The position numbers and the translations under genes are program-made. Positions 1 to 64,000 of a stretch of 64,000 nt of DNA are shown piece after piece; positions within the stretch are counted from its first letter, which is position 1, and every line of letters starts with the position of its first letter. Location of the stretch: assembly GCA_009103225.1 (NCBI GenBank), contig RHPI01001037.1, positions 1,340,916 to 1,404,915 on the forward strand, in the 5' to 3' direction. Origin of the DNA: Chlorokybus atmophyticus (taxonomy: Eukaryota; Plantae; Mesostigma and Chlorokybus algae). The notes below the pieces were generated by a model. The model was not told where the DNA came from, searched no databases, and saw only the letters and a list, made by a program, of their open reading frames with translations.

Positions 1-2
1 AG

Positions 3-230
3 TTTGCGGTTGCTGGCTTTCGGCCTGTGCATCCACAGGCCGCTGCGGAGGTGGCGGCACAGCGGCCGCCAGTGCGACGTTCGTGGGGAGTTGAGGAGCT
101 GTTTGAGTCATGGCCTCAGGCGCAGCGGCGCTTCTTTGATACCGGCGCCATCGTGGATGGCATTCAGAAGGAAGCTCTCAACCGTGCTCACGCGCGTGTC
201 CAAGCGGAGAAGCAGCTTGCAACTGCGTAG
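3..230 (+). CDS. SBP: 3' terminal exon of a sulfate-binding protein (Sbp/CysP family; plastid sulfate ABC transporter substrate-binding subunit); 5' part lies outside the window
   Basis: The frame from base 3 reads FAVAGFRPVHPQAAAEVAAQRPPVRRSWGVEELFESWPQAQRRFFDTGAIVDGIQKE...*. This matches the bacterial Sbp/CysP C-terminus (yRP...A......fp...lf.Ve..FgsW..a.k.hF..Gg..D.I). Confidence 0.72.
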   Translation, partial: FAVAGFRPVHPQAAAEVAAQRPPVRRSWGVEELFESWPQAQRRFFDTGAIVDGIQKEALNRAHARVQAEKQLATA

Positions 231-1058
231 TTCCTTGACCTGCTCTGCAATTGCTGCTCCTGCGTGTGCTGATGCTGTCTCCGTCAACTTGCTGCCCACC
301 AAGCAGGTTGGACCCGTGGTGAGATTTGCCAGTCAGCCATATTCATGCAAGCAACCACATGTTGTGTAAAGTTTGCTGCTCAGTGTATGCGCTCAGATGA
401 TTGTATGCACTGCGCCATATGGGTCTATTCCCGCAGGTGTTGGATCGCGACCGGTGCGAATGCAACAGTTGCAATGTACATGCCTCAGAGCAAACGCGTG
501 CATTGTTTCCAATTGTTTACTGCGCATGCCAGGAGAAATTGGAGCCAGTTGCAGAATGCATGTGGTCTTTTTCTGCATGGCAATGCAGGTATCTCATTGT
601 TGTCATTGTATGTTTTCAAGTTGAATGGCTTGCTACAGAGTACATAGTACTTGTACAACTTTGTACTCATATACACGCCAGTCACACCATTTGGTACCTG
701 TCTCGTACACGACAGTGTTGCTATGGCCATCAGTTCGCGGTTGGACTTTACACCAAAGCTAGTCTAGGCATGGTGGTGTCACCCAATTCAATGCATTGCG
801 TAGTTGGAACGTTGTGCAATGCACGTGGTGTAGAATACGCTTATTGGGTCTTTGGCACATTGTGTACACAGACCCAATAAGTCTGCCTACGCAACGCCAT
901 GCTAGCATGCGTAGCTGCCTACCCAGTACACACATGTAACTTGAAGCAGAATTGCGCGAAGCACACTTAGAGAGGGTTTCTGCAAACGCATGGCACGCAT
1001 GGCACATGAATGGCATGGCACAAGCATTAGCATAAGCAACAAGTGATAGAGTAAGCGG

Positions 1059-1233
1059 NNNNNNNNNNNNNNNNNNNNNNNNNNNNNNNNNNNNNNNNNN
1101 NNNNNNNNNNNNNNNNNNNNNNNNNNNNNNNNNNNNNNNNNNNNNNNNNNNNNNNNNNNNNNNNNNNNNNNNNNNNNNNNNNNNNNNNNNNNNNNNNNNN
1201 NNNNNNNNNNNNNNNNNNNNNNNNNNNNNNNNN
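1059..1233. other. Assembly gap (N run)
   Basis: Run of n. Confidence 0.99.
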
Positions 1234-2819
1234 GGCAAGGTGGAGATTACAACTCTACTTTGACTGACACTAGACTAGATTAAAGACGCGCTAAATAAGA
1301 CCCTCAAGCAGGCGCGGGGTGGGGGTGCAGGCAAGGGCAATAGCATAGAGAATAGCAACCTGCAGAGCGCAAGCGAGGGAGGGGATATGGTATGCGGGTA
1401 TGAAGTTGATGATGGCATGTATGCATTAGTGGCATGCAGCAACAGAGTGCGCATATTATGATGCCTTGCGTCAGCATCGTGATGGACCACCTCGTACACA
1501 CAATGCATCCAATTGGCTAATATATACAAAGAGATCAAGCGATATGCAATTACCCCCACCCTTTGTGTGTCATGCTTTCACTTTTAACAGTTGGTGCGGC
1601 AGCAATGTGTATGTTATAACTTGAACTATCGTAATCATGTGCGGCATCATATCACGGTATCACGCTCATTATATTAGTGTAAACGTCTTCAATTTCAAGC
1701 TCAAAAGAACCGTTTTTACATAATAAACGCCTCAGCTTAATGTGGAGTATACAAACGCAGTCACTTAATATAGCAACACTATTTTATTATATTTGCACAA
1801 TGGGTGCGTAACCTTTTTTGGGTTGTATAAGTTTGTTGATAGCAAACACATCACGCTTTTGCTCTCGCCATATTTCACATATCACAAAGATGTGCAATCA
1901 GTAATATCGATAGGTCGAACATTATAGGGTCACGAATCGTATTACGTGATAATGAGTCATTGTGCTTTTTCAACATGTGTATCATATAGCCGCGCGTAGT
2001 GCGCTTTGCAACTACATTGTAAGCGTTTCCCGAGTGAAATCTCAATACTGCCTTCTGCCCCTTGTTATAATGGGCTGTAAACAATGTTACAACTTAGTTG
2101 TCAGCCTGTGTGACAATACAATAACGATTTGCCACTAATGCGGCATCGGTGATGCCAGTTTCATTCTGGGACTGGCATCACTTCACTGCCACAAAACCAG
2201 GCACCTCAGCGGCTGGGGCTCAGCGCCGCCACGCAGGTCACAAAGTTGTCAGTCACGAGTTGGTCAGTCCCGCCCACGCTCTCTAACGCGACCGAGCAAG
2301 CGACCGGTCGCTTGCGATGCCCTCCCGCGCACTCTTCCGGACCGCAAGCAGCGCGCGCACCCGGTCAAAACACACAGCTGTCGGCGGAACCCGACTGGTC
2401 GACGCCGCGATGCCCGGTTAAACTTACAGCAAAGCTAACCCATTCCGATGCGCCTAACCAAGATAGGCAGTAGAGTCCGCGTCTGGGACCAGACCGATGC
2501 TGCCACTCAAGGGTCATAGCTTGACCCAGAACCAGCACACATATGGTTGAAACCAAGATATCTGTGACCTTGGCGTGCCTGGACACGAGAACATACCGTG
2601 GGCGAGCTTTGCCGCCAGAAACTAACCTCGCAGGCAATGTAGAAGGCTTGCTATAGGCCACATTTGTGCGCTGCATTCTGCTACTGCTAGTTGTCCAGCT
2701 GGCATAGGCGCATTTGGTCTGGAGGTGAAGCCACTCACGCAAGCTTGAGGAGCGCGCTGGCGAGGAGAGGCTGAGGCGAGGCGGCAACCAGGAGCAGCCG
2801 TTGCAAGTAGCAAAGGAGG

Positions 2820-3831
2820 ATGGCTGCGGTGGCAAGCACCAGCATGGCTGCCTCGCAGCTGGCCGGCGCCCGGGTGGCCGGCAGCAGGCAGAGCCTGGGA
2901 GGCGCCCCGCTCCAGGCCCTCGTTCCTGCGCTGCCTACACGCATGACAAACAGGCGGCAGGCTACGGTCTCCATGGCAACCCAGAAGAAGGTCCGTTGCG
3001 CTGAAGCTTGCTGTCGTGCCGTGCATGCCTGTAGCGTTGTATGCTTCCTTGGCGTTGCCGTCGTTGCTTGTTGCACTCTTGCCAACCGTTCTACCGTGCG
3101 GTCTGTCTGTGTCTGTGTCTGTGACTGTCACCGCTGTCTTAGGTCACACTGAACAGCTGTCAACTCGCTTTGCCGTCTGCTTCATGCAGGTGATCACCTT
3201 CTCCGACGGCAAGTTCAACGAGAACTTTGTAACCCAGACGCCAGGCTTTAGCTTGCTGGGAAAGCTCGAGAAGCTGCGCGTTTTGTCTAAGGTGAGACAA
3301 CCTGTCTGCAAGCTTTGCTTACTCGCTGGCGTGTGCATGTGCTTGTCACAGTCTATGCGATGCCTTATTTGCACTGCAGCTGCTGCCGCTTCAGCCTTGG
3401 CTATGCTTGAGACTGACGCTGTTGTTTGGGACTGCTGCATATGGTTGGCTTGCCATCATGTGCACTAGTACATGGGTCTAAACCAACGTTGATTGCTGTG
3501 ATGCGCATTGCAGGTGGAGAAGTCTGGCCTGCTGTCAAAGCTGGAGAAGAGTGGTCTGACCCTTTCTACAATTGAGAAGTACGGCCTGCTGTCCAAGGCG
3601 GAGAAGTGGGGTCTGCTGACGTTGTTGGAGAAGGTTGCTGCATCCAGCCCAGCTGGCATTGCCTCCATCTCACTTCCGTGCGTCATTGCACTGGTCTCCA
3701 GCATTGTGCTCATCCCGGATGACACAACCGCTCTGGTCATTGCCAAGGACGCCATTGCTGCCATATCTGCACTTGGCGCCCTGACTTCAGTGCTTTTGGC
3801 CTACATCCTGGCTGCCATTCAGGACGCTTAG
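2820..3831 (+). CDS. DUF1118 thylakoid protein (RIQ1/RIQ2-like) with plastid transit peptide; exons 2820-2990, 3190-3291, 3514-3831
   Basis: GT-AG introns, all phase 0. The protein has an Ala/Ser-rich N-terminus, the repeats [48 protein letters not shown], and two hydrophobic helices joined by LIPDDT, as in plant DUF1118. Confidence 0.88.
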
Positions 3832-4505
3832 GTCGTATAAAAGTGATATTAGCAGCAGCTGTAGTCTTTATCTTATGTAGACTTAACCTTGCATTGGTTT
3901 GAGCAATGCAGCATGTATTGATGCGAGTGAATGTCCTACTTCTTACTCTGGGTGCGTACCGTAGTGACCAGATCTTTATGTATATTTTCCGATTTTTCTT
4001 GTTATTTTTCATTTTGTATGCCGTCCTACTGTCTGTTTCGGACATTTCGTTACTTGCGCGCGAAGCGCTTGTCACACTGTCTTGCAGCATGTCAATGCAA
4101 GCTATTAATTTGCTGATGCACGAGGTGCGTGGCCCTGTGGCGGCGTTTCCGGCAATTCGTTACACTGCTAGGTTATTCCAATAAAGTTTGCATACGAGAG
4201 CGTTTGTGGATTTTTTTTCACACGCAAAGTTCTGGTCACTACGACATCCGCTGTCAGCGGCATCTGCAGATGTGTGCAGACCCAAAGACAAGTACACATC
4301 CGTTATATGTGTGCCATCAACCTGCAAAGGACTAAAATGTAAGTACTTGTTTTCAAGGAGATTGAAAGCGCTAGTATGTGCTAGAATAGGAGATTGAAAG
4401 GGGTCACTATGCAAGGACACGCTAGTATGATCCAGTGTTTGTGTGTAATGCTTTGCGAGTCACAATTGCAATGTCGACAACATTAGCAACATGAAAAGCA
4501 GTACT

Positions 4506-4533
4506 GATGTATATATATATATATATATTACGA

Positions 4534-4573
<40 letters not shown>
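4506..4573. repeat. Interrupted (TA)n microsatellite
   Basis: Directly visible. Confidence 0.95.
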
Positions 4574-4576
<3 letters not shown>

Positions 4577-5210
4577 TAATTGTCAGGAAGCTGAAGTGCG
4601 ACACTGCAAGCATGAATCTGAGGCCATGTCCGCGCTGAGTATGGCGGCATGCAATGCAGTGCAGATGGTCTCAGTACACACAAGCATGCACGCACTCTAT
4701 TGCATTGATTTCGTAAACATGTGTTAATGTTGGCTTGCAACAGTGTACATATGTACACTTTTGCAAGCACAAATATGCAATCTCTCTTTATGATGTGTGT
4801 CAAGTTTAGTGATTCAGACACATGCAAAACCCAACACTGCATACTTTGCAGTTGCCAGCATGACTTACATACTTATACATGGCGTGCAGGTTGTCATTGT
4901 CAACATCGTCGTCGTGCATGCTGCTGCAAGCCAGGTCTAACCTCTTCCTTCTCCTCTGCTGCGCTGTGCAGAATGTCCTCGCATTGTAATGGCTGCTGCC
5001 TACTGACTACACTGCTGATGCACCAGCGGGACCAAGAATTACAACCTCAGGCAGCCATGGTTGTAGTTCTCGGTCCTAAGTGGTCTCAACTTGTTGTGTT
5101 AGCTAGAGTACAAAAAATACAAAGGCTAGGCAACATAATGTGTCAAGCTCTACCATCAAACCCACGTTGTTCATATTTGCCTCTTTGTGTGTGCTGCTAG
5201 CACACACATA

Positions 5211-5310
5211 GCGAACATACGAGCTGCAATTAAGCAAACCCTATCGTAGGGGCCACATGGCATTTGACCCCTACGCTTGGGTTTGCTTGATTGCGACTCG
5301 TATGTTACGC
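5211..5310. repeat. Imperfect inverted repeat (about 45-bp arms, about 10-nt loop)
   Basis: Left arm gcgaacatacgagctgcaattaagcaaaccctatcgtaggggcca pairs with right arm tgacccctacgcttgggtttgcttgattgcgactcgtatgttacgc, with a few small mismatches. Confidence 0.85.
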
Positions 5311-6268
5311 TCTCAAATCATATACTTGTATACAATAGTTTTTTTTGCACGTACTCACATAAACTGTATGGTACAAATTGCATGATGTTAACAAGCCCAT
5401 AATGTCGACAACCCATTACATATTCGGCAATGCTAGATATTTTAGATAGGTCGTTGACGTGGCTCATGACAAGTAGTCACACGAGCGCAAGCGGTAAGCA
5501 CATAAATTATATGCTCATCGTTGGAAGTGCCTGTTATGCATGTTAATCTATATTATACGCCCTGCCCTACCCTTTTTGCCTATCGTATTTTGCCGACACC
5601 CCCCCACCCCTCCCCTTACAACAAGCCCCCATTGATTAGGGGGGGGGGGAGGNGTAACAAATATGGTACATGCTTGAGCCTATGCTACCTTTACTTACAA
5701 GGTACATACGATATTATTGTACATGTGTCATACCAAAGATGCAACGGGGACTTTCGCACTGATCAGTATTGATACAGAGGCCCAGAGTGCAAGCAGACAC
5801 GGATTTGCAAGTGCGAAAATCCTCGTATCATCTTTCTGTATCAACACTATCAGTGTTGATAAAGAGGCCCATATTGCAAGCAGATATTGCGAGTTGCTCT
5901 TTGTGTCTACTCGATATGCAGCGCTATTGTGCATGATAGTGCCACTTCGACATACCACACATGTCATTGACAACATCAATCTGCAATACACCACCACCTC
6001 CGTGCCAACATGCACTATTTGCGTGCAGCATTTCAAACTGTAAGTTATCTTAAGCTCCAAGGTGCCGCACCATAGCAGTGCTTTGCCTATGCCTATGCTA
6101 ATGCCTGCAGCCATTTGCGTTAAAAGTCCGTTGATGGCTATTACGAGTCTTAATGTCGCAACTCATTAGTAGCCTCACCTTGGCAAGCCCGTTTAGATGC
6201 ACGTCCAGCCATTACACACTGATCTGAATGGGCAATTCCCTTCTGCATTTATTGTACATCATGTACAC

Positions 6269-6335
6269 CAATGATTGCCTGTGTCACACCATGCATAAAT
6301 GACAACAATGATTGCCTGTGTCACACCATGCATAA
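6269..6335. repeat. Tandem duplication, 30-bp identical core, period 37
   Basis: caatgattgcctgtgtcacaccatgcataa at 6269 and 6306. Confidence 0.9.
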
Positions 6336-7625
6336 TGCACAACAATAGAGGGGTTATGGTACGAGGCAAATGGCATTATATGCACAAGGGCAAAGGCATC
6401 ACACAACACAGCAGCAGCAACAACAACACGGGTTGGGGGGCCCTCTATGCTAGCTATGTGCACTAGCTAGCCGCAAGCGAGGAAGGGAGGAAGTTGGGGG
6501 AAGGGGCGAACAGCAGCAAGGACCAGGGACCACCTGCCGGCACCATGCATGCAGGCAGGCACAGCAGCATACCCCTTTTGCACAACCTTGCCTGCCCTTG
6601 ATAGATAATGCTCATGGCTACGCAACCTCTTGTGCAAATGGTTTGCTATACCTGATGCATTTTCTCCACATTGCGACCACCACTTACATTGCACCTAGCG
6701 AGCAACAATATAGTTGAGCAAGTAGGTTGCCTTCAGTCTGCAACCCTACCCCCTTGTTGGTGTATACTTGCATGTGCAACGGTAGGATAAGGTCTTCTCC
6801 TAGCAGGCGTAAGACCCAGCAACATGTGGCGGCGCCATAACCAGGCGGAAACCACACACAGTGGATGGGGGCCAAGCTTAGTTCAGGCGTGTTGTCAAGT
6901 CCTGTCCGTTGGGTCGCGTATGCTACTGGTGGCTGGGCCCGGGGTCTAACCTCTGCTCCTCTACACACCGCAAGTAGTACACCTGCTGCCATGACTACAA
7001 ACCACGCCTTGCTGCCTCTCCGTGAGGTTTGAGGGTCTCTAGCGTCTAGTAGTTGTGGCTGCTGTTGCGTGAGGTGTAGTAGGTAACTCTGTCTTGGCCC
7101 CCACGTAATTGCTTGTTTGCTGGCTTATGCACTTGCTATGTATGCATGGTTACCTCGGGTACATTTGCTTTTCAGAGTTCTGCTATATGCAACTCTTGTG
7201 TGTTATGTGTGTGCGCGTTACTGCGGATGCCGTTTGTTATGTTGTAGTATTGTCACAGGAGAGGTGAAGGCCAAACTGCGCACAACTTGCTAAACCACAT
7301 GGACACTTAAGGTCAGCTGCGGAGCTGCGACCCGCACTTGCAGCAACCTTGCAAGCTGCATCCCTCACATTGATCCCGCAGCAAACCATACCGACCAACC
7401 AACCTCCGACAAGGCCTCACCCACAGCTAAGGCAAACACCAATATCCTCAAAGCAACCTGCAGAACGTTTGCATTGCTGCAGCAAGTATACAACAACCAT
7501 GGTTGACAACTCCAATTCACATATGACCCACACTGGTTTGTTGAGCGTAATGCGCAGGCACAGCTGTTGCCCCCGCTTAACCAGCCTTCCAGCGATTTAG
7601 CCAAACCTGCAAGCTGGGCAGCGCT

Positions 7626-8639
7626 CTACTGACGGCGCTGCGAGTCGCGAACCGAGAAGATGATGGCCTCCTTCATGCTGTTCATTAGCAAAGGGACATC
7701 CACCATGACGTCTCTCAATGGCCCTGACAGTGTGTACGGGTATCACAACATGACTCAATGATGCATGTGCGTGTGAAGACGTCAGTGCACACCCCTAAGC
7801 AGGCAAGCAGGCAAAACCAGAAGTGAAGCCACTTGTGATGACAGTTGACCCAAAAGTGATAAAACATGAAGCCAGCGGCATGGCGGCATGCACATGCGCA
7901 CACCAACACGTCCTAGTCCACTTGCATGCAAGCCTTCGTACCTTGTCGTTGTTTCACAACGTACAAGTTGTTTTCGTCCAGGCGCGCGATGATGTCCACA
8001 ACGGGCAGGATGTCGCCTTTCTTGGAGGTGCCTAACAGCGTCAGCTGCACGCCGTCATCCAGACGGTCAACCTTCAACGCCAACGACAGTGGGAGGTTTT
8101 TGCCAGAACTGTCATCGAAGCGAAATGACAAAAGGCAAGCGATGTGCGTGTCGTGTATGCAAAACCACTGTACCAACCACCTTTTGTGGTTGTTGCGACA
8201 ACAGCACAACAGCACCAAGCAGCTTGCTTACGAAGTCAGGGTTGAGGCCCACTGCCACATCTTCTGGTTAAACACTTCCGGTATGACGTCCTTGGGTATC
8301 TCAGCTCTTCCAATGACCTGACACCGCACCACGCATGTGTACACCATGCATGCAAGCCAAGCAGCCACCTTGCTGCATGTAAGTAGATAGTCTTACCTTC
8401 GACTCTTCTTCCTCGCTTGTGGTCACCTGGCATGCTGCTCTCAACGCACCTGCTGGCGCTCTCCTCCTCAGCAGCCTGCTGTTTGCAGCAGGCAACTGGC
8501 TCTGCCTCCAGGAGCTAGCAACATGCACACGCGGCTGCGGAGCAGCCACAGCTCCATTCCTCCTCAACGACAAAGACGGAACCACAGACGAACCTGCCGT
8601 CACCACCACCACCACCGCCGCTGCCGCCGCCGTCACCAT
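7626..8639 (-). CDS. Plastid-targeted protein of unknown function; exons 8639-8397, 8317-8232, 8108-7942, 7723-7626
   Basis: Four exons join in consistent phase with GT-AG introns. A transit-peptide-like first exon is followed by VIGRAEIPKDVIPEVFNQKMWQWASTLTSSGKNLPLSLALKVDRLDDGVQLTLL...GPLRDVMVDVPLLMNSMKEAIIFSV, resembling a conserved green-lineage uncharacterised family (WA..L..G.NLPL..LKVD). An alternative ATG lies at 8657. Confidence 0.75.
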
Positions 8640-8804
8640 GCTGCCAACCACCAGCATGCACAAGCGTGATCCCTGGTACTGATGCTCAACGCGTTCACTG
8701 ATCTAAGCTGGTCCATATAATCAAATGTTCACTGAGTATGGTGATCCAGGTGGGAGCCACACGTGCGGCTGAGATCGGCTCGTGTGCGGGTTTTCCCCGG
8801 CGCA

Positions 8805-8836
8805 TTAGGGTTTCCGCAGCCGCTCGGTTAGGGTTT
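8805..8836. promoter_or_regulatory. Two telo-box motifs (TTAGGGTTT) in the divergent promoter of the plastid-protein gene and CCR4
   Basis: TTAGGGTTT at 8805-8813 and 8828-8836. Confidence 0.5.
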
Positions 8837-9194
8837 GCTCCTGCCTTTTGGCTCCGTGCGCGCGCTCGCATGGGCTGACGTGGAGGCAAGGCCGGCGGCG
8901 GCGGAAGACGAAGAGGAGCAGGTTGTTGCCGCCGTCGAGGACGAGGCGGAGGAGGTGGAATGCTACGGCTGTAAGAAAGCGGGGTGCCGTCATGGAGTCG
9001 TCTTGAAGTGCTCGGTGCGATGGAGATTTTTCCGCAGGCGGCGCCGTGCGACCCTGGTGGTTTGCGGCAGGGGTAGTGGCCTGGTGGTTGTGGGAGTGGT
9101 TGGGGTGCTTGGGTTGTAGCGGTGTAGGGGAGGCGAAAAGGGCGGCGGTGGAGCTGGTCGGGAGGATGAGGTGGTGGTCAGGCGCGACGGCATC

Positions 9195-12168
9195 ATGCTG
9201 AACGTGCTGCGGGTGCAATTCCCGACTGACCCGCCCATTTGCGGTTGCGAGATCACGCCGTACGTGCTTGTCCGCCGCCCGGACAACTCCATCCTTGCCG
9301 ACGACGGTTCTGAGGAGAACACTATCGACGGCTTCTACTTGCAGTCGCGATGGTGAGTCGCCTACGTGCTGGTTCTTCGTCGCTCAACATATCTGCACTC
9401 TCCGCATGTTGTCATGCACAGGAAATTCCGTTATCAGCTGGTTTTTGAGCTCCGCAATGCGTTGTTCTGGTAGTTGCACTCGTTGAGTGCAAGTGTGCAG
9501 ATCCACCTGCTGCCATGTGTTGCAGCCGGTCAGGTTTTGAGCGACATATTCAGATCTTGGGTCTCGTGCATGGTGGTGGGAAATGCACCGCGTTTGTTAA
9601 ATCAAAATTCAGGGAACATGAGCATGTTCAGTCGTTCAGTGGTTGCTTGCGGGACCCAGGTATCTCAGCACATGTGCAGTGGGGGCAAGGGTTGGCATCA
9701 ACAGTCGAACACACATTGGGTATGCATTGCAAGATGTGAAACGTCACTTGCAATAAATCATTGCAACTTTCATCTTGTACATACACCACAACAATGTCAT
9801 AAAAGTAGTTCTCACCTAGCAGTTATAGTTGCGGCAAGATTTGCATGCATTGTCTGCGGTGTCTGCAGTTTTCACGCGACTGTACGTGCTTTGCGTTGCA
9901 GTGTTGTTGCTACTTTGTGAACGCTGATGTGGTCTCAGGTATCGCTCATTGGGGGACAAGCGCACTCCCATGTGCAGTGTACATCGAGGGGAGCCTGCGC
10001 AGCTGCAGTGCATTTTATGTGTTAAGGCTGGAGTTCCTGAAGCGAAGTCGTATCATTGCTCCACTGATTGCTTTCAAGCAGCATGGCGTACTCACAGGAC
10101 TCTGCACCTGCGCTCACAGGTATTACAGCGCTGTTGTTGATTTCAAGAAAGCATGTATGGCACGTTTCTTGACAACGTGTGTGTAGGCAAATGGTGCACG
10201 AGAAAATGGCCATGAAGATGGCAATACGGCACCAGAAGGAAGCACGCAGATAAGCACACCGCCAAGGTTCAACTCGAGCGCAAGCTCCTTCAACGGCAAT
10301 TCAAACAATGTCTTATATGGCCCCCGTACTCCCGAAGTGTCAGGCATTCAGTGGGTGGAGATAGGACACTCCCGTACCTACACTCCAACCGAAGATGATG
10401 TTGGACACATGCTGAAGTACGAGTGTACGCCGTGCGATGCCAACACCAATGTGCCTCACTCTTCGAGGGGCAACTCCTTGGTCACTGGACGGGTAATCCA
10501 GGCTCCTCAACCCATACCAAGGCGAATGATCAATGTCGCAACTATGGAGAACAGCGATGCCGCCTTGTCGGAAAGCTCTTTTACTGTGATGAGCTACAAT
10601 GTGCTCGCTGACTTATATGCCAACACGGAGATGTATGGTTATTGTCCATCGTGGGCTTTGTCATGGTCATATCGCAAGCACAACCTGCTGCAAGAGCTTC
10701 TTTCTTACCAAGCGGATATCCTATGCTTGCAAGAGGTGAGGCTTTGCAACACCTACCTCCGCAATCATAGTATCACACTGGCATGGTTGGTGGAGTACAT
10801 CTGCATCTGGTAAAACAGCCACGCAAGGTTAAGCTAAGCGGTGATGCATTGTTAACTGCTAAAGTGGTTGACTTGGTAGGTGCAAAGCGATCACTTTGAT
10901 GACTTCTTCGCACCAGAGCTGTTGAAGCGAGGGTATACAGCAGTGTACAAGAAGAAGACAGCAGAGGTAGGTGACTGAGTTTGCCTGCCAAGAAACCTGA
11001 TCTTCATAGGTGTTGTATGCTGCGAGTCCCGCTTTACTGAACTGGCTTGCTGCAGGTGTATACTGGCACCGCCTATGCTATCGATGGGTGTGCAACTTTC
11101 TTCCGGCGGGACCGGTTCGCATTGGTCAAGAAGTATGAGGTGTGCTTGGCATGTCATATCTAGGCTGTGTGTCACATGCACAGATGTGAGCACGTTGCTG
11201 TAGACATGCCGACAACGCTGCATATGGTCTGTTGTATTTTCCAGGTGGAGTTCAACAAGGCAGCTCTGTCATTGTCAGAAGCGCTAGGCCAGGCTTCTTC
11301 AAAGAAGGCAGCTCTCAACAGGTTGCTCAAGGATAATGTTGCGCTCATTGTTGTGCTGGAAGCGCTGGAACCACCTGATCCAGAGGCCGCTGTTGCTGGC
11401 AAACGACAGCTTATATGCGTGGTGAGTTAGAGAATAGCTGCTGATATCTCAGACGCAGCTTTATCTAGTACCAGGCCCTAGGTCACATGTTGCATGTCAA
11501 GAGTACTCATGTTGCTGTGCTCAGGCTAATACGCACATACATGCCAATCCGGAGCTGAAAGACGTGAAGTTGTGGCAAGTGCATACATTGCTAAAGGGCT
11601 TGGAGAAGATTGCAGCAAGTGCAGACATTCCAATGCTTGTGTGCGGCGACTTCAACTCCATTCCGGGATCGGCCCCTCACTCTCTGCTGGCAACTGGGAG
11701 AGTTGATGCTGCACATCCTGAGCTGGCCACTGACCCGCTAGGCATACTGCGCCCTGCTTCCAAGCTTCATCACCAACTGCCCTTGGTAAGCTGTTGTATC
11801 GGCAGTGCGTCTGCGCTGTGGATTCCAGTTGTGCGAATCTGTGTGTTCAATATAACATTGCTTTGTTCATCACGCAGGTCAGTGCGTACTCTTCATTTGC
11901 AAAGTCGAACAGCCCCAGCATTCCAGAGTCACAGCGGCGCATTATGGACCCAAACCGACAAGAGCCGCTGTTTACAAACTATACAAAAGACTTCATAGGT
12001 ACTCTGGACTACATTTTTTATACAGCAGATTCGCTGCTGCCGGTTGCGCTACTGGAGCTGGTAGAGGAGGAACAACTAGCCAAAGACACAGGGATGCCAA
12101 GCCCCAGCTGGTCATCAGACCACATAGCGCTTCTAGCCGAGTTCAAGTACAAGCGCTTGAGGCGATGA
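9195..12168 (+). CDS. CCR4: CCR4 deadenylase (carbon catabolite repressor 4 homolog 1/2, plant CCR4a type; EEP nuclease domain with N-terminal C6H2-type zinc finger), multi-exon
   Basis: Starts MLNVLRVQFPTDPPICGCEITPYVLVRRPD (plant CCR4a N-terminus). Contains CSVH...QC..C....SYHCS..CF...W..H, SYNVLAD, DILCLQEV, LVCGDFNS, GTLDYIFY and SSDHIALLAEF. Confidence 0.95.
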
Positions 12169-12708
12169 CCAGGCGCGCAGGGCTGTTGTCTACCAATCTA
12201 GTAGAAGCAGTTTTCAAATTATCAGGATGCAAGATTTGTGCACCGCCCCAGAATGGGCAACTGCATAATCGCTCGGTAACAGTAAGCCAGTGACAATGCG
12301 TCGCATTGCCGCTGACTTGCAAATGCACTGCGAGCACTCGCAGATGAACTGTTGATACATGGTCGTTCAGCTGGTTCAAGTTCTGCCATGATGTCCCCAA
12401 GGTTGCACTGCTGCAGTTGTGGCCTTTGTGACTTGCAGATTGCTACGTGCTGCACAGAAGTTTCGTGCGCCTTGCTCTGGCTGACCAGTTACCTCACAGT
12501 TCATCTGTGGCTTTATATTGATAATGTTAGTAGAGGTCAGCCCACAGAGGTTATAGTAACTCCCGACAGTGGCGGCAGCAGTCTTCTCGTGAAACAGTTT
12601 TCAAACTTCCATCAACAGTTGACACGCGTATCTTGCGCACAAGCAAGAAGTGAAAATGCAAATCACTTACACATAAATGAAGTAGCAGTCATAAAGGGGA
12701 TCTTTTTA

Positions 12709-12758
12709 ATCATCATCATCATCGTCATCATCATCATCATCGTCATCATCATCATCAT
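12709..12758. repeat. (ATC)n microsatellite
   Basis: Directly visible. Confidence 0.95.
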
Positions 12759-13109
12759 GCGATGGTACACTTCAAGTAACTACAGCTCACTACGGTGGCC
12801 AGCAAGTCTGTGCACGCTAACCCACACAACTATGCACATACATTTTGGTGTTGAGCAAGCAACTATTGGCCAGTAAACAAGGGGACACTTCCGAGCGCGG
12901 GGTTGTCTTTGCAGCGCTCTAGCTGGGATTGCCACCACTGCTAGCATGTGTTTTCACTACTTTGTGAAATATACACAAATTGCTATAATCACTGCTTGTG
13001 TCCGCATATGTCGTGATGCTGGTCATGTCGCCGCAGACACTGGACTGCATGTATGGCACAACACACAGCATGAAGCTCCAGCATGAGACTTGCAGAGTCT
13101 GAAATGCAA

Positions 13110-15925
13110 TCACGACTTGAAGCTGTTCTGTGACTTCTCCGACAACCACCTTGCCAGGTGTGTTTCAAACTGCGGATGACAACCATTCAATCAACAAACC
13201 AAGGTGACAAGGCAGAAACAATGGCAAACTGTAACAACTGTAACAACTCTGTGATGTTGATACAATCATGGTACACAAACCTGCTGGCGGCAGTGTGTCA
13301 ACTGAGGTGGATCTTGCAGCTGCGGCGCGTGCAGATCCATGCAGTGACCGCAGTTGTCGCACTCTACGAAACAGTACGGCTCGTGCGCGCCTGGCGACCT
13401 GCACGAAGGCACAATGTGTCACAGCTTGGAACGACACAAATTCACTGAGAGGGAGGAGGAGACAATTGAACCAACCTACTTGGTAACGCTTGCCCATTGC
13501 CAGGGATCGTCACTGAAGTCGGTGAAGAATATGTTTGTCCCGTTGGGCGTTGCTCCACCATATTCCTGTGACCAGAAATTAACATTAGCAGCAACCTTAG
13601 CAGCAGCGTTTGCATTTCTTACGACATCCTTGTGTAAAACGTAACCAAGTGGTGCTGCAACAACAGTACTGTGTAGAATATATATAAGGTTTGTGACGTA
13701 TGCTATTGTACACTAGCGCTGTGTTTGGAGCCATGAGTACATGCCTGATTTGTCTGGCGTGTGTTTGGTGTGGCGTCTTTGCCGAAGATGTCCGTGCACT
13801 GTTTGAAGTGGTACACCAAGTCCACGACGTTCGAGCGCACACTGTTGCGCTTGGGAGCTGTCTGGAAGTAGGCAAGCTGACTGCACTTCTGCCACCGCCA
13901 GCTGCGCGCAGACGGCTGCCACCTGCAAACCAACAACACAGATGCACTGATAGTGCAAACATATGCATGATCACAGTTGTGCTCCACCATTGTAATTGTA
14001 GCATGTCGCTCAACATGGTGCTGTTTATATCAGTTGACTTTAAACATGCTTGCAGTTGTTAGCCTCATACCTTTATCAGTGCAATCAATGCTAAGAAAGG
14101 CACCATACCTTTTGCGATCTGTCATCAAGCAGTTGGTGTCGTAGAAGCAGCTTTTGCCAAAGCTAGCACCCCAGAAGGTGTTTGTGAAGCTTGCAAAAGC
14201 TGTCACCAGGATCTCTCGGGTCGCGTTCCTCAGAAAAGCACCGTGCTCTTCCAGATAGTTGCAGAGGGTCTGTCCATACAAGATGATAGACATTGCTTCA
14301 TCAAATTGATGTTGCTGTAAAAGAAGCCACTCACTGGCGCTTACCGCTTTTTGGCTGTATTGGATGGCCATAGCAGCAGAGTCGGCAAGCATGTAGAAGA
14401 AGTCAGCAGTGCTCAGATCGGCAGCGCCAAGCAAGCCCTTCACAGCTTCGCCCTGGCCTGCTTGCACAAATCAACATCACGGTTATGCACTCCAACACAC
14501 TTACAAACCAACATGCTCATGACCAGGCCATTCATCCCTGCACCTTCTGCAATGGCAGCCTCAAACGCAGCGGTAATGCGCTGCAAAGCCTTTCCACAAG
14601 TTAAGCCGGCAGCTCGAAACACCTGCATTGATGGTCATTAGTGCCCGTGTATACGATTTAAGACATATTTAGTGCTGTGCTAACTGCGTTGAAGTCCAGT
14701 GCCTGGCGGTCAAAGTCTGTGTATTCCAGGATGGCATTGACTACGCCCGAGCTTGATAGGGAGCCCGCAGTATAATCTGGGTACTTGAGCCTGAACCTGC
14801 ACCAATGTACTCTGTAAGTAGATACACTTGCGTTGCCATGCAGCAGCAGGTGAAGGCCACGTTACCATGCTGATAAGGCTCCAGCATAGCTACCGCCGAA
14901 AGTGAACCACGTAACATTTTTCACTGCAACCATTGTGACAAAGATGGGTGCGTTATAAACAACTACCTCAGCCATACAGTGCATATAGGAAGTGTGCTCG
15001 AGTGCATATGCGCCAACGAGCAATACCACAGTACATAGCATGCCATTGAAGTAGTCGATAAAGACCGCAATGTCCGCAAGCGCTTGCTGCGTGTTCAAAT
15101 ACCTGCATGACATACATTAGTTACAACAAACACAAGCTGAGAGATGGTTAGCATAGCTTGCAGCAGGAGTGTGTACATGAGGTTGTCGACAGAGAAGTCA
15201 TGTCCGGGCACGGATTCGCCATAGAAGCGATGCTCAAGGGTGACCATCATTGCCTGGTGCTTCTCGGCCAGCACCTCAATAAAGCCTCCACCCACACCTC
15301 CCAACGGCCCCTCACCACCTACACGATAACACGCATAACAGCAACACCCAATTTCCCTTAGCTACTTTCCACCGTGTGGGATGGAGCAAGCAGCAGACAA
15401 CTGTACATGCAAAGTAAGTGTAACATTGATGGCTGACCTATTTGTAGGAACACAGGCCCAGTCACAGGGTTCCAATGTGTCTCGTCAACATAGTACTTCT
15501 GCCTGAAGGTAGCCTGCATGCGTACATGGCCATCATCAGTTCACGGACGCCGTAGCACAGTCTGTTTCACCGGGCTGTTGAGCATGCAAGTGTGTCGCTC
15601 CGCTTTCAATGGCAGTTTGTATATTGTGACCTTGGCTTGAAGCTACATCACTACAAGTTATCATGCAATGCAACTGTGCGTCAGTCAAGCACCTTGGCAT
15701 TGCTGAAGTGGTCCAAGCGCTGCACGAAGTACTTCTTCACTCCAGCGTTGGGCAGCAAAGCTGACAACAGCGCGACGGCAAGCACAATCTGTCAAGGAAG
15801 GTCCCAGAAGCAAAGCACACAGCGCATGAACCACGTTGTCTGTGTTGACTCACTGTTGTATTGACACTCTCACTCTTCTTCTTACTGACCTGACAGCTGG
15901 GCGCCAAGCAGTCCGCCCCGCGCAT
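13110..15925 (-). CDS. Serine carboxypeptidase S28 (prolylcarboxypeptidase-like), multi-exon; start codon uncertain (15925 or about 16040)
   Basis: Exons give YFVQRLDHF, TFRQKYYVD, GGEGP, LEHRFYGES, YLNTQQALADIAVF, FGGSYAGALSAW (catalytic Ser), FRLKYPD, WQKCSQLAYFQTAP, FSDDPW (Asp), CGHCMDL (His) and final exon FETHLARWLSEKSQNSFKS*. Confidence 0.93.
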
Positions 15926-16452
15926 GTTCCGGCAAGGTGTCCAAGGCAAGGCCTCCTGCAACTCCTCCACCACCGATCACAACAACAACCACAGCGAGCG
16001 ATACCGGCAGCAGCTGCTGCCACCGCCGCCCCCGTGACATCGCCGCTGCGAGCTAAGCTAAGCGAAGCCAAGCTCAGTCTAGCACTCAACAGCTAGCTCT
16101 GACGCTGTGAAGCGACCTATACATGTAGCATCAAAGCCGAAAAGCAAGCTGCTCGCTTTGGTTGACTCAAGGTGGGCGCCTCTGCAGCAAGCAAGCTAGC
16201 GAACAGGGTGATTCGTTGAGCTCTAGAGCAGATTTACCACTGAGCTAGCATGCTGTGCTGCCAACATGCATTGACGCTGAGCTGCACTTGCCCAGGCATG
16301 TATTTTGCAGGATGCCAGCATGTGAGCAAGCCACCAACAAACGAGAAACAAACTGACAAGCCGAGAGAAAGTAGTTGGTAGTTGCCTACTTGAAGCATGA
16401 GCTTGGCACCTTCCCAGTTCAGGATGTGAATGTGTGCTCCAAGCTGGTGGCG

Positions 16453-18327
16453 ATGGTGTGGACGGCGGGGGCGGCGGCGGCGGCGGCGGTGGTGGTGGGC
16501 GGTGGGAGTGGTGCTGCTGGTGCTGGGGCTAGGCATAGGAGAGCGGGTGTCACTGTTAACGTGAGCGGTGAGGCTCTCATGCGGCAGCGCAGCATGATGC
16601 TGATGGCTGCCGCTTCGCAAATTGTCGCTGTGGCCGGCTGCTCAAGAAGCGTGAGCATGCGGCCAAGCGTATCGTCCTCCTCCTCGTGCTCAGCTTCACC
16701 GTCGGTGTCGGGATCTGTCTCCGGATCGCCGCCTGGCAGGCTGGTGTCGTTGGTCAGGTTAGCCAGGCCGTCCTGGCAGCCTCCTGGCAGCTCTCACAGG
16801 CGAAGCAGGTGCACCGTCTGCTCAGCAACGCAGTCATCTCAACAGCTGCCTCCCAAACCGGTATGCAGCAACACTGCACAACCTTGCTGCCGTGCGCTCC
16901 GATCTCCATGCTCATTGTGCGTAGTTTTGTATTTGTAAAGCAGTACTGGGCAGCACCATGTGCCGATATTTTTCCGCATGCTTAACAACCACCTCTAGAC
17001 GTGCATGTCACCTAATCCGACGTGACTGCATGTGTACGGCCTGCAGCTCAAGTGCATGTATGAATCAGTAGTCAGCAGTGTATAAGAGATAGTATGCTAG
17101 ATTAGTGTGTGGCAAGCACACTCTCTATCAAACACTAGATACTGAAGTGCAACTCTTTGACACAGTTTGTTGGCTATGATCAGAATTTGCATCACAGAGA
17201 CGGCGGAGCATTTGTTCAAATGTGCAGTTACTCAGTCGTTTGAGTGCCCACACTGCATTTGCTCTCAACATGGAAGGAAATCTTGGCATCAGGCTGCATT
17301 GGTGGGAACTGGCAATCACACCGTGGCGTGTTTGCACAGGCCAGCTTGCAAGCCGTGCGGTTCTGCTCAGCATGCGGCGCAGCAACGGAGCTTGCGATAC
17401 CCCAAGACGAGCACAACTGGCGGGCAGTGTGCACGGGATGCGGTCGCATCCACTATCAGAACCCCAAAATGGTCAGTCGAGTCTTGCTGTTGGGTCTGTT
17501 ACCTGCACGCAATGACCCGCGTGCACACATACAACCTCACTGACATGCCTGTTTCACACAGGTTGTCGGTTGTATTGTAGAGACAGAAGGCAAGGTGTTG
17601 CTTGTACGGAGAGCTATAGAGCCATGTTACGGCATGTGGTAAGTGGCTTGCAATGCTGCAGCTTCTGCGCTGTTCCTCAAGTTGTAGCATTGATGTTGGT
17701 ATGTCAAGGACGCTTCCAGCTGGGTACATGGAGTTGCATGAGTCAAGTGCAGAGGGTGCAGCACGTGAAACGCTCGAAGAGGCATGTGCGCATGTGAGGG
17801 TAACAGCGCCGTTCATGCACTTGGACATTCCTCACATTGGTCAGGTAAGATGCACATGCAATAAGCTTATGTCAAACGATCAGCAATGAGTATATATTGT
17901 GAACCCGTGTCAACTTGTAGCGCAGGCGTACATCATTTTTAGGGCTTCCTTTGTGGACCCCAACTTTGCTGCCGGCACCGAAAGCCTCGAGGCAGTGCTG
18001 TTTGACCTGAGTAGCATACCATTTGACAAAATCGCTTTCTCAGCTGTGCGAGTCACACTACAACAGGTGAGTCACATTGTGCTAACTCATCAATGACAGC
18101 AAATTGACGTGTGCATCTCTGTGGCAGTATGTGGCGGATGTGGCAGCGGGTCATTTTGGCATGCACCATGGCGTCATCGACAAAAGGTATGTCTGCTGCA
18201 TTATGTGTTGGTTCTCCAATGTCTTGATCCAAGATACTGATTGCAAGTGTTGTGCGACAGGCCTGGCGCGCATCCGTCCGACGCGAATGGGTTTGTTGTG
18301 AGGGATTTATTGTTAGTGCCTGGGTAA
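16453..18327 (+). CDS. NUDX23: Nudix hydrolase 23-like (plastid FAD diphosphatase) with zinc ribbon; start codon uncertain
   Basis: RFCSACG...[16 protein letters not shown]|VVGCIVE...|[26 protein letters not shown] (Nudix box)...LDIPHIGQ|AYIIFRA...FAAGTESLE...IPFDKIAFS; long Ser-rich N-terminal targeting exon. Confidence 0.92.
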
Positions 18328-19359
18328 CATGTTGCTCTGTTGGACAAACTTTCTGTGTACATTTCGTAGAGTATGTGTATGTAGTACTGCAACGCTGAAG
18401 TTATAACATGTCAAGTGAGATCATGCCATGTCTGTCTTCTTGCGGGCACCAGAATAACTTCAGAAATGCTTGCATGTTGAAGACCACAAGGCGTTAAGCG
18501 CAGCATGCATATAATGCAATACGAAAAGCCTGAGCATGTTGGCACAATGTTTGTTGCATGCAGACAGCAACCTGTGCCATCACCATTCTGTTGCAACAAT
18601 GACGTACACATGTATGCCCCCCTGCATGCACAGCACATAGCGCACTTGATGTAGTGAGGAGGCCCGGGGTGTCATTGAAGATGCTGCTCTGTCTGCTGGT
18701 GTGGTGAGTGTTGACATGGCTGGTTGCTGAGCGTGTTGTGTCCAGTGCGTTGTACACCCTATGTTTATGTAGTAAGTGTTTCCTCATATACATCAACCAA
18801 GACTAATAGCAGGCTGATCCACTGTATACGGTATGAGAGACATGCAAGCTTGTGTATGTACAAACTTGTAACCACCAGACTGCTGCACTGCCACAGGCAA
18901 TGGTGGAGCAAGTAGCGCCGTCTGCAGAGGACAGCATGAAGAATCGCCGATTGCTGAATTACACTTGAGGGTGCAGGTACTGGTACTTGTACAGGTCATG
19001 TAGGAGACCTTCATGATCTAACATTGACAAGGGCAATGCTCTGTGTTGGCACGGTGTCGTGCTGAATGCCAGTTTGAAGCAGCCCGGGTTCTTCGCGCGG
19101 TGGTGGTGGGAAGGGGGGAGCTCAACAGCGGTGCTTGGCCAGCGCCTGTGTTGCATCAGCTTCCGAAGCTTGTCTCGACAACTTTCGTAAGTACGCCATC
19201 ACTGCTGCACGCGCTGCTGACTTCAGCAAAACTGCCTTTTGGGTCCTCTCCACAGCTGCGAGCGCAGACAGCCTGCACATCCTCCAGACTGGTCAAGAAG
19301 CCGCGCTAAGCAACATGCGAATACACAAATGACTGCGTGCACGTGCACTGTGGAAGGTA

Positions 19360-21094
19360 TAAGTCACAAACCGTTTATTGTTGAGCGCCTTGCAATCTGC
19401 ACCAATTTCAACCAACAGCTTGGACACCGCAAGGCGCCCAGCAACAGCAGCATAGTGCAACGGTGGATCCCCGTTGCGGTCGCGACCGCAGAGATCAAAG
19501 CTTCAGTGCTGGAACAAAGCCTTCACAAGCGTGCCATTTATCCTCTTCCACCATTGCTGCGGCCTGCATGACGACATTGTATGAGGTGCTTCAGCAAAGC
19601 GCACGACAGCAGTGTGAAGGTAGATTGCCCATGCCCAGATTTACCTCATCACGCCATGAGCAAGCCACTTGAAAGGGTGACCTGCCATCTGCTTTGGCTG
19701 CATTCGGATTGGCTCCCGCTTCCAATAGCCACGTTAGCACTGAACATGTCCACCTTTGGCGGCGACAAACAGCGGAGTTTCGGTGTCTTTGTTCATGCTA
19801 AATACGGCGAAAGTACTCAACAACTCTGTGCGCAACGAACAAGCAACAACTAACTGCAATTGACAGCATATGTACCTGTCGCTGTTCAGCTTACAACCAG
19901 AGGCCTCAATTTCGTTCGCAAGAAGGATCCCCAGAAGGTCTATTTTGTCAGCGTTTACTGCCATGTCGACAGCCTGATTACTGTCTTGCAACAGCATTCC
20001 CCTCGAATAGGGTTGCTGTACAAGCCATTCAACAGCTCTTGTGAAGCCCCTGCAACACAGGTTGTTTCTGACACAATGACCCACACTGACATTGCTTCCC
20101 CACTTGTACCCTGAAGCAAGTTTGAATAGGACCGCGTACAAAGTTGCCCCGCTATTGACTAAGTGCAAGAGAAGTCTGCTTGCATACCTCACCTGTTTAT
20201 GAGAACATGTGGTAGTGTTTTGGTCGCAGCGGAAATCATCTGTCCCAGTTGCGGATGGAACCGAGCACGAACTGCAACAGCGCACAAGCCACCTTGTCCG
20301 AGGGCGTTCTAGTGTCAAGCAGCTGAGCAAACTAAATAATCAGCCGATCAAGCTTGCGCAGCTCTTGCGGTTTGAGTTGTTCAGTCGCCAGCAGACTGAA
20401 ACCAGTGTAAAATGTTCCACCCTGCACAAACAGCCATGCAACAGCAAGTGAGTACTCGCCCGACCCAACCTGGCGTAAGTTTGACTGGTAAGTACGACAT
20501 ACACCTCATTATCAAGGACGTCAAGCTCTTCCGGTAACAACTCTTCCGTGACCGTAGGCATGAACGCCTTGCGAACAGATGCCTCGCGTGCCCATCTGCG
20601 AGCTCTCGTGTCCACGCCGCATAACTTGCACAGATCCCGCCAGCTCAGGCCATGGTTGACAATGCCCAGCATAACATCATTGGGCAGATTCAACAGCCTG
20701 TCTACCTGCCACGAGGTGCACGAAACCGTCAGTCGAGTAACAACTGACCGACATGTCGTGGTCCAGTACAACCGTGATCATCAACATCCCCCTCTATTGG
20801 TCAAAGCTTACCAGGTCTGGCCCTGTTGGTTGGGTCGACCTTTCTGGTGTCAAACTTGGTTGAATGCTACTCGGCGTAGAATGGGTGCTCTGTCACGCCA
20901 TGCACCGCCACGAGGCTCTATATGCAGTTGGACTTGACGTGGCACAACTTGAACCTTCCCACATATTAACACCTGACGTCCACACTGGATCACTGCTCTC
21001 ATAATAGAATAGAGATTGTCATACCAACCTCGTTTTCTCTAAGCTGGCGAGCTCTCTTCTTGACCTCGTCCTCCCGCGCCTTTCCCGCCTGCAT
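19360..21094 (-). pseudogene. F-box plus ankyrin-repeat gene, apparently disrupted; ends approximate
   Basis: F-box-like LLNLPNDVMLGIVNHGLSWRDLCKLCGVD. The ankyrin repeat ETPLFVAAKGGHV/VLTWLLEAGANPN is split by a 1-nt frameshift near 19741. An in-frame TGA at 19505-19503 precedes GDPPLHYAAVAGRLAVSKLLVEIGAD. Confidence 0.65.
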
Positions 21095-22206
21095 GGCCCC
21101 ATGGCATGGCAGCTCCCGCTTCGTCATGACCGAGATGCCTCACTACCACAGCAAATGCTTCATACCAACAATCTCTTTCGTAAGTAAGACTATCTACGCT
21201 CTTGCCACCGCCAGCTCCTCGTCCTCATCCACCACCCCCGCCGCCCCCGCCGCCGCGCACAATGCATGCCACGCAAGCACGCATTCATAGCATTCAAACA
21301 ACAACGGGACAGGCAGCGCAGCCAGAACAGGCAGCGAAGTCGTCCAGACAAGAAGAGGATCCATCTCGCCTTCCGTTTTGCTTCGGCACTTTGCGTCGTT
21401 TCGGAAGCCAACTCAGCTTTGTGCGAGAATATTGGCCAGCTATTGATGCTGTCTCGGCGTGTTAGTTAGCGCTGATCGGCGGTGGCGTGAGCATTGTGGT
21501 CGACAGCTTGGCTGTGGAGCGTTGCTCATAGAGATCTAAGTCGTCATTACTACTTAGAGGTGGATCTCTGCTAGACGCCAGCAACACTGCCCCTCTGCTT
21601 GCTGCCTGGAACTCACCAGGCCATCAAGTGGCTTGCTACTGGAGGAGCGGTTGTGTGACGGTTGAAGCTGACAGGTGCCCTATCACGCAGGTGAACACAC
21701 TTGCACAGCCTCGTGCATGTGCGTATGCAACAAGCTACAGACTAGCTGAAGCTGTCTTATAAATTCCAATTTGTAATTGGTTGTCCTCAATGTTCAATGT
21801 TGCGTCCTTACCTTTCCTGCAGCAGCTTGTCTTACGTTCACAGTCTTCAGGCTTCGTTAGAAGCAGAGCTTCAGCAGAGCTCAACACAACGGCAATGAAC
21901 ACGCCTTGCTGCCGATGACGCTGACTGATTGCTCTTGCAAGCTCTCCTTTAGCATGCACTGGTGACGCATATCAAGCATGTTTCACTGCTTTTGCTTGTT
22001 GTGTCGGTAGTATAAATGCTTGTATTTCCAAGCACTCATTGCAAACATGGAGACCGCATGCATGCATGTGCGCGAGTGTCTTTGTCAGTTGTCATATGCG
22101 ATAGTCCCATACTTTACTCAGTAATTAAATAGAATCTCAATGTTGCAGATGGTAGACGTGCAAATGCAAGGGCAGTAATCACAGCCCATCAGCAGCAATA
22201 CCAAGT

Positions 22207-24390
22207 ATGAAGAGCGCTGATGCAGATGGACGCGACATCGCGGTTGTTGAGAAGCAATCCAGCGGCAAGCAGAGCTTGCAGCTGCCATCCCTCCCCCCCA
22301 TGCAGCTGGGTGTGGGCAGCCTACAACCACCGAAGCTGCGTGTGCCCGCACTCAAGTTTGGGACGGACACAGGTATGCGTGTACATTAGTATGTTGGCAC
22401 CAACACTGGTGGTTCAGTGGTAGTATCATGCAGCATCATAAAACATCAGATTGCAATTGAGGTAAGGTTGCAGGCTGGCTCAGAGAATTACCGTAGACAT
22501 TGTGATGCATCACATACCGCGCGTTTCCAGGATTGCACGCTCGGTGCGTTGAGTGTAGTCCCTGCTGCACCGTTGCCTCATGCGCTGATGTGCAATTTCT
22601 CGCAGTCAACCACATCCTTGCCGGCACAATGGCTCGTACAATTGCACAGGTGAGTGCTCTTCCTCTCTCTCCCTCTCTCCCTCCCTCCCTCCCTTCTCCT
22701 CTCTCCAAAAAGGTTCGTGACACGCAAGCATGATTGTGCGCTCATATGTCGACGACATGAATGCAGGCGTTTGTGCATCCAATAGATACGATTAAGACAC
22801 GACTGCAAGCAGTGAAGCCACCTAGCAAGTTGCAACGGTGGCGAGAGAAGATACACACCAAGCACATTCATATTGGCAACGTGAACATCGACAACTGGTG
22901 GTACAAAGGCCCAAAAGACATCTACCTGGGGCTGACCTGTGCCGTCATCGGCACCATCCCCACGGCTCTCGTATACTTTGCCGCTTACGAATGTAAGTTG
23001 CATGTGTTTGTGTGTTTGCACGCCAGCTGTCTGTGCTCAGGCACAATGCTTGCTATGCTAACCACCTCCCTTTGTCATCAGTCAGCAAGCGGCAGTTGGA
23101 GAAAATACTGCCACCAGAGGCTGGTTCGTTTGTGCATATTGGCGCAGCATCCACAGGAGCATTAACATCAGCTTTTGTGCGGGTCAGTTCTGAGTAGCAG
23201 GCTCTCTATGCTGAACGGAGCCAAATCTGAATTCTGCTTAGGACTCAGCGCATTTTTATGCTTGTGTACAGGTGCCAGCAGACACTTTGAAGCATCGCGT
23301 TCAGGCTTATGTTGCACCAGGATGTAAGCCATGCACAGCCTGTAATAGTTACACTTGCTTCATCTGGTGCATGTTAGTGAGTGCAGTGGCTCATTTCGGA
23401 CAGTTGTGGAGGCTGCGAAGGATGTTGTCGCCAAGAAAGGACTTCGTGGCTTTTACTCTGGGTTTGCACCGACTGTCATGCGAGATGTCCCTGAAATTGC
23501 CATTCAGGTGATAAACTGACTGCCTCTCTGATTGCAATGTCCATGGAGACCTCAATCCGTGAACTAACCCAAGCGCCTGCGTACAGTTCACGGTGTACGA
23601 GTTTTTGCGACGAAAACTTGAGAGGTCGCGCCAAGTCAAGAAGTTGAGGTAATCAGTTGTTTGCTGGTTTATTGCCGTGTGCAGGAAATTGCAATGGTCA
23701 GAGGTTGTCGATGCACCAAGTATTGGCATAACTGTTGCTGTGCAGGACATGGGAGCACCTGTTGCTTGGGGGGCTAGCAGGCTCTGGTGCAGCACTTTGC
23801 ACCATGCCGGTAAGCCCTTGTTGCACAGTGAGATGCGCCGCATGCTACACATGTTGGGTTCATCACTGTGTAATATGCTGACTGATTGCCCGCACATGTA
23901 GCTGGACTTGGTGAAGACACGACAGCAGTGCGGCCTTCAGGGAAGCGTCTTGTCTGCTATGAGATCTGTTGTAGAGAAAGATGGCGTTGGTGGCTTGTGG
24001 GCAGGACTGGTAAGTGCCTTGTCGCATCAGTTGTAGTTTAGCAGCTTGCAAGTGCCCCACCTCTTATGTTAATGAGATGCAGTGGTTGTTTTTGTTGTCA
24101 ATGCAAATGCTTACATGCAGGGACCGCGGTTGACGCAAGTGACCATCATGTCCGCTGTATTTTTCGGGTTGTTTGAGTACTGCAAGCTGGTAAGGCTACT
24201 GCCAATGCTAAGAGCGGTTAGAGCTTACTGCCATGGTCAGAACAGGCAGGACTTTGGTCGGCTCATGTGTTCCAATGCTCTGCAGGTTGTGAAGCCAGAT
24301 CGGATGCCGGATGATGCGCTGCTGTTACCCAAGCTTGTGAGGAAGCGCAGGGACAAGATCTGGAAGCGGCAGTTCGTTTATGCCGAGTAA
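22207..24390 (+). CDS. Mitochondrial carrier family (SLC25) protein, S-adenosylmethionine-carrier-like, with N-terminal extension; true 5' end may lie near 21263
   Basis: Three carrier signatures: HPIDTIKTRLQ, VPADTLKHRVQ, MPLDLVKTRQQ. Also GFYSGFAPTVMRDVPEIAIQFTVYE and GPRLTQVTIMSAVFFGLFE. Exons join in phase. Confidence 0.9.
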
Positions 24391-26004
24391 GCCATGTGAG
24401 TTTAGGGACATAGACCTTTGCACACGCCTGCCATGACTAGCCTTTCTGGGGTTGTGCCTTGGATGTCTCTCACCGATCGCTTCGTAAACAGCCCTCATCG
24501 CTGGTGGCCGGTGGTGATGTAACATGCGGGCAAGGCTCCACACAGGGCCGCTGTACTTTTACACCTCACAGACAGGTACGCAGCACATGGTATCCACTAC
24601 AAGTATACCCATGTTAACACATTGCATGCCCAGTGTCAGCCCCTCACAATCCATCCTGCCAGCCACTGGGCTTGAAGTGTCAAGAGACTGTGCTGAGATT
24701 ACAACTTGCACGCCTAGTGTTGAAAGCAAGTTGCCTGCCTCAGCGTTCATTGTGGATCTGCTTCTGTACATACTGGGAGGCACACAAGTGCTGACATGTT
24801 TTGGCATGCAGGTTGTTGGACTTCAAGCTTGTGCTACACGTCCAAGACATTATACAAGGCACATTTACGTGAGGCTATGTTCATAGACCTAGCAGTCCTG
24901 TGCAGTATGGTGCCAAGTAGTGTCCACATGTTCGTTAGCATTGCCGGAATGCCGGCTGCGCACAAACTGTTGGTGATGCCAGTTCCGTCAGGTAATGAGT
25001 GTACTGGCATCTTTCTCACCAGATGATACAGGATGCTGATGTGCATGCTCATCAGTTGACATAGCCTGGTTGCTTGCTTGTATGACTATGGCATGTCTTG
25101 TTTGGGGGCCTCTCTCCACGAGCTCATCACCAACCGTGCGCGCTGTGTGGTACAGCACCGAGGATTGTATACATCTCATATGACAGGATACATGTCCATG
25201 TACAGGAAGCGGTGTACATTGCTGGCTTAGGGCATGGCTCTGCTGGAGGGCAACAGTGGCCGTAAGCACAGCTCCGGCTGGCCACAAACACCGATTTATT
25301 CTCGCGATGACCCTATCAGAAGTGGTGGTGTTCTTGGCGTGAAGGCTGTGCACCTAATGCATGCTAGCGTTTTATTGAGTAGTAGTTGTCAGTTGTGTTG
25401 GTATGTTCGTTGACTTGAATTGGATTGGCGTTATGGCTTTAACATCGAGAGCTTGTCGCGTGAGTCATATTATACAAGGCGAGCGTTTCATGTCGTGCAA
25501 TAACACATCTTGAGAGACTAATACAAGGCATCAACGCCTAGAGCAGGCTTGCGCGCGGGCCTTGTGATGAGGGCAAATGGTTACCCCCCCCCCCCCTCCC
25601 CCCTCTTTTCTGTTTTAGGGGTAAAGCAATATTGTATTCGTGGATCCATACAAGACAATGCCATCAAAGTAGAATTCGTAAGCAGCACTGAACAATCATG
25701 TATAAAGTTGCGAGCACGGTAATGCTTGCATGTAGCTCTTATTGCATACCTACGCACCGCAATAACAATCTGCATCTGTAAGAAAGATTGTTGGCTTTAT
25801 GTTGAGAGCTTCAATGAACAAAAGAGTGTAATACTAGTCTTGAAATGATCGGTTCACTGTTGGGTATGTAGGATACTACTATTACCAATACACGCCTGGT
25901 TTCGATTGCCATGATAAATGATAGTAATGCACAGCTGAAGGCGGGGCGCCAAAGAGTTTTGTGCTTGTTACCCTGTGTCTTATCATCAAACATCGTCACT
26001 GAGG

Positions 26005-26940
26005 TCACCTCGGCAAGGTGGCATACTGTACATCGTCGTCAGTAGTCCATGCAAGTAGCATATTCAAATACAAGAGCTTGTTGAGTTGTCCTGGCGTCAT
26101 TTCTGTCACGCCTCGATCATTCTCCACGGACTCTTGAACATGAAATGACACCACATAATAGTTCATTCTGTTCAGTAACTGGTCTTCCTCATCCAAGGTC
26201 AGACAGAAATTTTCTTCCATGAATGCGACACCATCGTCCACAGGCACGACAGGTCCTTTGACAATCACCTCATGTTCATAGTCTGTGGATCTGTCATCGT
26301 CCCATTCACACGTGTGGCCGCCGTCGCGCACAATAGTGTTTAACAAGCACGCCATCTTGCCATCGCTCTTGCGCACAACTTGCACAATCATATCGACGCA
26401 TTTCTCAAAATTGCTCGGATGCACCTCTACCGCGAACTCTTTCAAATTGTCGCCAAGTACAAGCAACTGCACAACACCAGTTGCATCAACACTCTGCAGT
26501 CACACGCGACAACGCTACCAGCATGACACACGACATGCATGTCTTCATCGTACCTGCTGAGCAATGCTGGAGTGTACAACTTTATCATCCTTGTAGATGT
26601 GAAGCATGAACAAAAAATGCTGTTAGTTGTGCTGGGTTTAACAGGGCAATGCACGGCAATGCTGTTCACTCAGTACCAGCTGCTGCAGAAGAATGCTATG
26701 ACAAGTCAGTGCACACCAGTCGCACACCATTCCCTTCATGCAATGCGGCATAGAATGAATGACAGTCTACACATATTGTAGGAGCGCACAGTAGGTCCAT
26801 CATGACCCCAACCGACTTGATCTGCATAATTGCTTTGCTTCAACAAGATGCCAACTCGAGCAAATTATGCACAAGACTGCTTGAAGGACACAACATGCCC
26901 AAGGCATACACTCGTCTCTGCCTCCTGCCTTGAGTGCCAT
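26005..26940 (-). pseudogene. Decayed F-box-like gene immediately downstream of MINPP1; intact 155-codon last exon
   Basis: ATG at 26940. The frame reads MALKAGGRDEYALGMLCPSSSLVHNLLELASC*SKAIMQIKSV (F-box-like pattern, internal stops). A frameshift then gives HFLFMLHIYKDDKVVHSSIAQQ, spliced GT-AG to the open exon LLVLGDNLKEF...YATLPR*. Confidence 0.4.
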
Positions 26941-26943
26941 CAA

Positions 26944-29734
26944 TCAGGCAACGGACTCAGTGACAATTGCTTGGCTTGTGGTTGCCGGCATCGCGCAAAG
27001 CGTGTCAAAGTCCTGGTTCATATATGGTGCAGCGATCTCATCCTGTAGATGAAGCTGATATGAGATTCAACCATGACAGCACAACGAAAGCGACAATAAG
27101 TGACCACAGTGAATGTCTTACCAGGAAGAACTGAAGATCACAATCTGGGCCTCCACATGCCTGCGACACGTTGATGAATGCTTGTCAATGCAAGCATCCT
27201 CAACGCAGCAATGCGTAAGCGGTAACAATGATATATTGCTGCACGACTGCCAAGCATTACCGGAATCTCCACAGGTTGCTCATTGTGGAATGCTCGCAGT
27301 ATAAACCGCGCTTCTGAGCCATCCTCTGCAGCACAGCGGTACAGCACCAGCGCAACATTGCCAGCAAAGGGCGATACCAAAGCTCCACGAAACTTGCGCT
27401 GTGCTATAGCTGCCTGCCCTTCAGGTGACAGCACGTCCGGCATGTCTCGAAGAGCCTCTGTAGAGTCGGTATGAACGCGAATGATGAAGATGTTACACAG
27501 CCCAATCCCATGCGTGACGAGAACTACGTTGAAGTAGTAGTAAGCACTTACTGAAACACATTTGCTCTGGGCTGCAGCTGCAGTGATCCTTGCAGTCGGC
27601 GTGTACAACATGGCAGGGACAGTCGTGAGGTGCATCGCTACCATACACGTTGTGTTCGGGGTCTTCACGGAACAGCCCAAGGGCACAGGTCAAGGGCAGG
27701 AGCACCTCTGCATGTGCAATCTGCAACACGAAGTTGATTAGGCCATCAAAAGTGTTAAACACACAGAAGTCATCATGGCGGATATGCAGTCTATATAAAA
27801 CCTGTATCCGAGCACGCTCCACACCAGGCAGTGCTTCGGTAGTTCGGGCATGAGCCATGGCTGCAACCTGTGCTGCTGTGGCTAAATCATCCACAAGGAG
27901 AGCTGCCATCTGTACCAACATTGTCCTCAGACAAATCAGAACAGAAACGTCTGCATACAGTCATTAACTATGCACCTTACCTGATAGTTCAACGGGGTGC
28001 CATAAGCTTTGAGCCGGTACGTCTCGACGTCGTCTTGAAACTCCAAAGCCAAAATCTCTTCTTTTGTAAAGAGACCGCACGCCCTGTCCGTGACATCTTG
28101 CAGAGCTGCCTCAGTCTTACAGAGCATCCACAAAGCATCAACATTGTCGGGCTTCAACTGCAGATCATATCTGGCGGCCAAGCGGTCTCCCACCGCTGCC
28201 AGCACACGTTGCCTTGCGGGTTTCAACTGTGAGGTGACCTTTTCCTTGACTGCTTGATAAGCAGGGCAGTTTTTATGAAACCGTAGACGCCGATCCACGT
28301 TCTTGGACTCTGATGAAACAGCAAACGCGCGATGTCTGCCTGGCCCTAAAGTCCCTTGACCTTCATATAAACCTAACCCAAAAGCTGTGGCACTCGCCGA
28401 TGCCCTTGACACCTACACACAGATGCACGCACACGCACATACAACCACACGCTTATTAACTGTTGCAATGTGTATGCCCCAGGCTAGCAGCATCATCACT
28501 GACTGTAACAGCACAAGTTAAGCAGTAAGCCAAGCAAACAGGTGTTACAAACCTGTGATGCACGAAGCATATGTGTGAGCGGATTGTACGCGATCTTCAG
28601 CAGCTGCGGGTACCGTTCACGCCAGCGGAAACCTATGTCGTGCATCTCCTCCTCCCCATGCTGGTGCAGCTGGCCAGCGAGCCATGTCACATTCTCCCAT
28701 GGTGAGTGCCATTCCTTCAACCACTCCGGGAATTTCGAGCTCACGCTGTCGAGTCCTTGTGTTTGCGCTTGCAACTCCTTGGCAAGCACTTGGATAGCCC
28801 GAAGCTTCTTCAGTGTGGGATACCTTGTGCCATGCCTTGCAACCTGTACGAACGCGCAGGTGGATGCAGACTGAAACCGGAGTATGAAGAGCAGCAACCC
28901 AAGCGATAACACAACGGCCCTCGCATGACCACACTCGCTGCACTTGATGCCTGTGTGCGTGCGTGTGTGCCTGTATGTAATACTACCCACTGCCAGTGAT
29001 GTCATACACGCTCATGCAACCATGTACAAACAGGATGCAAGCACACGCACTTGCCATACCAGGTTTATGTGAACAGGGGAACACGTTGCTGGTACAGGTG
29101 GTAATGCTGTTTTGTTCTGTGCTGCGACTGCTGCGGAATACCTGCACCAGACATGCACCACAATCTCTCAATCACGCACGCACAAGGGCACATCGCACTA
29201 CAGACTCTCCAAAATAAACAACATGCTCTTCTTAAACTGGTCGTGCACTTCAGATCTGTGGTTGCATGCAGTGTGGACGCACCAGCCCCTTCCAGCACAC
29301 GCACCGTGTGAATGTTGAGCAGTGCTGTCGGACATCAGAAGTGTCCGTCTCATCAAGAAGCGCACGCTTGCTCACGAGACCGCCATAAAAGCCCAAGCAC
29401 AATCCCGCAATCGCTATCGCTATTGCTCCAGCGATAGCCAAGCCAGACGAGCTGACAGCGCTGGACTTGCCGGCATTGCTATGCTTGCCATCACCAACCT
29501 AAAAAGTGTGAGGTGCACGACAATGACCTCCAACTAAAAATCAAGCGCATGTTGGGAAGTGACCTCAAAGTGATATCCCATGCATAATGTGAAGCACATT
29601 AATGCTGCTGAAGCATGGCCACACGTGGATGTGAACATGAGTACAACAATAAACTCTAGTCAATACTGCTGGTCAAGTCAGCTTGACCCGCAGTACTCAC
29701 TCACCACATCTGATTGTTTTGCTGCTCCTGACAT
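26944..29734 (-). CDS. MINPP1: Multiple inositol polyphosphate phosphatase 1-like histidine acid phosphatase with N-terminal signal/anchor; first exon 29734-29705, second starts at 29498, last 27042-26944
   Basis: Catalytic RHGTRYP; SRASASATAFGLGL; RLRFHKNC; LCKTEAAL; IAHAEVLLPLTCALGLF; SPFAGNVALVLYRC; hydrophobic AIAGAIAIAIAGLCLGFYGGLV. The exon at 29498 has an in-frame stop upstream and no in-frame ATG, so it needs the 10-codon exon MSGAAKQSDV. Confidence 0.9.
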
Positions 29735-29736
29735 TG

Positions 29737-30386
29737 CTACGCGCCCTGCTGGTGGCTGCCAACCACATGGAAAGCGTCAAAGTGTGGCTGTCGCAGTTGC
29801 TCCAGCTGCTTGTAGCCCCGCCGCAAAAGGTACTCAATGTACAGATAGTCCTTGCGATCAACCTGCAAGCAGCAATCGGGTCTCTAGACAGCTGTGCGCA
29901 TGCGGCGGGCTGCTGGAATGAACACGCAATGCACAGCAGCACAGCACCAGAGCACACGCATGCTGCCTTAAACTAAAATGAAGTTGAATTGACAGTGCCT
30001 GCATATGCGCTTGGTGAAGCTGACAGCATGTGCCAAGCGTATGGGTAAGAGACTCGCGCATGTTCACAGCCAACCCTCAAACTGTGAAATCTTCCAGTGT
30101 TGCGAGCGCGCAGCTGTAGAATGCGACCTCACTAACATGCTGTTCATCCCACAGCGAGGAGTCTCCAATACATTGGCTGTGTGTTTAATCAGCACTCGAG
30201 CAGCAAAGCTGTTGAACAAAGCAGCAATCACACAGCCACCTTGGCGTGGAGGTGGAACTGCTGGCGTGCGAACCCTTCAACTTGCGTGCGGACGGCGGGT
30301 TCCTTTTCCCTGGCTGCTCGAATGACGTTGCGGTAGAGGGTCAGCACCTGACTCTGCAGGCCGGACAGCCTTCTCTTCGCGCCCAT
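29737..30386 (-). CDS. SDHAF1: LYR-motif succinate dehydrogenase assembly factor 1; exons 30386-30240 and 29862-29737
   Basis: MGAKRRLSGLQSQVLTLYRNVIRAAREK...FHLHAK|VDRKDYLYIEYLLRRGYKQLEQL, matching the SDHAF1 pattern LSGLQ.QVL.LYR...R...IE.LLRRG..QL. Confidence 0.9.
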
Positions 30387-31387
30387 GCGACGGCCATGCG
30401 ACGGAGCACAACTGAAATGGTGACTGCGAGAACTGACGGAGTCCACACCCTACTCTCTGTACTGCGCTACCGCTTGCTCTCTCCCCTCCCGTAAAACAAT
30501 AAGCACGCCCTGGAAGCTGCCGAGCACACTGCCGTCACCGCCGCCACCGCCGCTGTGCAACTGCAGCTGCGCCACTACGATCGCGCCGCTGAATCTCAAG
30601 CTTACGTGTGCCTTGCCAGTGTACTTTGCCACGGATGCAGTTTAGCCGATACCTAAGGTGTCTTTAACACTCAGGGTGTCTTAAACACAATCCAGCAGTG
30701 CTCAATACCAGACTTGTATTTCGCATAAACAACATAGCCTACACTGTATAGGCTTACTGGTATCTGTAGCCCAGATGCAAAAGTATGATGATACACACAT
30801 GCAGTACATTGCTGACATGTACATCCTAAAGCAATACATGTGTATGAACATGTGTTGCATATGTGGACTTAAACGTAAACATTGCTCATAATAACGCTTA
30901 TAGTAACTTACGATCCTTGTTAATTTTAGCAAATAAAAAAACAGTCAATTCACAATCATCACGATCAGAAGCAACAATCGACAAAACCTACGTTGCAATT
31001 GTATAACACACAACAGTTTGATTCGATTACATAATAAATAGGATGACATTCAACTCAAAATTAACTTAGGTGCTGAAATTGTACGCAGGTAGCGCATATC
31101 ATGCGCTATGCGTTTCAAACAGGCGCACGGTGCGTAGAAACTTGACGAGTTTGTAAAAATCGTGTAGTCATAAAAACTTTAAAGCATTGCTCATCAAATA
31201 ATATACTTCGCCAATAATTATTTGAATAAGGCCTTAAACTGCATACACTTGCCATTTCAAACCTCAAACTCACGCATGTGTGTCAATAGATAGCTGCACA
31301 TTTGCTTTTAAGCTCAATTATTAAATACAATGCAACAGCAACAACTTGACCTGAAGACGATAATAATGATGCATCACTCTCATCCAT

Positions 31388-32362
31388 TGTAACGATACCA
31401 CTCACTTACTTGCTGGGCGGCTTGGCAAACTTATGCACAAGCACAAGGACTTACTACTGGAAGCCCTACCAGCGTCACTGGTGCAGTACCTTGCAGAGGA
31501 AGTCACAGCACCGCACCAAGGAAGGAGAGGATGACACCAACCTCTCTACTCAGCTCCCACACACTCACACACTCAAGCACACCTCACACACATGTGCAAA
31601 GCTGCCACGAACATCACACCCCACATGGGATGAGAGGGAGAGCCCCTTGAACAACTAAACTAGGCGCCCCACACACAAGAGTCGAGTATGCACATGCTGA
31701 GCTGCCTCAACACATGTTGAGGCCGTTCATATACCCTCTCTTTGCTGCTCTCCGACCCAGAACATCCAAGTCCAAGGCTACATGCCTTGTCATGGCTGCG
31801 TTGACCACAACTCATGTCTAGGGCTGCCACATCAGCCCATGGACCTCTTTCAACGCCCAAGACTTACACATCAGCCTCGGACATCACACACATCATCATT
31901 TGACGTTGTGAACGTCCTTGGCTGGTCACATCAGCCTAGGACATCATACTCATGCATACATATGCATCCTTATGCATACATATGCGCGCATATGCACACA
32001 TATGTGCGTGCATGCATATACATGCATACATCTAGTACATACCTCTCATGCACGCATATGCACTTATATGCGTACATGTGCACACATATGCAAACACATG
32101 CATACACATGCGGACATATGCACACATATGTCTCTGTACATCACATGATGTCTCATCGGCTATGATCAGCCCTGTGCTTGCCATCATGCCTTGTGTAGTT
32201 CATCATGCTCAAGGCCGCACATGCTCTAGAGCAGACGTACATGAGAGCACACCCACAAGCACTACACACGCTTGCGTAATATGGGTCCCCATTTGGTCTC
32301 ATCTTACTTACCACATAAGTAAGGGTCAGAGAATGACTTTTGCCTGCCTTGTGGGCGTGACA
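31388..32362 (-). repeat. 3' LTR (975 bp)
   Basis: Near-identical to 35866-36882. Confidence 0.95.
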
Positions 32363-32614
32363 TTCCTCCCCACTTGCATTGCAACGACCGCGTTGCAAAA
32401 GGGTGGGACACTAGTCCTGCACAAACCGCAGCCAGGCTGGCGAGGCCCAACTGAGTGGCAGTGCTTCACGTGAAACTGGTGCAAGTCGTGGGAGTGACAA
32501 CCAACTCTGATACTGTGTACCAGTGCATGCGGGGTTGGTATGTCACATGAAGATGCTGTGGGCATGTGCACATGCTCATACACGCTGAGCACTAGTAGCT
32601 CTGAGCACACGCTC

Positions 32615-33142
32615 TCAAGTGGCACCTGTGGATTTGAGCTCATTCTCAAACTCCTCCAACAAGGCAGCACAGTTTGCCAAGTTGGTTTTCGGCTCCCAGG
32701 TGTTATGCTCTTCGCCATAACCAAGCCACTTCACCAAGTACTGGATCCGAAAGTTCTTCTTGTACTTTAGGAACCGTTTGCCAACAATGGCCTCGACCTC
32801 ATATTCGAGATCGCCCTCAACCTCAACTGGAGGGGGAGGGGGTTGTACTGGACCGTCACTCTTGTACTGTTTCAGCAGTGCTACATGAAACACATCATGT
32901 ACTCGCATGCTCTTCGGCAAGTCAAGCCGAAAGGCACGGTCACCAACACTGTCCGTGATGCGGAATGGACCCAGCCATCTTGGTAGCAACTTGCGTACCC
33001 CGCTTGTTTTGAGTCGAATGTTCTTCGAGCTCAACAACACTTGATCTCCAACTTGGAGCTCATCTCCAGGCCTACGTTGCCTGTTGGCATACATCTTTTG
33101 CCTGTCTTGTGCTGCTCTCAAGCAATCTTTTGCATGTGCCAA
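32615..33142 (-). CDS. Integrase C-terminus (GPY/F module) plus chromodomain
   Basis: KLLPRWLGPFRI...VHDVFHVALLK; YEVEAIVGKR...QYLVKWLGYGEEHNTWEP. Confidence 0.92.
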   Translation of the reverse strand: MAHAKDCLRAAQDRQKMYANRQRRPGDELQVGDQVLLSSKNIRLKTSGVRKLLPRWLGPFRITDSVGDRAFRLDLPKSMRVHDVFHVALLKQYKSDGPVQPPPPPVEVEGDLEYEVEAIVGKRFLKYKKNFRIQYLVKWLGYGEEHNTWEPKTNLANCAALLEEFENELKSTGAT

Positions 33143-33157
33143 CGAGGCATGAATGCT

Positions 33158-33688
33158 CTATGTGAAGTCTCTAGCCATCGGCACTTTGCTGAATGGCTCG
33201 ACATTCAGAGACATGGGTGTCAACACATGACGACCGTAGTTCAGATAGAAAGGAGTGCTTCTTAGCGACTCATGCCATGCATTGTTCACAGCGAACTCAG
33301 CAAGTGGCAGGTACACATCCCAATCTCTGTGACCACCTCCACACGACCTTTCACGCAACAGATTAGTGAGAGGGGCAACACGCGATGAGTAACCCAGAAT
33401 GTACTTGCGGAAGTGGTTGCTCAAGCCTAAGAATGCGCGCAGCTCGTGCACATTCTTGGGACTAGGCCAATCCTTGACCTTGGCAACCTTCCTTGGGTCA
33501 GGGCGCACGCCCTCCTTGCTCACAATGTGCCCGAGGAACTCTAGTTCCTTCTTGCCAAACTCGCACTTGGGCATGTAAGCATAGAAACGGTGCGCACGCA
33601 GCGTTTCCAACACCTCGCGCACTTGCGCGACGTGCATGTTAGCATCCTTGCTGAACACAAGTATATCATCAAGATATACAAGCATCAT
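33158..33688 (-). pseudogene. RT C-terminal half fused by deletion to distal integrase
   Basis: VYLDDIL...KCEFGKKELEFLGHIVS...LRAFLGLSNHFRKYI...APLTNLLRE jumps directly to RDWDVYLPLAEFAVNNAWHESLRSTPFYLNYG; RNase H and the integrase HHCC/DDE core are missing. Confidence 0.88.
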
Positions 33689-33739
33689 AGTTTAAAAGGT
33701 GGCTGGCGCATTCGTCAGACCACAAGGCAGCACTTTATA

Positions 33740-35509
33740 CTAAAAGTGTCCCACAGGCGTTTTGAACGCTGTCTTGGGCACATCTTCCGGTGAAATCTGA
33801 TGGTACCCAGTGATGAGATCCAAGGAGCTGAACACTGAGGCACCGCTCAGTTGATCAAGCAAATCATCTATCCTTGGCAGCGGATACCTGTTCTTGATGG
33901 TCAGCTTGTTCAAGGCCCTATAGTCTACGCACATGCGTAGCCTGCCGTCCTTCTTAGGTACGAAAAGAATGGGTGCTCCGAAAGAAAAGCTACTTGGCTC
34001 AATCAATCCCTTCTCAAGCAAGGCCTTGATCTGCCCCTCCATGTCCGCATACTCTGCTGGACTCAGTTTATACACAGGTCTGAACGGAGGCTGCGCATCA
34101 GACTCTAGAGGGATCGTATGCCAGACGTCCCTCTCAGGTGGCAATGCAGGCAGTTCAGCTTGAAACACATCAGAAAATTCAGACAACAGACCTTCAAGGG
34201 TCGTGTCTGGTGGCTTGCCACCGGTCTCACCAACTGAGGTGGAAGTGTCGTCGTTGCCGACTGGCCGGACGAGCACTAGAAGAGGTTGAGCTCCATGGTG
34301 AACAGCCCTCTTCACCTGCATGGCACTCAATAAAGAACATAAGACATCTGTACTTGATGCATCATCAACAGAGCTAACAGTGAGCGCAACATTGTGCCCA
34401 TCTGCATGCAAGGTCACACGACCTCGACCTTTGCGAACACTGCAAAGTTTTGTGTCCGCATCTGTGCGTAAGCCACATGCTTGCTCCCAGTGGCTGCCAA
34501 CAATGACATCCACACCTGGCACCTCTACTGGAATGACCAAGAACTTGAGCTGAGCATGATAGCCTTGCATACGCACAGTCAAGCGTACAACTCCCCGCAC
34601 GGGGATCTCAAGCTTGTTCAAGGCAACAACCGTGTCATCACACTTGCTGACACGAATGCTTAAGCGTCGCACAAGAGATTCACTCACGAAGTTCTCAGGT
34701 GTGCCCATGTCTATCATCAAGATGCACGGCACATGCGCAACAGAAGCCTTGAACAACCAAGTCAAGTTCAGAGTACTTACCTCATGGATGGCAGGGGGGT
34801 CATACAACACACGCATCTGCCCCTTACCTAGCTTGACCTCTCCCAGGACCTGCATGACTTTAACAAAGCGGGTCCACAACCCAGGACGCTTGGGTACAAC
34901 CACGCATGCACTTGTGTTGTGCGCACTCTTGCTCTTGCAATCCACATAGTGCTTGAGCATGTTTGACAGCTCGTCAACAGGTGCATTAAGCAAGAGACAC
35001 TTGCCCGCACAGTCGTGCTGCATGCATTGAGTATCTACCTGTACACCCAACTCGTTCTCCCACACAGCGACATTACGTGGTTGGGGAAGGCGTGACATCA
35101 AGTCACTGAAAGCACATTGCGTATCAACGTCCACAGAGCAACTAGCCATTGGCAATCCCTGATGTATACATGGGTTCTTGCTCTCTTCATGTCCCTCATA
35201 CATGAGAGCATGGCCCCGAGCAGCATCAGCTTCAGCTTCACAGAGCTGTGCTTCACGGCTAAGCTTACGCTCTCGGTGGTTCTGTACAATTGCATCAACA
35301 GATGCACCAACATGTCCTTTACTTGGGATTGCACAGTCAACGATGTCACTTGACCGTTGCCATTGAGCTATGTTGGCCTCGTGTTGTTGCTGTAACTCTG
35401 TTACCTGCTCACACAACGTGGCAACCAAAGTGGTAAGCTGTCGAGTGGTCTTAGCGACATCATGGCTCCAAGATACCTCCTCTCTTGCTGTATGCTCTTG
35501 CTCAGCCAT
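33740..35509 (-). CDS. Truncated gag-like N-terminus, Dam-like segment, aspartic protease and RT N-terminal half
   Basis: Degenerate protease [15 protein letters not shown] motifs PFRPVYKLS...[60 protein letters not shown]; the frame breaks after GHF. Confidence 0.88.
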
Positions 35510-35865
35510 TTCCACAAAGGTTAGGGCCAACACCACAAAGTGAGGTCCCTGTAACAGATGCACTCACGCGCACACGCGCGCACACACGCGCACACGCGCA
35601 GCTGGTGCAGCAACAAGCCAATGCGTGTGTAATGCTGTGTATGTGCAGCAAGAACACACAACTAATGCTCAAATCAGCGTGTAGAACGACCCACACCGTG
35701 CATGCAAGTGTGCACGCAGCTGGACGCACCAACTAGCATGCACAATCAGCTCAAAACCCTGCCATTTAGTGCGTGCAAGCAAAGAATGCAATGCACGCAC
35801 GGTGCAGCAAGTGCATGAGCTGATGGGCAAGCATGCAAGGCTTGGAATGCAAGCTCCGAGTCCAA

Positions 35866-36882
35866 TGTAACGATACCACTCACTTACTTGCTGGGCGGCT
35901 TGGCAAACTTATGCACAAGCACAAGGACTTACTACTGGAAGCCCTACCAGCGTCACTGGTGCAGTACCTTGCAGAGGAAGTCACAGCACCGCACCAAGGA
36001 AGGAGAGGATGACACCAACCTCTCTACTCAGCTCCCACACACTCACACACTCAAGCACACCTCACACACATGTGCAAAGCTGCCACGGACATCACACCCC
36101 ACATGGGATGAGAGGGAGAGCCCCTTGAACAACTAAACTAGGCACCCCACACACAAGAGTCGAGTATGCACATGCTGAGCTGCCTCAACACATGTTGAGG
36201 CCGTTCATATACCCTCTCTTTGCTGCTCTCCGACCTAGAACATCCAAGTCCAAGGCTACATGCCTTGTCATGGCTGCGTTGACCACAACTCATGTCTAGG
36301 GCTGCCACATCAGCCCTTGGACCTCTTTCAACGCCCAAGACTGATCACACATCAGCCTCGGACATTGTAAACGTCCCTAGGTTGGTCACATCAGCCTAGG
36401 ACATCACACACATCATCCTTGGACGTTGTGAACGTCTTTGGCTGGTCACATCAGCCTAGGACATCATACTCATGCATACATATGCATCCTTATGCATACA
36501 TATGCGCGCATATGCACACATATGCGCATGCATGCATATACATGCATACATCTAATACATACCTCTCATGCACGCATATGCACTCATATGCGTACATGTG
36601 CACACATATGCAAACACATGCATACACATGCGGACATATACACACATATGTCTCTGTACATCACATGATGTCTCATCGGCTATAATCAGCCCTGTGCTTG
36701 CCATCATGCCTTGTGTAGTTCATCATGCTCAAGGCCGCACATGCTCTAGAGCAGACCTATATGAGAGCACACCCACAAGCACTACACACGCTTGCGTAGT
36801 TTGGGTCCCCACTTGGTCTCATCTTACTTACCACATAAGTAAGGGACAGAGAATGACTTTTGCCTGCCCTGTGGGCGTGACA
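35866..36882 (-). repeat. 5' LTR (1017 bp)
   Basis: Near-identical to 31388-32362, with one extra 39-bp internal unit. Confidence 0.95.
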
Positions 36883-37797
36883 TCCATGATGCGTGAGATA
36901 ATGGCCATCATTTTTTTAACATCATGTACACAATATTTATCATCGTGCAAATGCAAGCATTGTGCAGCATTGAATAACGATCATTGCACAAGAGGTGCAT
37001 GTTACCGCTCACATGCAATGCAGCACGCATGCTGCGCCTTGCGGGATGCCACGCGCAACATGCACGCAATAAGTAGTGTTTTAATTGGCGGTCTTAATAG
37101 GCATGTGGCTCTTATGTATTTGCTCGATAGCTTTACACAAGATAATGATGAACCCTTTAAAAAAAAAAAACATTTACACAATTTGATTGATAAAGCCACA
37201 AAACAACCCAAAAACTAATCACATGCACATCGTACTGATGCTTGCACAACCTGTTGGCTTTATAACTTCACATGTTGTGGAGCAAATGTGGCATCCGATT
37301 GAATGCTTCGCAGAAACACGAGTTGCTGCATTTTAGCCTGACCATCACAATTGCGACCACTGCAATTGCGCATTGCCTCTACCGGCCATGGCCAATGGTG
37401 CAGTCAGGGCTGCGCATCGCCGTTGAGCGCGTTGGGCGCACAGATTTTGAAATTCCGGCTCGGCGGGAGAGGCGAGCGACGGCGGCGACGGTGGTGGCGG
37501 CGGCTGGGTGGGCGAGCTGGACGGCGTGGCCGGGTGTGTAGGGTGGCTTGGGATTGAATTTGACGGTAGCCACGTGTAGGGGTTGCCTTGCCGTCGGCTT
37601 TGGGTGCAGGAGAGAGAGGGTCGTTGCCTCTTGTGTCCAGGGGCAGGGGCCGGGCATGAGGCGGAGGAGAGGCGCAGGCATGAGGACCAGGGCACCGCCG
37701 CCTGCTGCCTGTCGTTGTGGACAGTGGCAGACGGCGTGTTAGCTGGGGGAAGCAGAGAGCCTTCCACGGACAACGGGCGGCTTGTGCTTCGGGGGTT

Positions 37798-37806
37798 TTA
37801 GGGTTT
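37798..37806. promoter_or_regulatory. Telo-box motif just upstream of the HMG/AT-hook ATG
   Basis: TTAGGGTTT. Confidence 0.45.
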
Positions 37807-37811
37807 TTGAC

Positions 37812-37889
37812 ATGGCTGACAGCAGCGGGCAAATGGGTGAGTACCATCAGGAGCACTACCATCAACAGCAGGAGGACGGTGCTGCCGCT

Positions 37890-37920
<31 letters not shown>

Positions 37921-39593
37921 GAGAAGGAATAGGAGCAGGACCAGAACCAGAACCAGAACCAGGAGCAGCAGGAGGAGGAGAAGGAGGAGGTGTTGGTGGT
38001 GAACTCAGCCCCGGGGTGATTAGGTTCACGCACCCGCTGGCTTCGCAGAGCGTTAAGGCCATCGCCTTCAACGCCTACGCGAGCAGCGTCAGGACAGGGC
38101 TTAGGGCAGCCTATGCCAATGCTGACTCCGGCCCTGAAGCCTTAGCCGAAGTGGAGAAGCTCATAGGCGTTCACTGGGCCGAGCTGCCCCTGTCACAAAA
38201 GCAGCCCTTTATCGCCCAGGTTAGTGCACGTTTTCTTGGTTTACTTTGTGCATGTGCATGTATGCGTGCATGTCACTTTACACCAGAAAGAGTTGAGTAG
38301 TACCCCCCCNNNNNNNNNNNNNNNNNNNNNNNNNNNNNNNNNNNNNNNNNNNNNNNNNNNNNNNNNNNNNNNNNNNNNNNNNNNNNNNNNNNNNNNNNNN
38401 NNNNNNNNNNNNNNNNNNNNNNNNNNNNNNNNNNNNNNNNNNNNNNNNNNNNNNNNNNNNNNNNNNNNNNNNNNNNNNNNNNNNNNNNNNNNNNNNNNNN
38501 NNNNNNNNNNNNNNNNNNNNNNNNNNNNNNNNNNNNNNNNNNNNNNNNNNNNNNNNNNNNNNNNNNNNNNNNNNNNNNNNNNNNNNNNNNNNNNNCACCC
38601 ACACCCACACACAAGTGTAATGGGTATTGCTTATGGACTGGTGGTGGTGTGCGGCAACGCATTGTAATATCAATATGGTTGGGTCACGACAAGTAACTTG
38701 ATGCCTATTATACCAGGCGCGATCGGATAAGGCAGAGTTTTTCAGGCAGAATGGGTGGGTGGGCTCAACAGATGCCATCGACAATGCCGTGCTCGCTATG
38801 GGTGATGATGGCACTGTTGAGTTGGTGAAGCGCAAGCGCGGTCGGCCTCCGAAGCTTCGAGAAGACGGTACTGCTGCGCCCGCCCCATTATCATCCTCTG
38901 TGCCACGAAGAAAGGTGCATGTGCAACATTGTGGTGACTACGTAACGATTAGACAACACTTATCAGCTTTCACATCAAGTAGTTGCACTGTTGCACTGTC
39001 TGCGTGCTGAAGTGTGCGTTGAGCATGCATCGATGGCGCTGCTTAGAGTGGTCAATATTGTTATTGGAAGCTCATGTGCTTGCAATGCACTATGGTCTAG
39101 CTGTGTACCATTCACATGTACTGTGATGTATATCAACAGATTTTGGGTGCAATGTTCAAGAATGTTGGGGTCACTTGCACATGACAGTATTGTCATTTTC
39201 TTGTGTACGTCAGACAAATCACTGTCAAGTTGTTACTTCATCAATTGCTTGCTCATCATTGAAGCTGAAACATTGTTTCATGTGCAGTACAAGGCCCGCG
39301 TGAAGCCAGCGCAGCAGGCAGCGGAGGATACCAATGTAATCGGGACGCAAGTGGACGGCATTGTGGACGGCATCTTCGACGTTGGCTTGTTCATCACGGC
39401 GAGAGTGGCCGGCCCATCCGGGCAGCCGATTGTGCTTCGTGGGCTCGTGTTTCGCCCCGATGTTGCCACGCCCATTGACACCCCCAATGGGCTGTGCAGC
39501 CCTTCGCTCCAGAATGTCCCGAACGTGTCGGTGATCACAACAATGTCACAATCTGGCGAGCAGCCACAGCTGGAAGCTGAGTTGCAAATATAA
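37812..39593 (+). CDS. Chromatin protein: HMG-box-like domain, AT-hook and C-terminal 'V.G.VDG.FD.G' domain; model spans an N gap
   Basis: AFNAYASSVRTGL...EVEKLIGVHWAELPLSQKQPF (HMG-like); KRKRGRPPK (AT-hook); VIGTQVDGIVDGIFDVGLFITARV...LRGLVFRP (motif shared with plant ARID-HMG and MNM1-type AT-hook proteins). Confidence 0.72.
38310..38595. other. Assembly gap (N run)
   Basis: Run of n. Confidence 0.99.
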
Positions 39594-40641
39594 GCGCACG
39601 CCCTTGCTGAGGATGGTGGATTATCTGCCATGTCCCATTCTGCCGCATGAGACGAGTCAACATAATGCAGTACTTGCGCTTGGCGCTGGTAGCATTTCCT
39701 GTATGATAGTCAGCTGCTTGCCGCGCCCTGCCAAAGTACTTGCAGATACTGTACCTGTGCACTGCACAGTATACAAAAGATGCAAGGTGGATCACGCACA
39801 TGCAAGTCACACCGCACTCACATGGCATACACAACTTCATCACACCATCTTCACCATGTCAGAGAGACATTTTCACCATGCTTCCACATACAGCACCACC
39901 GGACTATATGCTGTCGCAGTTCTTTATACAGTAGGTGAATAGTGAGTGTCGTGCTTAATGTGCAACATGGTAGCAGTATTGTGCCAAATTGTAATTAGCT
40001 TGCCAGCATCCATCTCTGTTGTGTCCTTTCTGGCATGCCTGTCATTGTAGAAGGTGTCACATGGTTGTATGCATAAACTAACCAAACACAACAATCTGCC
40101 ACACAACCAAGTGACTTGGATTAAGGTTGGACCGTACAATACCTACCGCTTGATGTTCAAGCCCGTGCCCCTCGCCTGATGCTGCCTTCATTTCATCGCA
40201 CATGGAAGCCAGCCCCCTAGCCTTGTATAGCTTGGTTGCTTGTTGCCATGTGTGGTTGCGGTTGTGGAGCTTGTTGCTTGCTTGTCTATTGGTTCTGCCC
40301 CCTCTCTTGCAATACACTATTCTAAGTATGCAAATCGTTTACATCTGCAGCTAAAATTGTTCGCCTTATGCGTAACAAAATTAAATGCTGATATATCGTA
40401 AGGCATGCACTTTTGCAACCAAGTTGTGCAGCATGATGCACATGCTATGGTTTTTGCGTATGCCAGCGGGCCCGCTTTCATATGCGCGCATAAGGCAGAT
40501 TTAAGGGTCAGGGAACACAAATAGCTGAAACACGTTATGTATTTAAGGAAAAGGCAGGCAATGACGTACATGACAATGCACATATACAAACAATATTACG
40601 TGACTTCAAACCACGTACACTACTTAAGTTCGACGAGGAGT

Positions 40642-40657
40642 GGGGGGGGGGGGGGGN

Positions 40658-40706
<49 letters not shown>

Positions 40707-40712
40707 GGGGGG
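40642..40712. repeat. Poly-G tract with one n
   Basis: Directly visible; length probably unreliable. Confidence 0.85.
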
Positions 40713-41031
40713 ATATGTGCATGCGTGCAAAGCATGTAGTATAAACAAAAATCAAGATTGGCTATAGGTATGGGGTAAAAGAGGTATGCTTGCATGATTG
40801 CGGGTGCACATTTAGACTATATCCTACAGAGTGCAACTTTACGCAATTGGAATGATTATCATCCATGCTTGCCATAACATGTATGTATTTGGTAATCACA
40901 CACAATGTTAATACGACTCATGTGTATGCGTTAAACTTATTAAAATCAACAACTATTTGGTAGCATCTTACATGCCAGCTACAACATGTCCGCACGCATT
41001 TGTACATATTATTATTCATGATATTGCATAT

Positions 41032-42265
41032 TGTTACGCCGGGCGGGGGGGAAATTATCACCAAAACTATGTACAGTAATCACACACTATTACATGTAGT
41101 GACTGTACACTCCCTTAACCACCTTTCGTTGAATGAACAACTACTTGGTAACTTAAGGGTTATGGTCACCTAGCTTAGGTACCCCTACCTTAGCCCCAAA
41201 AGCCCAGAGCTCAAGTCGTGCGGCGGCTACCCTCCACCCGCGACTGGCTCTTTTTTTATGGCGAAATCCATCGCCATGAGCTTTACTAGGAACTATCTTG
41301 GCTAAGACCTACTTGGTCTAAAGCCTTCTACCAGATCCCCATTCACTCACCCAAGTGATTGGTTTAGTTCACCCGGCATTAGTTCACTGGCATTCTGCAA
41401 AGTGACCAATAATGCGAATCCGCGATTTCTGTGCTTGCGGCCATGGTAGGCGGCGCTGCCACGCGCTGCGTATCGGCACACGCGGGAGGGGGCTAATGCC
41501 TTAGCCGATTTTCTGTCGCGACGTCGCGTCGCGAAGTGATCTAATAGTTGATTCACTAGTGAATCAACTTTTGTTCACTACCTTGTCGGCTTTATGAATC
41601 ACTTTACTAGTGAATTAACTTAGTTCACCAGTGATTCACTTTTGGCTCTCCCATCTATTAGTCCCCTCATATTAGGGTGATTCACTTAATTCACTTACGA
41701 ACCCCTAGTGAACTATTTTAGTTCATGTTCGTAACTGGACTAGTGAACTAATTTAGTTCACTATGTTGATTCACTTCGCAGGTGGATCAACCCCTTCGCG
41801 AACTCATTTCGCGAAGTCCTTTTTGTTCACCCTAGGTAGGCTACTTCGCTCTATTCATCTGATCCAAATAAGCCGCCTTGGATTGGCCTAAATGAACCTT
41901 ATAATTACACATGCTTTTTCCTATGATGCTTCACGCGATTGGCCCCATAAGCCCACATCGCGGTAATAAATCATTATACTAAAGCCATGTGCTTTTATCT
42001 TCCTACTCAAGACGCCCATACATTCATGAACAGGGTAATTCCTAGTCAACCACTTCTAATTAGATGCATGCGAATGCTCTAACTAGCCAGGCCTAAAATT
42101 AGCGATGCATTGCACTCGTGTTAAAGCTCAAACACGAACACACGCATTCAAAGCTTGTATAACAAACCAAGATAATCCAACCAAGGTTCATTAAACTTTT
42201 GTCTCTCGCTAATTAAACTTATATATACACTGTACATGACCAGCTATAGTAGCTAGGCCGTAACA
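41032..42265. mobile_element. Solo LTR (1234 bp), TSD CATAT, family different from the element at 31388-36882
   Basis: Ends TGTTACG...CGTAACA (7-bp inverted termini); CATAT at 41027-41031 and 42266-42270; no coding sequence. Confidence 0.82.
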
Positions 42266-42995
42266 CATATAATATCGCAATGCTGCATTATGCATCAAGT
42301 TATATGTAATTTTATTGATGATGCAATGCAACATCGTTGTTGACACTGGACACATGAGCAATGTCATTAAACTTTGATTAACATTTTTGTATTATATTAT
42401 AAACGGCATGCATCAATTGAAAACAGTTTTAATGCACCATGCAATATACTGTATGTATCTCGACCCTATTGTGAAGAAGTTATGAGCGACTTGTTATCCT
42501 TAACCGTAAATCATGAAAAAGATGAAGTCTATATGATGCTTTTTATGTTGATGAACAGGATTATCAGATATAACGGTGTAACGTTATGGTGCAACCCTTC
42601 AGCTTACTGCTCGCGTTGCACAAACTGTTGTCATGCATTGTGTGACACAATTTGTGTTACAATGTTATGGTCACGTGGCAAACTGGCTTGCTGCTGACGT
42701 GGAAAAGCGCCTCACATGAAACGAATGAAGCACACAGAATCCGTCAAACACTTCACTGTTTACCACTGCAATCTGTCGATCAATTAATGAACGGACGCCG
42801 GCCAGAACCAGCCTGGCCACAAGCTGGCCCGCCACCGGGCCTTACGTCCACAGCGCATTCACTGTCTCAGCACATGGTATTGTGCAGCCAAAGTTAGGGG
42901 TAACTTATGCCTGCAAATGCAGTGACTGTCTACATCGCAGGCGGTTTGGGAAGGGTAGATAAGACCCGAGGTTTGGCGAACGTTAGTCAAGTTGC

Positions 42996-43004
42996 TTAGG
43001 GTTT
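42996..43004. promoter_or_regulatory. Telo-box motif 82 bp upstream of the LTA2 ATG
   Basis: TTAGGGTTT followed by aggtttag. Confidence 0.45.
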
Positions 43005-43085
43005 AGGTTTAGTGTTTGCAGTTGTGTGTCAAGTGGCTGGCATTGGCGGTGGCGGCAGTAGTGGTGTAGGTGTGGCTGGGCAGCG

Positions 43086-46000
43086 ATGGCGCCAGCGGCA
43101 ATGGCGCTGACAGTGGAGTATGCTGGGCTCAGACGGTGCAGCGCTGCCTCTACGGCAAGCTCCTCGTTCCTGGGGCGCCGGGTGCCCTCCGCCGTGAGCA
43201 GGCCGGCTGGAGCAGGCTCGCGCAGCCGCCGGCAGCTGCATGTGCAGGCGAAGATCAGGGAGATCTTCATGCCTGCACTTAGCAGGTGAGAGTTTGACTA
43301 CACCTGGCTTGCATGCACAGTGGACGTGTGTTGTCCAGAGTGCATTGTCTTGCAAGCAGCGGAGCGAGAATTGCGTAAGTCCGCATTGAGTTTCATGCAT
43401 TGCAACAGTGTACTGGCAGCAACAAGTCGTTCAGCTTGCAGCATTGTTTGTTGATGCTGACGGGTCAATGGGGCACAAGTAACAGTCGTGGTGGCACTGC
43501 ATGACTGCGGTGAGTACTTGTTGCGCGTGGCAATTGCCTGTGGTCGTCTTGAGCGTAGCGTCCCACCACACGCCGCACTTTAGAACAGCGTAGGGCGTGT
43601 GGTGGGAACTCGCCATATGAATGTTCGTGCAGGGGTCAAACAGCACCTGCCTGCAGATGCTGTCATTGTCTTGCGCACAGATGTCGGGCAAGCAGTTGTC
43701 AAATGCGCCACTATGCAGATCGTTAGCACACATGTACTGCATGTGTACGTCTGTCAAGTTAAGAGCTTGTACACATGCAAACAAGCGAGTTGTACTCGAA
43801 CGGACTTGGTGCCGGAGTCCTTTGGGGGCTGCAGCTTACGTTGGGCACTATCATCGCTACTGTAGTCTGTCGCAGATAGTATAGTAGAGCCTGTAGTGAA
43901 GTCACGCTGTATCTACCGCAATGCAGCATTGTCAATGCATGTTCCAATTAACAGACGTAACACAGTCCAGCACACACACTGTGTTTTAGCACATGCAATT
44001 CGACCTAGACATCTTTGCCTGTGAGAGTAAACTGGTTGTAAAGACCAAAAAGCACAAACACAGTATCACCATACTGTAAACTGGTCGTTGTGCACCTCTC
44101 ACGTCTATGCCTGTTTCAGCACAATGACAGAGGGGAAGATTGTGTCGTGGTCCAAGGGTGAGGGTGACGCGCTCAAGAAGGGAGAGACGGTCGTGGTTGT
44201 GGAGAGCGATAAGGCTGACATGGACGTTGAGACGTTCTACAACGGTTTCTTGGCTGCCATTGTTGTTGGGGACGGCCAGGTTGCTCCTGTCGGCACACCC
44301 ATTGGTCTCCTTGCTGAAACCAAGGAAGAGATTGAAGCTGCCAAGGCTCAGGTAATGCGCATCTGTTCCAGTTCCACCTGCATTCATGGTAACTGTGCAA
44401 TCTACTTGAGAGCGTGAGCGTGCTCTCTAGCAGGCTGGGAAAAATCGTTCTTTTGACTGTTTTTTCTTGTAAAGCCTGGTTGTACTGTTGCTTGACTGGA
44501 ATCCTTGTCTTGATTGTGTGTGTGTGGGAGGCGGGGAGGNATAATGCTGACGTAAATTACCTCAAAGTTAATATTCAATTAAGCAAAAATCGGCATTGTT
44601 AGGCGGCCATTTGGTCACATGGCCGAAGTTGAATTCGGTCGCAACGGTGATAGCCGCCGTTGCCGGAAAAAGCCGTGGAGATGCCAGGGGGGGGGGCGGG
44701 CACCATGCTCGGTCCCCTACACATAGACACATGGCTCATGATTGTTGCGTTGTTTTTGTATCAATTCAAGAGGCAGTTGCATGTGAGTGTGGTGTGCCTA
44801 CTCTCAAAAACCTTGATGACGAGCTATGGATTCTCACCGCACAATGCAATATCAGTCGCGCAATCATGAACAACATAGTCATTGCTTGCTTGTTAACCTT
44901 GTGAAGGGCTCTAACTCGTAATGACATTGACAGGCTGCATCGCTGGGTACAACCGCGCCCACTCCTGCTGCTCCCGTAGCCGAGCCTGAACCAGCAGTTG
45001 CAGAGGAGGAGGCGCCTCCGCCCCCTGCTCCAACCGCTGCGCCATCAGCGCCTGCTCCTGCTCCAGCTCCAGTAGCTGCTGCGCCGCCCGCACCCAAGCC
45101 CGCACCCGCACCGGTAGCTGCTGCACCCGTGACGCGTACTGACGGCCGCATCATTGCAACCCCGTATGCAAAGAAGCGCGCAAAGGAGCTCAATGTTGAC
45201 CTGGCGACTGTTGCTGGCTCTGGGCCCAACGGACGGTGCGTGGGTGGCATGCTGTCTGTGTTGCTGGATCGCATGGTTGTGTGGCGTACGCACAATGGAA
45301 CACTCGCACTTGAAAACAGATTTCTGCGATGCACAATGTGCGTTGTTATAGATGCTGCACTTGTATACATGCTCTCGTTGCGCATGCAGTGCTGTTAAAA
45401 GAGAAAAGTATTGCACTGTGCTTTTGGCATGTCTGCAAGTTGTGAAAAGACCAAAGTGTGATTGTGCTGTTCCAACAGCATTGTTGCTGAAGATGTGGAG
45501 GCTGCTGCCGGAGTGAAGAGTGCCCCAGTCACATCATCCTACACACCCGCAGCCCCGGCCGTTGCCAAGGCCTCACCCGCTCCCTCCGCTCTCTCCGCCC
45601 CCGCTCCTGCCGCCGCCGCCCCTGCCGCCGCCACCAGCGGCCAGCACGTCCCCTTCTCCACGCTGCAGTCCGCTGTCGCGCGCAACATGAACGCCTCCCT
45701 TGCAGTGCCCGTGTTTCGAGTCAGCACCTCCATCACCACCGATGCGCTGGACAAGCTCTACAAGCAGGTCAGTCGAGCCTGTGCATTCCGCGGAAGGCAT
45801 TCAAGCAGTTGCGTTTGTGTTTTTATGGTGTTCATGATGCGTCGTGTGCCCTGTTTGATGGCTGTTATAAGGTGAGCTGACAAGCATGCCAACTGCAGTG
45901 ACAAAGAGGGGTGAATGATGTCGGGGTGTATGTCATGTTGAAGTTTGTTGTATGGTGCTCTTAATCACTCGTGTGATGGCTACAGATCAAGCCAAAGGGT

Positions 46001-46860
46001 GTCACGATGACTGCGCTCCTCGCAAAGGCCATTGCTGTGGCTCTCAAGGAGCACCCCATTATCAATGCCAGCTTCCAGAACAATGGCATTCAGTACAACG
46101 AGTCCATTAATGTCTGCGTGGCTGTGGCCATGCCAGATGGGGGCCTCATCACACCTGTGCTAAAGAACACTGACCAGGTAAGAGCTAGAGATTATGCATA
46201 CCGTGTCATATTCTGCACATTGTTGCCTTGTAAATACTTGGTGCCGCAGACCGACATCTACCAACTGTCAAGAGTGTGGGCGTCGCTCGTTGACAAGGCG
46301 CGCGCAAAGCAGCTGTCTCCAGATGAATATAACTCAGGTATCAAGATGCACACTCAGTGGTAACTGCGCATAGCAACATTGTGTTGGTTGTATATCCTAG
46401 ATTGATATGCCTTCCTTTTCACAGGCACATTCACCCTGTCAAACCTTGGTATGTTCGGTGTTGACACCTTTGACGCCATCCTACCCGCTGGCCAGGTTTG
46501 TGGTTGCTTGCATGACACAACATAGGTAGTCACTGCATATCGTTGGCCTCTGCTCACCTGCTGACTGTTACAGGGATCTATTCTGGCTGTTGGTAGCGCA
46601 AAGCCCACTGTTGTCGCAACTGCTGAGGGCCTGTTGGGCGTGAAGAAGGTCATGCAGGTAAGCACCACAGTGGCTACCTGTAAGAGTGCCGAGAAACCTG
46701 CTTAAGCGCTGTTATGGCAAGTGGGTGTTGATGTCTGTGCCTGCATTCATAGGTGAACATTACATGTGATCACCGAATCATCTACGGCGCTGATGGCGCC
46801 AAGTTCCTCCAGACACTAAAGAAGGTCATTGAAGAGCCGGCAGGCTTGCTAGTCCTCTAA
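43086..46860 (+). CDS. LTA2: Plastid pyruvate dehydrogenase E2 (dihydrolipoamide acetyltransferase), multi-exon
   Basis: Transit peptide, then KIREIFMPALSSTMTEGKIVSW...VVESDKADMDVETFY (lipoyl domain); RIIATPYAKKRAKEL...GSGPNGR (E3-binding); catalytic FTLSNLGMFGVD.FDAILP...NITCDHRIIYGADGAKFL. Confidence 0.97.
44541..44686. repeat. 146-bp exact copy of 50243-50388 within an LTA2 intron
   Basis: Identical sequence, bounded by an n and a G-run. Confidence 0.9.
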
Positions 46861-48105
46861 ACTAATGTATGCACAGATATACTGATAAGAGTATTCAACT
46901 TGGATTGCCTGTTGCCGCCTGCATGCTGTGCATGAACACAGCGGCTTAAAACTAGAGTTTTGGCATTGATGATACAGGCAGTACATTACTGCAGCTGATC
47001 TGACAAGTTCAGGCGGTGATTGGTTTTCCATTCCAGCTGCATGGCATGCAAGCCATTTCTGAAGGGATTCGGTGGTTGTCACATGACCAACACTCAGTTG
47101 TGGTGCCACGCAGCAGTGTTGGTTGATTCTGCGGCATGATGGCGGTGGTACAATGTGTTTGCAGCATGCTGTGCAACTGTGCCACTGTGCCACTGTGCTT
47201 ACCCAGGCTTGTCATGCGGCTTTTGAACTAGTGACGCTTGCTGACTGGCATACAACGCGCCAATGTGCCAGCTGTACAGCATCAAACTGGAAGTTGAGTG
47301 CTGCCTACAACACCGCTAATCCTCACCTGTACAGCTGCGTGCTAACCGAGTGCAAGATACCTTGCAAGTTGATGTAATTTCGTTGCACAATGCTAAGATA
47401 TTTTCGCCATAAATGTAAGGCAAAAATATATATATTTTCGCCAGGCCTAAACATAATCATCACCATCATTGTCGGCATCACCATTGCCAGCCTTGTGTGC
47501 CCAAGTTGGATGAGCAAAATGTGTACAAAATAGCGCAAGTAACATAAGGAATTACTTGAATTGTGAGTATAAACTACTGCTTTTCCCGGGGGAAGGCTTT
47601 AAGGCATTGTAGGTGTTCACTTTACAAGTTGACGTCGTATCTCTCATATTACGAACATGTATGTGAACCAAAACAAAGCAATGATACACGTTAACGGAAG
47701 GAACATAGAATTGCGATGATAGCATTTGATGCGATTGAAATCGCATTGATTGCTATTATTATTATTAATGTCACCAAGCAGACCAACCACACAAACGACA
47801 AATATGACGTCTTTGTTTTACTTTGATGCAGTGCGGTAGTAGCTGCTGTAGAATGCACGGCAGTGTACGGCGAGCAATAGCAACCTTGTTAACGCATGTT
47901 AATGCATAAACATCAGAGGTGCTTTGCATACATGATATTTGAGGCCTTGAACTTGCCGCTCATAAGGTATACAATTGCCAATCAATCGTTGAAAAATTCT
48001 CATGCGTTAGGATATGAGTGTGTTGGTCTTACAATCAGGTTCTTATTGTTGGCCAACAAACGGTTTGAAAAATATTTGAGGAAAGAATCGGCACCACTGT
48101 TGACG

Positions 48106-48177
48106 AACAAGTCTTATGATCGCTTGCAGTTGTGCCAAACATATTTGGCACAACTCGAAGCGATTACAAGACTTGTT
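48106..48177. repeat. Inverted repeat (34-bp arms, 4-nt loop)
   Basis: aacaagtcttatgatcgcttgcagttgtgccaaa-cata-tttggcacaactcgaagcgattacaagacttgtt. Confidence 0.88.
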
Positions 48178-48775
48178 GGCCAATAGTGCTCTCAATTCTT
48201 CCCTCAAACACTCTGCACCACTCCGTGGCCAACTACAAGAACCGTTAGCTGTAGCACCAACACACTCCTTTCCCAACATAAGCACACATCTCCCTTGTTT
48301 GGCCTTACAAACCGCGCATAGGAAACTCCCCTTCCCTTCACGCGCAGATACATTGCTGCGTTCTTGTACGCTGTGGCTCCATCGCTTCAATCTCGGTCAA
48401 TAAATCTTGCAATTGCAGCTTTTTTACATTAATAACCCCTTAAACGTCTAGCACGGGAATTGCAATAGGTTGCAATGCGGACAAGCTCGCCACAAAGCCG
48501 CATTAACGTTTTTGAATAGTTTATAGACCATGCAAATTATTGGCACAACGCGATGTCCCAAGCCGTTTTGCTGCAACTCCAAAATGAAACCATGTGATCT
48601 AGACTTCAGATCTTGATCTGAAAGACATGGGCTGGGTACCGACACGCGAATGGCTTGACATGCACAACACAAAGCAATTGGGTAGAATCTCAGCGCAAGT
48701 GCCACGTGCCTTGCAACAACTTTTGTACTTAAAGCTCCATGTTGAAATCAGCTGAACAGCAGACCTTTTGGTCGA

Positions 48776-48925
48776 CATGGGCTGCTGCACCCTTTTGCTT
48801 GCGTTTACCGCTGAAAGAAATGACGGCGCCACGCGCATGCCTTCATACCGCATGGGCTACTGCACCCTTTTGCTTGCGGTTACCGCTGTAAGAAATTACA
48901 GCGCTACACGTATACTTTCATGTTG
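48776..48925. repeat. Diverged tandem duplication, period 75
   Basis: catgggct(g/a)ctgcacccttttgcttgcg(t/g)ttaccgctg at 48776 and 48851. Confidence 0.88.
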
Positions 48926-51419
48926 CAAGTGTTATACCTATGACATACCTTACACAAGGGCTTTGCCATTAACATTAAATAACATTTATGATCAACTTGC
49001 CAAGAATAGCATGTTAATGAACCCTTAAAATGTTCTTACACTTGAAGCTGACAAAGTCATAGCAAATGGCAAGAGCGCCAACGCTCGCAACAACGCCCCC
49101 ATGCGCAGTGCTTGTGGTTGTAAACTTTGCAAGAATTGAGTTGGACGGACTGTGAACAACTACAACAACTCAGCTCTGATTGTTCGTTTTCATGTGGACA
49201 ACGGACTCGCTCAATGTGCCAACCGATCATCCCCTCCCAATGCACTGCAATGTGACTTGCACTGCATGATGGCAATTCCGTGTAAGTGACTCATGTGTCC
49301 ACTCGTACAACATTTAATACGTACACTACCAACTCCGTACATAGGCATACAGAGAGAGGCTCGGGGTGGGTGGCGTGGCGTGCAGACGTGGTAAGCTGAG
49401 CCAGGCACGCTGGCAGGGACGCGCTCGCCAAAGAATTGAATAATCAACGCCTTAAACGTCTACTCACCTTCCACTGAAAAGCCGATGAAGATCGCCATCA
49501 AAGTAGGTGTACGGCTGCCGGCACGCTGCTCAGCTGCCCCCGGCCCGACCTCTGCCGCCATCGCCGCCGCCGCCGCCACCGCCGCCGAACGCTAGCCTCA
49601 ACCTCATTAGCATATCCTACATGCCATTGCCTTCGCAACAAGTGCGTGGTAGCGAGCAATTGGTTATGTTTGATGTGACCCGTTTATACGCAGCTGGGTA
49701 AGTGTTTAGGCAAAGCTGTGTGAACTCATTCAATCGTAGACACACTATTCTTGGGGCAAGATACGTGGGAGTGATGTGTAATTGCCTCAACACAAACATT
49801 CCAGTAGCAGTAACTAGGGGTGCGGCTGATTGGGCAGGGCCGGCGGCCTGCCGGCATTAGGGCACACAAATACATCACACGCGCATCATACAAAGGGCCA
49901 TCACATACGGAACTCGCGACTGCCGGGCTGCGCGGTATGCGCGGCCGCTTGCCTCTTATTGGCTAGGTGGCGACTATTAGCTATCGGCCGTTCGATCTGT
50001 GTTTAACAGATCTTGACAATACAAAGCACATCCTTACGTTATGCAATTGCTCATATGATATGAGCACAGTATTACAAATTAACACAACATCTGCAATGCA
50101 CATATGGCGGCATATTGATTCATATGGCCCATTTGACATGGGCATGTCTCACACTTATTAAGGTAGTAGATTAAGCAGTAACGTTCATGCCACGTTACGT
50201 CCAAAGGTTACCAGGGGGCTGTAACGCTATGATATCGGCACAATAATGCTGACGTAAATTACCTCAAAGTTAATATTCAATTAAGCAAAAATCGGCATTG
50301 TTAGGCGGCCATTTGGTCACATGGCCGAAGTTGAATTCGGTCGCAACGGTGATAGCCGCCGTTGCCGGAAAAAGCCGTGGAGATGCCAATTACTGCAAGA
50401 ATGCTTAAAAATATTTCGGAGGCATTTTGGCAGCAAAGACATCTCGAACGGCGAGTCAAACACCGGTTTTTAGGCGCCAACTTGGCACAGTTAGAGGTAA
50501 AACGCACGCGTTTTTGCAAGTATGAGGTCGGGGCAGGCCCCAAACACATGGCGCCTTCAATAATCATCTCTTTAACAGATTCGCTTACTGCTGCTTAGCA
50601 CTAATTGATTGTACACTACAATATTATAGCTCGGCAAACATGGTCTTCACCCGAACAACAGAATGAAACTCCCACAGCGGTGTGATGCCCACACCTTTGC
50701 TTTTTTGCAAGTGCATAAGAGAAACCATTACTCTGTATACACTACATTGCAAGCGTCATGCACATGCACATGGTCTATGCTCTCACACTGCCACGTCACT
50801 TCGGCTCTTTGCCAGTGCATACGAAGGCCTATGCGATTCGGCAATCATGTGATGATTACACACACTGCGTGGCAAAAACCTACCTCTTTGACACCTGAGC
50901 CGCACTGGTAACTACACATTCACTTCCTTATGGCTAGCACAAAAGCCTTTCGCGGATTTAAAGTACAGTACGCAGCACTAGACCTTTCCTACGCGAAGCT
51001 GGTACTTCCCGATGATACACTACAATACATGACATATCGCACACTCTGCAACAACTATGCTATACTAGTGCAGCTTGCTGCTCTGCCATATCAGGTTCAT
51101 TTTTACTCGTACTCTGTATCAGGCAGTCTACATCCTGTAACTTGCCACGCTACCGGTACTGTACATATGTTACTCAGCTGCAGACTTTGCAGAGCGTCCG
51201 ATTGTTCGGGGGCGCGCACGTCTTGAGACCTGCTGAGGGTTTTGCATGTCCCCACCCCCCCCTTTTTTCCAGCGCGTATGGCTTGTAATCGCACGAGCGC
51301 GGTCAAACGCTTTGTGCGGAATGGCGCTTCGGCCTGGTCAGGCTTTTTTGATATTGCCTGGTCTGGCCTGGCCTGGTCTGGTCCGGTGGGGTGGGGTGGG
51401 GTGGGGTGAGGTGATCAAG

Positions 51420-52482
51420 ATGGCGGGAGAAGAGGTGGTGTGACGCGGAGCCTTTGAGAGAGATTGTGGGCGAGGGAAGAAACGGCAAGTACGTGGCGGC
51501 ATGCACGGACCTCTACCTGGCAGAGCAAGGTGAGTGCCTGCCTGTGACTCTTTGCAACTCTTTGACCGCTACGAGTTTGACCTCTATCTACAGCTAATCA
51601 GAATTTAAAATGATCATTCACTGTGTGTGAAAGCTCAGCTGCATTCAAGAAGCCTGTTGGACATTGCTCTCACCTACCCTCGAACAATCGCTGACTGTCC
51701 AGAACTGCTTTGTAGTAGTGGTGAACAAGTTGTCATGGTGCTGACATTGTGTATGTGTGCGTGCGTGCGTGCGTGCGTGTGAGAGAGGTCTTGAGAGGCT
51801 GGTAAGTCAGTCCTAGGCAGCAGTGGTGTTGTGGCGTGACCCACCTCGACGCCAACTTTCGCACCAAGCAGCTGTACCTACAGAACAACCGCATCCGCAC
51901 CTTCAAAGTAAGACAGACCACACGCGCACTCACATACACAGGTGCATACATGTACATGCACATGCACGCGCACGCACGCACGCACGCTCACGCGCGCACG
52001 TCAACGCGCAATCCTGCGCACAGACGCATTTATGTGCGCACGCACACCAAGCGCGAGCACTGTATACGCCAAGTCCTAGTGTATCCACACACACGTGCAC
52101 ACGCTCGCACGCGTCTGTAAGTCTTTCTCCTGCGAGAGCTGACACCTCAACGTATGCTCTGCGCTCGCAGGGTTCCATACAGACCTTCAAGTTTCTGGAA
52201 GGGGCCCGCCACGCCAGCAACAACTGGCCTCAAAGGCCTCGACAAGGTGACTGACTCACCCAAACCACATCTCATCAAGTACTCTCACCTTGTATCAGAT
52301 CTCATACTCACATTATCACAGGCGATCGGTGCGTCGGAGTCGTGCAAGCGCTGTCTCTGCGCGAGCTGTGTCTCGGGAGGCAACCCCGTATGACGAAGAG
52401 GAAGGGTACCGAGCTGCACTGCTTGCACGATTCCCACGACTCACAGTCCTAGACCACGTCCGTGACAATATGTCAGCGTGCA

Positions 52483-52515
<33 letters not shown>

Positions 52516-53745
52516 AAATGCGCGCGCGTGTGCACTTGCATGTGTGGTGTATACAGCGTGGATCACGGACATGTAGACAGACTTGTGCGCACAATATATA
52601 CACGCGTTCACAGAGAAACACAAGACTTGAACACCAACGCAACTCTTCAAGCGCCACATCAGACCTGACACCACACATTGGCTGTCTCAGCATGCGGCGA
52701 CGGAGGCTGAGCGCGCGGACGCCATCCGCTTGATCTCCAGTCAAGACGCTTTAGCCGAGCCAAATCATGCAAGCAACGCAACCAACAACACGGCGACAAC
52801 AACAACAACAAAGCCCAAGATGAAGATCCAGAGAGTCTTAGTGAGTTGTGGCTTGATATGCCGTAATCATATGATGGCACGCACACACGTGCGTGCACGC
52901 GCACGCGCGTATGTGCGTGCATGCGCGCATGCGCGCGTGTGCGTGTGTCTGTGTTTGCGTGCATATGTGTTTGGGTACATGTCCGTCTGTATCTCACGTT
53001 CTCTCTGTGTTGCACGAGTTGGAGAGGCATATGGAGGTGGACGTGAAGGCGATAGCGGCAAAGACGGAGAGGCGTGCAGCGGAGGAGCGCGAGAGGGCTG
53101 AGAAGGAAGACAGGAGAGTCGCAGACGAGTGGCGAGAAAAGGTGCTGTTGTTGTCGTCACTACTGTTATCGTTGCAGTGGCTGTTGTTGTTGTTGTTGAT
53201 GCTGTACTGGTATCCAAGCAATCTGTGGGTGTCAGTTGAAGTGGCCGCTGCCGAGGCCCGAGGGTTACTTGCCCAAAGACCCGGAGGAGCAGAGCAGCCA
53301 ACAATCTGCCACACGCGACGAGGTGAGTGGGTTTGATGAGGCCAATGACGCTTCACAAACGACTGCGTCGAGTGGCTTGTACTGTACGCATGTTGGGTTT
53401 CGATTGACCACACGGCAGGCGTGAAACTCGCAGTCTCCCTAAGTCGTAGTGAGACTGTTTCACTGCCCCTGTGTAGGTAAGACATGGCCATACCTCTCCA
53501 ATGGCGATGCGCGTGCAGATGACACCACATGAAGTGTGCGGCATTGCCTGCCATAGTGTAGAGCAAGGAGCAATTTGTGTCTATCACCAATTACCTGTCG
53601 TAGTATCAATGCGTCACTGCAACATACATTCTGTGCTTTGCTACGCTGGAAAGGCAAGTTGTTGCTAATGTATACGTTATGCTGATGGCAGGCGAAGGTA
53701 CCTCTTCCGTGCAGGGGTTGAAACAGGCGGTCATTGCAATTGAGA
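51420..53745 (+). pseudogene. Pseudogenic duplicate of the LRR gene at 59167-61680
   Basis: Collinear exons. A 1-nt insertion gives MAGEEVV*; a deletion removes the exon 3 acceptor and its start; further frameshifts occur in later exons. Confidence 0.85.
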
Positions 53746-54521
53746 CGCAGCAACCAAACGGTTGCTGCGGTTATTGACCGCACTTGGGCACAAATAACTG
53801 ACCATACAGTTAACCGAGGTGTTTGTGACGAAGTAATTGTTTGTTTAGGTGTATGTTGGTATACTGTCGGTGGATACGAGATGTGGGTTACATATGATTG
53901 TGCTGTCAAGTTGTGTTGTGTTGCTTTTGCTTTTGCTGTGGTTGGTGTTGATGTTGTTGTGCATGTTTGCGAAAACGCGGAGGACACACACGCATAGCTG
54001 CGCACATGCTAGCACACATGCTTGCACATTCACCCATACACATATACAGAAATGACCAAGCTTACTACCAACCAGTTTGTTTAGCATGGAACAGATCGTG
54101 TTGTGGCAATAGGGAGCAACAAGCATAGCCAGGTGTTTAGGACTTGTGACACAACACACGCACAGATGGTCTACCCACTGGCTATTCGTGACAGTACTAT
54201 CTCCAGCGATATTGATAGCCACAACAACCCCGACAACTTGAGTGACAGCAATAGTATCAGTGGAAATAGCAGCGAAAGTGTCAGTAAGGTGAATAGCATG
54301 TTGGACTCACAAGCAAGGCGTGATAGGTTGCTCGCGTTAGACACTTCCATCAGGCACATCCGCATCAGCACCTGCAGCTGCAGGTGCATCTGCGGCAGGT
54401 GCTATTCTGACCACTTCGCTTGTTTCCTTCCTAGGCTCTTGACCTGCATCTTCAGGTCGCAGGTCCTGCCACACGAATATTGCTTTGTTTGTTTACATTA
54501 CATAGAAAGTATCACCACACA

Positions 54522-55760
54522 TCACAAAGCACAACTCACGATGTTACCCTCCTGATACATCAACTTGGTCTCCACTCCGAGGATATCACCCATCACCTTC
54601 AGGACCTGCATTTGATCCCGCGACAAAACGTCCTCCGTGATGGTGAGAACATCATCATCGTCGCCTGCTGCCCCGGGTAGCTTACCACCATGAATGCGAG
54701 CTGATAAAACCGCACACATCGTCACCATTCTGCCACCATTCGCAGCAGCAAGCTTATATATTGCAAGTGATACAATCAACAACTAGGATTGCAACGCCAT
54801 ACGTATACATCACTTGCTTGAAACCCACAAGGACAAATGCAACGCCATACACTACTTACTTGCGCGCCCACTTGTCGATCTTGGTAGCCTCGGACTTGCC
54901 GCCCATGGGGTAGATAGTCGCCAGTCGAGCTGCAAAACCTTGCACCCGCGCAGCTTCATCTTGTGACAAGTACGTTACAAACAACTGATACCGAGTATAG
55001 GGCTTTTTTGTCAACAACTCCGCCAAACTTTCCCTCAAAAACTCTTCAAACCGTTCTGTAGTCGACAACAGGGATTGTAAGCTATGAGACAAGCACACTC
55101 CTTCCACAACACATGTGCACATCTCAAAACTTACCTTGTAGGCCGCGCATTGAGAACAATCCTCTCACTCTCAGATACATAGCTGCGTGCTTGTACGCTT
55201 TGGCCTGCATGATTTCATACTCAAGATTCTTGTCGGCCACTGCAAGCTGCAACTGTGTCGCTTTGGCATTCAGCTCAATCTCCTTCTGCAATGCTGTAAC
55301 TTGCAACCTCATGGAATGCGCATCATGGATGGCAGCGATGCGGACCAGCTCTTCGCACAGCCGCTCCGCTGCGTCGTCATCTCGTGCGAGCTTATACACC
55401 AAGCGAACTGTTCGCGCAGCCCCCTGCCCCAACTCGTTTTGGCGCAATTCTTGAATAAAGTCTTCGGGTCCAACACCCGCATCTCGGTCCAAGGGGGCTG
55501 AGCTAGATGCTAAGACGCAAATGCCTCTGCAAGACACAGCGCAATCAGTAAGTATCTGCACTGCAGGTGCAACGTGCCTGCCAACTTGAAGTGGACGTGT
55601 CAACCAACGTTAGCTGCACAACATACCTGTTTATGGTCACGGGCCGAATGGAATGACGCCGGATGTAGTCGCTTACACTCTGTTCGTGCACAGTTCTCCT
55701 CGCCTTGAATATCGGTGATGGTCGCTGTAGAACAAGAACAGCAACCCCCGTGCACAACAT
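54522..55760 (-). CDS. Uncharacterised multi-exon coiled-coil protein; 5' end uncertain
   Basis: Exon-like open frames at 55500-55136, about 55085-54860 and about 54725-54525, with GT-AG ends. A coiled coil (LQVTALQKEIELNAKATQLQLAVADKNLEYEIM) is followed by YLRVRGLFSMRG and LSARIHG...VLTITEDVL...QMQVL. Confidence 0.55.
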
Positions 55761-56695
55761 GATGACAACCTGCCAATGAAATGTGAGGTCGTAAGATAGG
55801 GTCCCGTGTTGATGATTACTGCTACAATGCATCCAGCACACACACACACAATAACTTCCTTACCATGCAAGCTGTCATTCCAATACACCGCCCTCTCACT
55901 TGCACACGCGAGAGGGCACTCAGCAATAAACACACAAACCCTTACTGACCTTAAAGAGCTGAAGATGAGGACCTCCTCAGCTTCAACCAGCACGACCACC
56001 TCTGCCCCGCCGCAGCCGCCGCTGTCAACTCACTTGAGTGCGTTAGCTTACCGCTCCAAATACTCGCCAATTGAAAAACACGTGCTTGCAAGGGGTGGTC
56101 AGGGGGTTACCAGCCTTGCACCAGCTGTCTTTGATGCTGCAGCCATCAAAGACAGCTGAATATTCTCATACTGCAGCCATCACCGTTGTGCATGCGGTAA
56201 GGTGGACGGTGGTAACGATAATACGTTGTCTTGTCTCAGTTTTCCAGTTTTGCACATTCTCAGGCGTGACTGCTAAAAGAAGTGGATGACCCCATGACCC
56301 ATTGCTGTTCGTTGTCACATCAGAGACTGTGACTGACGCTGTTTTACCCGGACAGTGCTGCATTGGGTTCAATCAACAGATGTGCGTGGATGCATGTCAT
56401 GTACACATTGTACATGAGGATGGCTGTGGCGAGAGAAGGTAAGGGGTACTCAACTATACGCATAAGTCGTCGTGAGAAGCATCTGATACTTTTTTGTCAA
56501 TGCAAGACTGGCTCTCGTCATTTCATGGCAATCATGTGAAGTTTGCTTGTAACATATCATAGATACTGCAACAACTATAACTAAATGTCTATAGCTATAA
56601 TAGTGCAGCTTGCTCTGCCATACCAGGTTCATTTTCCTGGTAGTCTGTGTGCCAACGCACACATTTCAACTTGCCATCCTACTGTACAGTATTAC

Positions 56696-58933
56696 TCAGC
56701 TGCAAACTTTGCAAAGCGTCCGATTGTCCGGGGGCGCGGCCAGCTGCAGCACGTCTCGGGACCTGCTGAGGGCTTTGCACGTCCTCCAGGCGTGGTACAC
56801 TCGGCCGCTCATGACATAATAGTAGCCGCTGCCAGGATCAAGAGCGCTAGGATGGTTGTTGCTAGACTCATCCGCCCTTAACTCAGTGACTGCAACATAA
56901 GGTGTGCTGGCTGACGCGCCATCATTCTGCGGATGCTGTTGTTGTTGTTGTTGTTGTTGCTGTTCTTCTGCACTGGCAGCCGGTGAAGGCAATGGCCCGA
57001 GGCCTGAGCTCGCTCCGCTACTGCTGCTGTTATTGCTGCTGCTGGTGGGTGCGACATCTTCCCTCCTCTGTGCCTTGCAGAGCGCACAAAGAGTGCGAGT
57101 GGATGGCAACTCCGCCGCCCGCAACACCTCCTTTGACCTGCTCAGGCTCTTGCACGTGGCGCGCAGATGGTACACTGAGCCTTTCTTCACGTAATGGCAA
57201 ACATCGGTAGTGGATGAGACTCGGGCCGCTTCACTGTGATGCGAAACGCCAGCGACAGAGCACCTACTAGAGCTTGCATGGCTCTGGATGACCTGTCGCA
57301 CAAAGAGGTTTCAATGTGTTGCTGTTTTAGAATATTCGTACAAAGACCTTGTGCACATTATACAGACTGTCAGGTGCACAATGTTACCTGTTTGTGAACG
57401 CTTGTTGCAACCGGGTGCTCAATCTCAAGCTCAAAGGGCTTCATGTTTTGCCGAACAAGCTTCTCAATCTTGCTCCAGTCGCCGAGATGCGAGGCAGCGG
57501 CAAGGAGTATCCTGTCAAGCGCGACGATGTCGGCGGCCGCCCGATGCAGCGTGCCAGTGACATGAATATCCAGCGCTTCCAACAAAAAGCCTATGCTGTG
57601 CTTAGGCAGCAATGGCCAAGCCTGCAACAGAGGTGAACAGTGTGAGAGTGTGCAATGTGGGTTTGGCATAATGTTGTATGAGATGTTGTAGAGCGCGCGT
57701 GCAGACACACGCACACGCACGAGGACGTGTACACACCTTGCGTGCGACACCAAACAGAGAGCATGCGAATTGCCAGTGTTGGGGCGGGGCAGGAGTTCCG
57801 GTCTGGAGTAAGTCTTGCCGAAGCAATCGCTCGTCAAAGCGGGAGTTGTGCGCTACAAGGACTGGCAACACATCGTCATCAACACGCTCATTCACCCAAC
57901 TCACTACCTCTGCCCACACCTGAAAAAGCAACAATTGTGGCATCAGTTGTGTGCATCACAACATTGCAACTGTGGCATTGCCACTTGCCTGCGGAAACGT
58001 GGGTTGGCCCTTCACCATTGCGTCGGTGATGCCATGTACGCGACTGTTGTGGATGCACATGCCTGGGTTGATGAGCCAAGACTTGGCGGACACTGAAGCT
58101 GGGAAGTCTGAGCATGTTGCTGTGCATATGGCGAACTCTACAATCCTGATCCAATTCAGCAAAATACATGTCAAGATGGATTACAAGTAAGCAATACATC
58201 ACAGCTTGAAGCTTGTACTGCATCAAGTAAGCGTAACAAGCATAGGTGACTTTATCAGTAACAACACTAGTAAACTCAAGCCACACCTGCATTGCAAACA
58301 GCACATGCATTGCGCAGACTTGATGATATTCTGCAGCCTAGCCCAGCATAATCAAGGTCTCGAGTACATCTTGTGAGTTGTACAGAACGCAAACAAGCTT
58401 CGTTGACTGTGTTTCTCAGGCGAAGAAGTCTTTCTGGTGTAGTGGTTTGTTGCAAGGCCAGAAGCAAAATGTGAATGATTGATTCAGTTTCTCAAGCTGA
58501 CAGTAGAGTACCTGTCAGTCTTGCCCAGGCCAGTTGTCTCCGTGTCATACAAGAACACAGCCAACCGCCTGCGATGCTGCTCCGAGCCTCGTTCATGCGC
58601 GGGGGCTAACTCCACAACAGGCGCCTCCACACGCTTGCTTCTGATCATCACCGGCATGTTGCTGATAAGGTATTACTGTTGGTGATGTGGTCAACCCTGC
58701 TCTCCGCAAAGCAAGCTCACGGCCAGCACCTCAAACCCTAATTGACCACCGGCAGCACAGGCAGTTTCGTCCTTGAAACTCTCCTGCTCTCACCCGCCAA
58801 CTCAAGGAGCGCCTCGCTTCATACTCACGCAAGCACATGCACTCGTTGCCTGCCACTACCTTGGCTCTTGCAAATGCTCACTGTCAGCACCGTCGCCGCC
58901 GTCGCCGCCACTCAAAACCACACTGGCAACCAT
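56696..58933 (-). CDS. DEDDh 3'-5' exonuclease (DnaQ/DPD1-like) with two C-terminal His/Cys zinc-binding repeats; start at 58933 or 58657
   Basis: ExoI FLYDTETTGLGKTDRIVEFA; LINPG...HGITDAMV; ExoII LVAHNSRFD; ExoIII LHRAAADI; C-terminal repeats in the last exon. Confidence 0.85.
58733..58741. promoter_or_regulatory. Telo-box motif near the 5' end of the exonuclease gene
   Basis: AAACCCTAA. Confidence 0.4.
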
Positions 58934-59166
58934 ATCCACAGCGACGACAGCAATCGCTGGGGAAGTTCCGAGAAGCTTCCTGTTGGGCGGCGGAGGAACG
59001 CAAGGTTCATAACTTCCGGCGCATATATTGTTTGTGCGCAAGCGCACAAGCGCGGTCAAAGGCTTTGTGCGGAATGGCTCTTCGGTCTGGTCAGGCTTTG
59101 TGGCCTGGCCTGGCCTGGTCAGGTCTGGTCTGGTGGGGTGGGGTGGGGTGGGGTGGGGTGAGCAAG

Positions 59167-59924
59167 ATGGCGGGAGGAGAGGTGGTGTACTCTGAACCCC
59201 TGAGGGAGATTGTGGGTGAGGGACGGAACGGCAAGTACGTGGCGGCATGCACGGACCTCTACCTGGGAGAGCAAGGTCAGTGATTGACTATGACATCTGT
59301 TTACCCAATGAATAAAGTGAGCAGAGTTGGATCTGTCTCATACTAAGCAAAAAAACAAGCCCACCAGCCACTGACTGTGCATCAAAGAACATCTGCAAGA
59401 AGCCTTGTCAACAATGCACTCACCCCGGGTGAGTGCACATTGCACAGAGAGTGAGTGTGTGAGAGAGTGAGTGAGTGCCAATCACTCACTTAGTGTGTCG
59501 AGAAGCCTCAATCACTGACGGTACCTTGCCACCAGTTATTACGGTACTAATTTCTTGTGTATGTGTGTGTGTGTGTTGGGCAGGGATTGAGAAGCTGAGG
59601 GGCTTCGAGAGGCTGGTAAGTCAGTATCAGGCAGCAGTGTTGATGTTGTTATGTTAGGCAGTATGCACATGCGTATGTGTGATTGATCTAGCATGCACAG
59701 TAGGGTTGTTGTCTTTCAGATGCAACTCTATAAGTCAAAGCATTGAGGCGGCATTGCCCGTGGACAGGTGAACTTGGAGGTGCTGTGGCTGAACGACAAC
59801 CGGCTCGAGCGCATAGCCCACCTCGATGCCAACTTCCGCATCAAGCAGCTGTATTTACAGAACAACCGCATCCGCACCCTCAAAGTAAGTTGAACCACAC
59901 ACACGCGCTCAAATATGCATACAA

Positions 59925-59976
<52 letters not shown>

Positions 59977-60859
59977 ACATGCACACGCGCACGCGCACGC
60001 ACACACACGGGCGCGCTTGCCCGCATGCACCATAGCGCGCGTACTATACACATCAAGTCGCACCAAGTAACAAGCGTTGGTGTACACATATGCCCACGCG
60101 CGCACGTGTCTCTCCTCCTCCAAGAAGCGACAACACTAACACTCAACGCATGCTCTATGTCTCGCAGGGTTCCATACAGACCTTCAAGTTCCTGGAAGTC
60201 CTGGACGCCAGCAACAACTGCCTCAAAGGCCTCGACAAGGTTGAATTAATCAATCCCCCAACACCACATTGTCGACGCACTCCCACCTTGTACTGGGTCT
60301 CATACTCACGTTATCGCAGCTGATGGGTGCGTTGGAGCCGTGCAAGCGGTCTCTGCGCGAGCTGTGTCTGGGCGGCAACCCGATATGCGAAGAGGAAGGG
60401 TACCGAGCGGCACTGCTCGCACGCTTCCCGCGACTCACGGTCCTCGACCATGTATGTAGAGTTTGTCATCGTGTGGGTGGGTGGGTGGGTGATGCCTACA
60501 GCGTGCGCGTGCGTGTGTGTGTGGTGCTTACTGGATCACAGACACAGCGTACATAGTCATGCGCACATACCATACACACAAGTACGCTGTAAAACACACA
60601 TCTTGAAAGACCGCACAACCCTTACTAAGCACCACAACTTTGTCGCACTACCTTGCTTGCTTCTCAGCATGCCGTGACGGAGGCTGAGCGCACGAACGCC
60701 ATCCGTTTGACTGCCAGTCAAGACGCTTCCGAGCCGAGCAACTCCAACAGCGCAACCAATAACACCACGACAACGGCGACAACAAAGAGCGCAAAAACGA
60801 AGCTTCAGCGAGTATCGGTGAGTTGTTCACCTCGTATGCCTTGTCACCTAACACGCGCA

Positions 60860-60900
<41 letters not shown>

Positions 60901-61680
60901 GTGTGCGTGCGCGCGCAAGCATGTGCGTGCACATGCGCGTGCGCATGTGTGCTGGTGTGGGAGCGCACGCGTGCGTGTGTGTGTGTATGTGCGTGCATGC
61001 GTGCGTGCGTGTAAACGCGCGAGTGCATCTGAGGCTCGCGCTGTGTTGCAGGATTTGGAGAGGGATTTGGAGGCGGACGTGAAGGCGATAGCGACAAAGG
61101 CAGATAGGCGCGCAGCCGCGGAGCGCGAGAGGGCTGAGCGAGAAGACCGGAGAGTCGCGGACGAGTGGCGAGAAAAGGTATTGTTGTGGTTGTGGTTGTG
61201 GTTGCGGTTGTGGTTGTGGCTGTTGCTAATATTAGGTTTCTTTGTGGGTGTCAGTTGAAGTGGCCGCTGCCGAGGCCGGTGGAGGGTTTCTGGCCCAAAG
61301 AGCCGGAGGAGCTAAGTAGCCAACAATCTGCCACACGTGACGAGGTAAAGGCGCTTACGTGTGCGTTCAATGACACTGTACGGGCATGTTCGTGTGGGAC
61401 TTGTATAGTATGTATGTTGAAGAAGTTTCACTCACTGCTATGCAGCAGGCGCGAGACGCACGGCCGCGCAAAGACGTGTTGAGACTGTTTTACTACCCGT
61501 CCGCAGGTAAGACAAGTGTACACGTTGGGGTTCTGTTGTACTGTCAATGCATCGATGCACGTTGTGTGCTTATTACTGCTGGAAAGGCTCGTTGCAACTG
61601 ACATACATGCGTTGTTCCAATTGGCAGGTGAAGGTGCGTCTTCTGTTCGGGGTTTAAAACAGGAGGCCATTTGCATTTGA
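59167..61680 (+). CDS. Leucine-rich repeat protein, LRRC72-like/SDS22-type with LRRcap; about 10 exons
   Basis: [75 protein letters not shown]...[41 protein letters not shown]; exons join in phase. Confidence 0.85.
59897..61020. repeat. Intronic alternating purine-pyrimidine tracts ((CA)n, (CG/CA) and (TG) mixtures) at about 59897-60040 and 60855-61020
   Basis: Directly visible; homologous tracts occur in the pseudogene copy at about 51950-52110, 52480-52540 and 52885-52945. Confidence 0.9.
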
Positions 61681-62061
61681 GACAGTCAGCGCCGAAGCGG
61701 TTAGGTATCTGTGTGCTTCAGGTGAATGTGACAGATTAGCTATGCATTGGTATAGCATGAGTGGATACGCGGCGCAAGTGACATACACACACTGGGTGCT
61801 GTGACGTTGTGTTGTTGTTGCTGTGGTTGATGTTGTTGCAAAAACAGATTGCATGCAAGCGGGCTCAGATACAGACGTGTACACATGCGCATGGCATGCA
61901 CCCAGCTACACAGAAACCAATTAAGCCTATGATATTGATTAGTACGTTTCAGCTTGGCAACATGGAGGAACAAGCATAGGCTGCAGGTGTTTGGCACACA
62001 CTATACACGTTCTGCTATGCCAGAAACAGGTCACACGCCTTGCTCATCAACCCAACACTAC

Positions 62062-62835
62062 TCACCCTTCGCAATACTCCTTCCCAGCCTGCGTCATGTC
62101 GTGCTCGTGCGGTGTTGAGGTCTGTCTGAACCTCCCATACTTCATGACTTCGTTCTGCATGTCGAACCACGCGGAGAAGTGGCAGCACCCGTACATGTTG
62201 TCCCGTGCATCTTCGGGGCAACACGTGGCGGGGATGCGCCACGTGAGGCACGCGGTGGTGTCGGTGAAACCCGACACATACGTGGGAGAAGTTCTCAACT
62301 GAACTCGAGCGAGTTTGCCATCATGTTTACACACGATGAACAGCTCCGGGCTCGCACTCCTTGCCACATCAGTAACAGAACAGAAGGTTGATATGCTGGC
62401 CAAGTTGAGCCTCTTTGAGCCTTTCAGGTGCACGTGCGGGACCACATTGCATCCTTTGTCCCCAAACGCCTTTACACAGCTCTTTTTTTTCATCTCAGCT
62501 TTCTTCATACTCGGCACAAGAACAATCTCCTTGCCCATCTTCAACACGCAGAAGGCCATATATGCATTTTCACCAGCATGAGCCAACATCGGATAGCACC
62601 CACGCACAACATCCTTGATACCACCTTTCTCATATGAAGGCCACATTGTGTGGTAGTACTTCTCCTCCGCCTCATCAGCAAGCTGCCTCCATGTTGTGTT
62701 CACGCAGCGGAAGGTCGCCAAGCCACGCGGACACGACTTGTTGGCGATGAGGTGCAGGAGGTGAGGGTTGTCAAGGACTCGTTCGTAGGGTGAGATGGGG
62801 GAAGGCTGACGGCGAGATGAGGACCTTGTGATCAT
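62062..62835 (-). CDS. F-box-like protein, single coding exon of about 257 aa; may have an upstream exon beyond the (CT)n tract
   Basis: Long open frame; N-terminal YERVLDNPHLLHLIANKSCPRGLATFRCVNTTWRQLA fits an F-box pattern. Confidence 0.62.
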   Translation of the reverse strand: MITRSSSRRQPSPISPYERVLDNPHLLHLIANKSCPRGLATFRCVNTTWRQLADEAEEKYYHTMWPSYEKGGIKDVVRGCYPMLAHAGENAYMAFCVLKMGKEIVLVPSMKKAEMKKKSCVKAFGDKGCNVVPHVHLKGSKRLNLASISTFCSVTDVARSASPELFIVCKHDGKLARVQLRTSPTYVSGFTDTTACLTWRIPATCCPEDARDNMYGCCHFSAWFDMQNEVMKYGRFRQTSTPHEHDMTQAGKEYCEG

Positions 62836-62905
62836 GGCTGCAGAGAGGTGTTTGAAGAGAGAGTTTGTCAGTGGATGGGTGCGTGTGTACATGTGAGGAA
62901 CATGC

Positions 62906-62907
<2 letters not shown>

Positions 62908-62995
<88 letters not shown>

Positions 62996-63186
62996 NNNNN
63001 NNNNNNNNNNNNNNNNNNNNNNNNNNNNNNNNNNNNNNNNNNNNNNNNNNNNNNNNNNNNNNNNNNNNNNNNNNNNNNNNNNNNNNNNNNNNNNNNNNNN
63101 NNNNNNNNNNNNNNNNNNNNNNNNNNNNNNNNNNNNNNNNNNNNNNNNNNNNNNNNNNNNNNNNNNNNNNNNNNNNNNNNNNNNNN

Positions 63187-63228
<42 letters not shown>
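62908..63228. repeat. (GA)n microsatellite interrupted by an N gap (about 62996-63186)
   Basis: Directly visible. Confidence 0.95.
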
Positions 63229-63234
<6 letters not shown>

Positions 63235-64000
63235 CTGAACTGACCTTTGCAAGGCGAGCACCGCATTCAGGAGTAGATAGCCAGCAAAAGGCGACAAGAA
63301 GCTTGCAAGCAGCCGCTCCACCGCTTCTGTCCAGCTGGGAAGGAGTTATGTGAAGGACAAGAAAAGGGTCTGAAGGATTAGAAGCTAGAAGCAACGACGG
63401 GAGCAGAGATTACTGAGCATATACCTAACGACTTGCTTGCTTCCGCCGTCCCCACCTTAGCCGCCGTCGCTAAGTTGGCGGCAGGGATTGGACAAGAGTT
63501 TGAAATTTGAACCCATGCAGTTTGCTCTTATAAGGAAGGGCAGCTTCCGGACGGGGAAGGTCCTGGGGCAGTCTTCAGCGGAAGTCGCTAACCCAGGCTA
63601 TAGCCACATTGATAAGTCATGGCTATCAGGCTTCAAGCCCATGCTGGTGTTAACTATGGCTTTGAGAAATGGGTGTGCTCCAACTGCTCATGTGCAGTAT
63701 TTGATCTTACCAGCTTAGCTTATCTGACCCCACGTATCGCAATCTGTGTTTATTAATAATATTGATTGGGTCAATTGCATTGAATGTTGAACGTTGTAAT
63801 GTAATGATAGCTGCGCAATGCGTGCATTTTTGGTCATTCACAATCAACAACGTTACGCATTGGGTAGGTGGCATAACATTTATTACATACCTAGTATTCA
63901 TGCATGTAAGTAAACAAAGCACGAAGTCGAAACATTGTACAAAACTCACATTCATATACATATGATGTACCATGCACACGTGTGCACGAAAGCAAAAATA

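Follow-up and report, generated by a model that had tools for sequence, protein, structure and literature searches.

The window analysed in this study (the whole stretch of 64,000 nt of Chlorokybus atmophyticus DNA) contains, on its minus strand, two open reading frames that follow each other almost without interruption (Table 1). ORF1 (273 nt, ATG at 30386, one phase-0 intron) is a 90-codon LYR-motif frame, and its TAG stop codon is separated only by the dinucleotide CA (29736-29735) from the ATG at 29734, which opens ORF2, a 546-codon frame for a MINPP1-type histidine phosphatase. The stop and the start codon lie in one exon, as the initial annotation had read from the letters, and the 2-nt spacer is indeed too short to accommodate a promoter or a terminator between the frames. 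The first ten codons of ORF2 are followed by the donor GTGAGT and continue, in phase 0, in the exon beginning at 29498, which was searched for an in-frame ATG of its own and has none. The next in-frame ATG (28645) is located 3' of the catalytic RHG motif. A walk through the frames across the exons showed that ATG 29734 is the sole in-frame start which keeps both the membrane anchor and the RHG motif, and that ORF2 is read in a different frame from ORF1. The integrity of both frames and the exon structure of the locus are established.

Table 1. Features of the LYR-phosphatase locus of C. atmophyticus (positions in the window)
Feature	Position	Strand	Basis
5' UTR portion present in the X1 contig, 148 nt	30387..30534	-	X1 contig piece 30238-30534, 0 mismatches
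11-nt exact tandem duplication (CCGTCGCATGG twice)	30383..30404	-	direct sequence reading
Out-of-frame 18-codon uORF; ATG 30397, C at -3, G at +4, stop TGA 30343-30341	30341..30397	-	
LYR ORF, exon 1 coding part, 49 codons; LYR tripeptide at residues 17-19	30240..30386	-	Pfam, Atlas
Intron 1, 377 nt, GT..AG, phase 0	29863..30239	-	joint in X1, X2 and X3 contigs
Shared 158-nt exon: ORF1 end, 2-nt spacer, 10 ORF2 codons	29705..29862	-	X1 and X2 contigs
LYR ORF, exon 2 part, 41 codons and TAG 29739-29737	29737..29862	-	ORF walk
Sole other ATG in ORF1; out of frame, T at -3, T at +4	29766..29768	-	ORF walk
Phosphatase ORF start; ATG 29734-29732, G at -3, 10 codons	29705..29734	-	sequence reading
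Intron 2, 206 nt, GTGAGT..TTTTAG, no contig depth inside	29499..29704	-	RNA contigs
Exon 3: hydrophobic signal anchor, then conserved DVRQH..T.TRY block	29305..29498	-	alignment, hydropathy
Remaining phosphatase exons, total span	26944..29141	-	RNA joints, ORF walk, Pfam His_Phos_2
Phosphatase exons	29141-29060, 28843-28553 (RHGTRYP), 28412-27981, 27909-27802	-	RNA joints
Phosphatase exons	27720-27552 (HAE), 27457-27261, 27160-27122, 27042-26944 (stop TGA 26946-26944)	-	RNA joints

The LYR frame and the phosphatase frame are carried by one spliced RNA in the assembled data of two studies. A single 2636-nt contig of the 2013 study (X1) contains both frames: it begins at 30534, takes in LYR exon 1, the shared exon and every phosphatase exon, spans eleven GT..AG introns, and has exactly the length of the 12-exon model. 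The independent 2021 study (X2) provided a 482-nt contig with both joints that flank the shared exon; two further, unplaced sequence differences fall within this exon in X2. The joints 30240/29862 and 29705/29498 are present, with exact GT..AG placement, in the contigs of both studies. The in-phase joining of the ten-codon exon to the anchor exon and the RNA spanning both genes, which had been proposed from the sequence, were thus recovered at the level of assembled contigs. A different first exon for the phosphatase was not found among them, and neither of the introns flanking the shared exon has any contig depth. Co-transcription is shown here on assembled contigs, which are no proof of single molecules and fix neither a transcription start site (TSS) nor a poly(A) site. 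The X1 contig itself continues past the phosphatase stop codon (572-nt tail) into a third ORF (ATG 26607), unreachable by scanning, which indicates that contig continuity can cross gene borders. A scan for TGTAA, the chlorophyte poly(A) signal, was uninformative (129 matches vs 132 expected).

The public Chlorokybus gene model P0001 (JGI/EukProt; 669 aa), which connects LYR exon 1 with the phosphatase, is a chimera that fuses the two ORFs via an extended exon and a mini-exon. Its bridging residues 50-134 map partly to 29912-29706, where the shared exon is read in the wrong frame and extended by 50 nt of intron sequence, and partly to the mini-exon 29608-29561. At 29863-29912 and at 29520-29680 contig depth is nil, and the splice sites seen in the RNA contigs are different ones. 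When the proteins derived from Chlorokybus RNA contigs (Logan) were searched for the 546-residue phosphatase, it was not found, and only the chimeric P0001 was returned.

The product of ORF1 is assigned, on sequence comparison, to the LYR-motif family. Exon 1 alone matched the Pfam profile Complex1_LYR (PF05347; E 3.3e-5, 24.2 bits with a cut-off of 24.8, profile positions 2-37 of 59), and all ten of the ten best clusters in the Atlas search were LYR. The tripeptide itself is intact and the exon is rich in basic residues (10 K+R vs 3 D+E). The initial annotation had named this protein SDHAF1; the family part of that label holds, whereas the tools reach no further than the family and the subfamily part is putative. 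Searches for SDHAF1/LYRM8 were run exon by exon. Word-index protein searches with exon 1 (72-residue ORF, region 21-69) and exon 2 (48-residue frame, region 8-48) returned no candidates, which means little since the queries were short and the length window was narrow. PDB sequence searches with each exon separately gave nothing, and the Atlas search with exon 2 produced no usable match. Exon 2 reads ..IEYLLRRGYKQLEQL.., which we take to resemble the C-terminal arginine-rich SDHB-binding block of SDHAF1. The ORF1 product is presumably a mitochondrial matrix assembly factor of the SDHAF1 kind.

The name MINPP1, given earlier to the downstream gene, proved appropriate. Pfam His_Phos_2 (PF00328) matched ORF2 with 123.7 bits (E 1.5e-35), and the best matches were land-plant entries bearing the name multiple inositol polyphosphate phosphatase 1 (E 1e-103 to 1e-84), which share 36-39% identity across some 90% of their length; the best solved structures were fungal phytases and a MINPP. 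The motif RHGTRYP begins at residue 105 and HAE at residue 382, and RHGTRxPT and HAE are invariant in an alignment of seven sequences. The proton-donor tripeptide HAE typifies MINPPs, while other histidine acid phosphatases have HD. A hydrophobic segment at approximately residues 29-47 (mean Kyte-Doolittle value 2.31) is preceded by a 28-residue tail, which points to a signal anchor and not to a short signal peptide. The protein resembles plant and animal MINPP1 in its RHGxRxP and HAE motifs and in its N-terminal hydrophobic targeting segment, but differs in the pre-anchor tail and in its C-terminus: a KDEL-like retention signal was looked for and is absent from the protein, which ends in ESVA, in place of the ..EL-like ends (AEL, SEL, VEL or DDL) of five of the six aligned relatives. 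ORF2 is predicted to encode an intact His_Phos_2 enzyme of the MINPP1 type with a membrane anchor, presumably located in the ER or secretory pathway. Its strain differences comprise five synonymous and two non-synonymous changes; together with those in ORF1 they speak for selection and lend indirect support to translation of both frames.

The start codons of the locus were compared by their contexts, graded against a general Kozak-like pattern. The LYR ATG has C at -3 and the phosphatase ATG has G at -3, and the only further ATG within the LYR coding sequence (29768, opening a 23-codon ORF that ends after the splice) is out of frame and in a weak context; all of this is in agreement with the earlier reading. 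The 11-nt tandem duplication gives two ATGs, 11 nt apart in identical context, and has in this way created the out-of-frame ATG 30397. The RNA contig includes this codon within its 5' UTR, and the uORF which the codon opens overlaps the LYR start. The AUG at 30397 competes with that of ORF1, an observation that counts against the bicistronic reading. The ratio of observed AUGs to those expected from base composition was 0.31 in ORF1, 0.49 in the 5' UTR and 1.54 in ORF2, and just 2.4% of the 423-nt tiles of the window have three or fewer ATGs. The paucity is no greater than that in dinucleotide-preserving shuffles of the same GC-rich stretch (2.7 AUGs expected vs 3 observed).

We consider it probable that the locus gives rise to a nuclear bicistronic mRNA from which both the LYR protein and the MINPP1-type phosphatase are made. 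A single promoter upstream of about position 30534 would drive a pre-mRNA spliced at a minimum of ten GT..AG introns. Scanning 40S subunits would then meet three weak-context AUGs, those of the uORF (30397), of ORF1 (30386) and of the out-of-frame codon at 29768, and part of them would leak past to the AUG at 29734, which is in a better context. For ribosomes engaged on the 18-codon uORF, the ORF1 start would be passed over, and initiation may resume at ORF2, some 230 nt away in the 3' direction. How much of each protein is made relative to the other would then depend on how strong the two duplicated upstream AUGs are. We infer from these contexts that leaky scanning is the most likely route to ORF2, with perhaps some help from reinitiation after the uORF. 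The initial annotation had cited leaky scanning as the mechanism proposed in chlorophytes, and the AUG contexts of this locus fit it, but the overlapping uORF, which had been overlooked, complicates leaky scanning in its pure form. Ribosomes terminating at the ORF1 stop codon leave ten exon junctions downstream, which would normally invite nonsense-mediated decay and counts against the bicistronic reading.

Several other explanations of the locus were weighed. A single fusion protein is what P0001 implies by linking LYR exon 1 with the phosphatase; the RNA contigs contradict the annotated bridge and, as the frames of ORF1 and ORF2 differ, stop-codon readthrough cannot fuse them. Fusion and readthrough products were therefore ruled out, and the probability left to the public model is negligible. 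It is also unlikely, though less decidedly so, that short-read assembly merged two overlapping units. These would be an LYR-only mRNA whose 3' end falls within or beyond intron 2, or an mRNA for the phosphatase alone, initiated internally from intron 1 or from the shared exon. The stop and start codons lie 2 nt apart in a single exon, for which individual contigs of both studies show splicing at either end, and no contig covers either intron; a phosphatase-only TSS would be confined to the 128 nt of the shared exon that lie 5' of the ATG. A contig across two genes does not in itself show a single transcript, and X1 merges a third ORF as well. Contig depths point in both directions: those of X2 are even (280 over the LYR part vs 266-347 over the phosphatase parts), while in X3 the sole contig over the LYR splice joint has a depth of 94 and two contigs of phosphatase exon 6 have a depth of about 5, which could hint at an LYR-only isoform.

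The remaining alternatives concern translation, and we regard both as improbable, to the same degree. The locus might be functionally monocistronic, the LYR frame being a long regulatory uORF or a decaying remnant that throttles the phosphatase and yields no functional LYR protein. A decayed frame is difficult to reconcile with the intact tripeptide and basic composition, with phase-0 splicing that carries the Pfam domain on from exon 1, and with the strain differences in ORF1, all three of which are synonymous (0 non-synonymous). In addition, the public genome model has no separate copy of the LYR gene at the locus, and in algal bicistrons LYR proteins are typically found as genuine products (PMC7896298). 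The slightly sub-threshold Pfam score of exon 1, the blank word and PDB searches with either LYR exon, and the upstream out-of-frame AUG, which lowers translation of the LYR frame, speak for a monocistronic function. Alternatively, both proteins might be made from one mRNA, with ORF2 reached mainly by termination-reinitiation at the UAG-CA-AUG junction instead of by leaky scanning. A spacing of 2 nt would ideally place a 40S subunit that has just terminated to reach the next AUG; however, reinitiation drops in efficiency as the first ORF lengthens, and 90 codons is long. The two processes are not mutually exclusive (PMC11892635). In chlorophyte bicistrons the strength of the ORF1 context is inversely related to ORF2 output (PMC11892635), and direct reading of the 60 nt before the ORF1 stop revealed no UGGGA-type motif complementary to 18S rRNA.

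Obligately bicistronic nuclear mRNAs are known in chlorophytes (Gallaher et al. 2021, PMC7896298; Duenas et al. 2025, PMC11892635), where LYR-motif proteins are over-represented among their products (PMC7896298) and leaky scanning has been shown to be the mechanism (PMC11892635). The Chlorokybus locus shares with them a short ORF1 (273 nt, the Auxenochlorella median being ~290 nt) followed by a long ORF2, a very short inter-ORF spacer, a weak ORF1 AUG context, few AUGs before ORF2 relative to base composition, two functionally unrelated products and a tendency of annotators to mis-model the loci. It differs in that its host is a streptophyte, its spacer is just 2 nt, both ORFs share one internal exon and ORF1 is preceded by an overlapping uORF; furthermore, polycistronic nuclear mRNAs of chlorophytes have been documented and put to mechanistic tests, whereas the Chlorokybus locus is known from assembled RNA and its reading frames. 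Small mitochondrial LYR-family assembly factors that share an mRNA with another gene include TOM22(TOM9)-SDHAF3 in Chlamydomonas, Chromochloris and Auxenochlorella, LYRM9-TPT in Chlamydomonas, and a COA4-LYR pair in Auxenochlorella with a complex II assembly GO term (PMC7896298, PMC11892635). The LYR protein is encoded by ORF2 in TOM22-SDHAF3 and COA4-LYR, but by ORF1 in Chlorokybus, an order shared with LYRM9-TPT; the partner gene differs from those in the published pairs, and so, probably, does the LYR subfamily. In the portions of the tables of published bicistrons available as text, no histidine phosphatase or inositol-related partner was matched. The well-known streptophyte case, cited in PMC11892635, is the deeply conserved CDC26-TTM3 transcript of land plants, which likewise combines a small upstream ORF with a downstream phosphatase-type enzyme on a nuclear mRNA and is translated as that one transcript; its gene families are unrelated to those of Chlorokybus. 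By contrast, among the nearest ORF2 relatives with nucleotide sequence, all of them transcript contigs with 5' UTRs of 86-167 nt, no LYR-like frame was found upstream of the phosphatase.

To conclude, the Chlorokybus LYR-phosphatase locus is a new, RNA-supported example of a layout already known in green algae, and it occurs in a streptophyte, which the initial annotation had said would make it notable. More tentatively, and with less than even confidence, we suggest that it may be an obligate bicistron in one of the earliest-diverging streptophytes, that LYR-led polycistrony may predate the chlorophyte-streptophyte split, and that the ratio of the products may be set by recently duplicated weak AUGs through uORF bypass and leaky scanning. 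In the chimeric model P0001, a presumed respiratory-chain assembly factor is hidden from view and the N-terminus of the phosphatase is wrong. With its 2-nt spacer and a natural 11-nt duplication carrying two competing AUGs, the locus is a compact test case for leaky scanning versus reinitiation. LYR assembly factors repeatedly turn up on shared mRNAs, a pattern that this locus extends, and the bicistron, once verified, would strengthen the case that such a layout is widespread near the base of the plant tree.

We observed co-transcription of the LYR ORF (ORF1, 90 codons) and the MINPP1-type phosphatase ORF (ORF2, 546 codons, ending at TGA 26946-26944 when its frame is walked over the RNA-supported exons) in assembled RNA. 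The runs aligned to this stretch carry no recorded library type and their RNA label was itself a guess; the eleven intervals skipped by their contigs are all bounded by GT..AG on the minus strand (11/11), and the contigs therefore derive from spliced RNA. In run X1 (2013, a multi-species study) a single contig of 2636 nt, without mismatches to the window, spans 30534 to 26285 and includes LYR exon 1, the 158-nt exon shared by both ORFs (29862-29705) and every phosphatase exon; the 12-exon model built from the contig joints amounts to 2636 nt, exactly the length of this contig. Run X2 (2021, a separate study) is about 1% diverged from the window and therefore represents another strain or a cryptic species. 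One of its contigs (482 nt) contains both joints either side of the shared exon, and its three contigs have similar depths (280 for the LYR part, 266 and 347 for the phosphatase). The LYR intron joint is also contained in a contig of the third run, X3, and the bins lying wholly inside the two flanking introns (30003-30163 in intron 1, 29520-29680 in intron 2) have zero depth in every run. In X3 the 56-nt contig at the LYR joint has a k-mer depth of 94 versus about 5 for two contigs of phosphatase exon 6 (29835-30267 versus 28113-28414), which may either hint at a LYR-only isoform or have arisen as an artefact of assembly. Cap sites, poly(A) sites and single molecules are beyond what assembled contigs can reveal; the proposal of the initial annotation that one RNA carries both ORFs is borne out at the level of assembly, since contigs of X1 and X2 join LYR exon 1 to the phosphatase.

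Features of the LYR-phosphatase locus and of the ORF downstream
Feature	Position	Strand	Details
uORF ATG	30397, ends 30341	minus	C at -3, G at +4; 18 codons, out of frame
ORF1 ATG	30386	minus	context identical to 30397
ORF1 exon 1, coding part	ATG 30386, exon end 30240	minus	49 codons, then GT donor
Intron 1	between 30240 and 29862	minus	377 nt, GT..AG, phase 0
ORF1 exon 2 part	from 29862, TAG 29739-29737	minus	41 codons
Internal ATG	29768	minus	T at -3, T at +4; 23 codons
Inter-ORF spacer		minus	2 bases (CA), separates ORF1 TAG from ATG 29734
ORF2, first coding part	ATG 29734 to 29705	minus	10 codons, donor GTGAGT next
Intron 2	between 29705 and 29498	minus	206 nt; ORF2 resumes in phase 0
ORF2 exon	starts 29498	minus	encodes hydrophobic segment
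Third ORF	ATG 26607, frame open in genome to 26005	minus	about 170 codons; intron 26553-26467

Direct reading and the frame walk confirmed all the sequence statements made initially on the stop-start junction, with the LYR ATG at exactly 30386. The catalytic RHG motif lies 5' of the next in-frame ATG of ORF2 (28645), which makes 29734 the sole start predicted to give an anchored, active enzyme. The MINPP1 label was upheld by a match of 123.7 bits to Pfam His_Phos_2 and by the best relatives: these come from land plants, are named multiple inositol polyphosphate phosphatase 1 and show 36-39% identity across about 90% of the length. Further relatives are from Mesotaenium and Psilotum, along with unnamed transcript-derived proteins. 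The motifs RHGTRxPT and HAE do not vary across the alignment. The short hydrophobic signal at the start of the relatives, followed by a conserved DVRxHLSTxTRY, aligns with the exon-3 anchor of ORF2, which speaks for a start upstream of exon 3. In the Chlorokybus protein, 28 residues precede the hydrophobic core (residues 29-47, mean Kyte-Doolittle 2.31), and the C-terminal ..EL present in five of the six aligned relatives is missing.

ORF1 had been named SDHAF1, of which the LYR family assignment stands. Its strongly basic exon 1 carries the LYR tripeptide (residues 17-19) and scores 24.2 bits against Pfam Complex1_LYR, just under the cut-off of 24.8 (E 3.3e-5, profile positions 2-37 of 59), and its ten best Atlas feature matches are all LYR clusters (all scores below 0.9). 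The SDHAF1 label itself rests on the exon-2 block IEYLLRRGYKQL, which we take to resemble the C-terminal motif of that protein, and was confirmed by none of the searches with single-exon queries.

Phosphatase exon 6 (28412-27981 region), used as query in an exhaustive profile search, returned a 100% identical public gene model of 669 residues, P0001 (EukProt EP00898_Chlorokybus_atmophyticus_P003882 / jgi Chlat1 4495 Chrsp29S04429). The match gives the source as Chlorokybus atmophyticus, an early-diverging streptophyte alga, the setting in which the pairing had been expected to be notable. P0001 is a chimera: its residues 1-49 are LYR exon 1, and residues 134-669 are identical to residues 11-546 of the phosphatase supported by RNA. 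Residues ~50-134 map to 29912-29706, with an acceptor 50 nt within the true intron 1 and a wrong-frame reading of the shared exon, and to a mini-exon (29608-29561) within the true intron 2; neither extra piece (29863-29912; 29561-29608) has any RNA contig depth. The annotation pipeline evidently pushed one ORF across a bicistronic transcript.

The X1 contig extends 336 nt beyond the phosphatase stop, confirming the GT..AG intron of a third ORF and running into that ORF, for which neither a Pfam family nor a meaningful PDB match was found; contig continuity alone can therefore bridge adjacent genes. With ten ATGs separating the phosphatase stop from ATG 26607, the third ORF cannot be reached by scanning and requires a transcript of its own; the continuity reflects either overlapping transcripts or read-through. 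The X2 contig extends only to 26781, which may be close to the true 3' end. The LYR/phosphatase linkage is much stronger, because stop and start lie 2 nt apart in one internal exon whose two splice joints occur within the same contigs.

The 148-nt 5' UTR and ORF1 together hold three ATGs ahead of 29734, which itself has G at -3. The initial inventory was right for ORF1 and overlooked the uORF at 30397. An exact 11-nt tandem duplication at 30404-30383 (CCGTCGCATGG twice) is the source of ATGs 30397 and 30386, and thus of a second, out-of-frame ATG 11 nt 5' of the LYR start; the X2 contig reaches only about 30365, short of the duplication (30383-30404). Observed/expected AUG ratios, based on base composition, are 0.49 (5' UTR), 0.31 (ORF1), 1.54 (ORF2) and 1.71 (tail), and only 2.4% of the 423-nt tiles of the window have three ATGs or fewer. 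When the same 60%-GC stretch is shuffled with its dinucleotides preserved, it holds a mean of 2.7 ATGs, and synonymous-codon permutation of ORF1 gives 0.74 versus one observed; local composition therefore accounts in full for the paucity of AUGs, which gives no independent evidence of anti-AUG selection. Differences between the window and X2/X3 (three synonymous and no non-synonymous in ORF1, five and two in ORF2; small counts that leave out some X2 differences near piece ends, including two in the shared exon) are consistent with purifying selection on both frames.

Chlorophyte bicistronic loci combine a short ORF1 in weak context with short spacers and a scarcity of AUGs before ORF2, and altering the ORF1 context inversely alters ORF2 output, which favours leaky scanning over reinitiation (PMC11892635). 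The locus fits this pattern, which makes leaky scanning past the upstream AUGs the most likely route by which ribosomes would reach 29734. Reinitiation could contribute in addition: the 18-codon uORF terminates 45 nt beyond the ORF1 start, leaving about 230 nt to the ORF2 start, a favourable geometry, and the 2-nt spacing also speaks for it, but reinitiation after a 90-codon ORF1 is expected to be inefficient and no 18S-complementary motif was seen ahead of its stop. A bicistronic mRNA read by leaky scanning is, as a whole, an account that we consider probable, if well short of certain. Termination with exon junctions downstream normally triggers nonsense-mediated decay. Ten such junctions lie 3' of the ORF1 stop (29737), down to 27043, and ribosomes terminating there leave all of them in place; bicistronic mRNAs with so intron-rich an ORF2 would have to escape this decay.

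LYR motifs are common among polycistronically expressed proteins, where SDHAF3 behind TOM22 and four other LYR subfamilies occur (Gallaher et al., PMC7896298). For Auxenochlorella, the portions of the Duenas et al. tables covered here (PMC11892635) place a LYR protein annotated with a complex II assembly GO term behind COA4; for Chlamydomonas they place a triose-phosphate-translocator-like gene behind LYRM9. Spacers there go down to 5-10 nt, whereas the Chlorokybus spacer is 2 nt, and none of the partners is an inositol enzyme or a histidine phosphatase. Among phosphatase relatives with recorded DNA, the nearest show a monocistronic layout over the reach of their contigs, so the pairing looks lineage-specific in the sequences compared. 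No paper on nuclear bicistrons of streptophyte algae turned up in a text search of the literature; CDC26-TTM3 is a known land-plant case (PMC11892635).

To conclude, the locus is a well-supported further case of a known bicistron layout, and its points of note are the lineage, the extreme spacing, the shared exon, the duplicated AUG pair and the corrected public gene model.

Follow-up and report, generated by a model that had tools for sequence, protein, structure and literature searches.

LTR retrotransposons that carry a Dam-type adenine methyltransferase domain (DAM-LTRs), chromodomain-bearing ones included, were described in a preprint of May 2026 (bioRxiv 10.64898/2026.05.21.726589). A Chlorophyta clade of DAM chromoviruses is among those described there. 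The LTR-borne copies of the domain are inferred there to have been captured from DIRS elements, and the Asn-Pro-Pro motif is called almost universal in DAM-LTR domains. 6mA was found to be enriched on DAM-LTRs in ichthyosporeans, and an activity assay of transposon-borne Dams in E. coli was negative. The screen, performed with hmmsearch at E ≤ 1e-5, scored streptophytes as being without DAM-LTRs, and streptophytes are also reported to be without abundant 6mA and AMT1 (bioRxiv 10.64898/2026.05.21.726589). In the portion of the preprint's supplement that was accessible, Chlorokybus, Mesostigma and Klebsormidium do not appear. A literature search for papers on Chlorokybus and 6mA found none.

DIRS tyrosine-recombinase retrotransposons carry the same family of short Dam-like domains. 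Captured DNA methyltransferases are likewise known from Gypsy-DNMT3 and other retrotransposons with cytosine methyltransferases, also in charophyte/streptophyte algae, but these enzymes belong to the C5-cytosine DNMT family, occupy another position in the polyprotein and have another origin (de Mendoza et al. 2018, PMC5890265).

The window analysed here is a stretch of 64,000 nucleotides from the alga Chlorokybus atmophyticus. It holds a chromodomain Ty3/Gypsy LTR element whose polyprotein includes a short Dam-type domain as well as the reverse transcriptase (RT), and in this the element resembles DAM-LTRs. It differs from them in its host, a streptophyte, from a group that the preprint scores as lacking them. 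A preliminary description of the locus had proposed the union of a chromovirus with an adenine methyltransferase; the DAM-LTRs of bioRxiv 10.64898/2026.05.21.726589 had already supplied that union. Apparently, the combination has not yet been reported from this algal lineage.

Anatomy and integrity of the element

Positions 31388–36882 can be read with considerable confidence as one old, non-autonomous chromodomain Ty3/Gypsy LTR retrotransposon inserted on the minus strand, in which the flagged segment is a remnant of the family's PF05869-type domain. The features are as follows.

31383–31387, unstranded: left copy of the target-site duplication (TSD) TCCAT; the same 5 bases stand at both LTR outer ends.
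31388–32362, minus: 3′ LTR in the element's sense, TG..CA, 975 bp, aligned with 35866–36882.
32363–32376, minus: polypurine tract CAAGTGGGGAGGAA adjoining the 3′ LTR, read from the sequence on the minus strand.
32615–33142, minus: ORF with the integrase C-terminal SH3 domain (Pfam SH3_Tf2-1, E 2e-18), then the chromodomain (Chromo, PF00385, E 2e-18).
33158–33688, minus: ORF with the RT C-terminal part (YLDD kept; RVT_1 positions 149–205 at aa 2–56) running directly into the integrase-core tail.
33755–33961, minus: RT N-terminal part, ORF aa 535–603 (Pfam RVT_1 positions 1–97, E 2e-08).
34484–34747, minus: aspartic protease, ORF aa 273–360 (Pfam Asp_protease_2 and RVP_2, both under the gathering score).
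34790–35122, minus: Dam-like (PF05869-type) remnant, ORF aa 148–258 (family profile 89.3 bits, E 1.9e-26, envelope 148–260).
34976–34987, minus: degenerate motif IV, N-A-P-V, aligned with the NPP[FY] of intact relatives.
35054–35071, minus: VAVWEN in the alignment columns of xDACCN (consensus LDACCN), with the conserved Asp lost.
35123–35563, minus: N-terminal 147 aa of the ORF ('gag remnant'), coiled-coil-like, with only a weak Myosin_tail match in Pfam.
35853–35864, minus: putative primer-binding site TGGACTCGGAGC, one base from the 5′ LTR, read from the sequence on the minus strand, with the tRNA match inferred.
35866–36882, minus: 5′ LTR in the element's sense, 1017 bp, from the LTR alignment.
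36883–36887, unstranded: right copy of TCCAT, a perfect 5-bp match to the left copy.

The two LTRs are 98.4% and 96.6% identical in two ungapped blocks, or 93.6% if gaps are counted (1023 columns). Direct LTRs and the 5-bp TSD TCCAT are further points of likeness to DAM-LTRs. Together with the DDE-integrase remnant and the chromodomain they also separate the element from DIRS retrotransposons; a Pfam search found no tyrosine recombinase within it. The position of the chromodomain, after SH3_Tf2-1 in ORF 33142–32615, is that of a chromovirus.

The complete gag-PR-RT-RNaseH-IN set of an autonomous element is no longer present. In the translation of ORF 33158–33688, RT-connection sequence passes straight into W..LPLAEFAVNN..STPF; deletion has removed RNase H, the integrase zinc finger and the greater part of the integrase core from the place where intact relatives carry RNaseH, Integrase_H2C2 and rve. 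The RT is interrupted, with RVT_1 positions 98–148 missing and the stop codon of the upstream ORF at 33740–33742, and the protease active-site triplet is DMG (34703–34711) where relatives have DSG (LMDSGAE). On account of these lesions in protease, RT, RNase H and integrase core, the element would be unable to move alone. Neither a zinc knuckle nor gag homology was found in ORF aa 1–147 by Pfam or by tblastn with the gag ORFs of related elements L001 and L003–L005 (best E 0.2).

The Dam-like remnant, the protease and the RT N-terminus all lie within one ORF of 607 aa (35563–33740, minus strand), with the remnant directly upstream of the protease and downstream of the coiled-coil-like N-terminal stretch. 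The peptide on which the preliminary description relied, HDCAGKC...MRVLYDPP, is present upstream of the protease as aa 183–257 (34793–35017). The upper limit given there, 35090, lies beyond this peptide and still inside the remnant, whose best-matched core is aa 178–247 (34823–35032).

Homology to the PF05869 Dam family

The preliminary description assigned the segment to the phage-type Dam family PF05869 and called for a comparison with Pfam methyltransferase profiles. In its direct form this comparison gave no Pfam match of the window segment even at E ≤ 10, and homology could be traced only through relatives. A phmmer search of the window query against 1.84 billion representatives returned 258 matches at E ≤ 1e-3 (E-values library-wide), many of them on the segment alone, with a best segment-alone value of about 1e-10. 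One protein, P0036, matches the window segment in one stretch (query 60–128) with E 2.9e-10 and itself scores 39.5 bits against PF05869, where the gathering score is 28.1. P0050, P0028, P0014, P0038, P0091 and P0004 also lie above that score. In total, 35 of 76 aligned domain segments match PF05869 (best 2.8e-11), and relatives cover approximately positions 19–114 of the 169 in the model. An ESM Atlas feature search also returned a cluster annotated with PF05869.

A family profile built from 75 relatives, with the query left out, recovers ORF aa 178–247 with 89.3 bits (E 1.9e-26); across the six frames of the window, every other match is at E 0.7 or worse. Full-length relatives have the architecture Dam-PR-RT-RNaseH-IN-SH3-Chromo, in which the domain spans approximately 150 aa just upstream of the protease. 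Homology of the window segment to the phage-type Dam family, by way of these relatives, is thus supported at the level of sequence.

Three blank searches might instead suggest that the segment is a gag–protease linker in which the NAPV and VVVP..W pattern arose by chance: the direct Pfam search, a search of the family profile against PDB sequences (nothing at E ≤ 1) and a search for homologues of ORF residues 100–272 (none at E ≤ 0.01). The last is uninformative, since it covered only proteins of 334–1062 aa. The chance reading is refuted, and retains next to no probability, in the face of the segment-alone matches at library-wide E of about 1e-10, the relatives that pass Pfam's Dam threshold, the query-free profile and the structural matches described below, all of which are methyltransferases.

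The domain has diverged far enough to escape standard detection. The window copy does not reach E ≤ 1e-5 with the PF05869 HMM, and nor do P0042, P0151, P0153 and P0082, its nearest relatives, whose domains have no Pfam match; this distinguishes them from described DAM-LTRs. The preprint's screen would therefore miss this domain and those of the nearest relatives, all of which lie below Pfam detection.

Predicted fold

AlphaFold models were searched with Foldseek, a check that the preliminary description had also proposed. The model of a relative (pLDDT 86.5) has 15 BFVD matches at E ≤ 1e-3, nearly all of them phage DNA N6-adenine methyltransferases, and with the best at 1.7e-6 the intact domain is predicted to adopt the class I fold of phage Dam models. 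For the window copy (pLDDT 78), the best Foldseek match in the PDB is weak (E 0.017). Class I methyltransferases account for the whole of its 50 best VIA matches (Z 6.3–8.0). PCIF1 (Z 7.8), T4 Dam (7.3) and, at 7.2, E. coli Dam are among them, although according to the tool Z 7–8 can reflect a common arrangement. In the relatives, the order of elements also follows the phage enzymes, with xDxCA followed by NPP[FY], a helix and hhhhP..W, and the predicted fold matches theirs. The eukaryotic transposon domain corresponds to only part of the phage model, and the window copy further differs in lacking the Asp and the aromatic residue and in having two deletions.

The solved structure closest to both models is the adenosine-N6 methyltransferase PCIF1/CAPAM (for the relative 6irx, with a weak Foldseek E of 4.5e-3 and TM 0.51), which has an NPPF-type active site. 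The domain might accordingly be imagined as an RNA-directed, PCIF1-type enzyme acting on the element's capped genomic RNA; weak PCIF1_WW Pfam matches in 5 of 76 members and a PCIF1_WW cluster at rank 30 in the ESM Atlas search point the same way. PCIF1, however, acts on RNA caps and is much larger, with helical and WW domains, whereas the element's domain has no WW or helical cap-binding domain. Sequence-profile support is weak by comparison (5 members, best 2e-3, versus 35 members and 2.8e-11 for PF05869), and phage DNA N6-adenine methyltransferases outrank PCIF1-like proteins among viral models. PCIF1 may head the fold searches for want of a closer relative with a solved structure, given that the PDB sequence search was empty at E ≤ 1. 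An RNA-directed activity is, on balance, quite improbable.

Catalytic motifs in the window copy

The preliminary description took NAPV for a degenerate motif IV and judged the copy decayed, with a damaged SAM-binding part. Both judgements hold. Intact relatives read hW(L/I)NPP[FY] in exactly the column where the window reads LLLNAPV, which identifies NAPV as a decayed motif IV of the [ND]PP[YF] type that has lost its aromatic residue. Family-profile positions 28–69 are unmatched, the change from LDACCN to VAVWEN has cost the N-terminal SAM-binding motif, xDxCA, its conserved Asp, and a colinear alignment to the subfamily that reads NAP[FL] at motif IV reveals two deletions of approximately 9 aa and 20 aa. 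In the predicted fold, these would remove a strand-loop in each half. With motif IV lacking its aromatic, the xDAC Asp lost and two short deletions, the window copy's domain would be catalytically dead: judged by its residues it cannot be an enzyme, and no activity is expected.

Motif conservation and selection among relatives

The canonical motif occurs in 23 of 75 relatives, and all 23 keep both NPP[FY] and the xDAC Asp. Among the 15 polyproteins of at least 1300 aa, four are canonical, three have NxP[FYW] and eight are degenerate, a degenerate share that is inflated by the use of a degenerate query to retrieve the relatives; some of the short matches may also be pseudogenes. Degeneracy of motif IV in the window copy and in most retrieved relatives differs from the preprint's account of Asn-Pro-Pro as almost universal. 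In the sublineage of the window copy, the core HYxxCKxxxPxxTSAxxxVP is nearly invariant and the catalytic motifs are often lost.

The nearest subfamily keeps N-A-P-F/L together with FDYDACCN. Pairwise dN/dS among these NAP[FL] elements, which are five metagenomic elements, is 0.24–0.37 (approximately 0.3). Comparisons between them and the window copy are saturated, with dS above 1.5. The nearest relatives on ENA and Logan metagenome contigs (L001–L007) belong to a different family, with 35–42% amino acid identity in the domain and approximately 60% in the RT. The preliminary description had looked to intact family members for a conserved NPPF/NAPF and dN/dS below 1. Constraint is indeed evident in the NAP[FL] elements; conservation of the motif fails in 8 of the 15 intact polyproteins, and both observations concern relatives rather than copies of the same family.

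A tree of the 76 domain segments was built with the motif columns removed. On the best tree the catalytic-motif state changes 9 times, of which well-supported branches force only 2, and the branch of the window copy is long and has no well-supported position. Repeated loss of the catalytic motif is suggested, not shown, by this distribution.

Other copies and expression

No further copies were detected within the window by a blastn self-search or a six-frame profile search. Among the window's host ORFs, those of at least 170 aa had no informative match in Pfam. Contigs approximately 98% identical to the window copy occur in public runs X1 and X2, and the NAPV codons are unchanged in them. Beyond these, the public runs contain one diverged piece (approximately 83% identical, at 35002–35255) and deep coverage only over the conserved RT stretch 33752–33993. 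The family is low-copy at nucleotide identities of at least 80%, as the single diverged piece and the confinement of depth to the RT indicate. No intact copy of the same family was readable in the public runs, and none of the public RNA runs holds the stretch.

Proposed role of the domain

The element family appears to carry a phage-Dam-type domain of approximately 150 aa at the Pol N-terminus, immediately ahead of the protease. Where intact relatives keep hWLNPP[FY] and xDAC, the virus-like particle would presumably contain the domain, either still attached to the Pol precursor or cleaved from it. According to the preprint's proposal (bioRxiv 10.64898/2026.05.21.726589), it would then mark the products of reverse transcription with 6mA and thereby let new insertions enter permissive chromatin.

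The preliminary description likewise envisaged an active adenine DNA methyltransferase that writes 6mA on the element's own cDNA or insertion sites in the host, with the chromodomain as reader; on this account the window copy would be a relic. Conservation of NPP[FY] and the xDAC Asp in every canonical relative favours such a writer, as does the retention of N-A-P-F and FDYDACCN in the nearest subfamily. Since an N-x-P-Y motif serves in Erm and KsgA, which are adenine-N6 methyltransferases, NAPF may be compatible with catalysis. Enrichment of 6mA on ichthyosporean DAM-LTRs points in the same direction (bioRxiv 10.64898/2026.05.21.726589). Against a writer stand the NAPV and missing Asp of the window copy, repeated letter for letter in the near-identical contigs of X1 and X2, the lack of a usable motif in 8 of 15 intact polyproteins, the negative heterologous assay, and the reported lack of abundant 6mA and AMT1 in streptophytes (bioRxiv 10.64898/2026.05.21.726589). 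The preliminary description had placed the element in a lineage with 6mA as a known chromatin mark, which for a streptophyte is contrary to the preprint's account. Self-methylation is discounted for the window copy itself. It is doubtful for the sublineage, because the nearest relatives read NAP[FL] and most retrieved relatives are without the canonical motif. An active writer in the host is overall an unlikely explanation.

For the branch of the window copy, a non-catalytic role of the domain is more likely than that of a DNA writer, given the frequent loss of catalytic motifs, the near-invariance of the core and a dN/dS of approximately 0.3 in the NAP[FL] elements. Such a role might lie in binding SAM or nucleic acids, or in the structure of the Pol precursor. 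In its full form the proposal is tentative: an early-branching streptophyte may host chromoviruses with a DIRS-derived, Pfam-invisible Dam domain that is often a pseudoenzyme, maintained by purifying selection in polyproteins that are otherwise intact, with a new non-catalytic role instead of 6mA writing.

Implications for DAM-LTRs

LTR retrotransposons with a captured phage-type adenine methyltransferase are a kind already known (bioRxiv 10.64898/2026.05.21.726589). What may be new is the streptophyte Chlorokybus as host, and the finding that most relatives, including 8 of 15 intact polyproteins, are without a usable NPP[FY]. Screens at Pfam thresholds miss this diverged Dam branch, which may explain the 'absent' score of streptophytes and weakens the reported association of DAM-LTRs with AMT1/6mA hosts. 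Many apparently intact elements contain the domain but no usable catalytic motif, which speaks against a general function in methylation and could help to explain the negative activity assays. Should the domain prove to be a pseudoenzyme in these elements, DAM-LTRs would be broader than reported and their link to AMT1/6mA hosts weaker, and the model in which they write 6mA to look like active chromatin would not hold for a large share of them.

Architecture and decay of the element

The window element, a Ty3/Gypsy chromodomain retrotransposon on the minus strand (31388–36882), retains the features listed below. Its 607-residue minus-strand ORF 35563..33740 carries a Dam-like segment at residues 148–258. 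The peptide ending in MRVLYDPP, which the preliminary description placed between a gag remnant and the protease, is present at residues 183–257 of this ORF (window 34793–35017).

Features of the window element
31388–32362 and 35866–36882: LTRs with TG..CA ends
Both flanks of the element: perfect 5-bp target-site duplication, TCCAT
Inner borders: polypurine tract and putative primer-binding site, where expected for a minus-strand element
ORF 35563..33740, residues 273–360, minus strand: aspartic protease (Pfam)
ORF 35563..33740, residues 535–603, minus strand: first 97 positions of the RVT_1 profile (Pfam)
ORF 33688..33158, minus strand: RVT_1 positions 149–205 (Pfam)
ORF 33142..32615, minus strand: integrase SH3 domain and chromodomain (Pfam, E 2e-18 each)

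The LTR pair is 98.4% and 96.6% identical in two ungapped blocks. The LTR interiors (31782–32473 and 36419–37218) contain a CA/TG-rich, CACATACA-like low-complexity stretch, which generates long spurious plus-strand ORFs rich in His, Thr, Tyr and Cys, and in which a 42-base indel separates the two LTRs (repeat spacing 4478 versus 4520). Assembly gaps (N runs) occur in the window at 1059–1233, 38310–38595 and 62996–63186, and single Ns at 5653, 44540 and 40657, the last within a long proline-coding CCN/GGN repeat.

As it stands, the element is non-autonomous, with no recognisable gag found in it, either with Pfam or by comparison with the gag ORFs of relatives. Positions 98–148 of the reverse transcriptase (RT) profile are absent and the ORF terminates. 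Furthermore, RNase H, the integrase zinc finger and the bulk of the integrase catalytic core have been deleted, which leaves the RT connection joined directly to the tail of that core. The protease active-site triplet is DMG (34703–34711, minus strand) where related elements have DSG, which, judged from sequence, is a further sign of a dead copy.

A conserved domain upstream of the protease

The Dam-like segment alone gave no Pfam match, even at E ≤ 10, and no matches in a length-restricted homologue search. An exhaustive phmmer search with ORF residues 120–400 against 1.84 billion representatives returned 258 matches at E ≤ 1e-3, and query positions 60–130, which correspond to the segment, were the best or sole aligned stretch in many of them (for example P0036, E 2.9e-10, and P0042, E 5.4e-10). 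The Dam-like domain is present in 134 of the 150 matches listed, usually with the protease next. A profile built from 75 relatives, excluding the query, scored ORF residues 178–247 at 89.3 bits (E 1.9e-26), and none of the other six-frame pieces of the window scored better than E 0.7. The phmmer matches and this independent score thus identify the segment as a conserved domain, and they rule out its reading as a mere linker.

Identity as a Dam-type methyltransferase domain

Although the window segment itself escapes Pfam, 35 of 76 aligned domain segments match PF05869 (Dam, phage-type DNA N6-adenine methyltransferase; best 2.8e-11), and five give weak PCIF1_WW matches. P0036, which aligns to the window segment by itself, scores 39.5 bits against PF05869, compared with a gathering score of 28.1. 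Full-length proteins P0004, P0014, P0038 and P0091 (1324–1544 residues) read Dam (31–35 bits)-PR-RT-RNaseH-Integrase, with SH3 and Chromo in addition in all except P0014, which shows neither. An ESM Atlas feature search separately gave a cluster annotated PF05869. The family consensus is ..FTxDACCxxxGxNxxCxxxxSPxxSFLxxDxxGxxVWLNPPxxxxxxxxxHYxxCKxxxPxxTSACxxVPxWxxxxW..., and the window LLLNAPV occupies the same alignment columns as VWLNPPF, in keeping with the proposal that NAPV is a degenerate NAPF/NPPF motif.

The AlphaFold model of P0038:52–215 (pLDDT 86.5) matched 15 viral models at E ≤ 1e-3 (best 1.7e-6), nearly all of which carry the annotation phage DNA N6-adenine methyltransferase, and its closest solved structure was the adenosine-N6 methyltransferase PCIF1 (E 4.5e-3, TM 0.51). 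The window segment model (pLDDT 78) gave only weak Foldseek matches, with PCIF1 first. In an exhaustive structural alignment of the window model, all 50 of the 50 best chains were class I methyltransferases, with middling Z values (KsgA 8.0, PCIF1 7.8, T4 Dam 7.3, E. coli Dam 7.2) that are consistent with a class I methyltransferase fold, and no more. Transitive sequence homology, bridged to PF05869 by P0036, and the fold together bear out the Dam-type identification.

The window copy as a relic

Along its full length, the window domain aligns colinearly with its closest relatives, members of the NAP[FL] subfamily (L001, L003, L004, L005 and L007, from ENA and Logan metagenome contigs), relative to which it has gaps of ~9 residues in the N-terminal half and ~20 residues before the final V.V.YDPP strand. 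FDYDACCN of these relatives has become NVAVWEN, with loss of the Asp, and motif IV is N-A-P-V, without an aromatic residue. Contigs ~98% identical from two other public runs show no letter changes at the NAPV codons. Together, the damage to the domain and elsewhere in the element indicates that the window copy is a predicted inactive relic. The decay noted in the preliminary description is therefore confirmed; with NAPV, the lost Asp and a broken element, current methyltransferase activity is unsupported.

Conservation without the catalytic motif

[NDS]PP[FYW] is kept in only 23 of 75 aligned relatives, which were fetched with a degenerate query and whose short matches may be pseudogenes; the Asp of xDAC is also kept in all 23. 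Seven more have NxP[FYW]. Erm and KsgA enzymes function with N-x-P-Y, so that NAPF would be compatible with catalysis. Of 15 polyproteins that run uninterrupted for at least 1300 residues, four are canonical, three have NxP[FYW] and eight lack a usable motif: P0015, P0044, P0069, P0075, P0104, P0045, P0101 and P0115, of chromovirus length, contain the domain without [NDS]xP[FYW]. P0015, whose PR-RT-RNaseH-IN-Chromo set is complete, gave no PF05869 match. The near-invariant positions follow motif IV, in a helix and strand (Y, K, P, T, A and P of HYxxCKxxxPxxTSAxxxVP), and pairwise dN/dS of the domain is 0.24–0.37 among five NAP[FL] elements. A quick tree computed without the motif columns implies nine changes of motif state, of which well-supported branches force only two. 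This pattern suggests, with these caveats, that much of the branch may keep the Dam-like domain for a role other than methyl transfer.

In L001 (181–1146) and L003 (32–1015), gag occupies an ORF of its own that includes a CCHC zinc knuckle, and the ORF after it begins with the Dam-like domain, which places the domain at the N-terminus of Pol, not in Gag, in the NAP[FL] subfamily. Contig depth over the conserved RT N-terminal stretch (33752–33993) rises ~100-fold in public run X1 and is also high in X2–X4, reflecting many diverged Gypsy RTs in these runs; the Dam-like part has single-copy depth there.

Relation to published DAM-LTRs

DAM-LTRs are Ty3/Gypsy elements in which a DIRS-type Dam domain was captured at least four times, and they include a Chlorophyta clade with a chromodomain (bioRxiv 10.64898/2026.05.21.726589, May 2026). 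Their eukaryotic Dam domain is truncated with Asn-Pro-Pro conserved, was inactive when assayed in E. coli, and belongs to elements that in ichthyosporeans are enriched in 6mA (bioRxiv 10.64898/2026.05.21.726589). The window copy is the same kind of element, exactly as that preprint describes. The kind is thus already published, and the window copy adds a decayed example.

DAM-LTRs were associated with AMT1-encoding hosts, and their absence from Metazoa and Streptophyta was cited in support (bioRxiv 10.64898/2026.05.21.726589), whereas the window copy comes from Chlorokybus, an early-branching streptophyte. The published screen used hmmsearch with a Dam model at E ≤ 1e-5 (bioRxiv 10.64898/2026.05.21.726589); against the Dam model, neither the window copy nor its nearest relatives score as well as E 0.1, and a screen of this type would therefore overlook them. 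Two modest leads follow: an extension of DAM-LTRs to streptophytes, a group scored as lacking them, and a sublineage that is conserved yet catalytically degenerate, below Pfam detection.
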